Shown piece by piece: positions 1 through 58,185 of a stretch of DNA of 58,185 nucleotides. Both the position numbers and the translations under genes were made by a program. How positions within the stretch are numbered: the stretch's first letter is position 1; each line of letters opens with the position of its first letter. The notes under the pieces were generated by a model. It did no database searches. It worked only from the letters and a program-made list of their open reading frames with translations, and was not told where the DNA came from. The stretch lies in NCBI GenBank assembly GCA_043809585.1, contig JBDROZ010000076.1, positions 1 through 58,185 of the forward strand, written 5' to 3'. The stretch comes from Candidatus Eiseniibacteriota bacterium. Lineage in GTDB: Bacteria > Orphanbacterota > Orphanbacteria > Orphanbacterales > Orphanbacteraceae.

Positions 1-219
1 GCCTCAGGCCAACCCTGAAAAGGGGGTAGGTCTTCACTACAGCCCATTTTCATCCTTTTCGGAAGGTTCCCGCCTTTGAAATCAATGACTTACGATTTGA
101 AAATAGTCAAAAGCGGGGTCGAATCCGCAAAGTCGGGCTAGACGACGCCAGACCGGATACTCCCCCTCTCCCCGGTTCGATCCCCTTCGATACGGACCTT
201 CGGTCCTGCTCAGGACAGG

Positions 220-268
220 CTTCGATACACCGCCCGGCGGACCGGGCGGCACTCAGGACGAACGGGGA
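220..268. repeat. REP-like palindromic element, copy 1 (partial tandem copy at ~185-216)
   Basis: 49-bp cttcgatacaccgcccggcggaccgggcggcactcaggacgaacgggga is the reverse complement of 39017-39065 with one mismatch; internal ccgcccgg/ccgggcgg hairpin. Confidence 0.8.
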
Positions 269-825
269 GGGGGTCTCTCTCCCTCGGCAGTCCTTGCTGA
301 TTACTCGCAACCACGGGCGGGTGGCGCCGGCGGGGGCCCGCGAGGAGCGCAGCCACCAAGCGCCAGATCCCGAGTCCCATGGCATCATCGAGGACATGAC
401 GTGCGGTGCACATCCGGCGGGCGAAGATGACCCTGGCGCGACTGGCGAGCACTGCAGCGGGCGGCCGGCGACAGGATCTGCCCGTGCTGCAGCCATGTGC
501 TCGGGGAAGATCCCCGGGGGCCCCTTGACCCGACCGTCCTGGTCCCGAGCATGGACTTCCGTCCGCCATTTTTATCTTGACACCTTAGACCCCACGTCAT
601 AAGTGTGTGGTAACGCCGTGAAAAATGGCGTGTTGCATGGCTCGGTATCAGGACGGGCTTGGCGGCGGAGGAGAGGCATCGCATGCTACGGCTCCGCTCA
701 CGAAACAGGAACGCGGGGACGGGACGGGGAGGCGAATCTCCGCCCTTCTCATCATCGACGCGCTCCCGTTCCGGAGGGCGGGGCCTTTCTATTACAAAGA
801 ACGACCCGGAGCCGAGGGGACGCCT

Positions 826-1908
826 ATGAACACCGTTTGTGTTACCAATCAAAAGGGGGGTTGCGGGAAGACCACCACCGCGATCAACCTCTCCTGGTCC
901 CTGACCCAACTGAACAAGACCGTCCTGTTGATCGACCTCGATCCTCAGGGGCACGCTTCGCTCGGCCTCGGCTTCGACACGGATCTTCTCGACCGGACGA
1001 TCCGGGAGTGTCTCGTCCGCCCTTCCATGCCGATCGGCGAGGTCTTCCTCCCCTTCTCCGACCGCCTCGACGTCGTGCCTGCGAACATTTCCCTCGCCTC
1101 TCTCGAACAGGAGCTCGCCGGTGAGCCTGAGCGGGAGTCCCGGCTCCGCCATGCCCTCGCCACCACCTCGCGAGAGTACGACTACGTCCTCATCGATTGC
1201 CCGCCGAGCCTCGGCTTCCTGACCATCAACGCCCTCGTCGCCGCCGACGAGGTGATCATTCCGATCGAAGCCTCCAGCTTCTCCCTCCACGGCCTCGAAC
1301 GGCTCCTCGACACGGTGGAGCTCGTGGAACGGAACACGGGGCGCCGGATCATGACCCGCGCCCTCGCCACGAATCACGACGCCCGGACCCTCTACGCCCG
1401 ACGCTTCCTCGAGGAGCTGGAGGGACGTTTCCGGGAGCAGCTCTTCGAAACGGTGATCCATCACTCGGTGGTCGTGAAGGACGGCGCGGCCCGGGGCCTC
1501 CCGGTCGGCCGCATCCACCACCACTCGAAGGTGGACAACGACTTCACGGCCCTCGCCACCGAGATCGTCGAGAGCGCCCCCGTGGTCGAAGTCGAGAATC
1601 TCGGCGAGTGGCAGGAGAAGCTCTTCGGTCCCTCCGTCAAAGGGGAAGAAGTGGTCTTCCGGCTCGAGGCGCCCGGCGCGAAGCGCGTCCAGGTCGCGGG
1701 CCGGTTCAACGATTGGAATCCCGCCCGGGGCGAGATGAGCCAAGACCCGATCAGCGGCGCTTGGTCGATCCGGATCCGCATCCCGAGGGGGACGTATCAG
1801 TACCGGTACGTCGTCGACGGCGAGTGGGTCGAAGACCCGGCGAACGAACGTCACGAATTCAGCGAAACCGGCTTCCGGAATTCCCTGGTCCACATCGGGG
1901 AGGGTTAG
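826..1908 (+). CDS. ParA/Soj-family ATPase fused to a C-terminal glycogen-binding (CBM48/AMPK-beta-type) domain
   Basis: Deviant Walker A NQKGGCGKTTT, IDLDPQG, LIDCPPSLG; C-terminal FRLEAPGAKRVQVAGRFNDWNP...GTYQYRYVVDGEWVEDPAN...NSLV; RBS gagggg before ATG 826. Confidence 0.9.
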   Translation: MNTVCVTNQKGGCGKTTTAINLSWSLTQLNKTVLLIDLDPQGHASLGLGFDTDLLDRTIRECLVRPSMPIGEVFLPFSDRLDVVPANISLASLEQELAGEPERESRLRHALATTSREYDYVLIDCPPSLGFLTINALVAADEVIIPIEASSFSLHGLERLLDTVELVERNTGRRIMTRALATNHDARTLYARRFLEELEGRFREQLFETVIHHSVVVKDGAARGLPVGRIHHHSKVDNDFTALATEIVESAPVVEVENLGEWQEKLFGPSVKGEEVVFRLEAPGAKRVQVAGRFNDWNPARGEMSQDPISGAWSIRIRIPRGTYQYRYVVDGEWVEDPANERHEFSETGFRNSLVHIGEG

Positions 1909-1910
1909 CC

Positions 1911-2654
1911 GTGAACCCGCCTCCGCCCCGATCACCCGAGCCGAGAAGCCGGCGGATGGAGGATCTCTCGAGGGTCTACTTCTCCTCCGCTTCGTTCGAA
2001 CCGGTCGCCGCCAGGCCGCCGGAGAAGCGGCCGGCCCCGGTCGGGACAAGTGGCCCCGCGGCGTTCGTCACCGTCGCCAACGCCGCCGGGGGCCGCGGGG
2101 AGTCGTTCCTGCACGAACTGCGGCTGCTCCTTTCGGGCCGGGGCCATTCGTCGTTCCAGGTCCGGGGTGTGGGCGGGGGCTATCGGGTCGACGGCGAACC
2201 GGGCGCGCCCCTCTCGCCGGCCGCCCTTCTCGATCGGATTCGGGGAGGTTCGGGACCTTCGATCCTCTTCCTCATGCTCGCCGAGGAGGAGGGGGCGGAC
2301 GATCCCGCCCTTCTCAGGAGCGGCGACGCCTCGCTCCTCCTGGCCGGCCCGGAGATCCAGGATCTCCGCCGGGCCTACGCCCGCCTCCGCGGGGCGATTC
2401 GGGGGGGAGGGGGGACGGTGCCCGCCATCGTCCCCGTCGACGGATCCGACGCGTGGACCCGGATCGCGCCCCTCCGCCTCGCCGAGGCGGCGACACGGTT
2501 TCTCGGCATTCGCGTCCCCGTCTGGGGGGGGGGCGATGCGGCCGAAGCGGCCCGCCTCGTCGCCGGGCGCCTCAAGGGCGTGGGGGAGCGGAAGGAACAT
2601 GGATCGGAGCCCCTCGCCCGCCGCCTGATGGCGGTGATCGGAGGCGCCCCGTGA
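1911..2654 (+). CDS. Degenerate FleN/MinD-like protein (P-loop eroded)
   Basis: GTG 2 nt after the ParA stop (alternative ATG at 1956); FVTVANAAGGRGES at the Walker A position; LLLAGPEIQDLRRAYARL and RLAEAATRFLG resemble FleN/FlhG segments; GTGA overlap with the next gene. Confidence 0.6.
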   Translation: MNPPPPRSPEPRSRRMEDLSRVYFSSASFEPVAARPPEKRPAPVGTSGPAAFVTVANAAGGRGESFLHELRLLLSGRGHSSFQVRGVGGGYRVDGEPGAPLSPAALLDRIRGGSGPSILFLMLAEEEGADDPALLRSGDASLLLAGPEIQDLRRAYARLRGAIRGGGGTVPAIVPVDGSDAWTRIAPLRLAEAATRFLGIRVPVWGGGDAAEAARLVAGRLKGVGERKEHGSEPLARRLMAVIGGAP

Positions 2655-3241
2655 AGAGGCCCCCGAGCCGGGAGTCGACCTTCATCGTCTCCCGCCGGAT
2701 CGAAAGGGACGACCTTCCCGATTGGGTCGCCGATCACCCGTCGATCGTGGGAGACGGCTTCGAGGTCCTCGCATCGTGGGTGCCCCTCCCGGACGGCGAT
2801 GAGATCCCCCTGCTCGGCGCCTGCGGCGGCGGGGGGCTCTGCGTGGTCGACGTGCTCGGCAACGAATGGGAGACCTTCTACCGTCTCGGCCGGGTGGTCG
2901 CCTTTCTCCGAAGCCGCGCGGCGTGGCTCCGCCGCGCCTTTCCGGAGAGAGAGCTCGACGCGGATCGGGCGCTCAGAATCGTGATGCTTGGCGACGACTT
3001 CCCGCCCCCTTTCATCGACGCCATGGCGGGTCTCGCCGTCTACGAACTGGTCCTTCTCCGGATCCGCGATCTGGAGAGTACCGACGGGAGGCGCCTCCTC
3101 CTCGTGGAGAGGGAGGAGAGCCGGATGAGAGCCCCCGAAGAAGCGCCCCGCCGGGACGCGTTCACGGAGGAGGAAGAGGAGTTCTTCCGCCGTCTCGAGA
3201 CGGAGCGGGAGAATCTCCGGTCCCGCAAGGAGGCAGGATGA
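2651..3241 (+). CDS. Hypothetical protein, probable inactive NucS/PD-(D/E)XK-like fold with an acidic C-terminal helix
   Basis: ERDDLPDWVADHPSIVGDGFEVL...GDEIPLLG..GGLCVVDV follows the NucS C-terminal pattern without its IDLL/ELK catalytic residues; coupled on both sides (GTGA, ATGA). Confidence 0.55.
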   Translation: MKRPPSRESTFIVSRRIERDDLPDWVADHPSIVGDGFEVLASWVPLPDGDEIPLLGACGGGGLCVVDVLGNEWETFYRLGRVVAFLRSRAAWLRRAFPERELDADRALRIVMLGDDFPPPFIDAMAGLAVYELVLLRIRDLESTDGRRLLLVEREESRMRAPEEAPRRDAFTEEEEEFFRRLETERENLRSRKEAG

Positions 3242-3492
3242 TCTGGCTCTGGCTGATCCTGCTCGCCGCGGCATACGTGGTCGTCGCGATCGTGGTCGGC
3301 AAGGTGTGCGCGATCAACTCCCGTTGGGAGAAGACCGTGGATCACATCGACCCGAACGGGGAGGATCTGGAGCGGGGGAAGCGCAAGCGTCTCCCGCGTC
3401 GTTTCTCCGACGGTACGACACGGCTGCTCGCCGTAGGCGGAGTGGAAACGGTCCCCTACGCCGGGGGACCCGTGGAGGGCGTAGGGGATTGA
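3238..3492 (+). CDS. Small single-pass membrane protein A (84 aa), paralog of 6195-6380
   Basis: ATGA overlap with the upstream gene, RBS aaggagg; N-terminal TM helix followed by CAINSRWEKTVDHIDPNGED. Confidence 0.75.
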   Translation: MIWLWLILLAAAYVVVAIVVGKVCAINSRWEKTVDHIDPNGEDLERGKRKRLPRRFSDGTTRLLAVGGVETVPYAGGPVEGVGD

Positions 3493-3662
3493 TCTAGTGT
3501 TACCGCATGTTTCCCTGACGCTCTCCCACTGATCGAGGAAGCGGTCCCGTCCGCCCGGTCCGGCGCGGTGGAGGCGGGCCTTTCCCTCCCTTTGCCTCGT
3601 CTGCCTCAGTCCCGGGGCCGCGCTAGAGTAGTCACCCCAGACGCAGGCGAAGGAGCGCTCTC

Positions 3663-5801
3663 TTGGCCGTCTTTCTCAGGCGACACCCCCTCTTCATCAT
3701 CGGCGCGGCGATCACCCTTGTCGCCCTAGGGATCCGCGCCCACCGATTGGACTGGGGACTGCCCGACATCTACGAGGAAGGGACGTCGGTCGAGAAGGCG
3801 TGGGGGTTCTGGTCGTGGGACGAGCCGGGACTCGATCTCGACCCACACTTCTTCAACTACCCCTCCCTCCACTTCTACATCCAGTTCGGAGTTCAGGCCC
3901 TTCTCCGCGCGGGGGGGACGATCACCGGAGCCTTCCCGGACGAAGCCGCCTTCCGCGCCGCCTACCTCGCCCGGCCGGGGGTCTTCTATCTGGCGGGCCG
4001 GTGGTCCACGGCTCTCTTCGGCGCGGCGACGGTTCTGCTGGTTTTCCTCGTGGGCCTACGCGCCGGCGGGCTTCGGACGGCGGCGCCGGCGGCCCTATTC
4101 CGGGCGTTTCACGGGCTGCACGTCCAGAAGTCGCGCTTCGTGGAAGTGGACGTCACGATGACCTTCTTCGTCGTCCTCTCCACCTGGCTCCTGGTCCGAT
4201 ACGTCAGCGAGGGGAAACGGCGGGACCTCCTCGCCGCCGGTCTTTGCGCGGGTCTCGCCGCGTCGGTGAAGTACCCGGCCGCCCTCTTTCTGCTCCAGCT
4301 CCCGTGGGCGGAGAAGATCCGGCAGGGGGCCCCGTTCCGGCCGGGCCGGGTCCTCGCCGCCGTCCTCCTCGGGGGGGTGGCGTTTGCCGCCGCCAGCCCG
4401 TACGTGATTCTCGACTTTGGCGGCTTCCTCCGCGATTTCGGCGCCGAGTCCCTCCACATGAGGGAGGGGCATTTCGGAGGAGCCGGAGAGGGGGTCCTCG
4501 GGGCGGCGCGGCTCTTCGCCGGCGGATTCGGATGGCCCCTCTTCCTCGCGGCCCTTGCCGGCGTCCTGGCGGCGGCGGTCCGTCCCCGGGGCGTGGAGAA
4601 GCTCCTCTGGCCAATGCCGGTTCTCCTCTTCGTCCTGCTCGCCGCGAGCCGGATGCAGGCTCCCCACTATCCGCTCCCCGCGGTCCCCTCCCTCGCCCTC
4701 CTCGCCGCGGTCCTTCTCGCCCGTGTCATCGGGGGAGGATCCCGGGCCCGCGCGGGGCTCCTCGCGGGGGCGACCACGGTACTTCTCGTTCCGCCCGCCC
4801 TCGCCGACTTCGCCGCAGTCCGGCGCGCGGCCGAAGGAGACACCCGGGCCCGGGCGCGGGTGTGGATCGAGGAACGGGTCCCCTCCGGGTCCCTCGTTCT
4901 TCTCGAACCTCACGGGCCCCAACTTCTCGCTTCGAGCGACTTCGATCGCTACCGGGAGTCGATGGAGTTCGCAGCGATCCGGGAGGCCCTTCTCGGGGCG
5001 ATCGGAGACCGCCCGTGGTATCGTTCGGCGGTACTCCCCTCGTTCTCCATCGACGTGGACCGGTCGGAACGGTTCTACCGACTCCCGCCGTACCAGTGGT
5101 TCGAGTACCTGGTCCTCTCCGACGACATCGGCGAGCGGTATCGCTCGGACCCGGACCGTTTCCCGGCGCAGAACGAGTTCTACCGGGCCGCGAGGGAACG
5201 GTACGAGCCGCTGGTCCGCTTCGAGACGGGCAGGGGGAGCGGGCCCGGACTGGAAATCATGCGCCACCGCCGGGGTCTTCCCCCTCTTCCGGTCGCGCTG
5301 GATCCGGAGGGGGCAATGGACGGCGATTTCGTCCGCTTCATCCGCTCCATCGCCGGCCTCTACCGGGACCGGGGCCTCCCGGATGCCGCGCCGAGGATTT
5401 ATCTCGCCCTGCTCGCGCTCGGGGGAGAGGACGGGGAGACCCTCTTCCAGCTCGGCATGGACAGGGCCCTTGCCGGCGACCCGAGCGCCGCGATCGAGCT
5501 CCTCCAGAGGAGCCTGCGGGCCGATCCCGGGCTCCGGCAGGCACGCATGAACCTCGGCATTCTCTACTGCCAGACGGGACGCGCGGGCGATGGGATCGAG
5601 ATCTTCCAGGAGATGCTCGCCGAGCGGGAGGATGCGGACCTTCACGGCAATCTCGGCTCGGCCCTCCTGCAGTCCGGCCGAACGGAAGAAGCGATCCCCC
5701 ATTTCCGGCGGTTTCTCGTGCTCGCGCCGAATCATCCCCGGGCGGGGGACATCGTGAGGCTCCTCGACTCCATTCCGGGGGAGCGCTCCGTGGAACCCTG
5801 A
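3663..5801 (+). CDS. ArnT/PMT-family (GT-C fold) membrane glycosyltransferase with C-terminal TPR repeats
   Basis: Multi-TM protein; WGLPDIYEE, HFFNYPSL, AGLAASVKYPA motifs; C-terminal TPRs (ARMNLGILY, LHGNLGSALL, FLVLAPNHP); RBS aaggag before TTG. Confidence 0.85.
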   Translation: MAVFLRRHPLFIIGAAITLVALGIRAHRLDWGLPDIYEEGTSVEKAWGFWSWDEPGLDLDPHFFNYPSLHFYIQFGVQALLRAGGTITGAFPDEAAFRAAYLARPGVFYLAGRWSTALFGAATVLLVFLVGLRAGGLRTAAPAALFRAFHGLHVQKSRFVEVDVTMTFFVVLSTWLLVRYVSEGKRRDLLAAGLCAGLAASVKYPAALFLLQLPWAEKIRQGAPFRPGRVLAAVLLGGVAFAAASPYVILDFGGFLRDFGAESLHMREGHFGGAGEGVLGAARLFAGGFGWPLFLAALAGVLAAAVRPRGVEKLLWPMPVLLFVLLAASRMQAPHYPLPAVPSLALLAAVLLARVIGGGSRARAGLLAGATTVLLVPPALADFAAVRRAAEGDTRARARVWIEERVPSGSLVLLEPHGPQLLASSDFDRYRESMEFAAIREALLGAIGDRPWYRSAVLPSFSIDVDRSERFYRLPPYQWFEYLVLSDDIGERYRSDPDRFPAQNEFYRAARERYEPLVRFETGRGSGPGLEIMRHRRGLPPLPVALDPEGAMDGDFVRFIRSIAGLYRDRGLPDAAPRIYLALLALGGEDGETLFQLGMDRALAGDPSAAIELLQRSLRADPGLRQARMNLGILYCQTGRAGDGIEIFQEMLAEREDADLHGNLGSALLQSGRTEEAIPHFRRFLVLAPNHPRAGDIVRLLDSIPGERSVEP

Positions 5802-6118
5802 TTCCGGCTCCTCGAAGCGAAACGGCTTTCTTTTCGTTCCCGTTTTTGGTATGATGAAAAACATCCGGGGCTCGAAACCGGAGGCCGACACCTTAACCCC
5901 ACCGGAATTCTATCTCCTGCTTCTGGATACTTTGTATCCATCGTTGGCTACGAAGTCACCGTTTATGCCCTCCATTCGACGTCCACTCAGGGGGGTGAGA
6001 GGCAAGGGATCGGAACCATCTCGCCTGCGCTTTCCTAATCGCATATTTGCAAGGATTTTACATAGACGAGTGCCACCGAGGTCCGTCCTGATGAACTATT
6101 TGATATGGGGGCGGGTCG

Positions 6119-6134
6119 TGGTATTGAAATTGCA
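6119..6134 (+). promoter_or_regulatory. Sigma54 (-24/-12) promoter
   Basis: TGGTAT-TGAAA-TTGCA with exact GG-N10-GC spacing, ~60 nt before ATG 6195; IHF-like aactatttgata at ~6094-6105. Confidence 0.7.
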
Positions 6135-6194
6135 AGACTAACCTGCGGGTAGTCTTCCACTCTCCGGACGAGAAAGGAGTCTCGCGTATGTAGC

Positions 6195-6380
6195 ATGAAA
6201 CTAGCCATCATTTTAGGGGTGCTTGGCGTCTACATCATCGTGGCGTTCGTGATCGCGAGATTCTGCGCCGTGAACGCCGGATGGGAGAAGATCGCCGACC
6301 TTCTTCCACCGAACGGAGAAGATGGCTTCGCCGAGCCGGAGCCAAAGAACCTGGGAGGTTCCGGCGATGCGGGGCAGTAG
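6195..6380 (+). CDS. Small single-pass membrane protein B (61 aa), paralog of 3238-3492
   Basis: RBS aaaggag; TM helix followed by CAVNAGWEKIADLLPPNGED; 17/43 ungapped identities to protein A. Confidence 0.75.
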   Translation: MKLAIILGVLGVYIIVAFVIARFCAVNAGWEKIADLLPPNGEDGFAEPEPKNLGGSGDAGQ

Positions 6381-6569
6381 ATCAGGAGGAGGAGAGAACA
6401 AGAGTATTGCTATCGCTTGAGAGATCCGCGGGATCTCTGAATCGGCCCTCAAACCAGGGGGTAGCCGATGAGAGGGTCCGGTCCGAGCCTACGGGTGGTG
6501 GCCGGGCCCTTTCCCTTTCCGGGTCCGGTCGAGAAGGAGAGGGAAGATTCGGAGTGACACGGCAAAGCC

Positions 6570-6597
6570 TTGACATTCCTAGTGTTTTGGCTATAAT
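6570..6597 (+). promoter_or_regulatory. Consensus sigma70 promoter
   Basis: TTGACA-16 nt-TATAAT upstream of ATG 6655. Confidence 0.85.
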
Positions 6598-6654
6598 GAA
6601 GTTACATGAGTGGGTCTTGGGTATCCACTCAAAGGGGAGAGGAAAGGAGACATT

Positions 6655-6909
6655 ATGAATCAGCGCATCATCACTCTCTTCTTGCTCGTCGCTCTCGCAT
6701 CCACCTGCCCGATCCTTCCGGCGTTTGGGGAGGACGGGACGCCTGATCCCCGGGAGGCCACGCCCGAGGAAGTGGATCCGGACGGGCTCGAGGGGATCCG
6801 GACAGGTCCGAGGACGATCGACGTCGAAGCGGTCCCCGTGGACGGGCTGAGCGGCTCGAACTTCGTGAAGATCCTCCTGCGGTACGCTCGGGTGTTCGGA
6901 ATCATCTAA
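6655..6909 (+). CDS. Small secreted peptide/protein (84 aa), candidate signalling propeptide
   Basis: Strong RBS aaaggaga; Sec-type signal peptide MNQRIITLFLLVALASTCPILPAFG; acidic middle with DPDGLEG/VDGLSG; amphipathic basic C-terminus. Confidence 0.75.
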   Translation: MNQRIITLFLLVALASTCPILPAFGEDGTPDPREATPEEVDPDGLEGIRTGPRTIDVEAVPVDGLSGSNFVKILLRYARVFGII

Positions 6910-6927
6910 CGAAGGGCGCGATTCGAG

Positions 6928-6949
6928 CGGCCCCCCGCGCGGGGGGCCG
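6928..6949 (+). other. GC-rich intercistronic hairpin between the peptide gene and the activator
   Basis: cggccccccgc/gcggggggccg inverted repeat, no U-tract. Confidence 0.5.
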
Positions 6950-7007
6950 GCGAGACGTGAGAAGGTCCACGGAATCGGCGGCGCACCGAGGCGCCGCAAG
7001 GAGCGTC

Positions 7008-9977
7008 ATGGGGCCCGGCGATCATCTGGAGCGGGTCAAGCGGGCGATCGAGCAGGCGGAGGCGGACGGCGATTCCCGCAAGGAAGCCGGCCTTCTTGAA
7101 AGCCTCGGCGATCTCTATCTCACTTCGGACGCTTACGGTCAGGCTCTCGGCCAGTTCGATCGTCTGGTCCGGTCACCCCATTGGGCTTCGTTCACGCCCG
7201 CCGACAAGGCCCGAATCCTGTACAAGACCGCCCGAACCCACCTCGGACTGGGCGAGTACGATCAGGCCCTTCGGCTCACCTCCAAGGCGGAGCTTCTTCT
7301 CACGGACGAGGACGACCCTCTTCTTCTCGGCCGGATCTACTCCCTCTGCGGGCAGGTCCACCGGCGCATCGGCAATCAATCCGACGCCCTCGCCTATTCC
7401 CTCCGGGCGTTCGACGTGCTGCGTCACACCGACGCGAACCGGGAGATCGCCTTCGTGCAGCTGACCTGCGGGTCGATCTTCCTCCGTCAGGGCAGTTTCT
7501 CCGACGCGGTTCGCTATTTTCATGACTCCCTCGCCACGTACCGGCGCATCGACGACGAGGAAGGAATCGCGAAGGCCTACAATAACCTCGGCGTCGCCTA
7601 CAAGAACCTCTGCCAGTGGGAGAGCGCGACGGGGGCGCTCAAGAAGGCGATGGAGATCGACCGTCGCTTCGGCAACTACGCCGGCGTCGCCCTGCGGATG
7701 CTCAACCTCGGCCTGATCCAGTTCCAGCGGGGCGAGTGGGACTCCTCGCACCGCCGCTTCGAGAAGAGCCTCCAGATGTTCCGGGGCGTGAAGGACATGG
7801 TGGGGGTCACTCTCTGCAGTCTCGCACTTGCGCGCCTCGCCCGGCACCGCCGGCGCTGGGAGGAGGCGCGGCGGCTCGCGACGGACGCACTCAGGGACAG
7901 CATGGCCCGCGGCAACCGGCGGGAGATCGCGGCTTCCTACGAGGAGATCGGCGCCTGGTACTTTGCCCGGGGGCAGACGAGAACCGCCCGGGCTTTCTTC
8001 GAGAAGTCCCTCACCGTGGCGGAGAAGATCTCCGAAAAGAACGACCACATCGCCGAGATCCACCGGCGTCTCTCCGAAGTGGCTTCCGCCGAAGGAAGGC
8101 CGGAAGCGGGGATCGCCTACGCCAAGCACGGTCTACGCACGGCGGCGGCGATCAAAGATAAGCGCCTCGTCGGCCTCGGACTCCGGGCCCTCGCCGCGGC
8201 GACCCGTCTCGCCGGCAGGCCCCGGCTTGCCGCCTTCTACGCCCGGCGCAGCGTCCGGGTCTTCGGAGAGTTCGGCATGCCCTTCGATCTCGGGCGGTCT
8301 CTCCTGGAATCGGCAGTCATCGCCCGGGAGAACGACGACATCGGCGCCGCCCGGGCGGAACTGACCCGGGCGGAGGAGATCTTCCGGGGGCTCGGAGCCG
8401 AGGGGTACGCGGTAAGGGTGCTGATCGAGTTCGCGGAGATGAAGGTGCGCACCGACCGCCTCGAGGACGGGCTGGTTCTGCTTCACAAGGCGCAGCGCAC
8501 CGTGGACCGCGACTTTCCGAGCGGCGATCTTGAGGACATCCAGCGCCTGCAGACGTCGATCGAGAACCGGTTTGTCGAGGTCTCGACTTCGCCGTCGAAC
8601 CGGTATCTCGCGTTCCAGGAATCGTCCGCGGCCTCGAGAGAGGAGACGCTCGACCGGATCCTCGCCGAGCTCGAGGCGGGACGGGCGTTCTTCTTCCGCC
8701 GTAACGCCGTCGGGGGATGGGAGATCGTCGACGGCCGCGGCGTCGACCCGGAGGAGGCGCGGCATCTTCTCCAGGGCGCCCGATCGGATGGAAGCGCGAC
8801 GGGGCCGATCCGGCCCATGGTCTCTCTCGGCGACGTCGGCGGCGGGACGTCCCTCTCCTTACTGGTGGCGCCCGCCGAGGGGGGCGAGGCGGGCGTGTAC
8901 GTGGACCGCCCGGTTTCGTGCGGGCGCCGGCCATTCGGGCGGCGGGATCTGAACTACCTTGTCGGCGTCGCGCGGGAACTCGTGGTGGGCGGCGTGAAGA
9001 TGGACGAGGCGATCGTCGGGGCGCCCCACGGCGCCGCTTTCGACGGGGTGGTGACGCAGAGCGAGAAGATGCAGGATATTCTCGCCATGCTCCGGAAACT
9101 GGAGGGCGTCAACGCCTCGATCCTGATCCAGGGGGAGACGGGGACCGGGAAGGGGCTTCTCGCGTACGAGATCTCCAAGGGGGATTCGGAGCCCTTCGTG
9201 ACGATCAACTGCGCCGATCTGACCGAGACGATCTTGGAGTCGGAGCTCTTCGGCCATGTAAAGAACGCCTTCACCGGCGCGGGCCGGGGAAAGAAGGGGC
9301 TCTTCGAGGTGGCCGACGGAGGGACGGTCTTCATCGACGAGATCGACAAAACCAGCCGGCACTTCCAGGAAAAGCTGCTCCGCGTCGTGGACCGGCGGGA
9401 ATTCAAGCCCGTCGGATCCGTCGAGGTCTCACGGGTCGACTGCCGGATCATCTGCGCGTCGAACAGGGACCTGGCCGAGGAAGTGGAGAGGAGGCGCTTC
9501 CTGAAAGACCTCTACTACCGCCTGAAGGTGATCTCCATCACCCTGCCCCCCCTCCGGGAGCGGTCGGTGGACATTCCTCCCCTGGTCGATCACTTCGTCG
9601 CCAAGTACACGCGGTCCATGGGCAAGGCCGGCGTGAGCTTCGAGCCGGCGGTGGTGGAACTCTTCAGCCGCTATCACTGGCCCGGGAACATCCGGGATCT
9701 CCAGAACGAAGTGGAGCGGGCGGTCGCCCTGGCCTCCCCCGGGGATGTCGTCACGATCGACTCCCTCTCGGACGAACTCGTCCGGTTCTCGAAGCTCGGC
9801 GTCACTACGCCGGTAACGGGCGAAAAAAGCCTCGCGAACATGGTCGGGGAGCTCGAGGAGCGGGTCATCCGAGAAGCGCTCCGCCGCTGCCACGGTAACA
9901 AATCCCAGGTCGCCCGTCTCCTCGGCCTCACCCGAAAGGGCCTCCGCAACAAGATCCTCCGCCACGGCCTCGAGTAG
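7008..9977 (+). CDS. Sigma54-dependent enhancer-binding protein with a long N-terminal TPR array, degenerate GAF-like linker, AAA+ domain and Fis-type HTH
   Basis: Repeated TPRs (e.g. IAKAYNNLGVAYKNL); GETGTGKG, ESELFGHVKNAFTGA, VFIDEID, WPGNIRDLQN, GNKSQVARLLGL; RBS aaggag before ATG 7008. Confidence 0.92.
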   Translation: MGPGDHLERVKRAIEQAEADGDSRKEAGLLESLGDLYLTSDAYGQALGQFDRLVRSPHWASFTPADKARILYKTARTHLGLGEYDQALRLTSKAELLLTDEDDPLLLGRIYSLCGQVHRRIGNQSDALAYSLRAFDVLRHTDANREIAFVQLTCGSIFLRQGSFSDAVRYFHDSLATYRRIDDEEGIAKAYNNLGVAYKNLCQWESATGALKKAMEIDRRFGNYAGVALRMLNLGLIQFQRGEWDSSHRRFEKSLQMFRGVKDMVGVTLCSLALARLARHRRRWEEARRLATDALRDSMARGNRREIAASYEEIGAWYFARGQTRTARAFFEKSLTVAEKISEKNDHIAEIHRRLSEVASAEGRPEAGIAYAKHGLRTAAAIKDKRLVGLGLRALAAATRLAGRPRLAAFYARRSVRVFGEFGMPFDLGRSLLESAVIARENDDIGAARAELTRAEEIFRGLGAEGYAVRVLIEFAEMKVRTDRLEDGLVLLHKAQRTVDRDFPSGDLEDIQRLQTSIENRFVEVSTSPSNRYLAFQESSAASREETLDRILAELEAGRAFFFRRNAVGGWEIVDGRGVDPEEARHLLQGARSDGSATGPIRPMVSLGDVGGGTSLSLLVAPAEGGEAGVYVDRPVSCGRRPFGRRDLNYLVGVARELVVGGVKMDEAIVGAPHGAAFDGVVTQSEKMQDILAMLRKLEGVNASILIQGETGTGKGLLAYEISKGDSEPFVTINCADLTETILESELFGHVKNAFTGAGRGKKGLFEVADGGTVFIDEIDKTSRHFQEKLLRVVDRREFKPVGSVEVSRVDCRIICASNRDLAEEVERRRFLKDLYYRLKVISITLPPLRERSVDIPPLVDHFVAKYTRSMGKAGVSFEPAVVELFSRYHWPGNIRDLQNEVERAVALASPGDVVTIDSLSDELVRFSKLGVTTPVTGEKSLANMVGELEERVIREALRRCHGNKSQVARLLGLTRKGLRNKILRHGLE

Positions 9978-10171
9978 CCGAAGCCATTCGTCCCGGGACC
10001 TTCCCGTCTGCGTGTTCTCCGTGTCTCATGCGGTGATTCTGTCTCCGCGGTCCCGGATCTGATTCGGAGCTACGAAGAGCGCGAAGGGCTCCTTCCCGGT
10101 CGGGACAAATCGACGCCGCCCGGCGGGGGGGGCGTGGTCTATACTCGGTCCGTCGTCGACGGAGGTGATCG

Positions 10172-10603
10172 ATGGGAGAACGGGGGGGCGAGAGCATCCG
10201 CTGGCTCCGGCACGACGCGGACCTGCTTCTCGAGGCGCGGGCGGCGACGGAGGAGCGGCTCTTTGCCCTGGCGGCGGAGGCGGTGGTCGCCGCCATGACC
10301 GACCGTCCCCCCACGGAAGGGGGCGAGCGCAGGTCCGTTCGGCTGGAGGCGGAGGATCCCGAGGGGCTTTTCGTGGCGTGGCTGAACGAGATCGTCTACC
10401 TCGTCACCGCCGGGGACTTCCTCCCCGCCCGGTTCCCCTCATTGACCGTGGAGGAGGGCTCGCTCTCCGCGGAGATTGAAGGGGGCGCGCCCGGCCCGAA
10501 CGGTCCCTCCATCGTTCGGGAGGTGAAGGCGGCGACGTATCATCGGCTCCGCCTGTCGAAGGGGAAAGAGGGCTGGACGGCCCGGGTGCTTCTCGACGTG
10601 TGA
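10172..10603 (+). CDS. Archease
   Basis: HDADL at the N-terminus, WLNEIVY, EVKAATYH, C-terminal VLLDV; adjacent to rtcB. Confidence 0.88.
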   Translation: MGERGGESIRWLRHDADLLLEARAATEERLFALAAEAVVAAMTDRPPTEGGERRSVRLEAEDPEGLFVAWLNEIVYLVTAGDFLPARFPSLTVEEGSLSAEIEGGAPGPNGPSIVREVKAATYHRLRLSKGKEGWTARVLLDV

Positions 10604-10620
10604 CGGCGGGGGGGGGATTC

Positions 10621-12045
10621 ATGGCGAAGCTGGTTCCCTTCGGAGACTACCGATGGCGGATCGAACCCCACGGGGGAATGCGTGTGCCCGGCGTCGTCTA
10701 CGCCGACCGGGGCGCTCTCGAGAAGATCCACCGAGACCGGAGTCTCGAGCAGGTGGCGAACGTCGCCCACCTCCCCGGAATCGTCGGCCGCTCCCTTGCC
10801 ATGCCGGACATCCACTGGGGCTACGGCTTCCCGATCGGCGGCGTCGCCGCCATGGACCTCGAAGAGGGGGTCGTCTCGCCGGGGGGCGTCGGGTACGACA
10901 TCAACTGCGGCGTCCGCCTCGCGGTGAGCGACCTCGACCGGAAAGACGTGGCTCCCCGGGCGGAGGAGATCGCGGCCGCCCTCTTCGCCCGCGTGCCCTG
11001 CGGCGTCGGCGTTGGGGGAGACCTGAAACTGGACGATAGGGAGATGGCCGATGTCCTCCGGGAAGGCGCCCGCTGGGCGGTGAAGCGAGGGGCGGGGACG
11101 AGAGATGATCTTCTCCGTACCGAGGAAGGGGGAGGTCTCGTCTCGGCGGACCCTGACGCCGTGAGCCGGCGCGCCTTCGACCGGGGGCGGACTCAGGTGG
11201 GAACCCTCGGCTCGGGGAACCACTTTCTCGAAGTCGCCTGGGTGGAGACGGTGTTCGACGGCGCCGCCGCGGAAGCGTTCGGCCTCCGGGAAGGGGCGGT
11301 GACGCTGATGATCCACTGCGGCTCCCGCGGACTCGGCCATCAGGTGGCGACCGACTTCCTGCAGATCATGCAGAAGCCGGGCCGGCCGGACGCCGTCCGG
11401 ATCCCGGACCGGCAGCTCGCCTGCGTGCCGATCCGCTCCTCCGGGGGTCAGCGATACCTCGCCGCCATGGCGGCGTCGGCGAACTTCGCATGGGCGAACC
11501 GCCAGTACCTGCTCCACCTCTCCCGGGATGTCATGGAGAAGCTTTTCCCGGGCGCCAATCTCCGCATGGTCTACGACGTCTCCCACAACATCGCCAAGAT
11601 CGAGACCCACAAGGTGAAGGGGAAGGAGCGATCCCTCTGCGTCCACCGGAAGGGGGCGACCCGGGCCTTTCCGGCGCTGCACCCGGACCTGCCCGAGGTG
11701 TACCGCGGGGTGGGGCAGCCCGTGCTCATCCCGGGCGACATGCGGTCGGGATCGTACGTCCTCGTCGGCACCGAGATGGCGATGGAGGAGACCTTCGGCA
11801 GCACCTGCCACGGCGCGGGGCGCGTGAAGAGCCGCTCCGACGCGAAGCGTCAAATCCGCCTGAGCGACGTGGAGAAGAAGATGGCCCTCGCCGGCGTCGC
11901 TCTCCGGGCCCGATCCCGATCGAACCTCGTCGAGGAGGCGCCGGAGGCCTACAAGGATATCGACGAGGTGGTGAACGTCGTGCACGGCGCCGGGATCTCC
12001 CGGAAGGTCGCCCGGCTCCGGCCGATCGCGGTGATCAAGGGATGA
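10621..12045 (+). CDS. rtcB: RtcB RNA-splicing/repair ligase
   Basis: MPDIHWGYGFPIGGV, GYDINCGVR, GTLGSGNHFLE, HCGSRG, SHNIAK, HRKGATRA, STCHGAGR, EEAPEAYKD. Confidence 0.96.
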   Translation: MAKLVPFGDYRWRIEPHGGMRVPGVVYADRGALEKIHRDRSLEQVANVAHLPGIVGRSLAMPDIHWGYGFPIGGVAAMDLEEGVVSPGGVGYDINCGVRLAVSDLDRKDVAPRAEEIAAALFARVPCGVGVGGDLKLDDREMADVLREGARWAVKRGAGTRDDLLRTEEGGGLVSADPDAVSRRAFDRGRTQVGTLGSGNHFLEVAWVETVFDGAAAEAFGLREGAVTLMIHCGSRGLGHQVATDFLQIMQKPGRPDAVRIPDRQLACVPIRSSGGQRYLAAMAASANFAWANRQYLLHLSRDVMEKLFPGANLRMVYDVSHNIAKIETHKVKGKERSLCVHRKGATRAFPALHPDLPEVYRGVGQPVLIPGDMRSGSYVLVGTEMAMEETFGSTCHGAGRVKSRSDAKRQIRLSDVEKKMALAGVALRARSRSNLVEEAPEAYKDIDEVVNVVHGAGISRKVARLRPIAVIKG

Positions 12046-12827
12046 CGGGGGAGAGGGCAAGGGCCCCCGGCCGAGGCGCTCCCGATCCGGACGGCGGCGG
12101 GATCCTGGCGAGGGGGGAGCAGGCGGTCGAGGAGCAGCGGTCGGCGGTCCGTGGCATGTTCGACCGGGTGAGCTGCCGGTACGATCTCCTGAACCGGCTC
12201 CTCTCCTTCGGCCTCGATGCCCGCTGGCGGCGGGAGGCGATCCGTCGGGCCGGAATCGGTCCGGGCGACCGTTTTCTCGACGTGGCGTGCGGGACGGGCG
12301 ATCTCGGCCTGGAAGCGGCCCGCGCGGCGGAGCGCGTCGGAGTTCTCGGCGTCGACTTCTCGCAGCCCATGCTCCGGAGGGCGGGCCTCAAGGGGACACG
12401 GAATCGGCGCCCCCGGCCTCTCCGGCTCGCGGCCGGCGCGGCGGAACAGCTTCCCGTGAGGGGGGGCGCATTCGCGGCGGCGGGCATCGCCTTCGGCATC
12501 CGAAACGTGCCCGACCGCGGGGCGGCGCTTCGCGAGATGGCCCGCGCCGTCCGGCCCGGCGGGCGGGTCGTGGTGCTCGAGTTCACGACGTCCGGCTCGG
12601 GGGCGGTGGAGCGGGCCGTCGACTTCTACCTCCGCCGCGTTCTTCCGCGGATCGGCGGGCTCCTCTCTTCGGGGGGCGCCTACCGGTATCTGGCGGCCTC
12701 CATGGGCGCCTTTCCCCCCCCCGACGCCTTCGCCCGGGAGATGGAAGATGCCGGCCTCGAGGCGGTGCGCTACCGCCGTCTGTCCCCCGCGCCGACCTGG
12801 CTCTACGTCGGGACCCGTCCCCTCTGA
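12042..12827 (+). CDS. ubiE: UbiE/MenG-family quinone biosynthesis methyltransferase
   Basis: VRGMFDRV..RYDLLNRLLSFGLDARWR, LDVACGTGD, FGIRNV, AYRYLAAS; ATGA overlap with rtcB. Confidence 0.85.
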   Translation: MTGERARAPGRGAPDPDGGGILARGEQAVEEQRSAVRGMFDRVSCRYDLLNRLLSFGLDARWRREAIRRAGIGPGDRFLDVACGTGDLGLEAARAAERVGVLGVDFSQPMLRRAGLKGTRNRRPRPLRLAAGAAEQLPVRGGAFAAAGIAFGIRNVPDRGAALREMARAVRPGGRVVVLEFTTSGSGAVERAVDFYLRRVLPRIGGLLSSGGAYRYLAASMGAFPPPDAFAREMEDAGLEAVRYRRLSPAPTWLYVGTRPL

Positions 12828-12976
12828 CGCGGGATTGGACCCCGCCGCGGATTGGTGCTATTTTTCCCATCGTGCGTTCGAACCGGGAACCCCGACGGCC
12901 TCGAAGGGTCCTTAACCTAGAGTGGATCCCTCGCCGATGTCCCGAGAGAAGTCAACCGCATGAGGAGAGACAGGGG

Positions 12977-14443
12977 ATGACCACCCGAAAACACTCGAGC
13001 CTACTTCTCGCCCTCTTGCTCGGTTTCGTTCTCCTTTCCTTGACCGGCTGTTTTGAGACGACCGACAAGAGCATCCGCAAGCTCCGCATTTTCTATTCGA
13101 GCGATGTCGTCGGCTCCCTCGAACCGTGTGGGTGAAAGACACGCCGGAAGGGAGGCGTGGCCCGGCGGGCCGCCTACATGAACGCGATCTCGGCCGTGGA
13201 TTCCGCTTCGGTCCTCCATCTCGATTGCGGCGACGTGGTCGGGGCGAAGGGGGCGATGGAGGAGTTGAAGTCCCGGTACCTGTTCGAATCGTACGGTTTC
13301 ATGAACGTGGACGCGATCAACCTCGGGTCGAGCGACCTGCTCCTCGGCCAGAAATGGCTTTTCGAGCAGATGGCGAAGACCGGAATCCCGATCATCTCGG
13401 CGAACGTGTACTACTTCGATACCGGGGAGCGGTTCCTTCGGCCCTACGTGATCAAGCGGATCTCGCCGAAGCGCTTCCTCGGGGTCGAGTGGGGCGGCCT
13501 GAAAGTGGGCATCTTCGGTCTCGTCCAGACCCTCGGTGAGAACCAGGGGCTCCCCTTCGACCGGGAGAAGGACGAACACCGTCTGATCATCAAGGATCCG
13601 GCCGTGGTGGCCCGGGAGATGGTCGAGGAGCTCCGGCCCCAGGTCGACCTGATCGTCTGCCTCGCCCACACCGGCTGGCTCCATGGGCGGGACCTGGCGA
13701 GGAACGTGAGCGGCATCGATCTGGTGATCGTGGGCAACGGCGCCAACGTGAAGCCGAAACCTTACGTGGTGAACAACATTCCTCTCGTGATGCCGGGGGA
13801 CGAGGGAGAGTTCCTCGGCGTCATCGATCTCTACCTCGACGAGAACAAACGGGTGGTCGAGAGGGAGGGAATGTCGAAGGAGCTCGACGACTCGATCGAG
13901 GACGATCCGGTAATGGCCGATCTCGTGGAGCGGTACAAGTTGGATCTCCAGCAGATCGGCGATGAGATCGTGCCGGCCACGAGCCAACTCGACGTGCAGA
14001 AATTCCTCGGCGCCGAAGCGTGCGGCGAGTGCCATACCCCGGAGCTCCGCGACTGGAAGGGGGGCGGGCACGCCCACGCCCTGGAGAGCCTTGTCGAAAC
14101 GGGGCGCGACTTCGACCCGACCTGCCTGAAGTGCCACGTCACGGGGTACGGCCTCTTCAACGGATTCCACTCGTACGAGAAGACGCCGACCATGATCAAC
14201 GTGCAGTGCGAGTCGTGCCACGGCCCGGGATCGGATCACGTCCGATGGGCCCGGGGGGAGGACGTCTCCGATTCGGATCTCGAGCCCGGCCTGAAATACC
14301 TCTTCGCGGCGATCGAGGACCGCTGCCTTGACTGCCACGACTCGGAGAACGATCCCGACTTCGATTTCGCCGCGGCGAGGCCGATCGTCGACCACTCGCG
14401 CATCCAGGAGGCCTTGAGGGAGCAGCAGAAGATGGGCCGGTAG
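12977..14443 (+). CDS. Predicted selenoprotein: lipoprotein with a UshA/5'-nucleotidase-like N-terminal domain (CGU motif) fused to a tetraheme cytochrome c; in-frame UGA at 13133-13135
   Basis: Lipobox LSLTGC; SDVVGSLEPCG-UGA-KTRRKGGVARRA continues in frame into ORF 13157-14443; LDCGD, DAINLG; four CxxCH motifs (CGECH, CLKCH, CESCH, CLDCH). Confidence 0.85.
13140..13159 (+). promoter_or_regulatory. Putative bacterial SECIS hairpin
   Basis: cacgcc-ggaaggga-ggcgtg stem-loop starting 4 nt after the in-frame UGA. Confidence 0.55.
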
Positions 14444-14468
14444 CCGCACCGGTGAGGCTCCCGTCCAC

Positions 14469-14508
14469 GAAGAGGCCGCCGGACGGCTCCAGCGGCCTCT
14501 CTTCTTTC
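14469..14508. terminator. Probable bidirectional intrinsic terminator
   Basis: gaagaggccgc/gcggcctcttc inverted repeat between convergent genes, followed by tttctc. Confidence 0.6.
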
Positions 14509-14521
14509 TCGATCTTGGATT

Positions 14522-15535
14522 CTAGGAGCAGCCTTCGTCGAAGCAGCCGATTCTCGTCCCGCCGCCCTTTCCTCCGAGACAGGGGGATCCGCTGCGGAGG
14601 CGGAAGTCTTCCTTCTCCGGGGAGCAGAAAAGGGGATCGGCCGAAATGCCGTCCAGGCCCTCCTCGGGACCCTTGTAGGCGCCCCCCTCGTTCTTCCAGA
14701 CATTGTTCCGGTGGACGCGGACCAGACCGTCGTTCGATTCGACCAGGATCCCGCAGACCCCGTCGTTGTTGACCACCAGGTTCCTCGAGATCCGGAGATC
14801 CCCGAACTGGGCGAGGATCGCCCCCGAATCCTCTTTGCCGAGGTTCATGGCGATCGTATTCCCCTCGACCGCCGCCCCGAGGGACATCTGGTAGCCGATG
14901 AAGCCGAACCCGGTGGAGAGATTGCGCACGATCAGGTTCTCCCGGATGTCGCAGGCGGCGAACATGGCCGAGATGGTCAGGCCCCCGGTGTTGTTCCGGA
15001 CCCGGTTTCTGACGAGCGCCCCCCGTCCGCCGACAACCCCGATCGCGGCGGCGGCGATACTCTCGTTCCTCTCGAAAAGGCAGTTCTCGACGAGATAGGA
15101 CTCGGCGTTGATCAGGCTGATGCCCCCCCCGTCGTTTTCTCCGGTATTGTCGAAGATCCTGCAATTCCGGACGACCACGGGGCATCTTTCGGAGTACAGT
15201 CCCCCCCCGTTGCTCATGTTGTAGCCCCTCTGCAGGGTGAGGCCCTCGACGGTCGTCGTGCCCCGGTTCTGGATCAACTGGACCACGATCCCCTTCTCGT
15301 CGCCGTCGATGATCGTCTCTTCCGCCCCGTCGGTCCCGATCAGGGTGATGCCCTCCTTGTCCCGAATCACGACGTTCTCGATGTACGTACCCGGGCCGAC
15401 GAACACCGTGTCGCCCGGCCCCGCCGCGTCGACGGCGGCCTGGACCGTCGGTTGATCGCCCGGTACGCGGACGCCCCCCGCGAGGGCGCACACGGGCAGA
15501 ATGATGCCGAGCACGATCAGTAGGATTCTTCTCAT
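14522..15535 (-). CDS. Secreted right-handed parallel beta-helix (pectin-lyase-like) repeat protein
   Basis: Signal peptide MRRILLIVLGIILPVCALA; VPGDQPTVQAAVDAA..GDTVFVGPGTYIE; NGGG/DGGG repeats; C-terminal ISADPLFC..DFRLRSGSPC. Confidence 0.85.
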   Translation of the reverse strand: MRRILLIVLGIILPVCALAGGVRVPGDQPTVQAAVDAAGPGDTVFVGPGTYIENVVIRDKEGITLIGTDGAEETIIDGDEKGIVVQLIQNRGTTTVEGLTLQRGYNMSNGGGLYSERCPVVVRNCRIFDNTGENDGGGISLINAESYLVENCLFERNESIAAAAIGVVGGRGALVRNRVRNNTGGLTISAMFAACDIRENLIVRNLSTGFGFIGYQMSLGAAVEGNTIAMNLGKEDSGAILAQFGDLRISRNLVVNNDGVCGILVESNDGLVRVHRNNVWKNEGGAYKGPEEGLDGISADPLFCSPEKEDFRLRSGSPCLGGKGGGTRIGCFDEGCS

Positions 15536-15815
15536 GGGTTCAGATCTCCTCGTTCTCCGGCGGGCCGGGTGCGTGACGATCGGTACATGCTGTGCACCAT
15601 CTTGCCCCTCCCGCGGTTCCCTGGTCAAGGGATTCTCCGGAGACCTCTTTGGTGTCAAAATGGCCGGCCGAAGTCGTCCCTGGAGATTCACGATGCCAAT
15701 ATGGCACTCATGTGCCAGGACCATGGGTCCGCCGAATTCGGGCCCCATCCAGATGCCATCTCGTATCCGCTTATTCTCAAAGTGGTTGTGGTGCCGTGCC
15801 GGTGGTTCCGCGCCT

Positions 15816-15830
15816 TGGCACGCGACTTGA
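15816..15830 (+). promoter_or_regulatory. Sigma54-like promoter for hsp20
   Basis: TGGCAC-GCGAC-TTGA (perfect -24, variant -12); upstream palindrome tgccaatatggca may be an activator site. Confidence 0.6.
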
Positions 15831-15904
15831 TATGTGTATTCGTCGGACGCATTGAGGTAAAGGGAGGGCGACTTCCCATGGAGAACCAGAAAGGAGAGAT
15901 GACA

Positions 15905-16348
15905 ATGACCATGCTTCGCTGGAAACCCGCTGTGATTCGGAACGAGTTCGGAATGGAACGGTTCGTGGATGGCTTCTTCAACAATTCGGGGTGGAACGAG
16001 AGTGACGGAACGGACGTGGCGTGGCGTCCCCGGACGGATGTTCGGGAAGAGACGGACGCCTACACGATCCACGTCGACCTCCCGGGCGTGAAGAAGGATG
16101 ATATCCGCATCGTGGTGGAGGAGAGCATCCTCAAGATTTCGGGCGAGCGGAAGCACGCGAGCGAGGAAAGCTCCGAGGGGTACCGGAGGATCGAGCGGAG
16201 TTTCGGATCCTTCGAGAGGACATTCCGTCTCCCCAAGGAAGTGGAGATCGACAAGATCGAGAGCACCTACGAAGCGGGCGTGCTTGCTGTCCGCGTCCCG
16301 AAAAGCGAGAAAGCCCTCCCTCGCCAGATCGAGGTGAAGGTCCGCTAG
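15905..16348 (+). CDS. Hsp20/alpha-crystallin small heat-shock protein
   Basis: WRPRTDVRET, VDLPGV, LKISGERK, RIERSFGSFERTFRLP, GVLAVRVPK, RQIEVK; start could also be 15878, 15899 or 15911. Confidence 0.95.
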   Translation: MTMLRWKPAVIRNEFGMERFVDGFFNNSGWNESDGTDVAWRPRTDVREETDAYTIHVDLPGVKKDDIRIVVEESILKISGERKHASEESSEGYRRIERSFGSFERTFRLPKEVEIDKIESTYEAGVLAVRVPKSEKALPRQIEVKVR

Positions 16349-16377
16349 CCGCTCCGAGCCCCCTTCCCGATCGATCG

Positions 16378-16405
16378 CGCGGGGCCGCCGAAAGGCGGCC
16401 TCGCG
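16378..16405 (+). terminator. Hairpin after hsp20
   Basis: cgcggggccgcc-gaaa-ggcggcctcgcg. Confidence 0.6.
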
Positions 16406-16420
16406 CCGCTTACGGGGCTG

Positions 16421-16450
16421 TTGACACTTTCGAACCCCCTGGAGTATAGT
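16421..16450 (+). promoter_or_regulatory. Sigma70 promoter
   Basis: TTGACA-18 nt-TATAGT before ATG 16477. Confidence 0.7.
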
Positions 16451-16476
16451 CGGGCTCTCAAAGGGGGAAACTCTTC

Positions 16477-17487
16477 ATGCGACGCGTCTTAACCGTGATC
16501 TTGCTGGCGGCTGTCGCGGCGTCCCTCGCCGCCGCCGACGATCTCCGGCGGCCGCCCGCCCCGGACGACCTCCTCGACCCGGACCTGATCGAACTCGATC
16601 TCGATGCCATCATCGCCGAGCAAGAGAAACTCTGGTCCGTCAGCTTTCAAATCGGGACGGCCCAGAAGGATCTCGCCACCACGGAGACCCAGGCGGAAAA
16701 CATCGTCACTATCAAGGCCGCCTACGACAATCTCGCCGACGAGTTCGAGGACGCCACCGGCATCTCCATCCGTTGGCAGAAGGACTCTTTCGATCCGATC
16801 AGCCCCGTCTTCGATCTCTTCGGCACGGTTCGATACAAGCTGCCCGAGTCGATCCTTCTTCCGGGCGTCGGCTCCCGTCTCGGCGTGGAGCTCTCCGGGG
16901 GGCGCACCGGCACCGCCACCCGCTTTTCCGAGCTCGGATTCGGGGCTTCCCTCTCCGACGAAGTATACGTCTTGAGCGGCCGGGCCCTGTTCTACATGCC
17001 CGCGTCGCTCACCTTCAACGACTACCGCCTGTTCCAGGGGGTCGAGAAGCGGGAGGTCTACTTCGGCCTCGGGTTCGGCCGGGCGTGGGCAAACCACGCC
17101 GTCGAGATCTACTCCCCCGCCGCCTCGCTCTCCGGGATCGGGGAGTTCTACCACTTCGAGGCGGACGGATCGACGAACATCTTCGAAGTCACCCTCGGTC
17201 TGGAGGAGTACTTCACTCCGAGCCTCTCCGTGAACTTCCAGGTGGGATACCAATCGCTGAAGCAGGACGAGCTGAAATACGCGGACGTCCAAAAGGTCGA
17301 AGACGCCGACATCCTGATCAACGAGGGCGAAGTCGCCACGGTTTGGGGACCCTGGTTCCCCGAGGGCTCGATCCCGTTCATCGCCATCCAGTCGGGGCTC
17401 GATTACGGCTGGGACACGGGCACCGAGAACATAGTCGTTGATTTTTCGGGATTTAACTTCAAGACAGGCCTCCGGTACCACTTCTGA
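16477..17487 (+). CDS. Outer-membrane beta-barrel protein
   Basis: Signal peptide; amphipathic beta-strands; C-terminal beta-signal FSGFNFKTGLRYHF. Confidence 0.8.
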   Translation: MRRVLTVILLAAVAASLAAADDLRRPPAPDDLLDPDLIELDLDAIIAEQEKLWSVSFQIGTAQKDLATTETQAENIVTIKAAYDNLADEFEDATGISIRWQKDSFDPISPVFDLFGTVRYKLPESILLPGVGSRLGVELSGGRTGTATRFSELGFGASLSDEVYVLSGRALFYMPASLTFNDYRLFQGVEKREVYFGLGFGRAWANHAVEIYSPAASLSGIGEFYHFEADGSTNIFEVTLGLEEYFTPSLSVNFQVGYQSLKQDELKYADVQKVEDADILINEGEVATVWGPWFPEGSIPFIAIQSGLDYGWDTGTENIVVDFSGFNFKTGLRYHF

Positions 17488-17577
17488 GATTCGGCCGGCG
17501 CCCCGTTCCAACCGATCGGGGCGCGTCTTTATCCCGGCTTGACTCCTCTCCCCGTCGATTTCTTCGAGAAATGCACT

Positions 17578-17604
17578 CAAGAAGCCGATTCCCTGAGCCG
17601 ATAC
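17578..17604 (+). promoter_or_regulatory. Sigma28 (FliA/WhiG)-like promoter
   Basis: CAAG-15 nt-GCCGATAC versus consensus TAAA-N15-GCCGATAA. Confidence 0.5.
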
Positions 17605-17661
17605 GAGGAGCAAAAGAAGCAATCATCCGCCAATAACCCTTTCGCCGAAGAGGTGTGCTTG

Positions 17662-17880
17662 ATGGCTCAGGAGATTCTCGACGTCGGCGCCGCAGCGAAG
17701 TATCTGCGCATCACTCGGGCGACCTTGTACAAGCTCGCCAAGGAGAAGAAGATCCCGGGGCTAAAGATCGGGGGTCAGTGGAGGTTCTCCAAGGACCGCC
17801 TCGATGAACTCTTCGCCGAGGGCTTCGCGCCCGAGGTGGAACTGGCCAGGGAGAAGGAACGCGAAGAGACCAAGGTCTGA
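17662..17880 (+). CDS. Excisionase-like (MerR-like HTH_17) DNA-binding protein
   Basis: EILDVGAAAKYLRITRATLYKLAKEKKIPGLKIGGQWRF; RBS gaggtg. Confidence 0.88.
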   Translation: MAQEILDVGAAAKYLRITRATLYKLAKEKKIPGLKIGGQWRFSKDRLDELFAEGFAPEVELAREKEREETKV

Positions 17881-18019
17881 GCCCCCGTCCGGGGCGCGAG
17901 TGACGATCCCTTTCCGCACATTCGAGGCAATCCGCCGTTTCCCCGCGGCGGATCGCTTGCCTTTTGGCCCTCCTCCTGGTATCTAATCGATACGGATTCG
18001 CGACCGCCCCGGCCCTCAC

Positions 18020-20532
18020 TTGTGTGGCGGCGACGGCAATGGTGGTCCTCCAACTCCTGCGGTTGCTTCTCCTCCGGGGAAGAAACGACTGAGAGCGTTT
18101 TCATTGTCTCTTTCCCCCCACGAACATCCCTCCGGCCGGTTTCTCCCGGCCACCGCCTTTCTTCTGGCTTCGTTGATCGTCTCCTCCCCGCGGGCGGGAG
18201 CGGCCCCCGCCGTCCACGTTCTGGGGAGCGCGGCGGAGGGCATTCCCGGTCCCGCGTCGGCCGGCAGGGCGGGAGACTATCTCCTCGAGAACGGGACGAT
18301 CCGGGTGGTCGTGAGCGCCGTGAATCACGCCCTCGGGAGCGCCGAGAGCGGCGGCCGGATCATCGACGCCGCCCCGGCGGGGGGGGAGGACTATTGGGGC
18401 CAGTCGATTCTCATGCTCACCGACGAGTTCCCCCGGCAGGCCCGCTATCTCGATGCGGAGATCGTCGTCCCCGGCGGGGAGGGGAACCGGGCGGGCGTTC
18501 GTCTCCTCGGCGTGGACAACCGGATCCCCGACATCGAGGTGGAGACCGAGTATCTGCTCGGCGCCGGGGAGCCCTTTCTCACGATCCGCACCACCTACCG
18601 GTGGCCCTTCCACAGAGACCAGACGGAAGGCGTCGCGGGGGACCGGATCGAGGGGGGACGGACGGCCCCCTTCCTCGCCTATGAAGGGTTCCTGGCTGAG
18701 GGAGAACCGCCGGCCGAGGACTCGACGGCCGCCTTCGATCTTCTCGTACTCGCCGGCGACGGGGTGACCTACGGGTGGTGGAACTCCCGCGGCGCGGGCG
18801 TCACTCCCCTCACGGACGGCGCCCTTCGGTTCCGGTGGAAGCCGTTTCACGTCCCCGGCAAGCAGGAGCGGGTCTTCACCCGGCGGCTCTATGTCGTGGC
18901 CGGCGACCCTGCGGCCCTCCTCGCCCGCGCCCTCGATCCCCCTCTCGTTCCGGTGTCGGGGTCGGTGGAGGGGGAGAGACGGAAAGGGCCGCTCGCGGGG
19001 GCGATGGTGGAGATCGCCGACCCGACCGGTCTTCTCACGGTGGCGCTGGCCGGGCGGGACGGGCGGTTCCGGGCCTTCCTCCCGCCGGGGTCCTACTCGG
19101 CCCGTCCCCTTTCACCGGCCGGCGACGAAGGACGGCTCCTGCGCTTCCAACTTGATGCGGGCGATTCGAAGGAGATCGAGATGGAAGCCCCGGAGCCGGG
19201 CGTGGTCCGTTTCGTCATCGAGGACGAGGGAGGCGATCCCCTCCCCGGGCGGGTTACGGTCCGGGACCGGGACGGGCGCCCCCTCGGGCGTGACCCGGGA
19301 CGTCCCGCCCCGCCGGAGGGGGCCTTCGCCGCGGACGGGCGGGGCCGACTCGTTCTCGCCGCCGGGAAGTACCGGCTCGCCGCCTCCCGGGGCATCGAGT
19401 TTTCCCGTGAGATCCGTGAGATCGAGGTCGAAAGGGGGGACACGGTGGACGTCCTCTTCCGGCTTCGCCGGGAAGTGAACCGGGGGAACCTCGTCGCGGC
19501 CGACTTCAGCGTGCGGAGCGTGCTCAGCATGGATGGGCCCGCCACCCCCGGGGAGCGGATGGCAGCCGCCCGCGCCGAGGGCCTCGACGTGATCGCCCTC
19601 GCCGATCTCGGGCGCGCCCCTTCGCCGGAGACCATCCGGTCCGGCGAAGGTCTCACCATCATTCCGGGCGAGGAGATCTTGCTCGGCGAGCTCGGGCGAT
19701 TCAATCTCTTCCCCCTCGCTTCGAAGGACGAGATTCCGTTCCGGGGGGGACGGGGGGCGGAGGGGCAGGCGCCGGCCCTGGTCTTCGGACTCGTCCGGGG
19801 CAGGGAAGGGAGACCGTTGATCCAGGCCCTCTCGCCCCGGTCCGGGCGCTACGGCTACTTCGACAACATGGGGGTCGACCCGGTCACCGGATTGTCGACG
19901 AACATCGAGTTCGATCCCGGGTTCGATCTTCTCGAGGTGGCAAACGGGAGGGAGCTCGAGAAGGCGGGGCCGTGCTTGCCGATTGGTTCCATCTGCTCAG
20001 CCTCGGGCATCGCATCCTGGCGACCGGAAACTCCGGCTCCCGCACCCCTTTCGCCGCCCCTGTCGGCATGCCGAGGACCTATCTCGACACCGGGGGGGGA
20101 CGGAAGGAGGAGGATGTGACGGCGGCGCTCCGGGAAGGGCGCGGGTTCTTCACCACCGGTCCTTTCCTCGAGTTCCGCGTGAACGGGGCCTCCCGCCCCG
20201 GCGACCTCGTCACCGACCGGGACGGCCTCGTGGAGCTCTCGGTGCGGGTCGACGGGGCGTCGTGGATCGACATCGACCGGATCCGCGTCTTCGGCAACGG
20301 GACCCCCCTCTTCGAGAAGAGCCTGGCCGGCGAGAGCCGTCCCGTCCGCGCCCGGGAGACTGTGGCGATCTACACCGACACCTGGTTCGTCGCCGTGGCG
20401 ACCGGCGATCGGTCCCTCGACCCGGTCTTCACCGGGCCCCACGGAGAGCCCGTACTTCCCGTGGCGGTCAGCAACCCGATTTGGGTAGATTTCAATGGAA
20501 ACGGGCGTTTCGACGCCCCCGGAGTTCCATAG
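18020..20532 (+). pseudogene. CehA/McbA-type PHP metallohydrolase-like secreted protein with carboxypeptidase-regulatory-like domains; frameshift at ~19966-19970 (pseudogene or read error); start uncertain
   Basis: GDYLLENGTIRVVV, ASRGIEFS, GMPRTY, FFTTGPFL, SNPIWVDFNG; ORFs 18020-20119 and 19972-20532 join as ELEKAGAVLADWF if one G is added to the GGGG run. Confidence 0.75.
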
Positions 20533-20591
20533 TCATTCGACGACGCCACGCCCGGCCCGAGGGGGCGGCGAACGACAGGAGATGATCGACC

Positions 20592-22331
20592 ATGAGGATC
20601 GTTCGCTGGATCCTTCCGCTGCTCGCCCTTCCCCTCGCCGCCCGGGCCGCGCCCGCGGAAGGGGGCGACTTCTTTCCCGTCGGCGAGGCGCGACGGGGCA
20701 TGATCGGTTACGGTCTGACCGTCTTCGAGGGAACGAGGATCGACACGTTTCGGGTGGAGGTGATCGACGTGATGCGCGGCGCCGGGCGGACCGGCGACAT
20801 GATCCTCGCCCGGGTCTCCGGTCTCGGTATCGAGGAGGGGGTAGTTGCCCAGGGGATGAGCGGCTCGCCGATCTACCTGGACGGCCGTCTCGCCGGCGCC
20901 CTCGCCTTCGCCTATCCCTACGCGAAGGAGCCGATCGCGGGCATCACGCCGATCGGAGAGATGCTCGGCATCCTGGAGCGCCAAGACCTCGCGGAAGAGG
21001 CCTCCTTGGGCGGCGTGCCCGGGCCGTCCGGTCCCGTCATGGACGGCGCACCCGGCCCCGATCCGATCGGGACGCCCCTCGCCATGGCCGGATTCGCGCC
21101 CGAAACGGCCCGGCAGGTGGAGGAGTACTTCCGGCCCTACGGCATGACCGCCACCGCGGGAGGGAGCGGGGGGAGCGTGGGGGAAGGGGAGTGGAAGGCC
21201 CTCCCCGGCGCGGCGGCCGGCGTGCGGCTTCTCGGCGGTGACGCGACGCTCGCGGCCGTCGGCACCATCACCTGGGTGGACGGGGAGCGGATCCTCGCCT
21301 TCGGCCATCCCATGTTCCAGGCCGGTACGGTCCGGATGCCTCTCGTTTCGGTGACGGTTCACACGGTCGTCCCGAGCACCTACGTCTCTTTCAAGCTCGG
21401 CTCCCCGATCGAGACCGTGGGCGCCCTCGTCCAGGACCGGCGAACGGGCGTGGCGGGCGTTCTCGGCCGGGAGGCGCCGACGGTGCCGATCGACGTCACC
21501 GTGGAGTCGCCGGGCGCGGGGAAGAAGGAGTACCACTACGACGCCCTCGAGGACAAGCGGCTGACGCCGGTCCTCGCGTCGTGGGCCGTCGCCAATTCGA
21601 TCCTCGATAGGGAGAAGAGGATGGGGGAGGCGACGGTCCACGTCCGCGTCCGGATCGATCTCGAGGGGGCGAAGGACCTCGAGATGGAGAACGTCTTCTC
21701 CTCCGCGTCGGTCCTCCGTGAGGTGAGCGAGGAGATTCTCCTCCCCCTCCAGGTCCTCGCCGCCAACTCGATCGCCCGTCCGGCGGTGAAGGGCGTGCGC
21801 GTCGACGTGATCCTCTCCGACGAGCGGCGGCTCGACCGGATCGAAGAGATCCGTTTGGAGCGGGCCCTCGTGCGACCGGGGGACGAGGTGCGTGGGGCGG
21901 TGACGCTCCGCCGCTACCAGGGGGAGACGGAGACCCGCCGGTTCGCCCTGGCCCTGCCCTCCGACGCGCCGGAGGGGAAGCTGCTCCTCCGGGTCTGCGA
22001 CGCCGCCTCCTCGGAGGATTGGGACTCGAAGCGGGCGCCGAGCCGTTTCGCGGTGAAGGAGATCGACCGTCTCGTGGGGATGCTCGAAGACCTCCGCACG
22101 AACGACGGTATTTACGTGCAGCTCTTCAGCGGCGCCGGCGGGATGACCGTGAACGGCCGGGAGATGCCCCGGCTTCCGGACTCCCGGCTGTCCGTGATCG
22201 GCGCCCCGCTGCACGACGACGACGGAGCCTTCGTGAAGGGGACCGTGGTGGCGTCCGAGACGATCCGCACCGGCGGCTTCGTGACCGGGTGCAAGTCCCT
22301 CACGTTGACGGTGGATCGCGCGGCCCCCTGA
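20592..22331 (+). CDS. Secreted SpoIVB-like serine peptidase (S55) domain protein
   Basis: Signal peptide; [44 protein letters not shown]. Confidence 0.88.
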
Positions 22332-22361
22332 CGCCGCTTCCAGAATCGGGAGATGGAGAAC

Positions 22362-24452
22362 ATGAAGCACACGGCCCTGATCATCCTCGTCCTCGCCGGC
22401 GCGCTCGTCCTGCCCGCGCCCTCCCGGTGCGTCCGCACCGCCGAATGGGACGTGACCGGGCGGGAGGCGGTCCTGAAGGGGACGCCCGCGGAACTGACCG
22501 TCGGCCCCCTCGGCGCCCTCGAGCTATCCCCCCGCTTCGAGCCCGTGGCGGATGTGGACGAGTTCTACGCCTGGTCTCTCGTCTCCGACGGCAAGGGGAA
22601 CCTGTACGTCGGCACAGGCAACGACGGGAAGATCTACCGCGTCGACTCGAAGGGGAAGGCGACGCTCCTCTTCGACTCCCTGGAGTTCGACATCCTCGCC
22701 CTCGCCTTCGACCGGGAGGGGAACCTGTACGCGGGTACGTCCCCCGGCGGAATCGTGTTCAAGATCGACAAGGACGGGAAGGGCCGCTCCCTTTTCGACA
22801 GCCCGGACCACTACGTCTGGTCTCTCGTCTTCGACGACGCCGGGAACCTGTACGCCGGCACGGGCGAGCAGGGGAAGATCTACAAGATCCCTCCGTCGGG
22901 GGAGGCGGAACTCTTCTACGACTCGCCGGAGACGAACGTGCTCGACCTCCTCTACGACGGTCCCCGGAAGAGGCTTCTCGCCGGCGGCGACGGCCGGGGC
23001 CTCGTCACCGCCCTCGATCGGGATGGAAAGCCGAGCGTGCTCTTCGAAGGGCCCCGGGCCGAGGTCTCCGCCCTCTGGGTGGACGAGGGGGGGCGGATCT
23101 ACGCCGCCGCCTCGGGGGACCGGGAGCCGAGCAAGAACGGCGAAGAGAGCCCGAAAAAGAAGGCGCTCCTCTACCGGATCGAGCCCGACGGCACGGCCTT
23201 TCTCCTCTGGCGGTCCGAAGCCGAGTTCATCTACGCCCTCGCCCCCGAACCGGGGGGGACGATCCTGGTCGGCACCGGAACGCCGGGCGCCCTCGTCCGC
23301 CTCTCGCCGGACGGGGAGCCGACGGAGCTGAAGCGGACCAGCGAGTCCCAAGTTCTCGGCCTGGCGCGCGCGAAGGACGAAGTGTGGGTCTCCACGGGGA
23401 ACCAGGGCCGGATCTACCGCGTCGGTCCGGAACGGGGGGACGAGGGCACGTACGACTCGGAAGTGAAGGACGCCCTCAACCTCTCCCGCTGGGGAAGGCT
23501 CCGCTGGTGGGGGGAAGAGCCGAATGGGACGAAGGCGGTCTTCTCGACGAGGAGCGGCAACACGGAAGAGCCGGACGAGGCGTGGAGCGACTGGGCCCCC
23601 GTGGGCTCGGGGGAGCGGGGAGGGGCGGTGCAATCACCGCCCGCCCGATTCCTCCAGTGGCGGGTCGGGCTCGAGGGGAAAGGGGACGCCGGTCCCCGTG
23701 TCGACCGGGTGACGGTGGCCTACAAGGAGGGGAATCTTCCCCCCGCAGTGCTCGAGGTGGGCGTCACCCGGGTCGGGGACACCTTCCTCGAAGGCCCCGC
23801 CGACCCGAGGCCGGAGCCGCTCTTCCAGGTTCTCCCCAACGGCACCCGGGTCGAGTTCATGCCGATCAACCGGCGGGATCCGATCCCCGGAGCGGCGGAC
23901 GAGGTGTGGGCCCGGTCGGTCCGCGTCATCCGCTGGCAGGCCTCGGACCCGAACGGCGACCCCCTTCGCCACGAGGTGCACTATCGGGCGGAAGGGGAGA
24001 AGGAGTGGAAACTCCTCGATGACGAAGTCCTCTACGACTACTACGCGTGGGAGACCGGCTCCATGCCGGACGGGCTCTACCGGGTGCGGGTCACCGCCCA
24101 TGACGATCCGGAAAACTCGGAGGCGACCGCCCTCTCCGGACGCCGGGTGAGCGACGCATTCACGATCGACAACACGGCCCCCGAGGTGAGGGGCCTCGAG
24201 GCGACCCGGTCGGGGGAGAAGATCCGGATCCGCGGGGAGGCCCGGGACGGGGCGAGCCCGATCCGGAACGCCGCGGTGTCCGTCGATTCCGGAGAGTGGC
24301 GTCCCGTGGACACGGCGGACGAGATCTTCGACGACGTGGTCGAGCGCTTCGACTTCGAGGTCGACGCCGGGGAAGGATCGGAGCATGTGATCCTCGTCCG
24401 CGTCACCGACCAGGCGGGGAACACGGCGGTCGGCCGCGCGGCGGTGCGCTGA
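22362..24452 (+). CDS. Secreted beta-propeller repeat protein with C-terminal Ig/FN3-like domains
   Basis: Repeated D..GNLY(V/A)GT...GKIY blades; RSGNTEEPDEAWSDW, SPPARFLQWR, DGLYRVRVTA, DNTAPEV. Confidence 0.8.
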   Translation: MKHTALIILVLAGALVLPAPSRCVRTAEWDVTGREAVLKGTPAELTVGPLGALELSPRFEPVADVDEFYAWSLVSDGKGNLYVGTGNDGKIYRVDSKGKATLLFDSLEFDILALAFDREGNLYAGTSPGGIVFKIDKDGKGRSLFDSPDHYVWSLVFDDAGNLYAGTGEQGKIYKIPPSGEAELFYDSPETNVLDLLYDGPRKRLLAGGDGRGLVTALDRDGKPSVLFEGPRAEVSALWVDEGGRIYAAASGDREPSKNGEESPKKKALLYRIEPDGTAFLLWRSEAEFIYALAPEPGGTILVGTGTPGALVRLSPDGEPTELKRTSESQVLGLARAKDEVWVSTGNQGRIYRVGPERGDEGTYDSEVKDALNLSRWGRLRWWGEEPNGTKAVFSTRSGNTEEPDEAWSDWAPVGSGERGGAVQSPPARFLQWRVGLEGKGDAGPRVDRVTVAYKEGNLPPAVLEVGVTRVGDTFLEGPADPRPEPLFQVLPNGTRVEFMPINRRDPIPGAADEVWARSVRVIRWQASDPNGDPLRHEVHYRAEGEKEWKLLDDEVLYDYYAWETGSMPDGLYRVRVTAHDDPENSEATALSGRRVSDAFTIDNTAPEVRGLEATRSGEKIRIRGEARDGASPIRNAAVSVDSGEWRPVDTADEIFDDVVERFDFEVDAGEGSEHVILVRVTDQAGNTAVGRAAVR

Positions 24453-25765
24453 TGGTCCCGCCGTCGGCGAAGGGGGCGATCCTCTCCCACCGGCTCCGGA
24501 ACGGCCTCTCCGTCCTTCTCCGCCCGGTCCATTCGGCGCCGATCGTGAGCGTCTGGTGCTGGTACCGGGTCGGCTCGTCCGACGAGGGGCGCGGCGCCAC
24601 CGGCATCGCCCACTGGCTCGAGCACATGAACTTCAAGGGGACCCGCCGCTTCTCGAAGGAGCAAATGAAGAACATGATCGAGAAGCGGGGGGGGTACTGG
24701 AACGGGTACACTTGGATCGACCAGACCACCTACTTCGAGACACTGCCGAAAGAGCACCTCGACCTCGCCCTCGAGCTTGAAGCGGAACGCATGCGCCGGA
24801 GCCGGATCGACGCCGACGAGTTCGAATCGGAGCGGACCGTGATCCTCTCGGAACTCCGGGGCGGGGAGAACAACCCGGAATCGGTGCTCGACCGGGAAGT
24901 GACCGCCGCCGCCTTCCAGGCCCACGGCTACCGCTGGCCCACGGTCGGCTGGGAGGAGGACGTCAAGCGGATCAGCCGCCGGGAGATGGTCGACTTCTAC
25001 CGCTCCTGGTACGTCCCCGGGAACGCCATACTCGTGGTGGTCGGGGATTTCGACCCCGCCGCGGCGCTCCGGCGGATCCGGAAACACTTCGGAGATCTGC
25101 CGGGTGGGGAACCGCCGGTCGCCGCGCGCACGCCGGAGAGCCCCTCCCGGGGGGAGCGGCGGGTGACGGTGGAAGGGGCCGGCCGGACCCCCTACCTTCA
25201 TGCGGCCTACCGCGCCCCCGCGGCCCGGGACGAGGATGTCCACGCCCTCGTCCTTCTCGACGCGGTCCTCGGAGGGGCCAAGGGGATCAACCTGTGGAGT
25301 TATGACGGCGAGGTGCGCCGGAGTTCCCCGCTCTACCGGGGCCTCGTCGATGCGGGGCTCGCCGCGTCAGTCCGCTCCTTCTACGTCCCCACCCGGGACC
25401 CCTTCCTCTACTACTTCTCCGCCACCGCCCGGGAGGGGGTGACGCTCGAGAAGCTGGAGAGGAAACTCCTCGGTCTCCTCGCCGCATCCGCGTCGAAGCG
25501 TCCCTCGGCGCGGGACCTCCGAAAGGCGAAGAACCAGCTCCGCGCGATGGTGGTCTTCCAGAGCGACTCGGTCACCGAGCTGGCCCATCAGATCGGCTAC
25601 TACCACACGATTCACGACGTCTCATTCTTCGAGGATTTCCTCGACCGAATCGAGGGTGTAACGGCCGAGCATGTGCGGGAGACGGCGGAGAAGATCTTCC
25701 ACCGCGCGAACCGGATCGTCGGTCTTTATGTGCCCCGGCGGAACGGGAAGAGGGGTCGGGCATGA
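24452..25765 (+). CDS. M16 (pitrilysin/MPP-like) zinc peptidase, catalytic subunit
   Basis: TGIAHWLEHMNFKGT (HxxEH), NGYTWIDQTTY, ERTVILSE. Confidence 0.93.
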   Translation: MVPPSAKGAILSHRLRNGLSVLLRPVHSAPIVSVWCWYRVGSSDEGRGATGIAHWLEHMNFKGTRRFSKEQMKNMIEKRGGYWNGYTWIDQTTYFETLPKEHLDLALELEAERMRRSRIDADEFESERTVILSELRGGENNPESVLDREVTAAAFQAHGYRWPTVGWEEDVKRISRREMVDFYRSWYVPGNAILVVVGDFDPAAALRRIRKHFGDLPGGEPPVAARTPESPSRGERRVTVEGAGRTPYLHAAYRAPAARDEDVHALVLLDAVLGGAKGINLWSYDGEVRRSSPLYRGLVDAGLAASVRSFYVPTRDPFLYYFSATAREGVTLEKLERKLLGLLAASASKRPSARDLRKAKNQLRAMVVFQSDSVTELAHQIGYYHTIHDVSFFEDFLDRIEGVTAEHVRETAEKIFHRANRIVGLYVPRRNGKRGRA

Positions 25766-27030
25766 CCCGCATCGAGCTTTCGAACGGCCTCCGGGTGATC
25801 GTGCGAACGAACCGCCTCTCCCCGTCGGTGGCGATCCGGCTCTGCCTCCAGACCGGTTCGGTCCACGATCCGGCCGGGAAGGAGGGGCTCTCCCTCGCCA
25901 CCGGCCTCATGCTCGAGGAGGGAACGAGGGAGCGGACGGGAAAGGAGATCGCCGAACTCGTCGACTACCTCGGGGCCGAAACGGATGTGGCCGTCGACAA
26001 GCATTCGACGGTTCTCGTCGCGTCGCTCCTCACGAAAGACCTCGGTACGATCCTTCGCCTCCTCCGGGAGACCGCCGCGGAGCCCGTCTTCCCCGCCCGT
26101 GAGCTCGGCACGATCAAGGGGCAACTGCTCACCGGCATTCAAGAGGAGGAACACGACACGCGGGTCGTCTCGCTCCGGACCCTCGCCCGCCTGCTCTATC
26201 CGGCGGGGCACCCCTACCGGCGGCCCGGCGGCGGCGTCCGGCGGAGTGTCGGAAGCCTCGGGCGGCGGGACCTGGTCCGTTTCCACGGGGACCGCTATCA
26301 CCCCCGGGGGGCGATCCTCGTGGTGGTGGGGGACGTGGACGAAGAGAAGACCGCCCGGCTCGTCGCCCGCGTCTTCGGGAGCTGGAAGAAAGACGGCGAC
26401 CCCGGCCCGCCCGACGTGCCGGACGCGAAGGGGCCGAAACGGACGGCGGCCAAAGCCGTGGTGGTCCCGGACAAGACCCAGAGCGACATCGCCTTCGGAT
26501 TCATCGGAATCCGACGAACCGACCCCGATTTCCACGGCGTCGGCGTCATGAACCAGATCCTCGGCGCCTTCGGTCTCGGCGGGCGGCTGGGCAACCGGAT
26601 CCGGGAGGAGGAAGGCCTGGCCTACTACGTGCACAGCTCCCTCCACGCCTCCGTCGGCGCCGGGCCGTACGTGATCCGGGCGGGGGTCCACCCGGACCAC
26701 GTGAAGCCGGCGGTCCGGATCATCCGGGAGGAGATCGACCGGATCCGGCGGGACCTCGTCCGGCCGTCGGAACTGGAGGAGACCCGGAGCTACCTGGTCG
26801 GCAGCCTCCCCCTGAAGCTCGAGACGAACGACGGGATCGCCTCGTTCCTCCTCTCCGAGGAGTACTACGGGCTCGGACCCGATTATCTGGCCCGCTTCCG
26901 GGAGGGGGTCGGCGCCGTGAGCCGGGAGGATGTGCGGGCCGCGGCCCGCCGCCTGCTCCGGGAGGACGTCTATTCCCTGGCCGTGGCGGGCCCCCCCCTC
27001 GCGGAACCGTTGGAGGATGATGCCCCGTAG
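25762..27030 (+). CDS. M16 peptidase, non-catalytic partner subunit
   Basis: LSNGLRVIV; HxxEH replaced by LATGLMLEEGT; RLGNRIREEEGLAYYV; ATGA overlap. Confidence 0.9.
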   Translation: MTRIELSNGLRVIVRTNRLSPSVAIRLCLQTGSVHDPAGKEGLSLATGLMLEEGTRERTGKEIAELVDYLGAETDVAVDKHSTVLVASLLTKDLGTILRLLRETAAEPVFPARELGTIKGQLLTGIQEEEHDTRVVSLRTLARLLYPAGHPYRRPGGGVRRSVGSLGRRDLVRFHGDRYHPRGAILVVVGDVDEEKTARLVARVFGSWKKDGDPGPPDVPDAKGPKRTAAKAVVVPDKTQSDIAFGFIGIRRTDPDFHGVGVMNQILGAFGLGGRLGNRIREEEGLAYYVHSSLHASVGAGPYVIRAGVHPDHVKPAVRIIREEIDRIRRDLVRPSELEETRSYLVGSLPLKLETNDGIASFLLSEEYYGLGPDYLARFREGVGAVSREDVRAAARRLLREDVYSLAVAGPPLAEPLEDDAP

Positions 27031-27044
27031 GGATTAAGCCGCGC

Positions 27045-27074
27045 TTGACAGAGATCGCCCCGGTTCGCTATATT
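27045..27074 (+). promoter_or_regulatory. Sigma70 promoter of the yceD-rpmF-fab operon
   Basis: TTGACA-18 nt-TATATT. Confidence 0.65.
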
Positions 27075-27188
27075 CGCTGATTCGGGGTCGATCCCCATCC
27101 ATCGGGGTCCGGATCCAGCGTCCTGCCGCGCCCGATTCCCCTAGGTATGGACAGTTTCTCGGCTTGCACCCGAAGGGGAGTCGATGCC

Positions 27189-27728
27189 GTGGATGCGATC
27201 CGAATCGACCTGAGCGCGATCAACGAGGGCGTCAACCAGTTTTCGTTCCGGGTGGGGCCCGAGGAGATCGATCTCGAGGAGGAGAACGGACTCTACCGGA
27301 AGCCGGTGGAACTCGACCTCGAGGTGGTCCGCACGGGCGCGATCGTCACCGTCCGGGGGAAGCTCCGGACCGAGGTGGAAAGGACCTGCGGGCGCTGTCT
27401 CGTCCGGTACGATGAACCCCTGGAGACGGAGATTCGCGAGGCGCTTCGCATCGACGGGGAGCGGGTCCGGGTGTTCGACGAAGAGTACGAGGGGGACCCG
27501 GGGTACCTCTCCGGTCCGGCCGGCTCTCTCTCTCTCGGCGAGGTGGCGAGGGAGGCCGTGCTCGTCTGTTCGCCCATGCAGCCGGTCTGCCGTCCCGACT
27601 GCCGGGGGCTCTGCCCCGAATGCGGGGCGGACCGGAACCGGGTCGATTGCGGATGCAAGACGGAGGTCCCCCACCCGGTGTGGGAGGCGCTTCGCAAACT
27701 GACCGAAGGTCACGAGAAGAGGGATTAG
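27189..27728 (+). CDS. yceD: YceD/DUF177 family protein
   Basis: CGRCL and PVCRPDCRGLCPECG motifs, PVWEALRKL; directly upstream of rpmF. Confidence 0.9.
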   Translation: MDAIRIDLSAINEGVNQFSFRVGPEEIDLEEENGLYRKPVELDLEVVRTGAIVTVRGKLRTEVERTCGRCLVRYDEPLETEIREALRIDGERVRVFDEEYEGDPGYLSGPAGSLSLGEVAREAVLVCSPMQPVCRPDCRGLCPECGADRNRVDCGCKTEVPHPVWEALRKLTEGHEKRD

Positions 27729-27730
27729 TC

Positions 27731-27907
27731 ATGGCTCTGCCCAAGAGGCGTCAATCGAAATCGCGGGGGGCGAAGCGGCGGACGCACGACAGTTTGTCGC
27801 CGGCCAGCCCGTCGACCTGCTCTCACTGCGGCCAGTCGAAACCGCCGCATCGAATCTGCCCGCATTGCGGCTACTACAAGGGCCGGCGGGTTCAAATCGT
27901 CGAGTAA
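27731..27907 (+). CDS. rpmF: 50S ribosomal protein L32
   Basis: MALPKRRQSKSR..KRRTH, CSHCG..KPPHRICPHCGYYKGR. Confidence 0.97.
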   Translation: MALPKRRQSKSRGAKRRTHDSLSPASPSTCSHCGQSKPPHRICPHCGYYKGRRVQIVE

Positions 27908-27925
27908 AGGGCGGAGGTCCGGACA

Positions 27926-28939
27926 TTGCGGATCGCCGTGGATGCGATGGGCGGAGACGCCGGCCTCAGCGTCGTCGTCGCCGGTGTGGTCGAATTCCTC
28001 CGGGAGAGCGGCGGAGACGTGGAAGTCGTCCTCGTGGGCGACGAGGCGCGTATCCGTGCGGAACTCGGGGGCCACGGCCCCCTGTCCCACCCGCCCGCGA
28101 TCAAACACGCGAGCGAAGAGATCCAGATGGAGGAGCACGGAGCCGCCGCCTCCCGGAGGAAGCGGGACTCCTCGATCGGGAAGGGCCTCCTGTTACAGAA
28201 GGAGCGGAAGGCCGACGCTTTCGTGAGTGCCGGGAACACGGGGGCCGTCGTCGCGACCAGCCTGCTCGTCCTCGGGCGCCTGCCCGGAGTTCGCCGCCCC
28301 GCCATCGCCCAGTTCGTTCCCAACCAGACCGACGGCTTCGTTCTCCTCGATCTCGGGGCGACGAAGGACTGCCGCCCCGGCGATCTCGTCCAGTTCGCCT
28401 GGATGGGGGCGGTCTTCGCGGAGAAGATCGTCGGACGCCCGAATCCCCGGGTGGGCCTCCTGAACATCGGCGAAGAGGCGACGAAGGGGAACGACCTGAC
28501 CCGGGATGCCTATCCCCTGCTCCGGGGGAGCGGGCTGAACTTCACGGGGAACGTCGAGCCGGGGGGCATGTTCCGGGGCGAAGTGGACGTCACGGTCTGC
28601 GACGGGTTCGTCGGCAACGTGATCCTCAAGTTCGCCGAGGGCATGGCGGAGATGATTCTCGGGAAGCTCAGAAACGAAATCTCTTCGCACCTTCTCGCGA
28701 AACTCGGCGCGGGACTCCTCAAGCCCTCCCTCATGCATTTGAAGGACCAGCTGTCGTACGAGGAGTACGGCGGCGCCCCCCTCCTCGGTGTTGACGGCAT
28801 CTGCATCATCTGTCATGGTCGCTCCTCCTCCCGGGCGATCGCGAACGCGGTCCGGACGGCCAGTCGGTTCGTGAAGTACGACATCAACAGGGAAATCGGA
28901 AAGCGGCTCGAGTCCTACGACGAGGTGACCGTTGAGTAA
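27926..28939 (+). CDS. plsX: Phosphate acyltransferase PlsX
   Basis: RIAVDAMGGD, SAGNTGA, GLLNIGEE..KGN, DGFVGN, YGGAPLLG, CHGRS. Confidence 0.96.
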   Translation: MRIAVDAMGGDAGLSVVVAGVVEFLRESGGDVEVVLVGDEARIRAELGGHGPLSHPPAIKHASEEIQMEEHGAAASRRKRDSSIGKGLLLQKERKADAFVSAGNTGAVVATSLLVLGRLPGVRRPAIAQFVPNQTDGFVLLDLGATKDCRPGDLVQFAWMGAVFAEKIVGRPNPRVGLLNIGEEATKGNDLTRDAYPLLRGSGLNFTGNVEPGGMFRGEVDVTVCDGFVGNVILKFAEGMAEMILGKLRNEISSHLLAKLGAGLLKPSLMHLKDQLSYEEYGGAPLLGVDGICIICHGRSSSRAIANAVRTASRFVKYDINREIGKRLESYDEVTVE

Positions 28940-29927
28940 GCTGCCAACGCGCGTTCGCATCATGGGCACGGGATCGCACACCCCGGACAGGATCCTGACG
29001 AATCAGGATCTCTCCGAGATGGTCGACACCTCGGACGAGTGGATCGTCACCCGGACCGGGATCCGGGAGAGGCATATCGTCTCGGAGGAGGAGGCGACCT
29101 CCGACATCGCGATCCCCGCCGCGCGAAAGGCGTGCGAGGCGGCCGGGGTGGACCCGGCGGACCTGGACAATATCATCATCGGCACCGCGACGTCGGACAT
29201 GCCCTTCCCCTCCACCGCCTGCCTCGTGCAGGCGGCCATCGGCGCCCGGAAGGCGGCCGCCTTCGATGTCGTCGCCGCCTGCTCCGGGTTTCTGTACGGT
29301 CTGAACGTCGGCCGGTCGATGATCCTGAGCGGGCAGGCGAAGCGGATCCTGGTGATGGGGGCGGAGACGCTGACGAGGATCACGGACTGGCAGGATCGGA
29401 ACACGTGCGTGCTCTTCGGGGACGCCGCCGGCGCGGTCGTGCTCGGGCCGTCGGAGGACGAGAATCGCGGGCTCCTGTCGATCAATTTCGGCAGCGACGG
29501 GAGGCTGTGGGAACTTCTCCACCAGCCCGCGGGCGGATCCCGAAAGCCCGCGAGCCACGCGACCGTGGACGCCAGGGAACATGTCATCCGCATGATCGGC
29601 CGGGACGTCTTCAAGCACGCCGTGAAGCACATGAGCGAAGCGATCCTGGCGGCGCTGGAAGAGGCCGGAGTCACCGGCGCCGATCTGGACCTGCTCATTC
29701 CTCACCAGGCGAACATCCGCATCATGGAGGCGGTGGGGAAGAAGATCGAAATCCCCCGGGAGCGCGTGTGCGTGAACCTCGATCGATACGGAAACACCTC
29801 CTCCGCCTCGATCCCGCTCGCCCTGGACGAAGCGATCCGCAGCGGTCGTTGCGGTGAGGGCTCCCTCGTCGGGCTCGTGGCCTTCGGCGGAGGATTCACT
29901 TGGGCCGCTTCGGTGGTGAGGCTGTAG
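28932..29927 (+). CDS. fabH: 3-oxoacyl-ACP synthase III
   Basis: DTSDEWIVTRTGI, AACSGF, LFGDAAGA, PHQANIRI, YGNTSSAS, FGGGFTW. Confidence 0.96.
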   Translation: MSKLPTRVRIMGTGSHTPDRILTNQDLSEMVDTSDEWIVTRTGIRERHIVSEEEATSDIAIPAARKACEAAGVDPADLDNIIIGTATSDMPFPSTACLVQAAIGARKAAAFDVVAACSGFLYGLNVGRSMILSGQAKRILVMGAETLTRITDWQDRNTCVLFGDAAGAVVLGPSEDENRGLLSINFGSDGRLWELLHQPAGGSRKPASHATVDAREHVIRMIGRDVFKHAVKHMSEAILAALEEAGVTGADLDLLIPHQANIRIMEAVGKKIEIPRERVCVNLDRYGNTSSASIPLALDEAIRSGRCGEGSLVGLVAFGGGFTWAASVVRL

Positions 29928-29930
29928 TCG

Positions 29931-30857
29931 ATGGGCGAATACGCGTTCCTCTTCCCCGGGCAGGGATCTCAGTTCGTCGGCATGGGGAAGACCCTCGCCG
30001 GGGAGTTCCCCGAGACCCGGGAGATCTTCGATCTGGCCGACGAGGTGATGGGGCATCCCCTGTCGGAGATCTGCTTCGAGGGTCCGGAGGAGACCCTCCG
30101 GGAGACCCGCTACACCCAGCCGGGCATCCTCACGGTCAGTCTGGCGCTCTGGAAACTGATGGACGCGAAAGGGGTGAGGCCGGGCATCGTGGCCGGCCAC
30201 AGCCTCGGCGAATACTCCGCTCTCGTGGCCGCCGGTGCCCTGGAGGCCCGGGACGCGATCGCGGCGGTGAAGCGACGCGCGGAGCTGATGTTCGAAGCGG
30301 GCGTGAATTGGCCCGGTGCCATGGCGGCGGTCCTCGGCCTCGGCGAGGGCGAGGTCGCCCAGGTTTGCCGGGAGGCGGAGGAGGCGGGGGTCGTGGTCCC
30401 CGCGAACTTCAACGGTCCCGGCCAGATCGTAATCTCCGGCGAGGTGCCCGCCGTGGAGAGGGCGATGGAAATCGCCTCGGAGCGGGGGGCCAAACGCGTG
30501 CTGCGGCTCCCCGTGAGCGGCGCCTTTCACTCGCCCCTGATGGGCGAGGCGGCAAGGGGCCTCGAGGAGGCGCTCCGGGGGACCCCCTTCAGGGACGCCG
30601 AAGTGCCCGTGGTGGTGAACGTCGACGCCGCGCCTCTCGTCAAAGCCGACGACCTCCGGGACGCCCTGATCCGGCAACTCGGAGGAACGGTCCGCTGGGA
30701 GGAATCGATGCGGCGGATCGCCGAGGAAGGATTCACCAAGGCGTACGAGATCGGCCCGGGCCGGGTGCTGAAGGGCCTGGCGCGCAAGATCGTGCGGGAC
30801 CTCGACGTGACGAACGTGGAGGATCCGGAGTCGTTCCGGCAGGCGTCGGCCGGATGA
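29931..30857 (+). CDS. fabD: Malonyl-CoA-ACP transacylase
   Basis: FPGQGSQ, GHSLGEY, VSGAFHSPLM, EIGPGRVL. Confidence 0.96.
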   Translation: MGEYAFLFPGQGSQFVGMGKTLAGEFPETREIFDLADEVMGHPLSEICFEGPEETLRETRYTQPGILTVSLALWKLMDAKGVRPGIVAGHSLGEYSALVAAGALEARDAIAAVKRRAELMFEAGVNWPGAMAAVLGLGEGEVAQVCREAEEAGVVVPANFNGPGQIVISGEVPAVERAMEIASERGAKRVLRLPVSGAFHSPLMGEAARGLEEALRGTPFRDAEVPVVVNVDAAPLVKADDLRDALIRQLGGTVRWEESMRRIAEEGFTKAYEIGPGRVLKGLARKIVRDLDVTNVEDPESFRQASAG

Positions 30858-30889
30858 CGAGGCCGGCGGTCCGAACCAAGGAGGATGGC

Positions 30890-31654
30890 ATGCCCGGCAC
30901 TTTCGCCCCCGACCTGCTCCGCGGCAAAGTCGCGTTGGTCACCGGCGCCGCCCAGGGGATCGGCAAGTCGATCGCCCTCCGCCTCGCGGGAATGGGCGCG
31001 GACCTGGCCGTCGTCGACGTGAACGGGGAGAAGGCCGAGGAGACGGCGGGGGAGATCCGCGCCCTCGGCGTGAAGGCGTCCTCCCTCAAGGTGGATGTCA
31101 CGGACGGCGCGGCCGTGGCGGAGGGCGTCGAAAAAACCGTGGAAAAACTGGGCGGGGTTGATATTCTCGTCAACAATGCGGGAATCACCCGGGACGCCCT
31201 CTTCCTCCGCATGAAGGAGGAGGACTGGGACGCGGTGATCGCGGTGAACCTCAAAGGCACCTTCAACTTCACCAAGGCCGTGATTCGCCCCATGGTGAAG
31301 GCGAAGGGGGGCCGCATCGTGAACATCGCCTCCGTGATCGGCGTCATGGGAAACGCCGGGCAGGCGAACTACGCCGCCTCGAAAGCGGGCATCATCGGGA
31401 TGACCAAGTCGCTGGCGAAGGAGTTCGCCTCGCGGGGGATCACGGTGAACGCCATCGCGCCCGGATTCATACAGACGGCCATGACGGACGTCCTTTCAGA
31501 GAAGGCTCGAGAGAGCCTGATGGAGCTCATCCCCCTGAAACGCCTCGGGACGAGCCGGGATGTCGCGGACGTGGTCGCCTTTCTCGTTTCACCCGCGGCC
31601 GGTTACATGACCGGTCAGGTGCTTCACGTGGACGGCGGCATGGTCATGGCCTAG
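30890..31654 (+). CDS. fabG: 3-oxoacyl-ACP reductase
   Basis: VTGAAQGIG, NNAGITRD, NYAASKAG; RBS aaggagg. Confidence 0.96.
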   Translation: MPGTFAPDLLRGKVALVTGAAQGIGKSIALRLAGMGADLAVVDVNGEKAEETAGEIRALGVKASSLKVDVTDGAAVAEGVEKTVEKLGGVDILVNNAGITRDALFLRMKEEDWDAVIAVNLKGTFNFTKAVIRPMVKAKGGRIVNIASVIGVMGNAGQANYAASKAGIIGMTKSLAKEFASRGITVNAIAPGFIQTAMTDVLSEKARESLMELIPLKRLGTSRDVADVVAFLVSPAAGYMTGQVLHVDGGMVMA

Positions 31655-31713
31655 ACCGTCCCTTCCCGCGATGACGGGCGGAATATCGGAATCGTGAGAG
31701 GAGAGGAACGAAG

Positions 31714-31947
31714 ATGTCCCACGAAGAGAAAGTGAAAGAGATCATCATGGAGCAGCTCGGTGTCGGCGCGGACCAGGTCACGCCCGAGGCCTCGTTCATC
31801 GACGACCTGGGCGCGGATTCACTCGACACGGTGGAGCTCGTGATGGCCCTCGAGGAGGAGTTCAACATCGAGATTCCCGATGAAGAGGCGGAGAAGATCA
31901 CGACGGTGAAGGACGCGATCGACTACCTCAACAAGAACGCGAGCTGA
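31714..31947 (+). CDS. acpP: Acyl carrier protein
   Basis: [20 protein letters not shown]. Confidence 0.98.
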
Positions 31948-31981
31948 GAGGAGCGGGCCCGAGGGGGCCCGGCAGGGAGTC

Positions 31982-33229
31982 ATGGGAAACGGTCGGCGGG
32001 CGGTCATTACGGGCATGGGGACGGTCTGTCCCCTCGGCAACGATCTCGAGACGGCGTGGGATGCCCTGAAGGCAGGCAGGCATGGCGTCGGTCCGATCAC
32101 GCGATTCGACGCGAGCGATCTTCCCGTCCGCTTCGCCGCGGAGGTGAAGGACTTCGACGTGTCGAAGTGGTTGTCGCCCAAGGAGGCCCGCCGGATCGAC
32201 CGGTACGTTCATTACGCCATCGCCTCCGCGGCCATGGCGGTGGAGGACGCCGGGCTCGATACGGAAAAGACCGATCGGAACCGTTTCGGCGTGATCATCG
32301 GGAGCGGGATCGGGGGAATGGAGACTTTCGAGGAACAGCACCGGGTCGCCATGGAAAAGGGGGGAGCCCGCATCAGCCCGTTCTTCATCCCGATGATGAT
32401 TTCCAACATGGCTTCGGGACACGTATCGATTCGCTTCGGCGCCCGGGGGCCGAACTTCGCCCCCGTGTCGGCCTGTTCGTCGGGCGCCCACGCGATCGGC
32501 GAGGCCTTCCGCGCCATCGAGAGGGGGGACGCGGACCTCGTCCTTTGTGGGGGCGCCGAGTCGACCATCACCGTCATGGCGGTGGGCGGCTTCTCCTCCA
32601 TGAAGGCCCTCTCGACGCGCAACGACGATCCCGCCCGGGCGAGCCGTCCTTTCGACGCCGAAAGAGACGGATTCGTCATCGGCGAGGGAGCGGGCGTCGT
32701 TCTTCTGGAGAGCCTCGAGCACGCCACGGCGCGCGGGGCCGCAATCCACGCGGAGATGGCCGGGTACGCCTCCACCGGAGACGCCCATCACATCACCGCG
32801 CCCCACCCTGAAGGGGAGGGGGCGTCCCGGGCCATGGCGCTCGCCGTCCGGGACGCGGGACTCCGGCTCGAGGAAGTGGATCATATCAACGCCCACGGGA
32901 CATCGACGCCCCTGAACGACCGAATGGAAACGGCGGCGATCCGGTCGACCTTCGGCGCTCATGCCGACTCGATCAAGGTCTGCTCGACGAAGTCGATGAC
33001 CGGCCACCTCCTCGGAGCGGCGGCGGGTATCGAGTTCATCGCGACCACCCTGGCGGTCAAGTACGATGTGATCCCCCCGACAATCAACTATGAAAGCCCC
33101 GATCCGGAATGCGACCTCGACTACGTGCCGAACGTGGCGAGGAAGACGAAGGTACGGGCCGCTCTGACCAACTCCCTCGGATTCGGCGGCCACAACGTCA
33201 GCCTGCTCGTGAAGAAGTTCGAATCGTGA
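31982..33229 (+). CDS. fabF: 3-oxoacyl-ACP synthase II
   Basis: SACSSG, NAHGTST, STKSMTGHLLGAA, NSLGFGGHN. Confidence 0.96.
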   Translation: MGNGRRAVITGMGTVCPLGNDLETAWDALKAGRHGVGPITRFDASDLPVRFAAEVKDFDVSKWLSPKEARRIDRYVHYAIASAAMAVEDAGLDTEKTDRNRFGVIIGSGIGGMETFEEQHRVAMEKGGARISPFFIPMMISNMASGHVSIRFGARGPNFAPVSACSSGAHAIGEAFRAIERGDADLVLCGGAESTITVMAVGGFSSMKALSTRNDDPARASRPFDAERDGFVIGEGAGVVLLESLEHATARGAAIHAEMAGYASTGDAHHITAPHPEGEGASRAMALAVRDAGLRLEEVDHINAHGTSTPLNDRMETAAIRSTFGAHADSIKVCSTKSMTGHLLGAAAGIEFIATTLAVKYDVIPPTINYESPDPECDLDYVPNVARKTKVRAALTNSLGFGGHNVSLLVKKFES

Positions 33230-33253
33230 GGGACGTGATGCGAGATATTCCCT

Positions 33254-34084
33254 ATGTGGGCCATAATCAAGCGTTGGTTCGATTTTCGTAGACCCGCGTC
33301 GGTCGAGGGAGAAACGGTAAACGCGAAGCGCCGGCAAACGCTCCGCCAGCTCGAGCAGAAGCTCGGGGTCCGGTTCAAGGATCTCGGACTTCTCAACCAG
33401 GCCCTCGTCCATCGCTCCTTCCTGAACGGAAAGGTGGCGAACCGGATCACGTCGAACGAGAGAATGGAATTCCTCGGAGACTCGGTGCTCGGGCTCGTCG
33501 TGAACGAATTTCTCTACAAGCGCCACCCCGAAGAGAACGAGGGGAATCTCACCAAGATCAAGTCCCTCGTCGTCAGCCGCCAGATTCTCGCCCAGAAGGC
33601 GGAGGAGACCGGGCTCGGCCGGTTCCTTCTCCTGTCGAGCAGCGAGAGCGAGGCGGGGGGGCGGCAGCGCACGTCCATCATCGCCGACGCCCTCGAAGCG
33701 GTGATCGGCGCCATCTACCTCGACCAGGGGCTTCCCGCCTCCCGGCGGTTCATCAGCGAGATCATACTCGAGGGGATGGACGAGATCACCGAGAACGAGG
33801 ACCACGTCAACTACAAGAGCCTGCTTCAAGAGAAGGTTCAGAGCGAACGGAAGATGCACCCCGTCTACCGCATCCGCAAGGAGAAGGGACCGGACCACGA
33901 GAAGACGTTCCAGGTGGATGTCTCCGTGGGCGGGCGGGTCGTGGGACACGGCGAGGGGCGCACCAAGAAAGAGGCGGAGCAGGCGGCGGCACGGGCGGCC
34001 GTCGACGGGTCCGCCCTGCGCGGGGGACGGCCCCGCTCAAGGTCCCGTCGGCGGTCCCGTCGTCCGAAGCGTCCGAGCCCTTAG
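33254..34084 (+). CDS. rnc: Ribonuclease III
   Basis: [26 protein letters not shown], dsRBD YKSLLQE...KKEAEQAAA; Arg-rich tail. Confidence 0.96.
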
Positions 34085-34112
34085 AAATCAATGGTTTGCG
34101 CAGATCCTCCCT

Positions 34113-36374
<2,262 letters not shown>

Positions 36375-36388
36375 CGCGGGAAAGGGCC

Positions 36389-37579
36389 ATGAACAAGAAG
36401 ACGCTGCGCGACATGGACGTGACGGGAAAACGCGTTCTGATGCGGGTCGACTTCAACGTCCCCCTCGAAGGGGGCGCCGTGGCCGACGACAAGAGGATCC
36501 GCGCCGCCCTCCCTTCGATCCGGTACGTGCTGGGGCGGGGAGGATCGGTCGTCCTGATGAGCCATCTCGGCCGTCCCAAGGGGAAGGTGGTCGCCGAGAT
36601 GTCCCTCGCCCCCGTGGCGAAGCACCTCGCGAAGCTCCTCGAGGGAACCACGGTCCGGTTCGTGAAGGACTGCGTGGGGGAGAAGGCGGAGAACGCGGCT
36701 TCGATGCTGATGCCGGGCGAGGTGCTTCTTCTCGAGAACCTCCGCTTCCATGCGGGGGAGACCGACAACGATCCCAAGTTCGCCGCGGCCCTCGCGGAGC
36801 TCGGCGACCTATTCGCGAACGACGCCTTCGGCACGGCCCACCGGGCCCACGCCTCGACGGAGGGGGTGACGAGGCACTTCGACGTCCGGGCGGCCGGCTT
36901 CCTGATGGAGAAGGAGATCGACTACTTCTCCCGGATTCTCGAGAGCCCCGAGCGCCCCTTCGTCGCCGTGCTCGGCGGGGCCAAGATCAGCGGCAAGATC
37001 GACGTGATCCGAAACCTCCTGGGGAAGGTGGACCGGCTCCTCGTCGGCGGCGGCATGTGCGGGACCTTTTTCGCCGCCCAGGGACTCGAGATCGGCGACT
37101 CCCTCGTCGAGGAGGACCGGATCGATCTGGCCCGGACGCTCCTCGAAGAGGCGGGGGAAGAGAAGATGCTCCTCCCGACGGACGCTCTCGTGGCGGACGC
37201 TCTGGACGAGAGCGCGGAGACCCAGGTCGTGCCGGTGACGGCGGTGCAAAAGGGGTGGCGGATCCTCGACATCGGTCCGGAGACGGCGTCCCGGTTCGCG
37301 GGCGAGATCGAGGCGGCGAAGACGATCTTTTGGAACGGTCCGATGGGCGTATTCGAGATGGAGGCCTTCGCCGGAGGCACCCGGGAGCTCGCCGAAGCCG
37401 CGGCCCGCGCCACCGAGGCGGGGGCGACGACGGTGATCGGCGGCGGCGACACGGCCCGAGCCGTGAAAGAGGCGGGAGTGGCCGCCCAGATGTCCCATGT
37501 CTCCACCGGCGGAGGGGCCTCCTTGGAGTTCGTCGAAGGGAAGGTGCTGCCCGGCGTGGCGGCCCTGTCCGATCGCTAG
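36389..37579 (+). CDS. pgk: Phosphoglycerate kinase
   Basis: RVDFNVP, SHLGRPKG, LENLRFH, NDAFGTAHRAHAS, STGGGASLE. Confidence 0.97.
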   Translation: MNKKTLRDMDVTGKRVLMRVDFNVPLEGGAVADDKRIRAALPSIRYVLGRGGSVVLMSHLGRPKGKVVAEMSLAPVAKHLAKLLEGTTVRFVKDCVGEKAENAASMLMPGEVLLLENLRFHAGETDNDPKFAAALAELGDLFANDAFGTAHRAHASTEGVTRHFDVRAAGFLMEKEIDYFSRILESPERPFVAVLGGAKISGKIDVIRNLLGKVDRLLVGGGMCGTFFAAQGLEIGDSLVEEDRIDLARTLLEEAGEEKMLLPTDALVADALDESAETQVVPVTAVQKGWRILDIGPETASRFAGEIEAAKTIFWNGPMGVFEMEAFAGGTRELAEAAARATEAGATTVIGGGDTARAVKEAGVAAQMSHVSTGGGASLEFVEGKVLPGVAALSDR

Positions 37580-37633
37580 CCTGGATTGTGCATGAATCTC
37601 CGTCACGAGTTCTAGGCTGGAAGGGGAACCGGA

Positions 37634-38413
37634 GTGCGGAGGCTGCTCATCGCCGCGAACTGGAAGATGAACCTGACCGGGCGGACGGCGGCGGATCTGG
37701 CGGTCTCGGTCCGGGCGTACGTGGAGGCCGCGAAGCCCTCCTCGGAGGTGCTCGTCGCCCCCCCCTACCCCTACCTGCCGGCGGTCCGGGAAGCCCTCGC
37801 GGGGAGCGCCGTGCTTCTCGCGGGCCAGGACGTCTCGGCCCACGAACCGGGGGCGTTCACGGGGGAAGTGTCGGCGGAGATGCTCGCCGACTCCGGCTGC
37901 ACCCACGCCATCGTGGGGCACTCGGAGCGGCGGGAGTTCGGCGGCGATTCGGACGAGACGGTGCGGGCGAAAGCGCGCCGGGCGGCGGACCTCGGCCTCG
38001 GCGTCATCCTCTGCGTCGGCGAAAAAGAGGGGGAGCGGGAGCGGGGCGAGCAGAAGACGATCGTGAAGCGCCAGCTCGCCCGGGCCCTCGCGGGATGGAG
38101 CCCCCGGGAGGCAGAAGAGAAGCTCGTCGTGGCCTACGAGCCGGTCTGGGCGATCGGCACGGGGAAGACGGCCACCCCCGCGGACGCGGAAGACATGCAC
38201 GCCTTCGCCCGCAAGATCTTGAGGGACCGCTTCGGCCCGGAGACGGGGGAGCGGATCCGCGTGTTGTACGGAGGGAGCGTGAAGCCGGCGAACGCCGGCG
38301 ACCTCCTCGGCCAAGAGAACATCGACGGGGCCCTCGTGGGCGGGGCGAGCCTCGACGGTGATTCGTTCACCGCCATCATCTCGGCCGGAGAGAAGGCGGA
38401 CCGAAAGGACTGA
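37634..38413 (+). CDS. tpiA: Triosephosphate isomerase
   Basis: ANWKMN, GHSERR, AYEPVWAIGTG, YGGSV, GALVGGASL. Confidence 0.97.
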   Translation: MRRLLIAANWKMNLTGRTAADLAVSVRAYVEAAKPSSEVLVAPPYPYLPAVREALAGSAVLLAGQDVSAHEPGAFTGEVSAEMLADSGCTHAIVGHSERREFGGDSDETVRAKARRAADLGLGVILCVGEKEGERERGEQKTIVKRQLARALAGWSPREAEEKLVVAYEPVWAIGTGKTATPADAEDMHAFARKILRDRFGPETGERIRVLYGGSVKPANAGDLLGQENIDGALVGGASLDGDSFTAIISAGEKADRKD

Positions 38414-38419
38414 TCATTC

Positions 38420-38812
38420 ATGGGAACCGTACTGACCATCATCCACGTCTTGAACTGCGTCCTGCTGATCGTGGTGGTCCTCCTCCAGTCGAGCAAAGGG
38501 GGTGGCCTCGCCGGCGCTTTCGGCGGCGGCCAAACGAGCAGCGCCGTGTTTGGCGGCCGGGGGGCGGGGACGTTCCTCTCGAAACTGACCACGGCGCTCG
38601 CGGTCGTCTTCATGCTGACGTCGCTCACCCTGACCGTCATCGGCCGGCGGACCGTGGAATCGGAGAGCGTCCTTCGACGCGCCATCGAGCAGGAAGGGCA
38701 GACGGCGGTGCCGCAGGCGGGGCTCCCCAGGCAGGCGGCGCCTGTCGAGCAGGAGGAGCCGGACGAGGCGGCCCCCGAGGCACCGCCGGCGCAGCCCGGA
38801 ACGGGCCGGTAG
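38420..38812 (+). CDS. secG: Preprotein translocase subunit SecG
   Basis: VLLQSSKGGGLAGAFGG, FLSKLT; canonical tpiA-secG-tRNA-Leu synteny. Confidence 0.95.
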   Translation: MGTVLTIIHVLNCVLLIVVVLLQSSKGGGLAGAFGGGQTSSAVFGGRGAGTFLSKLTTALAVVFMLTSLTLTVIGRRTVESESVLRRAIEQEGQTAVPQAGLPRQAAPVEQEEPDEAAPEAPPAQPGTGR

Positions 38813-38836
38813 GAGGCGCCTCCGGCTTGGATTCGA

Positions 38837-38865
38837 TTGACACCCCCCGGGGGGGCGTCTAACAT
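38837..38865 (+). promoter_or_regulatory. Sigma70 promoter of tRNA-Leu
   Basis: TTGACA-17 nt-TAACAT. Confidence 0.65.
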
Positions 38866-38889
38866 CCCCGTGGGAAGATCGACATACTC

Positions 38890-38975
38890 GCCGGGGTGGT
38901 GGAATTGGTAGACACGCTGTCTTGAGGGGGCAGTGGGCGATGCCTGTGCGGGTTCGAATCCCGCCTCCGGCACCA
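38890..38975 (+). tRNA. tRNA-Leu (anticodon GAG)
   Basis: gccgggg acceptor stem, D-loop ggaattggtagac, anticodon arm ctgtc-ttGAGgg-ggcag, long variable arm, ggttcgaatccc, encoded CCA. Confidence 0.97.
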
Positions 38976-38977
38976 TA

Positions 38978-39016
38978 GAATAGGCGGCCCTGCCGGAAGG
39001 CGGGGCCGTTTCCTAT
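38978..39016 (+). terminator. Intrinsic terminator after the tRNA
   Basis: cggccctgcc-ggaa-ggcggggccg followed by ttt. Confidence 0.7.
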
Positions 39017-39065
39017 TCCCCGTTCGTCCTGAGTGCCGCCCGGTCCACCGGGCGGTGTATCGAAG
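39017..39065. repeat. REP-like palindromic element, copy 2
   Basis: Inverted 48/49 match to 220-268. Confidence 0.8.
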
Positions 39066-39117
39066 GATGAACAGGGGAAACGGGGAGCATCTGCGGGCAG
39101 TCGCTGGCTTCTTACCC

Positions 39118-39516
39118 CCGGCGGGGCGGGGGACCGGCATCGGGAGGGGCCGGGGCATCACCGGGGAGCTTTCGGCGGTCTCTGCAACGCTAACTGTACG
39201 AGGCCGGAGAATGGGAGGGTCATCTGCCGCAGCACGACGAGCGTCCCAGTCTGCCCCGATCCCCTCCCTCCTCCGATCCGCCGCCCCGCCGATCCGACCT
39301 CCGCCGGTCACTTGGGTAGTTCCGTGAATGTGAGATTCGGTGTCAGTCACCAGTTCCCAAGGGAGTTCTGGGGACACAATACCGCATTGGGAATTCGGGG
39401 TTGTGTCCCCAGAACTCCAGAACTCCCCATTCGGTATTGTGTCCCCAGAACTCCCCCGCCAACAACTCCCCGGTGATGCCCCGCCCCCTCCCGACGCCGG
39501 TCCCCCGCCCCGCCGG
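39118..39516. repeat. Nested inverted-repeat (REPIN/MITE-like) element
   Basis: 61-bp imperfect inverted repeats 39118-39178 / 39456-39516 enclose a perfect 23-bp inverted pair (39362-39384 / 39432-39454), with an extra arm copy at 39401-39418. Confidence 0.7.
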
Positions 39517-39618
39517 TCAATCCCCGGAGCGAGTGGTACGCCACGCGCTCCAACATCTTCTCCCCTTGCGTGATTCGCCCCAAGGGACGTACCATCGCAA
39601 GAACTTCAGTGCAAAGGA

Positions 39619-41079
39619 GTGACCTTGGACCTGTTCGGGCCGATCGACAAGAAGGTGCGGAAGAACACGGTGAAGCGGTGCCGGGAGCGGAACATCCGCA
39701 TCCCGACCCTCGCCGAGATGAAAGACCCCTCCAAGGTCCCGGCGGCGATCCGGGGGCGCCTCCCGAAAGTCGGCCTCGACGACATCGACCCCGCCAACCT
39801 CTATCGCATCACCTGGAAGAACGACCCCGAGACCGGCCTCTTCCACGACAAGAACTGGATCGAGTTCCCGCCGTCCCTCACCGGCGTCGACGCCCGCATC
39901 GTCGGCCTCGTCGGACGCTGGTTCCCGACAGGGGCCCACAAAGTCGGCGCCGGCTTTGGCTGCCTCGTCCCCCGCCTCGTGAACGGCACCTTCGACCCGA
40001 CCGCCCAGAAGGCCGTCTGGCCCTCCACCGGCAACTACTGCCGGGGGGGCGCCTTCGACTGCGCCCTCCTCGCCTGCCACGCCGTCGCCATCCTCCCCGA
40101 GGGGATGAGCCGGGAACGCTTCGACTGGCTCCGGGAGATCGGCGCCGAGGTGATCGCGACCCCCGGTTCCGAGTCGAACGTGAAGGAGATCTTCGACAAG
40201 TGCCACGAGATCCGGAGGACCCGCCCCGACTGCGTCATCTTCAATCAATTCGACGAGTTCGGAAACTCGGTCTGGCACTACCATGTATCCGGCGCCTTCG
40301 CCGAGGAGGTCTTCGCGCAGGTCCGCGTAGCCAACTCCCGGTTCGCCGCCTTCGTCTCCGCCACCGGCTCCGCCGGGACCATCGCCGCCGGCGACTACCT
40401 CCGGACCAAGTTCCCCCACCTCAAGGTCACCGTCGCCGAGGCGCTCCAATGCCCGACCCTCCTCGAGAACGGCTTCGGCGAGCACGGCATCGAGGGGATC
40501 GGCGACAAGCACGTCCCCTGGATCCACAACGTCCGGAACACGGACTTTCTCGCCGCCGTGGACGACGCCGGGACCCGCGCCCTCCTCCGACTCTTCCACG
40601 AGCCGGGAGGGGCGAAATACCTCGAGGCGCGGGGAGTTCCGGTGGAGACAGTGAAAAAACTCCCCCTGCTCGGTATCTCGTCCATTTGCAACCTCGTGGC
40701 CGCGATCAAGACCGCCCGGTACTACGAGATGAACGGCCGGGACGTCCTCTTCCTCCCCCTCACCGACTCGTCCGAGCTCTACCTCTCCCGCCTCGCCGAA
40801 ATGAGGGAGGCCCACGGAGCCCTGGACGCCGACGGGGCGGCCCGCATCTACGGGCGCCATCTCCGGGGGATCACGACCGACCACGTCCAAGATCTCGGCT
40901 ACCGCGACCGGAAGCGGCTCCATAACCTCAAGTATTTCACCTGGGTCGAGCAGCAGGGGAAGAGGGTGGAGGAACTGAACCGACTCTGGGACCCGGACTT
41001 CTGGGTTGAGACGTTCGCGGTCGCGGACGCCTGGGACCGGGCGATCGAGGAATTCAACCGGGAAACCGGCCTCGGCTAG
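39619..41079 (+). CDS. Fold-type II PLP-dependent enzyme (cysteine/threonine synthase-like beta family)
   Basis: FPTGAHKVGA (PLP lysine), WPSTGNY, ATGSAGT, IEGIGDKHVPW; RBS aaggag. Confidence 0.85.
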   Translation: MTLDLFGPIDKKVRKNTVKRCRERNIRIPTLAEMKDPSKVPAAIRGRLPKVGLDDIDPANLYRITWKNDPETGLFHDKNWIEFPPSLTGVDARIVGLVGRWFPTGAHKVGAGFGCLVPRLVNGTFDPTAQKAVWPSTGNYCRGGAFDCALLACHAVAILPEGMSRERFDWLREIGAEVIATPGSESNVKEIFDKCHEIRRTRPDCVIFNQFDEFGNSVWHYHVSGAFAEEVFAQVRVANSRFAAFVSATGSAGTIAAGDYLRTKFPHLKVTVAEALQCPTLLENGFGEHGIEGIGDKHVPWIHNVRNTDFLAAVDDAGTRALLRLFHEPGGAKYLEARGVPVETVKKLPLLGISSICNLVAAIKTARYYEMNGRDVLFLPLTDSSELYLSRLAEMREAHGALDADGAARIYGRHLRGITTDHVQDLGYRDRKRLHNLKYFTWVEQQGKRVEELNRLWDPDFWVETFAVADAWDRAIEEFNRETGLG

Positions 41080-41108
41080 GCCCCCAGGGAGCCCCCTCCA
41101 TAATCGTC

Positions 41109-41137
41109 TGGACAACCGTGAGTTGGATCTGTATAAT
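41109..41137 (+). promoter_or_regulatory. Sigma70 promoter
   Basis: TGGACA-17 nt-TATAAT. Confidence 0.6.
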
Positions 41138-41224
41138 TACAATTGTGATTGATTGGGCGCTCCGATCCGTGGTCTCCCCCGCTACGCTCACGAAGTACTT
41201 TCTCAGGAGAAGGAGAAGAACGGC

Positions 41225-42844
41225 ATGAAGTTTGTGAAGAATCGTCGTTTCGGCCGGATTGTCGGCAGCGTGGCCATCCTGATCCTCCCGCTCCTTCTTC
41301 TCACCTCGAGCCGCTCCTCGGTGGATAGGGCGGACGGTCTGCTGGCGAATGCCGAGTTCTGCGGATTCGACGGCGGCGATCGTGCCTTCAAGTGCATACA
41401 CGTTCCCGGGTTGGTCGATGTATGCCTCCACCCGGACACGGACAGGGCGACGGCCGAGGAGATCCTGCGCAATCTGCCGACCTATCTCGGCGTCGAAGCC
41501 GCCGAGGGGATGGGCAAGGACACGTACTCCCTGGGCGGCCGCTGGAGCTACACCGCCACCGACGGCATGACCGGGGTCGAAGGGGACCCGATCACGATCA
41601 CCTGGGGTTTCGTACCGGACGGGACGATGGCGGACGGGCAGCCGAGCACGCTCCATGCCGACTTCACCGCCCAGTGGGGGGGGAGCACTGCCTGGATGAC
41701 CAAGATCCGGAACGCCTTCGATCGCTGGGGTTGGGCGGTCGGCATCAGCTACGCGGAGGTCGACGACGACGGGGCCGTTCTTCCGGGCTCGCCCGGCGTC
41801 CTCGGCACCCGGGGCGACTGCCGGCTTTCCGGCCACTCCATCGACGGAGCCGGCGGCGTTCTCGCCTACAACTGGTACCCAAACGGCGGGGACATGGTGA
41901 TCGATACGGACGACACGGCCTACTACTACAACCCGACCAACAACTACGGGGTTCTGAAGAACGTCATCGCCCACGAGCACGGCCACGGCATCGGCCTCGG
42001 CCACGTGACCCCCGAGGACTGCACCAAGCTGATGGAGGCTTACTCCTGCCCCCCCTATTGGGTCGGTCCCCAGGACGACGACATCCGGGGCGCCCAGCGC
42101 TACTACGGCGACATTTACGAGAACAATGACGTGATTGCCGAGCCCTTCGATCTCGGCACGCTCGTGGACACGATCTTCGCCGACTACGCGGCGATCGAAC
42201 GAGGATCGGACGAGGATTGGTACCGGTTCACCGGCAGCGGCACCGTCAGGATCGAGGTCGATCCGATCGGCTCCGCCTACACCATCGGCAATCAGGGCGG
42301 GCCCCCGCCCACGTACGTGCGAACCGACTCGATCAACGACCCCGACTTCTGTCTTTACACCGGGGCCGGCGTCCTCCTGGACAGCGTCTACGCCATGGGC
42401 GTAACGGAGACCGAGATCGTGGACTACGCGCTGCCCGCCGCCGGCGACTACTTGATCAAGGTCTTCCGAAAGGGCGGAAGCGGGAACGGGATCCAGCGGT
42501 ACGAGATGACTATCACCGTGGGCAGCATCGTCACGGACGTCCAGATCGCGGACGGGCAGGTCCCCGCGCGGGCCCTCGAGTTCCAGGTCGCGCCGAACCC
42601 GTTCAACCCGCTCACGACGGCCAAGTTCTTCGCCTCCGCCGCCGGTCCGTACACGGTGGACGTGTACGACGTGAGCGGCCGCCTCGCTCGCCGCATCGAC
42701 GGCCTCGCCTCCGGCGCCGGTTGGATCGATGTGCCGTGGAATGGCAAGGACGGGAACGGTTCGGACGTGGCGAGCGGCGTCTACCTATTGCGGCTTACCC
42801 ACGGCGACCGGAGCGAGACGAAGCGCGCCGTCCTCGTCCGTTAG
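41225..42844 (+). CDS. Secreted matrixin (M10 metzincin) metalloprotease with a PPC-like domain and FlgD-type C-terminal sorting domain
   Basis: HEHGHGIGLGH, Met-turn KLME, GPQDDDIRG; C-terminal PNPFNP...VYDVSGR..WNGKD..VASGVYLLRL..KRAVLVR. Confidence 0.9.
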   Translation: MKFVKNRRFGRIVGSVAILILPLLLLTSSRSSVDRADGLLANAEFCGFDGGDRAFKCIHVPGLVDVCLHPDTDRATAEEILRNLPTYLGVEAAEGMGKDTYSLGGRWSYTATDGMTGVEGDPITITWGFVPDGTMADGQPSTLHADFTAQWGGSTAWMTKIRNAFDRWGWAVGISYAEVDDDGAVLPGSPGVLGTRGDCRLSGHSIDGAGGVLAYNWYPNGGDMVIDTDDTAYYYNPTNNYGVLKNVIAHEHGHGIGLGHVTPEDCTKLMEAYSCPPYWVGPQDDDIRGAQRYYGDIYENNDVIAEPFDLGTLVDTIFADYAAIERGSDEDWYRFTGSGTVRIEVDPIGSAYTIGNQGGPPPTYVRTDSINDPDFCLYTGAGVLLDSVYAMGVTETEIVDYALPAAGDYLIKVFRKGGSGNGIQRYEMTITVGSIVTDVQIADGQVPARALEFQVAPNPFNPLTTAKFFASAAGPYTVDVYDVSGRLARRIDGLASGAGWIDVPWNGKDGNGSDVASGVYLLRLTHGDRSETKRAVLVR

Positions 42845-42869
42845 GTCCCTTGCCGTGATTTGTTCTTCG

Positions 42870-42901
42870 AGGCCCCGGGTCATTCGGCCCGGGGCCTTTT
42901 C
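42870..42901 (+). terminator. Intrinsic terminator
   Basis: aggccccggg/cccggggcct stem followed by a T-run. Confidence 0.75.
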
Positions 42902-42979
42902 TCGGTCGTCCTCGCGTGGGGCCCCTCTCTTCCGATCGCTTGTCAAAGAGAGATTGCCGGTGGTATCCTCGTCAGCGGG

Positions 42980-45900
42980 ATGGCGAATCCGAATCTTCAA
43001 CGAAATCAACGGACTGTGACGACTCCCGAAAAAGGTCTCAGCGCGCTGGAGATCAACCTCCAACGGACCGCCTCCAGGGTGGAGATCCCCGCGGAGCAGC
43101 GTATCCTGCTCGACGCCACCCGGGAGTCGGTGGGGGTCCTCGAAAAGACCCGGGCCCTTCTCGAGGAGGTCAACCACCCCTACGCCAACTGGGGGCACGT
43201 CCTCGGCGAGCTCCGCAACTACGGCCCGGGGAATATCTACCACCACAATGCCTACGAGAAGGGGGACGAAGCGATCCGCGTCGTCATGAGGATCTTCCTC
43301 ACCGTGGCCGACCGGGGGGAGTCCTCCGCCCTTCGCCTCGAGGCGCTTCGCGCCCTTCTCCGCTATCTCGAGAAAGTGGTCGAAGCGTCGGACGGGATGC
43401 GCGAACGGAACCGCCCCGTCGTCGCCGAGGGAGTTCTCGGCATTCTCGAGCGCTTCGAGACGGATGAGCGCACGTCGGCCCTCCTCTCCGGCGCCGCCCG
43501 GCGGCTCGCCCGGATCGTTCAGAGCCACGATCCCGAACTCGAGCCGGATCTCATGATCCGTTTCCTCACCCGGACCTTGGACGACACGTACCGGACGTGG
43601 CTCGCCCTGCCCGACCCGGCCGGATGGATCGCGGCCTCCGACCGGGACAGGCTCCCTTCGATCGAGAAGATCCGCCATTCCACCCTGGAGGCGTGCCGCG
43701 CCCGGCTCGGGGCCGCGGGGGACGGCGACGCGGACCGACTCGTGGAGGGCCGGGAGGAGCTCCCGGACCAGACGGCACTCGAAGAGCTCTACATGCAGGC
43801 GGCGGACGAGGTGGAGAAGCTCCACGAAGGGTGGGAGGGGTACACGGGCAAGGTCCTCTTCCTCCTGAAGATCCTCGACTCGCCTCTTCTGCGGAACGTG
43901 CGCGAGACGGCCCTCCGGGCGGTGAACCGGGCCCTCTCCCGGGCCTTCCGGCTCGAGGAGCGGCCGAGCGCGGACCGCTTCATCGACGCCGTTTTCGATT
44001 CCTTCGGCCGGGGGTGGCTCCAACACGACACGACGGTGCTCGACTGTATCCACACCATCGCCGTCGACGTCCTCCGCTCCGGGGACGACCGACTGATCCA
44101 GAAGGTGGTCGACCGCATCCTCGATCACGGTTTCGAGACGCCCGAGATCCGGGGCGTGAACGAGCTCTGGCAATTCGAGGTGAACCCGGCCCACATCAAG
44201 AACATCCGGTCCTGGGTGGAGCTGATCGCCATGGACCCGGTGCGGATGAGGCGCCTCCTCGCCGCCCTCGTCTTCCATCTGAGGATGGGGGGCGTCTTCG
44301 TGAGCGACACCGATCTCTTCCAGAAGGACATGGCCGGGCTCCTGAACGCCGACATTCGGCCCGTCTTCAACATGGTCAAACAGCTCGGCAAGCTCTTCCC
44401 GATCTACTTCGCCGAGATAGGCGCCGAGGGCCAGGTGCGCCACGTCTCGACCCGCATCGACGAAATCGGCCGGCGCCACGATTCGGTGATCCACTTCCTC
44501 CGGAAGCAGTGCCACGTGGAAAGCTCGTACCGGTTGATCCCCTTCTGCGAGGCGGTGTTCCACTACTGGGCGGCGGGGGAGGACCGGGAGCTCCGGGCCC
44601 ATCTGCCGCCGGAGATCTTCGACCGCGTGGCGGAGGAAGAGGAGCACCTGGACGAGATGCGCCCCCTCTTCGGGCCGCTCATGGAAAAGACCGATGCCTT
44701 CCCTCAGGCCTTCCTCGCCCTCACCGGGGAGGAGACGGAGGGCCTCTTCGACGCCTGTCACGTGGTCTCCGAGGAGACGCGCGAGAAGGCCGTCAACATG
44801 GTCAAACTCTACCAGTTGCTCGATCAGAAGTACCGGATCGGGCCGCGGGGCGTGATGGAGACGCTCGAGGCGTCCGCCCTGGTGGACGCCGAATCGGCGC
44901 GCTCCCTCCGCCGGAACATGGAGAAGAGGCGCCATCTCCGGGCGCTCGAGACGGTCGTCGAGATACTCGAGGCTCTGAAGGAGATCGTCCTCGATCCCGA
45001 ACCCGCGGAGTCCCGGGAGGACATCTACCACAAGCGCCACATCGCCGCCGGCATCCCCTCCATGTACGGGCGTTTCCTGAACCGCAAGCTCGAAGCCCTC
45101 GGGCTGACGTACCGTCTCGAGAGCTTCGGGGGGGTCCTCTTCGAGAAGCTCCTGGAGGAGGAGAACCTTCACTACCTGACGAAGCGGGGCCTCACGCGGA
45201 TCGCCGACTGGCTCGTGCTTTTTCAGCGGGCCCTCTGGGTGGACGGCATCTCCGGGCGGGGCCTCGGCGCGCGCATCGACATGCTGAAGAGCGGCGTCCG
45301 TCTCGAGAACCTCACCATCGACCAGTTCATCAACATCTTCCAGTTCACGTCCCGGACCCTCCGGGAGATCATCCGGGAGACGATCGTGGCGGTCTACGAG
45401 AACGACATGGACCGGATCGCCCCGGCCTACCTTCCCGAGGACACGGGGGACCGGCCGGACCGGGAGTGGATCCACATGCGGTTCGAGACGTTCCTGCGCG
45501 ACCAGATGAGTTCCTGTTTCGCCCTGCAGACCCTGGACAACCTGCTCAGCCGGATCCTGTCGACGCTGACCTACGAGGCGGAGACGTTCAGCCGCGCCAC
45601 CCGCAACCTGCTGATGAGCTACGACATCGACCGGTGCTTCGTGCCCCTCCTCGCCGCGGGCCCCGTGCAGCACGATCCGATCCTTCTCGGCCACAAGGGG
45701 TCCTTCCTCCGGCAGATGGCGAGTTTCGGCTACCCCGTGCCGGCGGGTTTCATCGTGACCACCGAGGTGTACCGCACCTACGACACGCTCGTCGCCTTCC
45801 GGGATCTCCGGAAGCACAGCCTCGCGAAGATGACCGAACACCTCCGGGAGGTGGAGCGGCGGACGGGGCGGCGGTTCGGCGACCCCGAGAAGCCGCTGCT

Positions 45901-47164
45901 CCTCTCGGTGCGAAGCGGCTCGGCCATCTCCATGCCGGGCATTCTCGATACCTTCCTGAACGTGGGAATCAACGAGGAGGTCGCCGCGGGGCTCGCCCGG
46001 CAACCGCGGTTCGGATGGGCGGCGTGGGACAGCTACCGCCGCTTCCTGCAGCTCTGGGGCATCTCCTTCGGCGTCCCCCAGGAGACCTTCGACCGGATCT
46101 TCGAGGATTACAAGAAGCGCTACTCGGTGGCCAAGAAGGCGCGCTTTTCGACCGACCAGATCCGTGAGGTCGCCCTCGCCTGCCGTGCCGCGATCCTCGA
46201 CCATGGTGTGGAGGTCGAAGAGGACCCGGTGAAGCAACTCCGCCATTGCATCGAACGGGTTCTCCAGTCGTGGGACGCGGACCGGGCCCGGCTCTACCGG
46301 AAGGAGATGAAGATCGCCGACGATTGGGGAACGGCGGTAGTGGTGCAGGCGATGGTCTACGGCAACCTGGACGAGCGCTCCGGCACGGGCGTTCTCTTCA
46401 CGCGGAATCCGCGGGTGAAGACCGGGGGAGTCCAACTCTACGGCGACTTCGTGCTCCGCTCCCAGGGGGAGGACGTGGTCCGGGGCGTGGTGGAGACGTA
46501 CCCGATCTCGGAAGAGCAACGGCGGCTATCGAGCCAGCAGTCGGACATGTCCCTCGAGTCGAGCTTCCCCGATATCTACGGGGAGCTCCTCCGGATCGGC
46601 GAGGACCTCGTGCTCACCCGGGGATTCAACCACCAGGAGATGGAGTTCACCTTCGAGGACACGGACGTCCGCTCCTTTTACATGCTTCAGGCCCGGGACA
46701 TCATCACGCCCGACCAGCGGATGGTGACCACTTTCGTCGCCACGGAAGATCTGGAAAGATCGTACGTGGGGCGGGGCATCGGGGTCGGCGGCGGCGCCCT
46801 CTCGGGGAGGGCCGCCCACAACGAGAAGGAGATCGACGACCTCTGGAAGCGCTACCCGGACTGCAAGATCATCCTCCTCCGGGCGAACACGGTGCCCGAG
46901 GACATGCACATGATCTTCCTCGCCGACGGGCTTCTCACTTCCCGGGGCGGGGCGACCTCCCACGCCGCGGTGGCGGCCCAGCGTGTCGGCCGGACCTGCG
47001 TGGTCGGCTGCCGGGGCCTCACGGTGGACGAGCGGAAGGGGCGCACCCTGATCGGCGAAGGCGAGATCCGGAGCGGCGATTTCATCAGCATCAACGGTTT
47101 CGACGGGTCCGTCTACCTCGGGCAGCACGAGGTGAAGCAGATCCGGCGTCTCACGGAAATCTAA
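42980..47164 (+). CDS. Large PPDK-related dikinase: long N-terminal region, ATP-grasp domain and phospho-His domain, with no pyruvate-binding barrel
   Basis: LLGHKG..GYPVPAGF, LLSVRSG..SMPG, VQAMVYGN..SGTGVLFTRNP, QGEDVV, GGATSHAAV; ends shortly after ISINGFDGSVYLG. Confidence 0.85.
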   Translation: MANPNLQRNQRTVTTPEKGLSALEINLQRTASRVEIPAEQRILLDATRESVGVLEKTRALLEEVNHPYANWGHVLGELRNYGPGNIYHHNAYEKGDEAIRVVMRIFLTVADRGESSALRLEALRALLRYLEKVVEASDGMRERNRPVVAEGVLGILERFETDERTSALLSGAARRLARIVQSHDPELEPDLMIRFLTRTLDDTYRTWLALPDPAGWIAASDRDRLPSIEKIRHSTLEACRARLGAAGDGDADRLVEGREELPDQTALEELYMQAADEVEKLHEGWEGYTGKVLFLLKILDSPLLRNVRETALRAVNRALSRAFRLEERPSADRFIDAVFDSFGRGWLQHDTTVLDCIHTIAVDVLRSGDDRLIQKVVDRILDHGFETPEIRGVNELWQFEVNPAHIKNIRSWVELIAMDPVRMRRLLAALVFHLRMGGVFVSDTDLFQKDMAGLLNADIRPVFNMVKQLGKLFPIYFAEIGAEGQVRHVSTRIDEIGRRHDSVIHFLRKQCHVESSYRLIPFCEAVFHYWAAGEDRELRAHLPPEIFDRVAEEEEHLDEMRPLFGPLMEKTDAFPQAFLALTGEETEGLFDACHVVSEETREKAVNMVKLYQLLDQKYRIGPRGVMETLEASALVDAESARSLRRNMEKRRHLRALETVVEILEALKEIVLDPEPAESREDIYHKRHIAAGIPSMYGRFLNRKLEALGLTYRLESFGGVLFEKLLEEENLHYLTKRGLTRIADWLVLFQRALWVDGISGRGLGARIDMLKSGVRLENLTIDQFINIFQFTSRTLREIIRETIVAVYENDMDRIAPAYLPEDTGDRPDREWIHMRFETFLRDQMSSCFALQTLDNLLSRILSTLTYEAETFSRATRNLLMSYDIDRCFVPLLAAGPVQHDPILLGHKGSFLRQMASFGYPVPAGFIVTTEVYRTYDTLVAFRDLRKHSLAKMTEHLREVERRTGRRFGDPEKPLLLSVRSGSAISMPGILDTFLNVGINEEVAAGLARQPRFGWAAWDSYRRFLQLWGISFGVPQETFDRIFEDYKKRYSVAKKARFSTDQIREVALACRAAILDHGVEVEEDPVKQLRHCIERVLQSWDADRARLYRKEMKIADDWGTAVVVQAMVYGNLDERSGTGVLFTRNPRVKTGGVQLYGDFVLRSQGEDVVRGVVETYPISEEQRRLSSQQSDMSLESSFPDIYGELLRIGEDLVLTRGFNHQEMEFTFEDTDVRSFYMLQARDIITPDQRMVTTFVATEDLERSYVGRGIGVGGGALSGRAAHNEKEIDDLWKRYPDCKIILLRANTVPEDMHMIFLADGLLTSRGGATSHAAVAAQRVGRTCVVGCRGLTVDERKGRTLIGEGEIRSGDFISINGFDGSVYLGQHEVKQIRRLTEI

Positions 47165-47200
47165 GCGGCCGCGGCGGCGGCCGGCGGAAGGGGGCTATCG

Positions 47201-48457
47201 GTGAGCGAGAGGAAAATCCTGGGGATCAACTCCCTGGGACGGATCGGCAAGCTGACGCTCTGGCACCACGCGGGACGGAAGTACTTCGACGGGATCGTGG
47301 TGAGCCAGGGGCGCGAGGTGGGGTTGGACCTCGAGGCGTTTTGCGAGACGATCTCGAAGGACTCGACCTACGGGCCGGTTCATCACGTCCTCCACGGGCG
47401 GGGGGCGGAGCCGTGCGTCAAGATCGAGGACCGGGGGAAGAAGCTCCTCCGGGTGAACGGCGTTCCGGTGACGATCCTCACGGAACAGCGGAACCCGATG
47501 AACATCCCGTGGCGGGAGCACGGGGCGCGCATCGTGGTCGACTGCACGGGGCAGTTCAACGATCCGACCCTCCTCGAGGACGACGCGAAAGGTTCCCTCC
47601 GGGGACATCTCGTGGGGGGCGCCGAGAAGGTGCTGAACAGCGCCGATCTGAAGCCGAAGGCCCGGGGGACGACGATGCCCGGCGACGCGGTGGTGCTGAT
47701 CTACGGGGTGAATCACGAGGCCTACGACCCTTCGACGCACCACGTCATCTCCGCCGCCTCGTGCACCACCACCGGTCTCGCCCACATGATGAAGCCCCTC
47801 ATCGACACGCTCGGCGTGGAGTCGATCGTCACCGCGTCCATGTCGACGATCCATGCGGCGACGAACACCCAGAGCGTCCTCGACAGCGTGCCGAAAACGG
47901 GGGCGAAGGACCTCCGGAAGACCCGGAGCGTCTTCAACAACATCATCCTCACCTCGACGAACGCGGCGGCGGCCCTCGAGAAAGTGATCCCCGTGATCCG
48001 CTCGATCGGCTTCATGGCGGACTCGGTGCGGATCCCGACGACCACGGCGTCGCTCATCGTGCTGAACCTGACGTTCCGGAGCGCCCTCGACGTCAACGGC
48101 GAGCCGACGATCCACCGGGAGCGGCTGAACGGGATCTACACGGACGCGGGGAAGGCGGCCCAGAAGGGGCTACTGAAACTCTCCATGGAGCAGAACGTGT
48201 CGACCGACATGATCGGCGAGGACGCGGCGGTGGTGATCGAGGGGGTGGAGACGCACACGCGGACCGGCTTCCTCGTTCTCGATCTCTCCACGGTGCCGGG
48301 GCTCCCGAAGGAGGCCCTTGCGGCGGTGAAGGAACCGACGATCAAGGTCCCGGTCACCCATGCCAAGATCTTCGGCTGGTACGACAACGAGTACGGCTCG
48401 TACACCAACCGCCTCGCGGAGCTGACCCTTCACGTGGCGGAGCGGATGTATTCGTAG
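47201..48457 (+). CDS. Divergent second GAPDH-family dehydrogenase
   Basis: GINSLGRIGK, KDSTYG, VVDCTG, ASCTTTGLA, TIHAAT, GWYDNEYGSY; insertions relative to the canonical gap. Confidence 0.88.
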   Translation: MSERKILGINSLGRIGKLTLWHHAGRKYFDGIVVSQGREVGLDLEAFCETISKDSTYGPVHHVLHGRGAEPCVKIEDRGKKLLRVNGVPVTILTEQRNPMNIPWREHGARIVVDCTGQFNDPTLLEDDAKGSLRGHLVGGAEKVLNSADLKPKARGTTMPGDAVVLIYGVNHEAYDPSTHHVISAASCTTTGLAHMMKPLIDTLGVESIVTASMSTIHAATNTQSVLDSVPKTGAKDLRKTRSVFNNIILTSTNAAAALEKVIPVIRSIGFMADSVRIPTTTASLIVLNLTFRSALDVNGEPTIHRERLNGIYTDAGKAAQKGLLKLSMEQNVSTDMIGEDAAVVIEGVETHTRTGFLVLDLSTVPGLPKEALAAVKEPTIKVPVTHAKIFGWYDNEYGSYTNRLAELTLHVAERMYS

Positions 48458-48641
48458 GAGCGCGAGAGTCTCGCCTCCCGCCACCTCCTCTTCTGCACCC
48501 TGGAATGAATGTGCTCGTGGGCGGCATCCGTCCGGAGGGGGACAGGGCTCGCAGAGGTCAGATTGATGTCCTCGTAACCGGAAGCTCGGGCGAGACCCGT
48601 CCCCCACCCACTCCGAAGTTGATGAGCTCGGTTTGGTTTCG

Positions 48642-48825
48642 GAAAACAAGGGACAGTCACCCATTTCCCGCGCGATCCCCGCCCTCGCGACGAAACGGAC
48701 TCGGCCCCGCGACCCGCCTGCCTGATGATGGTTCCCGGCGGAGAAGGCGGAATCCGACTCGGCCCCGCGACCCCTCTCCACGCGTTCGGCTGAAGAGTGC
48801 GAAAACAGGTGACTGTCACCATTTC
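48642..48825. repeat. REP-like repeat cluster
   Basis: gaaaacaagggacagtcacccatttc and gaaaacaggtgactgtcaccatttc flank an 18-bp direct repeat gactcggccccgcgaccc (48698-48715, 48756-48773); related ggtgtcagtcacc at ~39339. Confidence 0.6.
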
Positions 48826-48843
48826 GACTCTCTCCTGCGATCA

Positions 48844-49959
48844 TTAGAGAAGTTCCGGCCTCAGCGACACCATGAACTCCCACCTGTGAACTCGGGGCAG
48901 ATCCTCGGCCTGGGGAACGCGCGCATAGTCGATTCTCACCCCGACGGGAAGAAGTTCCTCGTTCCCCAGCCCGATCCCCCACGTGTGGTCTTCGATCCTC
49001 CCTTCATGGTCGTCCACATAGCCGCCCCGAAGCGAGAGAATCCCGGCGAGACGAAGCTCCGCCCCATAGTGACCGATGTCGTCCTTCGAACCGACGAGAC
49101 TCTTGTCGTACTCCGCCCCGAGGAAGAGGTTAGCCCGGAGCAGCCGGCGCAGGTCGGCGCCCCAGACGCCGCTGCCCTGATCAAACCCGATGCTCAACCC
49201 GAGCGCCGTGTGAAACTGCCTGGGAAGGTCCTCCGGCTGGTTCTGGTCGTTGTAGACGATCTCTGATCCGTAGTGGAGGATCGAGATTCCTGCGACGGGG
49301 CTGATGAAGAAAGCGGGCTCATCACGGCCGTTGTGGCTGAGAGAGACGCCGGAACTCCCGAAGCGGAACTCCGGCTTGGCGACAACGCCCAGGCTGATCG
49401 ACAAAGCGGTCCCCGTCCCGTCGTCGATCCCGAGCTCCCGGATCTGGGGCGAGAGCTTCGAGTAGGAGTACTCTAAGGCGAGCCCGAACCCGATCATGTC
49501 GAGGGCGGAGCCTCCGACGACGAGGTTGAAGAGGTGGTCGGCGCTCGAGAAGGACCCGATCTGATCACCCTCTTCCGTGATGATGTCACTCTCCCCCAGG
49601 TCCAGGTAGGTGTACCCGAATCCGCCGGCGATTCCGAACTCGGGATCGAAAAGACCGCCATGGAGGTTGAACGTCCAGAGCCGAATATCGTCGGCGAGAC
49701 CTTCGGCCAGCTTCGAGGTCGTCACGTTCGCCTGTATTCTCCGGTCGAGGGCGATCATCCCCGGGTTCCACCAGATCGCGACCGCTCCGTCGTCGACGAT
49801 CGTGGTCATCTCGCCCATACCGCAAGAGCGGGCCGATCCGACAAGAAGGGAAGCCCGGCTCTGCGGCGCGCCGTCCGAAACGGCCCATGCAGGAGTGAAA
49901 TACGCGGTAGAGAGAAGAAGAGAGGGAACGACGAGACCCGAGAGAAGACGTTTGTTCAT
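48844..49959 (-). CDS. PorV/PorQ-family outer-membrane beta-barrel (type IX secretion-associated)
   Basis: Signal peptide; SARSCGMGE..DDGAVAIWWNPG, YLDLGE, LSLRGGY, GIGLG, RIDYA, HRWEF; RBS ggagg. Confidence 0.8.
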   Translation of the reverse strand: MNKRLLSGLVVPSLLLSTAYFTPAWAVSDGAPQSRASLLVGSARSCGMGEMTTIVDDGAVAIWWNPGMIALDRRIQANVTTSKLAEGLADDIRLWTFNLHGGLFDPEFGIAGGFGYTYLDLGESDIITEEGDQIGSFSSADHLFNLVVGGSALDMIGFGLALEYSYSKLSPQIRELGIDDGTGTALSISLGVVAKPEFRFGSSGVSLSHNGRDEPAFFISPVAGISILHYGSEIVYNDQNQPEDLPRQFHTALGLSIGFDQGSGVWGADLRRLLRANLFLGAEYDKSLVGSKDDIGHYGAELRLAGILSLRGGYVDDHEGRIEDHTWGIGLGNEELLPVGVRIDYARVPQAEDLPRVHRWEFMVSLRPELL

Positions 49960-50103
49960 GGACATCCTCCATTCTAAGGAGCTTATAGGACGGAGTATGA
50001 ACAAAAGCCGGGATCAACGTCAACTTCTCTTTGTGATGAGAGACGGGCCGCCGGGAAACGACGATCGGTTGGGGGAGGGACGAATCGCGGGCCGCCTGAC
50101 TCC

Positions 50104-50331
50104 CTACTTCATCACATGTTTCAAGATCGCGACGACCTCGCCCTCGCCCGGGAATGCGCCGGTCTTCGACTTGAGATAGACCGGCTTGCCGTCGAGGCGG
50201 ATGTCGAAGATGCCCCCGCTCCCCTCGATCAGCACCGGTTTGACTCCCGTCGCCTTTTCGATTTCGGCGGCGAGACTCGCCGCCTTGGGATCGTAGTTTC
50301 AGACCTTGCAGAATTCGATGGTGATCTTCAT
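50104..50331 (-). CDS. SelW/Rdx-family selenoprotein (CxxU), 75 aa, in-frame UGA at codon 11; absent from the ORF track
   Basis: Manual translation MKITIEFCKV-U-NYDPKAASLAAEIEKATGVKPVLIEGSGGIFDIRLDGKPVYLKSKTGAFPGEGEVVAILKHVMK; RBS aaggagg. Confidence 0.92.
50266..50284 (-). promoter_or_regulatory. Putative SECIS hairpin of the Rdx selenoprotein
   Basis: GGCGGCG-AGTCT-CGCCGCC stem-loop beginning 14 nt downstream of the UGA. Confidence 0.65.
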
Positions 50332-50463
50332 GACGGACCTCCTTGTGTACTTCCTTAATGTAGGCGAGAAGGCGTGCGCCGGGCAAGGGGAACGGGGTTT
50401 CCCGCACGAGCAAGGGGAGGGCCTGAGCCCTCCCCCCTCGGAGCCACCGGATGGGTGAGATCT

Positions 50464-52497
50464 CTATCGAAGGAGAATCATCTTTTTCGTCAAGGCCTTA
50501 CCGTCCGCCTCGAGTCGGTAGAAGTAGACGCCGCTCGTCACGGCCCGCCCGGACGAGTCCGTGCCGTCCCAGCGGATCGCCCGGCTCCCCGTGTACGAAC
50601 CGGCCGGCATCTTCGCTTCCCGGAGGGTGCGGACGTGCCTCCCCGCCACGTCGAAGACCGCCAGGACGACCGCCGCCTCCTCGGGCAGGACGAACTCGAT
50701 TCCGGTGCTCGGGTTGAACGGGTTCGGCACGTTGGGGAAGAGCCGGAGCGCCGCCGTGGATGGAAGCGAACCGCCCTCCACGCCCGTCGGATCGCCGCAG
50801 ATGTCCCAGATCGCGACGTCCATGACGATCGGCGTGGTGGTCGAGAAGAGCGTGTCGTTCAGGAAGACGTTCCTGTTCCCCTGGTTGAAGCACTCGTAGT
50901 TGAAGACCGTGTCGGGGAAGGACTTCCAGAGGTACTTGAAGTCCACGTTCTTGAGGGACCCCAAGGGGAACGTGATCCGGGCCGAGTAGACGCCGTCCCC
51001 CGCCGTGGAGTCGGGCAGCGCACCGTCGTCTTTCAGTCGATTCGTGGGCGGCACGTCCCAGGTGAGAGGGAGCCGGCTCCCGTTCAGGCCGATCGTGTCC
51101 AACGAGGCGTTCCAGCCGGCGCCGTTGTCCGGATGGTTTCGGACGAAGAAGATCACGTCGATGTCCTTGTCCGTGAAGTCCACCGGCGCCTCGTTGCTCC
51201 ACCAGATGTCGAGGGTGTCGATCGCCGTCGTACCGTCCAGCGAGTAGACGTGGTTGTCGATTCCCTCCCACGTCACGCACTGGTGGGTGAACTTGTACTC
51301 GAGCGTGACCGTATCCGTCACGCCCGCCGAGCAGGTGTGGAGGAAGCGGAAGGTCCCCTCGTAGGTCGAGTCTCCGTCCGGATCGGCCAGGAGATCGTCG
51401 CAGGTCGGATCCCAGGTGAGGGGGGAGATGCTCCCCTCCATGCCGACGGTGTCCGCGTTCGGGGCGGCCGAGTACGTCCGGAGGTAGATGCTCATCCCCG
51501 CCCGCACGAAGAGCTCGGTCAGGAAGAACTCGAAGCTGTTGTTCCCGGCGATCGGGTTCCCCGCGATGTCCTCCACGTTCGTCGCCGTCACGGTGAGGCA
51601 GGTCCCGAGGCCCATCTCGGCGCTCAATGTCAGCTTGACGCTCGTGGCGCTCACGAGGGCGGCGCCGATGACGGAGACGCCGGTGACCGTGTAGTTACCC
51701 GCCGTTTCGGCGGTCACCGTGTCGACCGGCTCGCTGAAGGTGACGATGAGTTCGTCGGTCACGCTCTCCACGATCGCGGCGTTGTCCAAGGTCGGCGGAG
51801 TCGTGTCGCCGCCGGAAGCCTTGAGGACCTTCGTCGAGTTCGCCAGGATCGACTGGGTGGACCAGTCGGCCGCGTTCCAATCGTCCGCCGGATCGTTCGA
51901 CGTGTCCTGGGCGTTGTCGCCGTCCCCGCCCCCCGTCGACCAGACCTCGCACCAGAGCGAGTCGGGATCGCCGAGGCGGCTCTTCTCGATCTTCCACTCG
52001 ATCCCCGAAAAAGTGCCCGCGTTCAGCGCCGCGCCGTCGACGGTTCCCGACTGGACCCAGGTCAGTGTCCCCTGGTTCCAGGCCCACCACTGGGTGTCCT
52101 CCGGCCCGTAAGGGGCCGCATTGACCCACGATCCGACGGAGAACTCGGGCTTGTGCGGGTCGCTCACGACCACGTTCCGCCCCCACGCATCGGTGGTGCC
52201 GCCGTTCGCGTCATTCGTCGTGTCGATGTAGAGGCGATATTTCCCCCAGTTGGTGGTCGACACGTTGGCGTTCACCGTGAAGAGGAAGTACCAGAAGGTG
52301 TTGTCGTTACAAACGTAGAGGTTGAGCATGTCGATATTGGTGTTGTTGGCCCAGTGGTCTCCGGCCGGGTCCGAGGCTTCGGCGGCGCCGTAGACGCCGT
52401 CGGCCAGGCCGTCCATGACCGGCGTCCCGAACCCGCCCCCGAAGGTCGGGACGGGCAGGGCCACCAGCGCGGCGAGCGCGATACCATAGAGCTTCAT
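50464..52497 (-). CDS. Secreted multi-domain carbohydrate-binding protein (DOMON/glucodextranase-C-like, Ig-like, two CBM20-like modules, FlgD-type C-terminal domain)
   Basis: Signal peptide; DPAGD..YRLYIDT; DTTPPTL..VTFSEPVD; G-S..PLTWD...YKF/Y modules twice; LKDDG..DSTAGDGVYS; NVPNPFNPST...WDGTD..SGVYFYRL. Confidence 0.7.
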   Translation of the reverse strand: MKLYGIALAALVALPVPTFGGGFGTPVMDGLADGVYGAAEASDPAGDHWANNTNIDMLNLYVCNDNTFWYFLFTVNANVSTTNWGKYRLYIDTTNDANGGTTDAWGRNVVVSDPHKPEFSVGSWVNAAPYGPEDTQWWAWNQGTLTWVQSGTVDGAALNAGTFSGIEWKIEKSRLGDPDSLWCEVWSTGGGDGDNAQDTSNDPADDWNAADWSTQSILANSTKVLKASGGDTTPPTLDNAAIVESVTDELIVTFSEPVDTVTAETAGNYTVTGVSVIGAALVSATSVKLTLSAEMGLGTCLTVTATNVEDIAGNPIAGNNSFEFFLTELFVRAGMSIYLRTYSAAPNADTVGMEGSISPLTWDPTCDDLLADPDGDSTYEGTFRFLHTCSAGVTDTVTLEYKFTHQCVTWEGIDNHVYSLDGTTAIDTLDIWWSNEAPVDFTDKDIDVIFFVRNHPDNGAGWNASLDTIGLNGSRLPLTWDVPPTNRLKDDGALPDSTAGDGVYSARITFPLGSLKNVDFKYLWKSFPDTVFNYECFNQGNRNVFLNDTLFSTTTPIVMDVAIWDICGDPTGVEGGSLPSTAALRLFPNVPNPFNPSTGIEFVLPEEAAVVLAVFDVAGRHVRTLREAKMPAGSYTGSRAIRWDGTDSSGRAVTSGVYFYRLEADGKALTKKMILLR

Positions 52498-52577
52498 CAG
52501 AGTTTCCTCCTCATGCGGATAAAAGTTGGCGACACAACAAGATGGAAGGGGCGATCCCCCTCTGTACTTTGTCATAC

Positions 52578-52664
52578 ATTCTATCACAAAGGGGAATGAA
52601 ACTCCAGAAGTTAGCGGCCCGCCCCCGTTGTCGGTTGACCCCCTCGACGGGCTTCCCGGATAAT
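52578..52664. promoter_or_regulatory. Divergent promoter region
   Basis: Minus-strand extended -10 TGaTAGAAT (52578-52586); plus-strand TTGACC-18 nt-GATAAT (52635-52664). Confidence 0.5.
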
Positions 52665-52717
52665 GCATCGGGAGTGAACGAGAGACCGTCTCCACGAGCC
52701 GAGAGGAGGGGGAACCG

Positions 52718-55156
52718 TTGGCCGGCATCGTCCTGGAGAACCTGGTCAAGAGCTACGGCAAGGGGAAGCCGGTTCTGAAGGGGATCGACCTCGAGATCCG
52801 GGAACGGGAGTTCATGGTGCTCGTCGGCCCCTCCGGCTGCGGGAAGTCGACGGTGCTCCGAGTGATCTCCGGCCTCGAACAGGTCGACTCGGGGACGGTC
52901 CGGATCGGAGACCGGGTGGTGAACGACATCCCCCCCCGGGAGCGGGACGTGGCGATGGTCTTCCAGAACTACGCCCTTTACCCTCACATGACCGTCTACG
53001 ACAACATCGCCTTCGGCCTCCGGGTGCGGGGGATCCCGAAAGGGGAGATCGATCCCCTCGTGCGGGACGCGGCGTCGATCCTCAATCTGGAACCGCTCCT
53101 CGAGAAGCTGCCGAAGCGCCTTTCCGGAGGGGAGCGGCAGAGGGTCGCCCTCGGCCGCGCCATCGTCCGGAAACCGAAAGTCTTCCTCTTCGACGAACCC
53201 CTCTCCAACCTGGACGCCAAGCTCCGGGTGCATATGCGGGCCGAGATCACGGCGCTCCACCGGCGGCTCCGGATCACCACCGTGTACGTCACCCACGACC
53301 AGGTGGAGGCGATGACCATGGGGGAGCGGATCACCGTGATCCGGGCCGGCGAGATCCAGCAGATCGACAAACCCCTCGACCTCTACCGCCGGCCGGCGAA
53401 CCGGTTCGTGGCGGAGTTCATCGGATCGCCCCCCATGAACATCCTCCCCGCCCGGTGGGACGGCTCGGCGGTCGTCGTCGGGAATGCCCGCTTCGAAGCC
53501 CCCGAGGGTTCGGTCCCCCTCACCGACGCGTACCGGGGGAAGGAGGTCCTTCTCGGCGTGCGCCCGGAGCGGCTCCAGGTGGCTCCGGCGGGGAGCGGGG
53601 AGGGCGTTCCGGCCCACGTCGACCTGGTCGAGCCGATGGGCGGAGAGTCGAACATCTACCTCCGCATCGAGGGGCGCCGGGCCATCGCCCGGATCGAGGG
53701 GGACGCCCCGGTGAAGGCGGGCGAGAACGCCCTCGTCCGTATCCCGGCGGCGTCGGCCTACTTCTTCGACGGGGAATCGGGGATCCGGATCCCGGGCCGG
53801 AACGAGCCCTCGGAGAGCAACGCCGCCCCCCCCCCGGCGCCGCCGGAGGAGCCGGAAGAACAGGCCTCCCACCCCCCCGCCCCCCCGCGCCCGGGCCGGA
53901 GAAGGGGGGCCTGGCTCGGCGGCGCGGCCGTGCTCCTGCTCCTGCTGCTGGTCTTCCTCTTCCGGAGCGGCGGGGAGAGAGGGGGCGGAGAGGCCGGGCC
54001 CGGCGGAGGCGCCGCGCCGATCACGATCTCGATCTGGCAGATGATGGATCCCCCCGAGGCCGCCCTCTTCGAGGCGCTCGCGAAAGAGTACGAGTCGGAC
54101 CACCCCGGCGTGAAGATCAGCCATACCCATTTCGCGCCGGACAACCTCCGAACCCAGTATCTGACGTCCGCCCTCGGCGGCGGCGGCCCGGATCTGGTGT
54201 ACGGGGCGTCCGATCAGGTCGGCCCTCTCTCGAGGGCGGAGACGATCCTCCCCGTCGACGAGGTGTGGGACGGCGAGTACCTCGCCCTGTTCGTCCCCAT
54301 CGCGTTCGACACCCTGGAGGGGCACGTCTGGCAACTGCCCGCCCGCCTCGGCAACCACCTGACCCTCCTCTACAACAAAGCCCTGCTCCCGGAGCCGCCG
54401 TCGACGCTGGAAGGGATGGTTCGCGAAGGCCGGAGGCTGACCCGGGAGGGGCGTTACGGCCTCGTCTTCAACATCAAGGAGCCTTTCTGGCTCGTCCCCT
54501 TCCTCGGAGCCTTCGGCGGCTGGGTGATGGACGACGACTACCGGCCGACCTTGGACACGCCGGCCATGGTCGGCTGCCTCCGTTTCCTCGACGGGATGCG
54601 GAGAGGCGGGCGTCTCATGCCGGACGACTGCAACTACGAGGTCGCCCACACCCTCTTCCAGGACGGGAAGGCGGCGATGCTGATCAACGGGCCCTGGTCG
54701 TGGAAGAGCTACGAGGAGGCGGGGATCGACTTCGGCCTCGCCCCGATTCCGAAGAACGAGGAGACCGGGTTCTGGCCGTCGCCCATGATCTCGAGCGTCG
54801 GCTACAGCCTGAACGCGAACCTGAAAGGAGTGCGGCTCGAACGGGTGAAGGAGCTGGTCGATTTCCTGACGTCGCCGGACGTGCAGATCCGTTACGTGGA
54901 GACCCTCTGGACGATTCCGACCCGGAAGGCGGCGCTCAGCGACCCGCGTGTCAAGGACCACCCCCGCGTCGCCGCCTCGTGGGAGCAGTACCGGCACGGG
55001 AAGCGGATGCCCGTGGTCCCCGAGATGCGGGCGATCTGGGACGCCATGCGCCCCGCCTATCAGAACGTGCTGAACGGCGAGATGGGTCCGGAAGAGGCGG
55101 CCCGGGCGATGCAGGCGGACGCGGAGAAGAAGATCAAGGAAATGCGTGGCCAGTAG
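52718..55156 (+). CDS. Fusion: MalK/UgpC-type ABC ATPase, Pro-rich linker, single TM helix, maltodextrin-type solute-binding protein
   Basis: GPSGCGKS, VFQNYALYPH, LSGGERQR, FDEPLSNLD, VTHDQ, TOBE domain; RRRGAWLGGAAVLLLLLLVFLF; then GGGPDL, LLYNKALLPEPP, INGPW, MPVVPEMRAIW. Confidence 0.88.
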   Translation: MAGIVLENLVKSYGKGKPVLKGIDLEIREREFMVLVGPSGCGKSTVLRVISGLEQVDSGTVRIGDRVVNDIPPRERDVAMVFQNYALYPHMTVYDNIAFGLRVRGIPKGEIDPLVRDAASILNLEPLLEKLPKRLSGGERQRVALGRAIVRKPKVFLFDEPLSNLDAKLRVHMRAEITALHRRLRITTVYVTHDQVEAMTMGERITVIRAGEIQQIDKPLDLYRRPANRFVAEFIGSPPMNILPARWDGSAVVVGNARFEAPEGSVPLTDAYRGKEVLLGVRPERLQVAPAGSGEGVPAHVDLVEPMGGESNIYLRIEGRRAIARIEGDAPVKAGENALVRIPAASAYFFDGESGIRIPGRNEPSESNAAPPPAPPEEPEEQASHPPAPPRPGRRRGAWLGGAAVLLLLLLVFLFRSGGERGGGEAGPGGGAAPITISIWQMMDPPEAALFEALAKEYESDHPGVKISHTHFAPDNLRTQYLTSALGGGGPDLVYGASDQVGPLSRAETILPVDEVWDGEYLALFVPIAFDTLEGHVWQLPARLGNHLTLLYNKALLPEPPSTLEGMVREGRRLTREGRYGLVFNIKEPFWLVPFLGAFGGWVMDDDYRPTLDTPAMVGCLRFLDGMRRGGRLMPDDCNYEVAHTLFQDGKAAMLINGPWSWKSYEEAGIDFGLAPIPKNEETGFWPSPMISSVGYSLNANLKGVRLERVKELVDFLTSPDVQIRYVETLWTIPTRKAALSDPRVKDHPRVAASWEQYRHGKRMPVVPEMRAIWDAMRPAYQNVLNGEMGPEEAARAMQADAEKKIKEMRGQ

Positions 55157-55166
55157 CGGGGGCACG

Positions 55167-56048
55167 ATGAGCGGGAATAAGCGGATCGGATTACCCTACC
55201 TCTTCCTCGGGCCGGCGCTCGTGGTGATGATGCTCGTCGTCCTCTACCCCTTCCTCTACAACATCCGGATCGCCTTCTCGAACATGAGCCTCTACCACCT
55301 CCGGGACGCCCGGTTCGTGGGGCTCGAGCACTTCCGGACCATCGCGGGGGAGCCGGAGATCCTCCGCATCTTCGGGAAGACCGTGATCTGGACCGTGGTG
55401 AACGTCGTCTCCCACCTGGTCCTCGGGGTGGGCCTCGCGATTCTCCTGAACCAGGAGGTGCGGGGACGGGCGTGGTTCCGGGCGCTCCTCATTCTGCCCT
55501 GGGCGATGCCCCAGTACATCACCGCCCTCACCTGGAAGGGAATGTTCAACTACGAGTTCGGCGCCATCAACCTGATCCTCCGGCACCTGCACCTGCCGGC
55601 GGTCCCCTGGCTCTCGAACGCGAACTGGGCCTTCGCGGCCCCGATCATCACGAACATCTGGCTCGGCTTCCCGTTCATGATGGTGATCGCCCTCGGCGGC
55701 CTCCAGTCGATCCCGAAGGAGATGTACGAAGCGGCGGACATCGACGGCGCGGGGTGGTGGTTCCGGCTCCGGAAGATCACGCTCCCCCTCTTGAAGCCCG
55801 TGCTCGTGCCGGCGGCGATTCTCGGGACGATCTGGACCTTCAACAACCTGAACGTGATCTGGCTCGTGACGAACCAAGGGGAGCCGGCGGACAAGACCCA
55901 CATCCTCGTCACCTACGTCTACAAGGCGGCCTTCCACTACTACCGCTACGGCTACGCCGCCGCCTTTTCCCTGGTGATCTTCCTCATCCTGCTCGCCTTC
56001 GTGGTCTGGTTCCTCCGGGTGTCGAGGGAGAAGGAGGGGGCGGCATGA
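55167..56048 (+). CDS. Sugar ABC permease (MalF-like)
   Basis: LLILPWAMP, NIWLGFPFMM, LQSIPKEMYEAADIDGA (EAA loop). Confidence 0.93.
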   Translation: MSGNKRIGLPYLFLGPALVVMMLVVLYPFLYNIRIAFSNMSLYHLRDARFVGLEHFRTIAGEPEILRIFGKTVIWTVVNVVSHLVLGVGLAILLNQEVRGRAWFRALLILPWAMPQYITALTWKGMFNYEFGAINLILRHLHLPAVPWLSNANWAFAAPIITNIWLGFPFMMVIALGGLQSIPKEMYEAADIDGAGWWFRLRKITLPLLKPVLVPAAILGTIWTFNNLNVIWLVTNQGEPADKTHILVTYVYKAAFHYYRYGYAAAFSLVIFLILLAFVVWFLRVSREKEGAA

Positions 56049-56875
56049 GCAAGAGCCGGTACCGTTCCCTCGTGCTCCACCTGGTGCTGATCCTCGTGGC
56101 CCTCGCCACGATTTACCCGATCCTGCAGGTGATCGGGATTTCCCTCCGCCCGGGCGACCGCCTCTATTCGACATCTCTCGCGCTGATCCCCGAGGGGGCG
56201 ACGCTCGCCGCGTACCGGATCATCCTCTTCGAGAAGCCCTTCCTCCTCTGGATGCGGAACTCCCTTCTCGTCACGGTGACGGTCACGATTCTCGGGGTCG
56301 TGCTCGCGTCGACGGCGGGGTACGCCTTCTCCCGGTTCCGGTTCCCCGGGCGGGGGATCGGCATGCTCTCCTTCCTCGTCACCCAGATGTTCCCCGCCAC
56401 CATGCTGCTCCTCCCGCTCTACATCCTTCTCGGAAAGGTGGGCCTCGTCGACTCCCTCGCCGGGCTCGCGGTCGCCTACGTGGCGACGGCGCTCCCCTTC
56501 TGCGTCTGGACCATGAAGGGGTATTACGATTCGATCCCGGTGGAGCTCGAGGAGGCAGCCATGGTGGACGGCACGACACGGGCGGGCGCCTTCGTGCGCG
56601 TCACCCTCCCCCTCTCGGCGCCGGCCCTCATGATCACGGCCCTCTTCAGTTTCATCTCGGCCTGGTCCGAGTTCATGGTGGCAAGGGTGATCATTCAATC
56701 CCAGAACCTGAATACCCTTCCCCTCGGCCTCGAGTCGCTGGCCGGCACCTTCCAGACCGAGTGGGCGAACTACTCCGCGGGGGCGATCCTCGTCTGCATC
56801 CCGGTGGTCTCCCTCTTCCTCGCCTTGAACCGGTACCTCGTCGCGGGCCTCACACTCGGCGGTGTCAAGGGCTAA
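56045..56875 (+). CDS. Sugar ABC permease (MalG-like)
   Basis: AGYAFSRFRFPG, QMFP, KGYYDSIPVELEEAAMVDG, GLTLGGVKG. Confidence 0.93.
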   Translation: MSKSRYRSLVLHLVLILVALATIYPILQVIGISLRPGDRLYSTSLALIPEGATLAAYRIILFEKPFLLWMRNSLLVTVTVTILGVVLASTAGYAFSRFRFPGRGIGMLSFLVTQMFPATMLLLPLYILLGKVGLVDSLAGLAVAYVATALPFCVWTMKGYYDSIPVELEEAAMVDGTTRAGAFVRVTLPLSAPALMITALFSFISAWSEFMVARVIIQSQNLNTLPLGLESLAGTFQTEWANYSAGAILVCIPVVSLFLALNRYLVAGLTLGGVKG

Positions 56876-57054
56876 CCCGCGTTTTCCAACATGTTCCTAA
56901 TGCGGTTCCGGATCGAGGCCTGCGCGGCCTCCCTTCCTTCGCCCCTTCCTCGACATAACTTCGGCTATGCCTCCGGGAGCGGCTTGTCCAGGTCGGCCCC
57001 TCGCCTCTCGATCCGAACCCTCGCGACGGAACCTGTCGAAAGACGCGGGTTAGC
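56871..57054. mobile_element. MITE-like 184-bp element with terminal inverted repeats
   Basis: gctaacccgcgttttccaacatgttcc versus ggaacctgtcgaaagacgcgggttagc (23/27 complementary); inner arms ggatcgag/ctcgatcc also pair; no coding capacity. Confidence 0.6.
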
Positions 57055-57133
57055 GGAATCAGCTCAGTAGCATTCTTTGCATCTCTCCGGAGGCATGGTA
57101 ATCTCGGCCGGTGATATCACGGAGGATTGTTCC

Positions 57134-58185
57134 ATGAGATTCGTCCGAATCGGCTTCGCGGCGACGCTCGCCTTTCTCACCGGCTGCGGGGGTGGATCGG
57201 ACCGGGGACTCCCCGTCGACCGGGAGGGGATGGAGACGAACTTCGCCGAGCAGAAGGAGGGACGGGTCGAGAACCTGTTCTCTCTCGATCAGATCCACGG
57301 CGTCCTGAAGGGAGGGGAAGGGGACCTGCAGGCGGACTTCGGGGCGATCCGCACGCTCCTCTCCGGCGAAGCGATCGATCCCGCGACCATCTACGGCGCC
57401 GTCCGGATCGGTCCCTATCCCTTCGACGGGGAGAGGGCGGGATTCGCGTACAAGCGTTTCCGGATCCGCCGGCCGGTCGAGGGGGGGAGGGCCCGTCTCG
57501 GCGTTCATTACTTGATGGATGACGAACTGAACACCGAGGGGTGGTCCGACGGGGGACAGATCTGCGTTCGTTTCGAGCTCCGGCAGGAGGGGCCCGGCGC
57601 GGATCGGGACCTCGGCATGTACGACACCTTCGTCCGGTTCCGCCGGAGCGGCGAGAGGTACGAGGTCCTCCCTTCCCTCGTCGAAGGTCCGTTCCTCTCC
57701 CTCGTCCGGAGCGACGATCCGGGCCGCGTGGTGGTCGCCCTCCGGACGAGCGCCCCCGTCCCCGTGCGGGTCATTCTCGATGACGGCCGGACCTACGCCT
57801 CCCGCGGCGGCGGCCTCGCTCACGAGATCCCGGTCACCGGGCTCGAGGCGGGGAAGGAGTACGCCTACCGGGTCGAGACCGGCGGCGCGCGCTCCCGGGC
57901 GTACCCGTTCCGGGCGGCGCCGAAGAAGGGGAAGGGGGAGGTCCTCTTCGCCTACACCGGCGACAGCCGGGAAGGCCGGGGAGGGGGGGACGAGGAGTTC
58001 ATGGGCGTGAACCACCGGACCCTCGTGAATCTCACGGCGGCGGCCTACCGGGAGGGGGCGGAGTTCCTCCTGATGGGGGGCGATCTGGTCAACGGGTACA
58101 CCACGTCGCCGGAAGATTTCGCCGCCCAGTTCCGGGCGTGGAAGCAGGCGGCGGCGGGCTTCGGGAATTCCCGCCCCCTCTATCC
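57134..58185 (+). CDS. Lipoprotein metallophosphoesterase (purple-acid-phosphatase-like, FN3 plus calcineurin-like domain), truncated by the window end
   Basis: Manual translation: lipobox FLTGC, HEIPVTGLEAGKEYAYRV, FAYTGDSR, FLLMGGDLVNG; RBS ggagga; frame open to the end. Confidence 0.85.
   Translation, partial: MRFVRIGFAATLAFLTGCGGGSDRGLPVDREGMETNFAEQKEGRVENLFSLDQIHGVLKGGEGDLQADFGAIRTLLSGEAIDPATIYGAVRIGPYPFDGERAGFAYKRFRIRRPVEGGRARLGVHYLMDDELNTEGWSDGGQICVRFELRQEGPGADRDLGMYDTFVRFRRSGERYEVLPSLVEGPFLSLVRSDDPGRVVVALRTSAPVPVRVILDDGRTYASRGGGLAHEIPVTGLEAGKEYAYRVETGGARSRAYPFRAAPKKGKGEVLFAYTGDSREGRGGGDEEFMGVNHRTLVNLTAAAYREGAEFLLMGGDLVNGYTTSPEDFAAQFRAWKQAAAGFGNSRPLY

Follow-up and report, generated by a model that had tools for sequence, protein, structure and literature searches.

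A small protein gene paired with a TPR-containing sigma54 activator gene in Candidatus Eisenbacteria: a candidate peptide-sensing unit

The closest described counterparts of the locus considered here are the RRNPP(A) systems, such as Rap-Phr, NprR-NprX, PlcR-PapR, PrgX, Rgg-SHP and AimR-AimP, in which the gene of a small Sec-type propeptide adjoins that of a cytoplasmic TPR protein, with several paralogous pairs per genome and with the output given by HTH repression or activation or by a phosphatase. Many of the RRNPP pheromones derive from the C-terminus of the propeptide. The sigma54 activators with ligand-sensing N-terminal domains include NifA, FhlA (GAF), XylR/DmpR (V4R) and NorR; PspF is controlled by PspA. 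Among the STAND regulators with TPR sensor arms, MalT senses sugar and, to our knowledge, has no partner peptide gene. In the sections of PMC10075063 and PMC9765709 drawn on here, genetically encoded peptides acting as signals for cytoplasmic TPR receptors are reported mainly from Firmicutes, their phages and plasmids. The criteria of RRNPP_detector, as given in those sections of PMC10075063, set the propeptide by default at 10-100 aa and the receptor at about 250-500 aa, the two genes being direct neighbours and the peptide-binding TPRs lying C-terminally; the authors removed any cluster whose TPRs are N-terminal.

The window, i.e. the whole stretch of 58,185 nucleotides analysed here, belongs to a 4.24-Mb metagenome-assembled genome of Candidatus Eisenbacteria, whose nine Omp85 matches agree with the diderm envelope that an earlier note, made from the letters alone, had supposed. 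It carries a two-gene unit, a gene for a tiny, predicted exported protein followed by a gene for a large repeat-domain activator, which, as far as the sequence can tell, resembles a peptide-sensing switch of a new kind. No description of such a pair was found in the literature. The features of the unit and of its upstream region are as follows.

5946-5960, plus strand: candidate upstream activator site, an imperfect palindrome GGCTAC-N3-GTCACC (DNA alignment of 8 orthologous loci)
6119-6134, plus strand: sigma54-type promoter TGGTATTGAAATTGCA with -24 GG and -12 GC (conservation)
6148-6154, plus strand: GGTAGTC element of the 5' leader, 43-47 nt ahead of the start codon, with a shared offset in 5/7 family loci
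6195-6380, plus strand: gene of a 61-aa single-pass membrane protein, with a TM helix and then a conserved ARFCAVNAGWE motif (ORF)
6570-6597, plus strand: consensus sigma70 promoter TTGACA-16 nt-TATAAT, matching at 12/12 positions
6644-6649, plus strand: ribosome-binding site AAGGAG, preceding the ATG at 6655
6655-6909, plus strand: gene of the 84-aa small protein, predicted exported (ORF, conservation, AF2 model)
6655-6729, plus strand: predicted signal peptide, residues 1-25
6766-6795, plus strand: conserved EEVDPDGLEG, residues 38-47
6850-6894, plus strand: C-terminal amphipathic helix, residues 66-80, separated from EEVDPDGLEG by a disordered linker
6928-6949, plus strand: 9-bp GC hairpin in the intergenic gap (z-score -2.0; no U tract)
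7008-9977, plus strand: gene of the 989-aa sigma54 activator (Pfam, NCBIfam, AF2 model, GAF scores of paralogues, fold matches, orthologues)
7023-8501, plus strand: TPR superhelix, residues 6-498 (Pfam, AF2 model)
8637-8975, plus strand: GAF-like domain, residues 544-656 (AF2 model, alignment with the GAF of paralogues)
9051-9539, plus strand: AAA+ sigma54-interaction domain (Pfam)
9849-9959, plus strand: HTH_8 (Pfam, E 2.9e-12)

The consensus promoter and the strong ribosome-binding site of the small gene had been claimed in the earlier note, and both were recovered exactly. The perfect TTGACA-16-TATAAT is the sole such site at 5700-10700, where shuffles average 0.5; genome-wide (4.24 Mb), five perfect TTGACA-N16-18-TATAAT sites were found versus 0.05 expected from base composition, and the element is kept ahead of the small gene in 7/8 orthologous loci. 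The claimed anatomy of the protein, with a signal peptide, an acidic mature part and an amphipathic tail, is also borne out. The N-terminus is basic, with a hydrophobic helix at residues 2-20 of the AF2 model and an A-F-G cleavage-type site; the signal-peptide rule described below, this helix and the A-x-G/A site all fit a predicted Sec signal peptide. The mature part contains 12 acidic versus 6 basic residues, and the helix 66-80 has a hydrophobic moment of 0.5. The family is small: a search of 5.8 billion clusters gave 20 members, one of 1.84 billion representatives gave 20 small proteins, and identity within it ranges from 19 to 77%; [ED][ED]VDP[DT]G-L-E-G is kept, and V40, D41, P42 and G44 of the V-D-P-x-G core are invariant in 20/20 members. 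Of the DGL(E/S)G motif proposed to be repeated, VDPDGLEG is conserved, but VPVDGLSG occurs only in the window protein and its closest relative. Similarly, the hairpin behind the gene is present, but its supposed role in raising the peptide-to-receptor mRNA ratio found no support, the element being conserved neither in sequence nor in strength across 8 orthologous loci and not called by the terminator scan.

The activator most probably starts at the ATG 7008, with AAGGAG upstream, the upstream GTG at 6957 being less likely, and its orthologues measure 983-995 aa. In Pfam, it is matched by TPR_12 five times, Sigma54_activat (PF00158, E 2.5e-56), AAA_lid_14 and HTH_8, and by no receiver domain. 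The translation contains GETGTGKG and NAFTGA, and F755, T756, G757 and A758 do not vary among 19 relatives, i.e. the F-T-G-A loop is intact. The AF2 model (pLDDT 86.6) shows 26 helices in the TPR region, or about 13 TPR pairs. Thus, the account of a protein of about 990 aa with about 500 aa of TPRs and no receiver holds; however, its input region is not composed of TPRs alone, as an alpha/beta domain at residues 544-656, missed in the earlier note, aligns with the region scored as GAF in the paralogues C32 (PF01590, 33.4 bits versus a cut-off of 22.4) and P0017. In the window protein itself, residues 500-690 gave no Pfam match at E up to 1 and no PDB sequence match. The NCBIfam search reached no equivalog; the best rows, NifA, AtoC and PrdR, concern the ATPase only and are all far below the cut-off. 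The GPMC system regulator (NF038230, 113 bits versus 1200) and DagR (NF047795, 94.5 bits versus 1400), both long regulators of sigma54 type, match the ATPase part only and were rejected.

With the AAA+ sigma54-interaction domain, the lid, the Fis-type HTH and a sensory region in place of the receiver, the protein resembles the bacterial enhancer-binding proteins, among them NifA and FhlA by the GAF-like domain adjoining the ATPase. Unlike these proteins, it bears a 500-residue TPR superhelix ahead of this domain and has a dedicated, predicted exported small protein encoded upstream. As far as a word search shows, the 2011 survey of sigma54 activators (PMC3162934) does not use the word TPR in its main text. 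Among the solved structures, the best matches of the TPR region are APPBP2 (Z 31.1), Rap with its pheromone (Z 30.4, 350/365 residues aligned) and LGN (Z 29.9), followed by RapF (Z 29.1), MalT domain III (1hz4, Z 28.1, rmsd 3.7 over 360/366 residues) and NprR (Z 26.3). The APPBP2, Rap, LGN, RapF and NprR matches are peptide- or degron-binding TPRs, and LGN and APPBP2, according to the entry titles, accommodate extended peptides in their concave channel. LGN/Pins and APPBP2, among the closest folds by Foldseek and VIA-align, are eukaryotic scaffold or degron receptors, to which the likeness is at the fold level only, with 10-20% identity. The MalT-like TPR family PF17874 is above the cut-off in the paralogues C3 and C32 and reaches 34.3 bits in the window protein, under the cut-off of 45; unlike MalT and other STAND regulators with TPR sensor arms, the activator has no STAND NTPase module. 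Across the paralogues, R160 and R305 of the TPR region are invariant and R179, K199, N233, R276, R353, R354 and R393 nearly so; these conserved basic and asparagine residues might read the motif of the small protein, which is acidic.

The small gene and the activator gene of the window form a pair that is single-copy in 9/10 genomes of the phylum, and about five copies of such a unit are present per Eisenbacteria genome. Small signal-peptide ORFs were recognised by a rule of our own (a basic n-region, a hydrophobic core of 12 residues and residues 1-20 free of acidic ones), which was drawn up after the positives had been seen. In the source genome, all five TPR-type activators have a same-strand ORF of this kind directly upstream, versus 0/20 of the other activators. 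The adjacency predicted in the earlier note for homologous activators was found within the phylum in 39/39 loci examined (orthologues and paralogues), including 8/8 orthologous loci, 8/8 paralogue loci having upstream sequence, a further 19/19 loci (13 by the rule, 6 by eye) and one more Eisenbacteria chromosome; outside the phylum, the related, more distant TPR activators of Acidobacteria have an adjacent small gene in 0/64 cases. All the small proteins are built alike, with a D-P-D or D-G-D motif behind a predicted signal peptide and with a hydrophobic or amphipathic helix at the C-terminus, and fall into five motif classes (EEVDPDGLEG, GDGDIPE, GDPDNP, TDPDDF and other DPD). Core motifs do co-vary as had been anticipated, since the motif class tracks the receptor clade, the best non-self receptor match being of the same class for 33/35 receptors. 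The paralogous small proteins of the source genome measure 74-114 aa and the paralogous activators 847-1033 aa; the intergenic gap is 98 nt in the window and 42-110 nt in the orthologues. Sigma70-type promoters precede the two genes in classes A, B and C, which fits a constitutive sensor/signal pair and not a sigma54 output. The anatomy, pairing, paralogous expansion, class-to-clade correspondence and conserved promoters are established.

The upstream sigma54-type promoter and the gene of the 61-aa membrane protein had both escaped the earlier note. Within the window, sigma54-type sites are not enriched (9 versus 7.9 expected), and the case for the promoter at 6119-6134 therefore rests on conservation: TGGTAY-N5/6-TGC lies 72-76 nt ahead of the membrane-protein start codon in 6/7 family loci, and in a second family TGGCACGCGTAGTGCT lies 65 nt ahead of it. 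The candidate activator site is placed about 173 nt upstream of the promoter, and the block GGnTA-N5/6-TnACC aligns in 6 of 8 orthologous loci. The membrane protein, which matches no Pfam or NCBIfam family, is kept in 8/8 orthologous loci at 35-67% identity, and its gene is, from this arrangement, the likely sigma54-dependent output of the unit; one paralogue of the gene is located at 3238-3492. The source genome has one rpoN, and competence for sigma54 is argued by this gene together with the intact AAA+ domain with its F-T-G-A loop and the conserved fixed-offset promoter. Accordingly, the sigma54 output proposed earlier is plausible, with a conserved promoter about 0.9 kb upstream of the activator gene, but that the activator acts at this very promoter is what we infer. 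Around the other four pairs of the source genome, no sigma54-type promoter turned up within 4 kb, so the output is known for one class only, by conservation.

In comparison with the RRNPP systems, the analogy drawn in the earlier note holds in part, for the gene architecture and the fold class, and the differences lie in the receptor size, the domain order and the output. A gene for a small, predicted Sec-type protein adjoins the gene of a cytoplasmic TPR protein (directly so in 39/39 Eisenbacteria loci), there are several paralogous pairs per genome, and the 84 aa of the window protein fall within the 10-100 aa given in the sections of PMC10075063 used. The alignment of the superhelix with Rap, RapF and NprR covers nearly the full length of these at Z 25-30, scores tied with those of the unrelated TPR proteins APC5, APPBP2, LGN and MalT domain III. 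Unlike the RRNPP receptors of 250-500 aa with C-terminal TPRs, however, the activator has 989 aa and N-terminal TPRs followed by the GAF-like, AAA+ and HTH_8 domains; its output would pass through sigma54, and its host is not one of the Firmicutes but a diderm candidate phylum. No RRNPP receptor family of Pfam or NCBIfam matches the window activator, and one paralogue gives an AimR-like score of 19.2 bits, below the cut-off of 26.7, over 45 residues. The system is thus not an RRNPP member in the sense defined in those sections of PMC10075063.

The pair of the window may best be read as a cognate two-gene sensing unit, of which each Eisenbacteria genome has about five, with the small protein serving as the signal, a reading to which we give somewhat less than an even chance. 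The small gene would be driven by a sigma70 promoter that ranks among the strongest-looking ones of the genome, and the pre-protein would be exported via the Sec pathway, leaving a mature part in which a disordered linker joins an acidic DPD-type motif with proline to a cationic amphipathic helix at the C-terminus. The second gene would give the cytoplasmic TPR-GAF-AAA+-HTH activator, whose superhelix would read its own small protein, or a fragment with the class-specific DPD motif; the foremost guess for the way back to the cytoplasm is that a peptide is re-imported, and the two OppA/DppA-type binding proteins (SBP_bac_5) of the genome provide an import capacity that is permissive only. The activator, presumably switched on by the signal, would remodel the sigma54 polymerase at 6119-6134 and turn on the 61-aa membrane protein, and since no terminator was seen before 6570, the transcription may run through into the small-gene/activator operon. 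The case for cognate sensing is made by the strict and specific adjacency (5/5 TPR-type versus 0/20 other activators) and its recurrence in relatives, by the common build and class-to-clade correspondence of the small proteins, by the sigma70-type promoters, by the fold and the conserved basic and asparagine residues of the TPR region, by the sigma54 competence and, permissively, by the import capacity. Against it, the conserved motif stands at the start of the mature part, unlike the C-terminal origin of many RRNPP pheromones; the class A motif is nearly invariant though the receptors are 47-60% identical, unlike pherotype diversification; the actual ligand might bind at the GAF-like domain that separates the TPRs from the ATPase; domain III of MalT, a small-molecule sensor, matches the TPR region as well as Rap does; and vertical inheritance of a duplicated pair yields a class-to-clade match with or without binding. 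The fuller version by analogy, an independently evolved RRNPP-like cell-cell signalling with about five orthogonal channels per cell, in which the acidic DPD motif of a Sec-exported propeptide would be released, cross two membranes on its way back into the cell and be read by the superhelix, is unlikely; if true, it would be the first family of a genetically encoded peptide pheromone with a cytoplasmic TPR receptor in a diderm phylum, and the first such family wired into sigma54.

Instead of the input, the small protein may be a cargo or output co-expressed with a regulator that senses something else, e.g. a small molecule via the GAF-like or MalT-like TPR region, and could then be an exported, envelope-active or membrane-binding peptide, with an acidic pro-region and a cationic amphipathic helix like those of antimicrobial precursors, or a substrate of the neighbouring PMT-type glycosyltransferase. 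To this reading, to which a low probability is given, belong the cationic amphipathic end of the mature part, the resemblance of the motif region to the Ca-binding DxDxDG loops of FG-GAP repeats, the GAF-like and MalT-like signals of the activators, the synteny with a PMT/TPR glycosyltransferase in 9/10 loci (all but the second-family locus) and the sigma54 promoter upstream of the whole block, with no terminator found before the small gene. However, the synteny is confined to class A, the small genes have sigma70-type promoters of their own and are therefore not obviously sigma54 outputs, and the one-to-one pairing with the class tracking the clade (39/39 loci) exceeds the usual regulator-target linkage.

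Still less probable is a coupling to secretion, in which the TPR domain would hold the small protein's unexported precursor back in the cytoplasm and the activator would report how well this protein is exported or inserted, with no re-import, by analogy with the TPR chaperones of type III secretion, where the free chaperone co-activates transcription, or with PspA acting on PspF. The adjacency and probable co-transcription of the genes (gaps of 42-110 nt, no terminator) favour an assembly where the proteins are made, a cytoplasmic activator and a predicted signal peptide of the kind usual in Sec substrates agree with the reading, and amphipathic helices such as that at the C-terminus of the small protein are the kind of segment that TPR chaperones bind. 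The cell exterior is also a frequent theme of sigma54 regulons in the abstract of PMC3162934. Such holding of a precursor is nevertheless hypothetical, a general export sensor would hardly call for five orthogonal copies per genome with motifs specific to each class, and the consensus sigma70 promoter suggests amounts of the small protein far above the need of a stoichiometric partner. Finally, it is scarcely credible that the 84-aa ORF is open by chance and resembles a propeptide by accident, as, although high-GC DNA is rich in spurious ORFs and several overlap the region on both strands, the frame is conserved as protein in 9/10 genomes of the phylum, keeps its build and invariant core at such low identity, follows a consensus promoter and ribosome-binding site, and has counterparts upstream of every paralogous activator.

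Taken as a cognate sensing unit, the module combines an RRNPP-style two-gene logic, in a diderm and uncultured phylum, with a sigma54 ATPase as the receptor and about five class-specific pairs in each genome. A detector that expects receptors of 250-500 aa whose TPRs are C-terminal would by its design pass over such systems. Should the small proteins be the ligands, such peptide sensing would not be confined to monoderms, and the sigma54 activators would gain a new class of input; if they are not, there is still an unexplained, strictly conserved partnership of a predicted exported small protein with an enhancer-binding protein.

The DNA under study comes from a metagenome-assembled genome of 4.24 Mb, 97% complete, whose close relatives are Candidatus Eisenbacteria and whose lineage is diderm by nine Omp85 matches; LptD (PF04453) was not found in the genome, which says little because this model gives a match in only two of 14 control genomes. 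The locus includes an AT-richer island, the GC content being 51-60% over 5800-6700 vs. 65-75% in the surroundings, and carries the following features:

6119-6134, + strand, sigma54-type site TGGTATTGAAATTGCA, 76 nt before the 61-aa ORF
6195-6380, + strand, 61-aa membrane-protein ORF, with one transmembrane helix and then the motif ARFCAVNAGWE
6644-6649, + strand, ribosome-binding site AAGGAG
6655-6909, + strand, ORF of the small protein, 84 aa, ATG at 6655
7008-9977, + strand, sigma54 activator by Pfam, 989 aa, ATG at 7008

The sigma70 site at 6570-6597 (TTGACA-16-TATAAT) matches the consensus in 12 of 12 positions, in agreement with the consensus promoter and strong ribosome-binding site reported in the earlier note; as promoter, ribosome-binding site, small ORF and activator were all found, its observation is confirmed. 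Perfect TTGACA-N16-18-TATAAT sites number five in the genome vs. 0.05 expected by base composition, the remaining four lying at C25:23008, C41:9699, C63:4301 and C69:58660 (contig and position). The Rfam search over 5700-7100 returned nothing but one chance miRNA row (E 0.28). In a groundwater metatranscriptome a single 157-nt contig with a depth of ~2 matches 6239-6316 and 6399-6475 exactly, DNA carry-over being possible and such contigs holding no end or strand information. Between the small gene and the activator there is a spacer of 98 nt, where the GC hairpin noticed earlier is present (6928-6949, 9 bp, z-score -2.0) without a U tract, but is not conserved, the orthologous spacers (42-110 nt, folding energy from -7 to -55 kcal/mol) sharing no common sequence.

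The proposed architecture of the small protein, a signal-peptide-like start, an acidic core and an amphipathic tail, agrees with the sequence and its AF2 model: a basic start and a hydrophobic helix (residues 2-20) are followed by an A-F-G site, an acidic segment without ordered structure and a C-terminal amphipathic helix (residues 66-80, hydrophobic moment 0.5), with 12 acidic and six basic residues in the mature part. According to the positive-inside rule, a basic N-terminus and an acidic flank after a hydrophobic helix point to an exported mature part; both are found here, which argues that the mature part of the small protein is exported, as predicted from its sequence. As to the DGL(E/S)G motif, described as repeated, the first copy stands, with V40, D41, P42 and G44 invariant in all 20 family members, while the second, DGLSG, was seen in no family member other than that of the window and the one closest to it. 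The EEVDPDGLEG region (6766-6795) aligns with the repeated DVDGDGLDD calcium loops of two FG-GAP proteins from the databases (P0151 and P0152), and, going by this alignment, the DPD motifs of the small proteins might bind a metal ion. The ESM Atlas gave no usable match for the small protein.

The activator contains five TPR_12 domains, Sigma54_activat (E 2.5e-56), AAA_lid_14 and HTH_8, and is a bona fide sigma54 activator; no receiver domain was found by Pfam, and every NCBIfam equivalog fell far below its cut-off. Identity with RtcR was ruled out, the ATPase alone being aligned at 271 bits vs. a cut-off of 650. An AF2 model covering residues 1-690 (pLDDT 86.6) has 26 helices at 6-498, then one linker helix and, at 544-656, an alpha/beta domain. 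This domain has no Pfam match in the window activator, and a sequence search of residues 500-690 against solved structures gave nothing meaningful; the region aligned to it scores as GAF above cut-off in the paralogue on contig C32 and in a database relative (P0017), which leads to an architecture TPR-GAF-like-AAA+-HTH. Thus, the claimed length of ~990 aa, the TPR input of ~500 aa and the lack of a receiver hold, but the input is not composed of TPRs only.

As modelled, the TPR region shows a long superhelix of the class binding extended peptides or small ligands. The TPR domains of LGN/Pins, TSK and OGT took the top Foldseek ranks and RRNPP receptors were absent from the first 50 rows, but they appear in a second look with VIA-align, which covered Foldseek's best 1000, so that no claim either way follows from rank.

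Fold matches of the TPR region by VIA-align
APC5, Z 32.1
APPBP2 with degron, Z 31.1
phi3T Rap with pheromone, Z 30.4, 350 of 365 residues aligned
LGN, Z 29.9
RapF with peptide, Z 29.1
RapJ, Z 28.1
MalT domain III, Z 28.1, rmsd 3.7
NprR, Z 26.3 and 25.4

These model-based scores are effectively tied, and kinship with any single family does not follow from them.

The small signal-peptide ORFs that the earlier note proposed to seek beside homologous activators were found, by a rule drawn up after the positives had been seen, at most 250 nt upstream of all five TPR-type activators of the genome (on the window's contig C76 and on C3, C32, C36 and C110) and of none of its 20 non-TPR activators, 25 activators being scanned. 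Among relatives, they accompany eight of eight paralogue loci for which the upstream sequence exists, another 19 of 19 loci (the rule finding 13 and inspection by eye six, one of the latter cut by a contig end), and the activator of one additional Eisenbacteria chromosome. Every small protein combines a predicted signal peptide with a Pro/Gly/Asp motif of acidic character and, at its C-terminus, a hydrophobic or amphipathic helix; they were divided by motif, the window pair belonging to class A.

Motif classes of the small proteins
Class A, [ED][ED]VDPDGLEG
Class B, GDGDIPE
Class C, GGGDPDNPVP
Class D, DTDPDDFP
Class E, other GDPD-x-P forms, a catch-all defined by three residues

Over 39 loci, four of them with receptors without a hit, the class of the small ORF agrees in 33 of 35 cases with the class of the best non-self match obtained for the N-terminal 90 aa of the receptor, as is to be expected if duplicated pairs descend vertically. 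On C110 (~15.0-16.3 kb), a 406-aa ORF rich in WGDYDNDGD/WGDFDNDLD repeats, FG-GAP/VCBS-like by eye, adjoins the small gene of class D on its upstream side.

The order PMT/TPR glycosyltransferase, membrane protein, small exported protein and activator is kept across six genera, the class A small protein being single-copy in nine of ten genomes of the phylum, the tenth having a completeness of 82%, and the membrane protein being kept in eight of eight orthologous loci, with only leads below 0.9 in the ESM Atlas. The genome has one rpoN and 25 sigma54 activators. Within the window, sigma54-type sites show no enrichment (nine vs. 7.9 expected), and the 11 strict sites genome-wide are at about chance level, so that the site at 6119-6134 draws its support only from conservation: TGGTAY-N-TGC occurs 72-76 nt before the membrane-protein start codon in six of seven orthologous loci of the family, and TGGCACGCGTAGTGCT lies 65 nt ahead of this codon in the single genome from a second family. 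A GGnTA-N5/6-TnACC block, ~170 nt farther upstream (5946-5960 in the window), and a GGTAGTC element in the membrane-gene leader (6148-6154) are also conserved and may be considered candidate activator sites. No terminator-like site was found between 6380 and 6570, and transcripts from 6119 could therefore reach the small gene and the activator. Around the other four pairs no sigma54 site (at least 9 of 11 matches) was found within 4 kb, except one inside a cysteinyl-tRNA synthetase gene.

The membrane protein has only one paralogue in the genome, of 84 aa (3238-3492, + strand; 52% identical in a 31-residue alignment, E 4e-8), whose ATG overlaps the stop of the ORF 2453-3241 and which adjoins the PMT/TPR glycosyltransferase (3663-5801) on its upstream side; such small membrane proteins may functionally go with this glycosyltransferase. 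Directly after the activator follow archease and RtcB (10172-12045, + strand), archease occupying this place in four of ten orthologous loci, with no sigma54-like site at 9977-10172. A ParA/MinD-type ATPase (625-1908, + strand; AAA_31, E 1e-53) bears a C-terminal glycogen-binding module (AMPK1_CBM, CBM_48), an unusual fusion.

Tentatively, and with not quite even confidence, the small protein or its motif-bearing fragment is regarded as a candidate cognate signal that would be read by the TPR domain of its own activator, with the output at the sigma54 promoter ahead of the membrane-protein gene. The activator, having no membrane segment, must meet its target, RNA polymerase, in the cytoplasm, and re-import would be the leading route for return of the signal; the genome carries two OppA-like proteins. 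One of these OppA/DppA-type genes (C81:16390-17553) shares its strand with a non-TPR sigma54 activator (C81:13345-13845) ~2.5 kb away. It is rather unlikely that the small protein is cargo, expressed along with its regulator, and that something else is sensed through the GAF-like or MalT-like region; the GAF scores of the relatives and the MalT match speak for this reading, the constant pairing of small ORF and TPR-type activator against it. Sensing of the precursor before export, which a cytoplasmic activator and the predicted signal peptide would suit, is doubtful, and a chance 84-aa frame is hardly credible beside four residues kept in every family member.

The cognate-signal reading may be compared with the RRNPP systems, for which PMC10075063 lists a small propeptide, gene adjacency, Sec signal, receptor length and TPR position. 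Judged by these features, the window pair shares propeptide size and adjacency, and the predicted Sec signal fits, but the activator differs in receptor length and TPR position, which places the system outside the RRNPP family, although its way of working may be similar. The literature search, supplementary domain tables lying outside it, yielded neither a description of partner peptides for TPR-type sigma54 activators nor anything on regulators of Eisenbacteria.

The locus search used a 7-row orthologue alignment as query and the wide profile search the class A alignment only. Relatives of the class A small protein numbering 20 were found in 5.8 billion clusters, all the named ones being Eisenbacteria hypothetical proteins, and the profile retrieved 20 small proteins and two FG-GAP repeat proteins from 1.84 billion representatives. 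Outside the phylum, the activator has full-length relatives in Blastocatellia, Pyrinomonadaceae and Krumholzibacteria (~26-28% identity), and by the same rule no small signal-peptide ORF was found at any of 64 Pyrinomonadaceae loci whose upstream flank was complete. Within the loci examined, the pairing is peculiar to the Eisenbacteria clade and is not general to TPR activators. As a hypothesis the peptide-signalling analogy is reasonable, though unproven; the pair itself is real and conserved, is specific to its lineage, where it has multiplied, and comes together with a sigma54 promoter and a small membrane protein.
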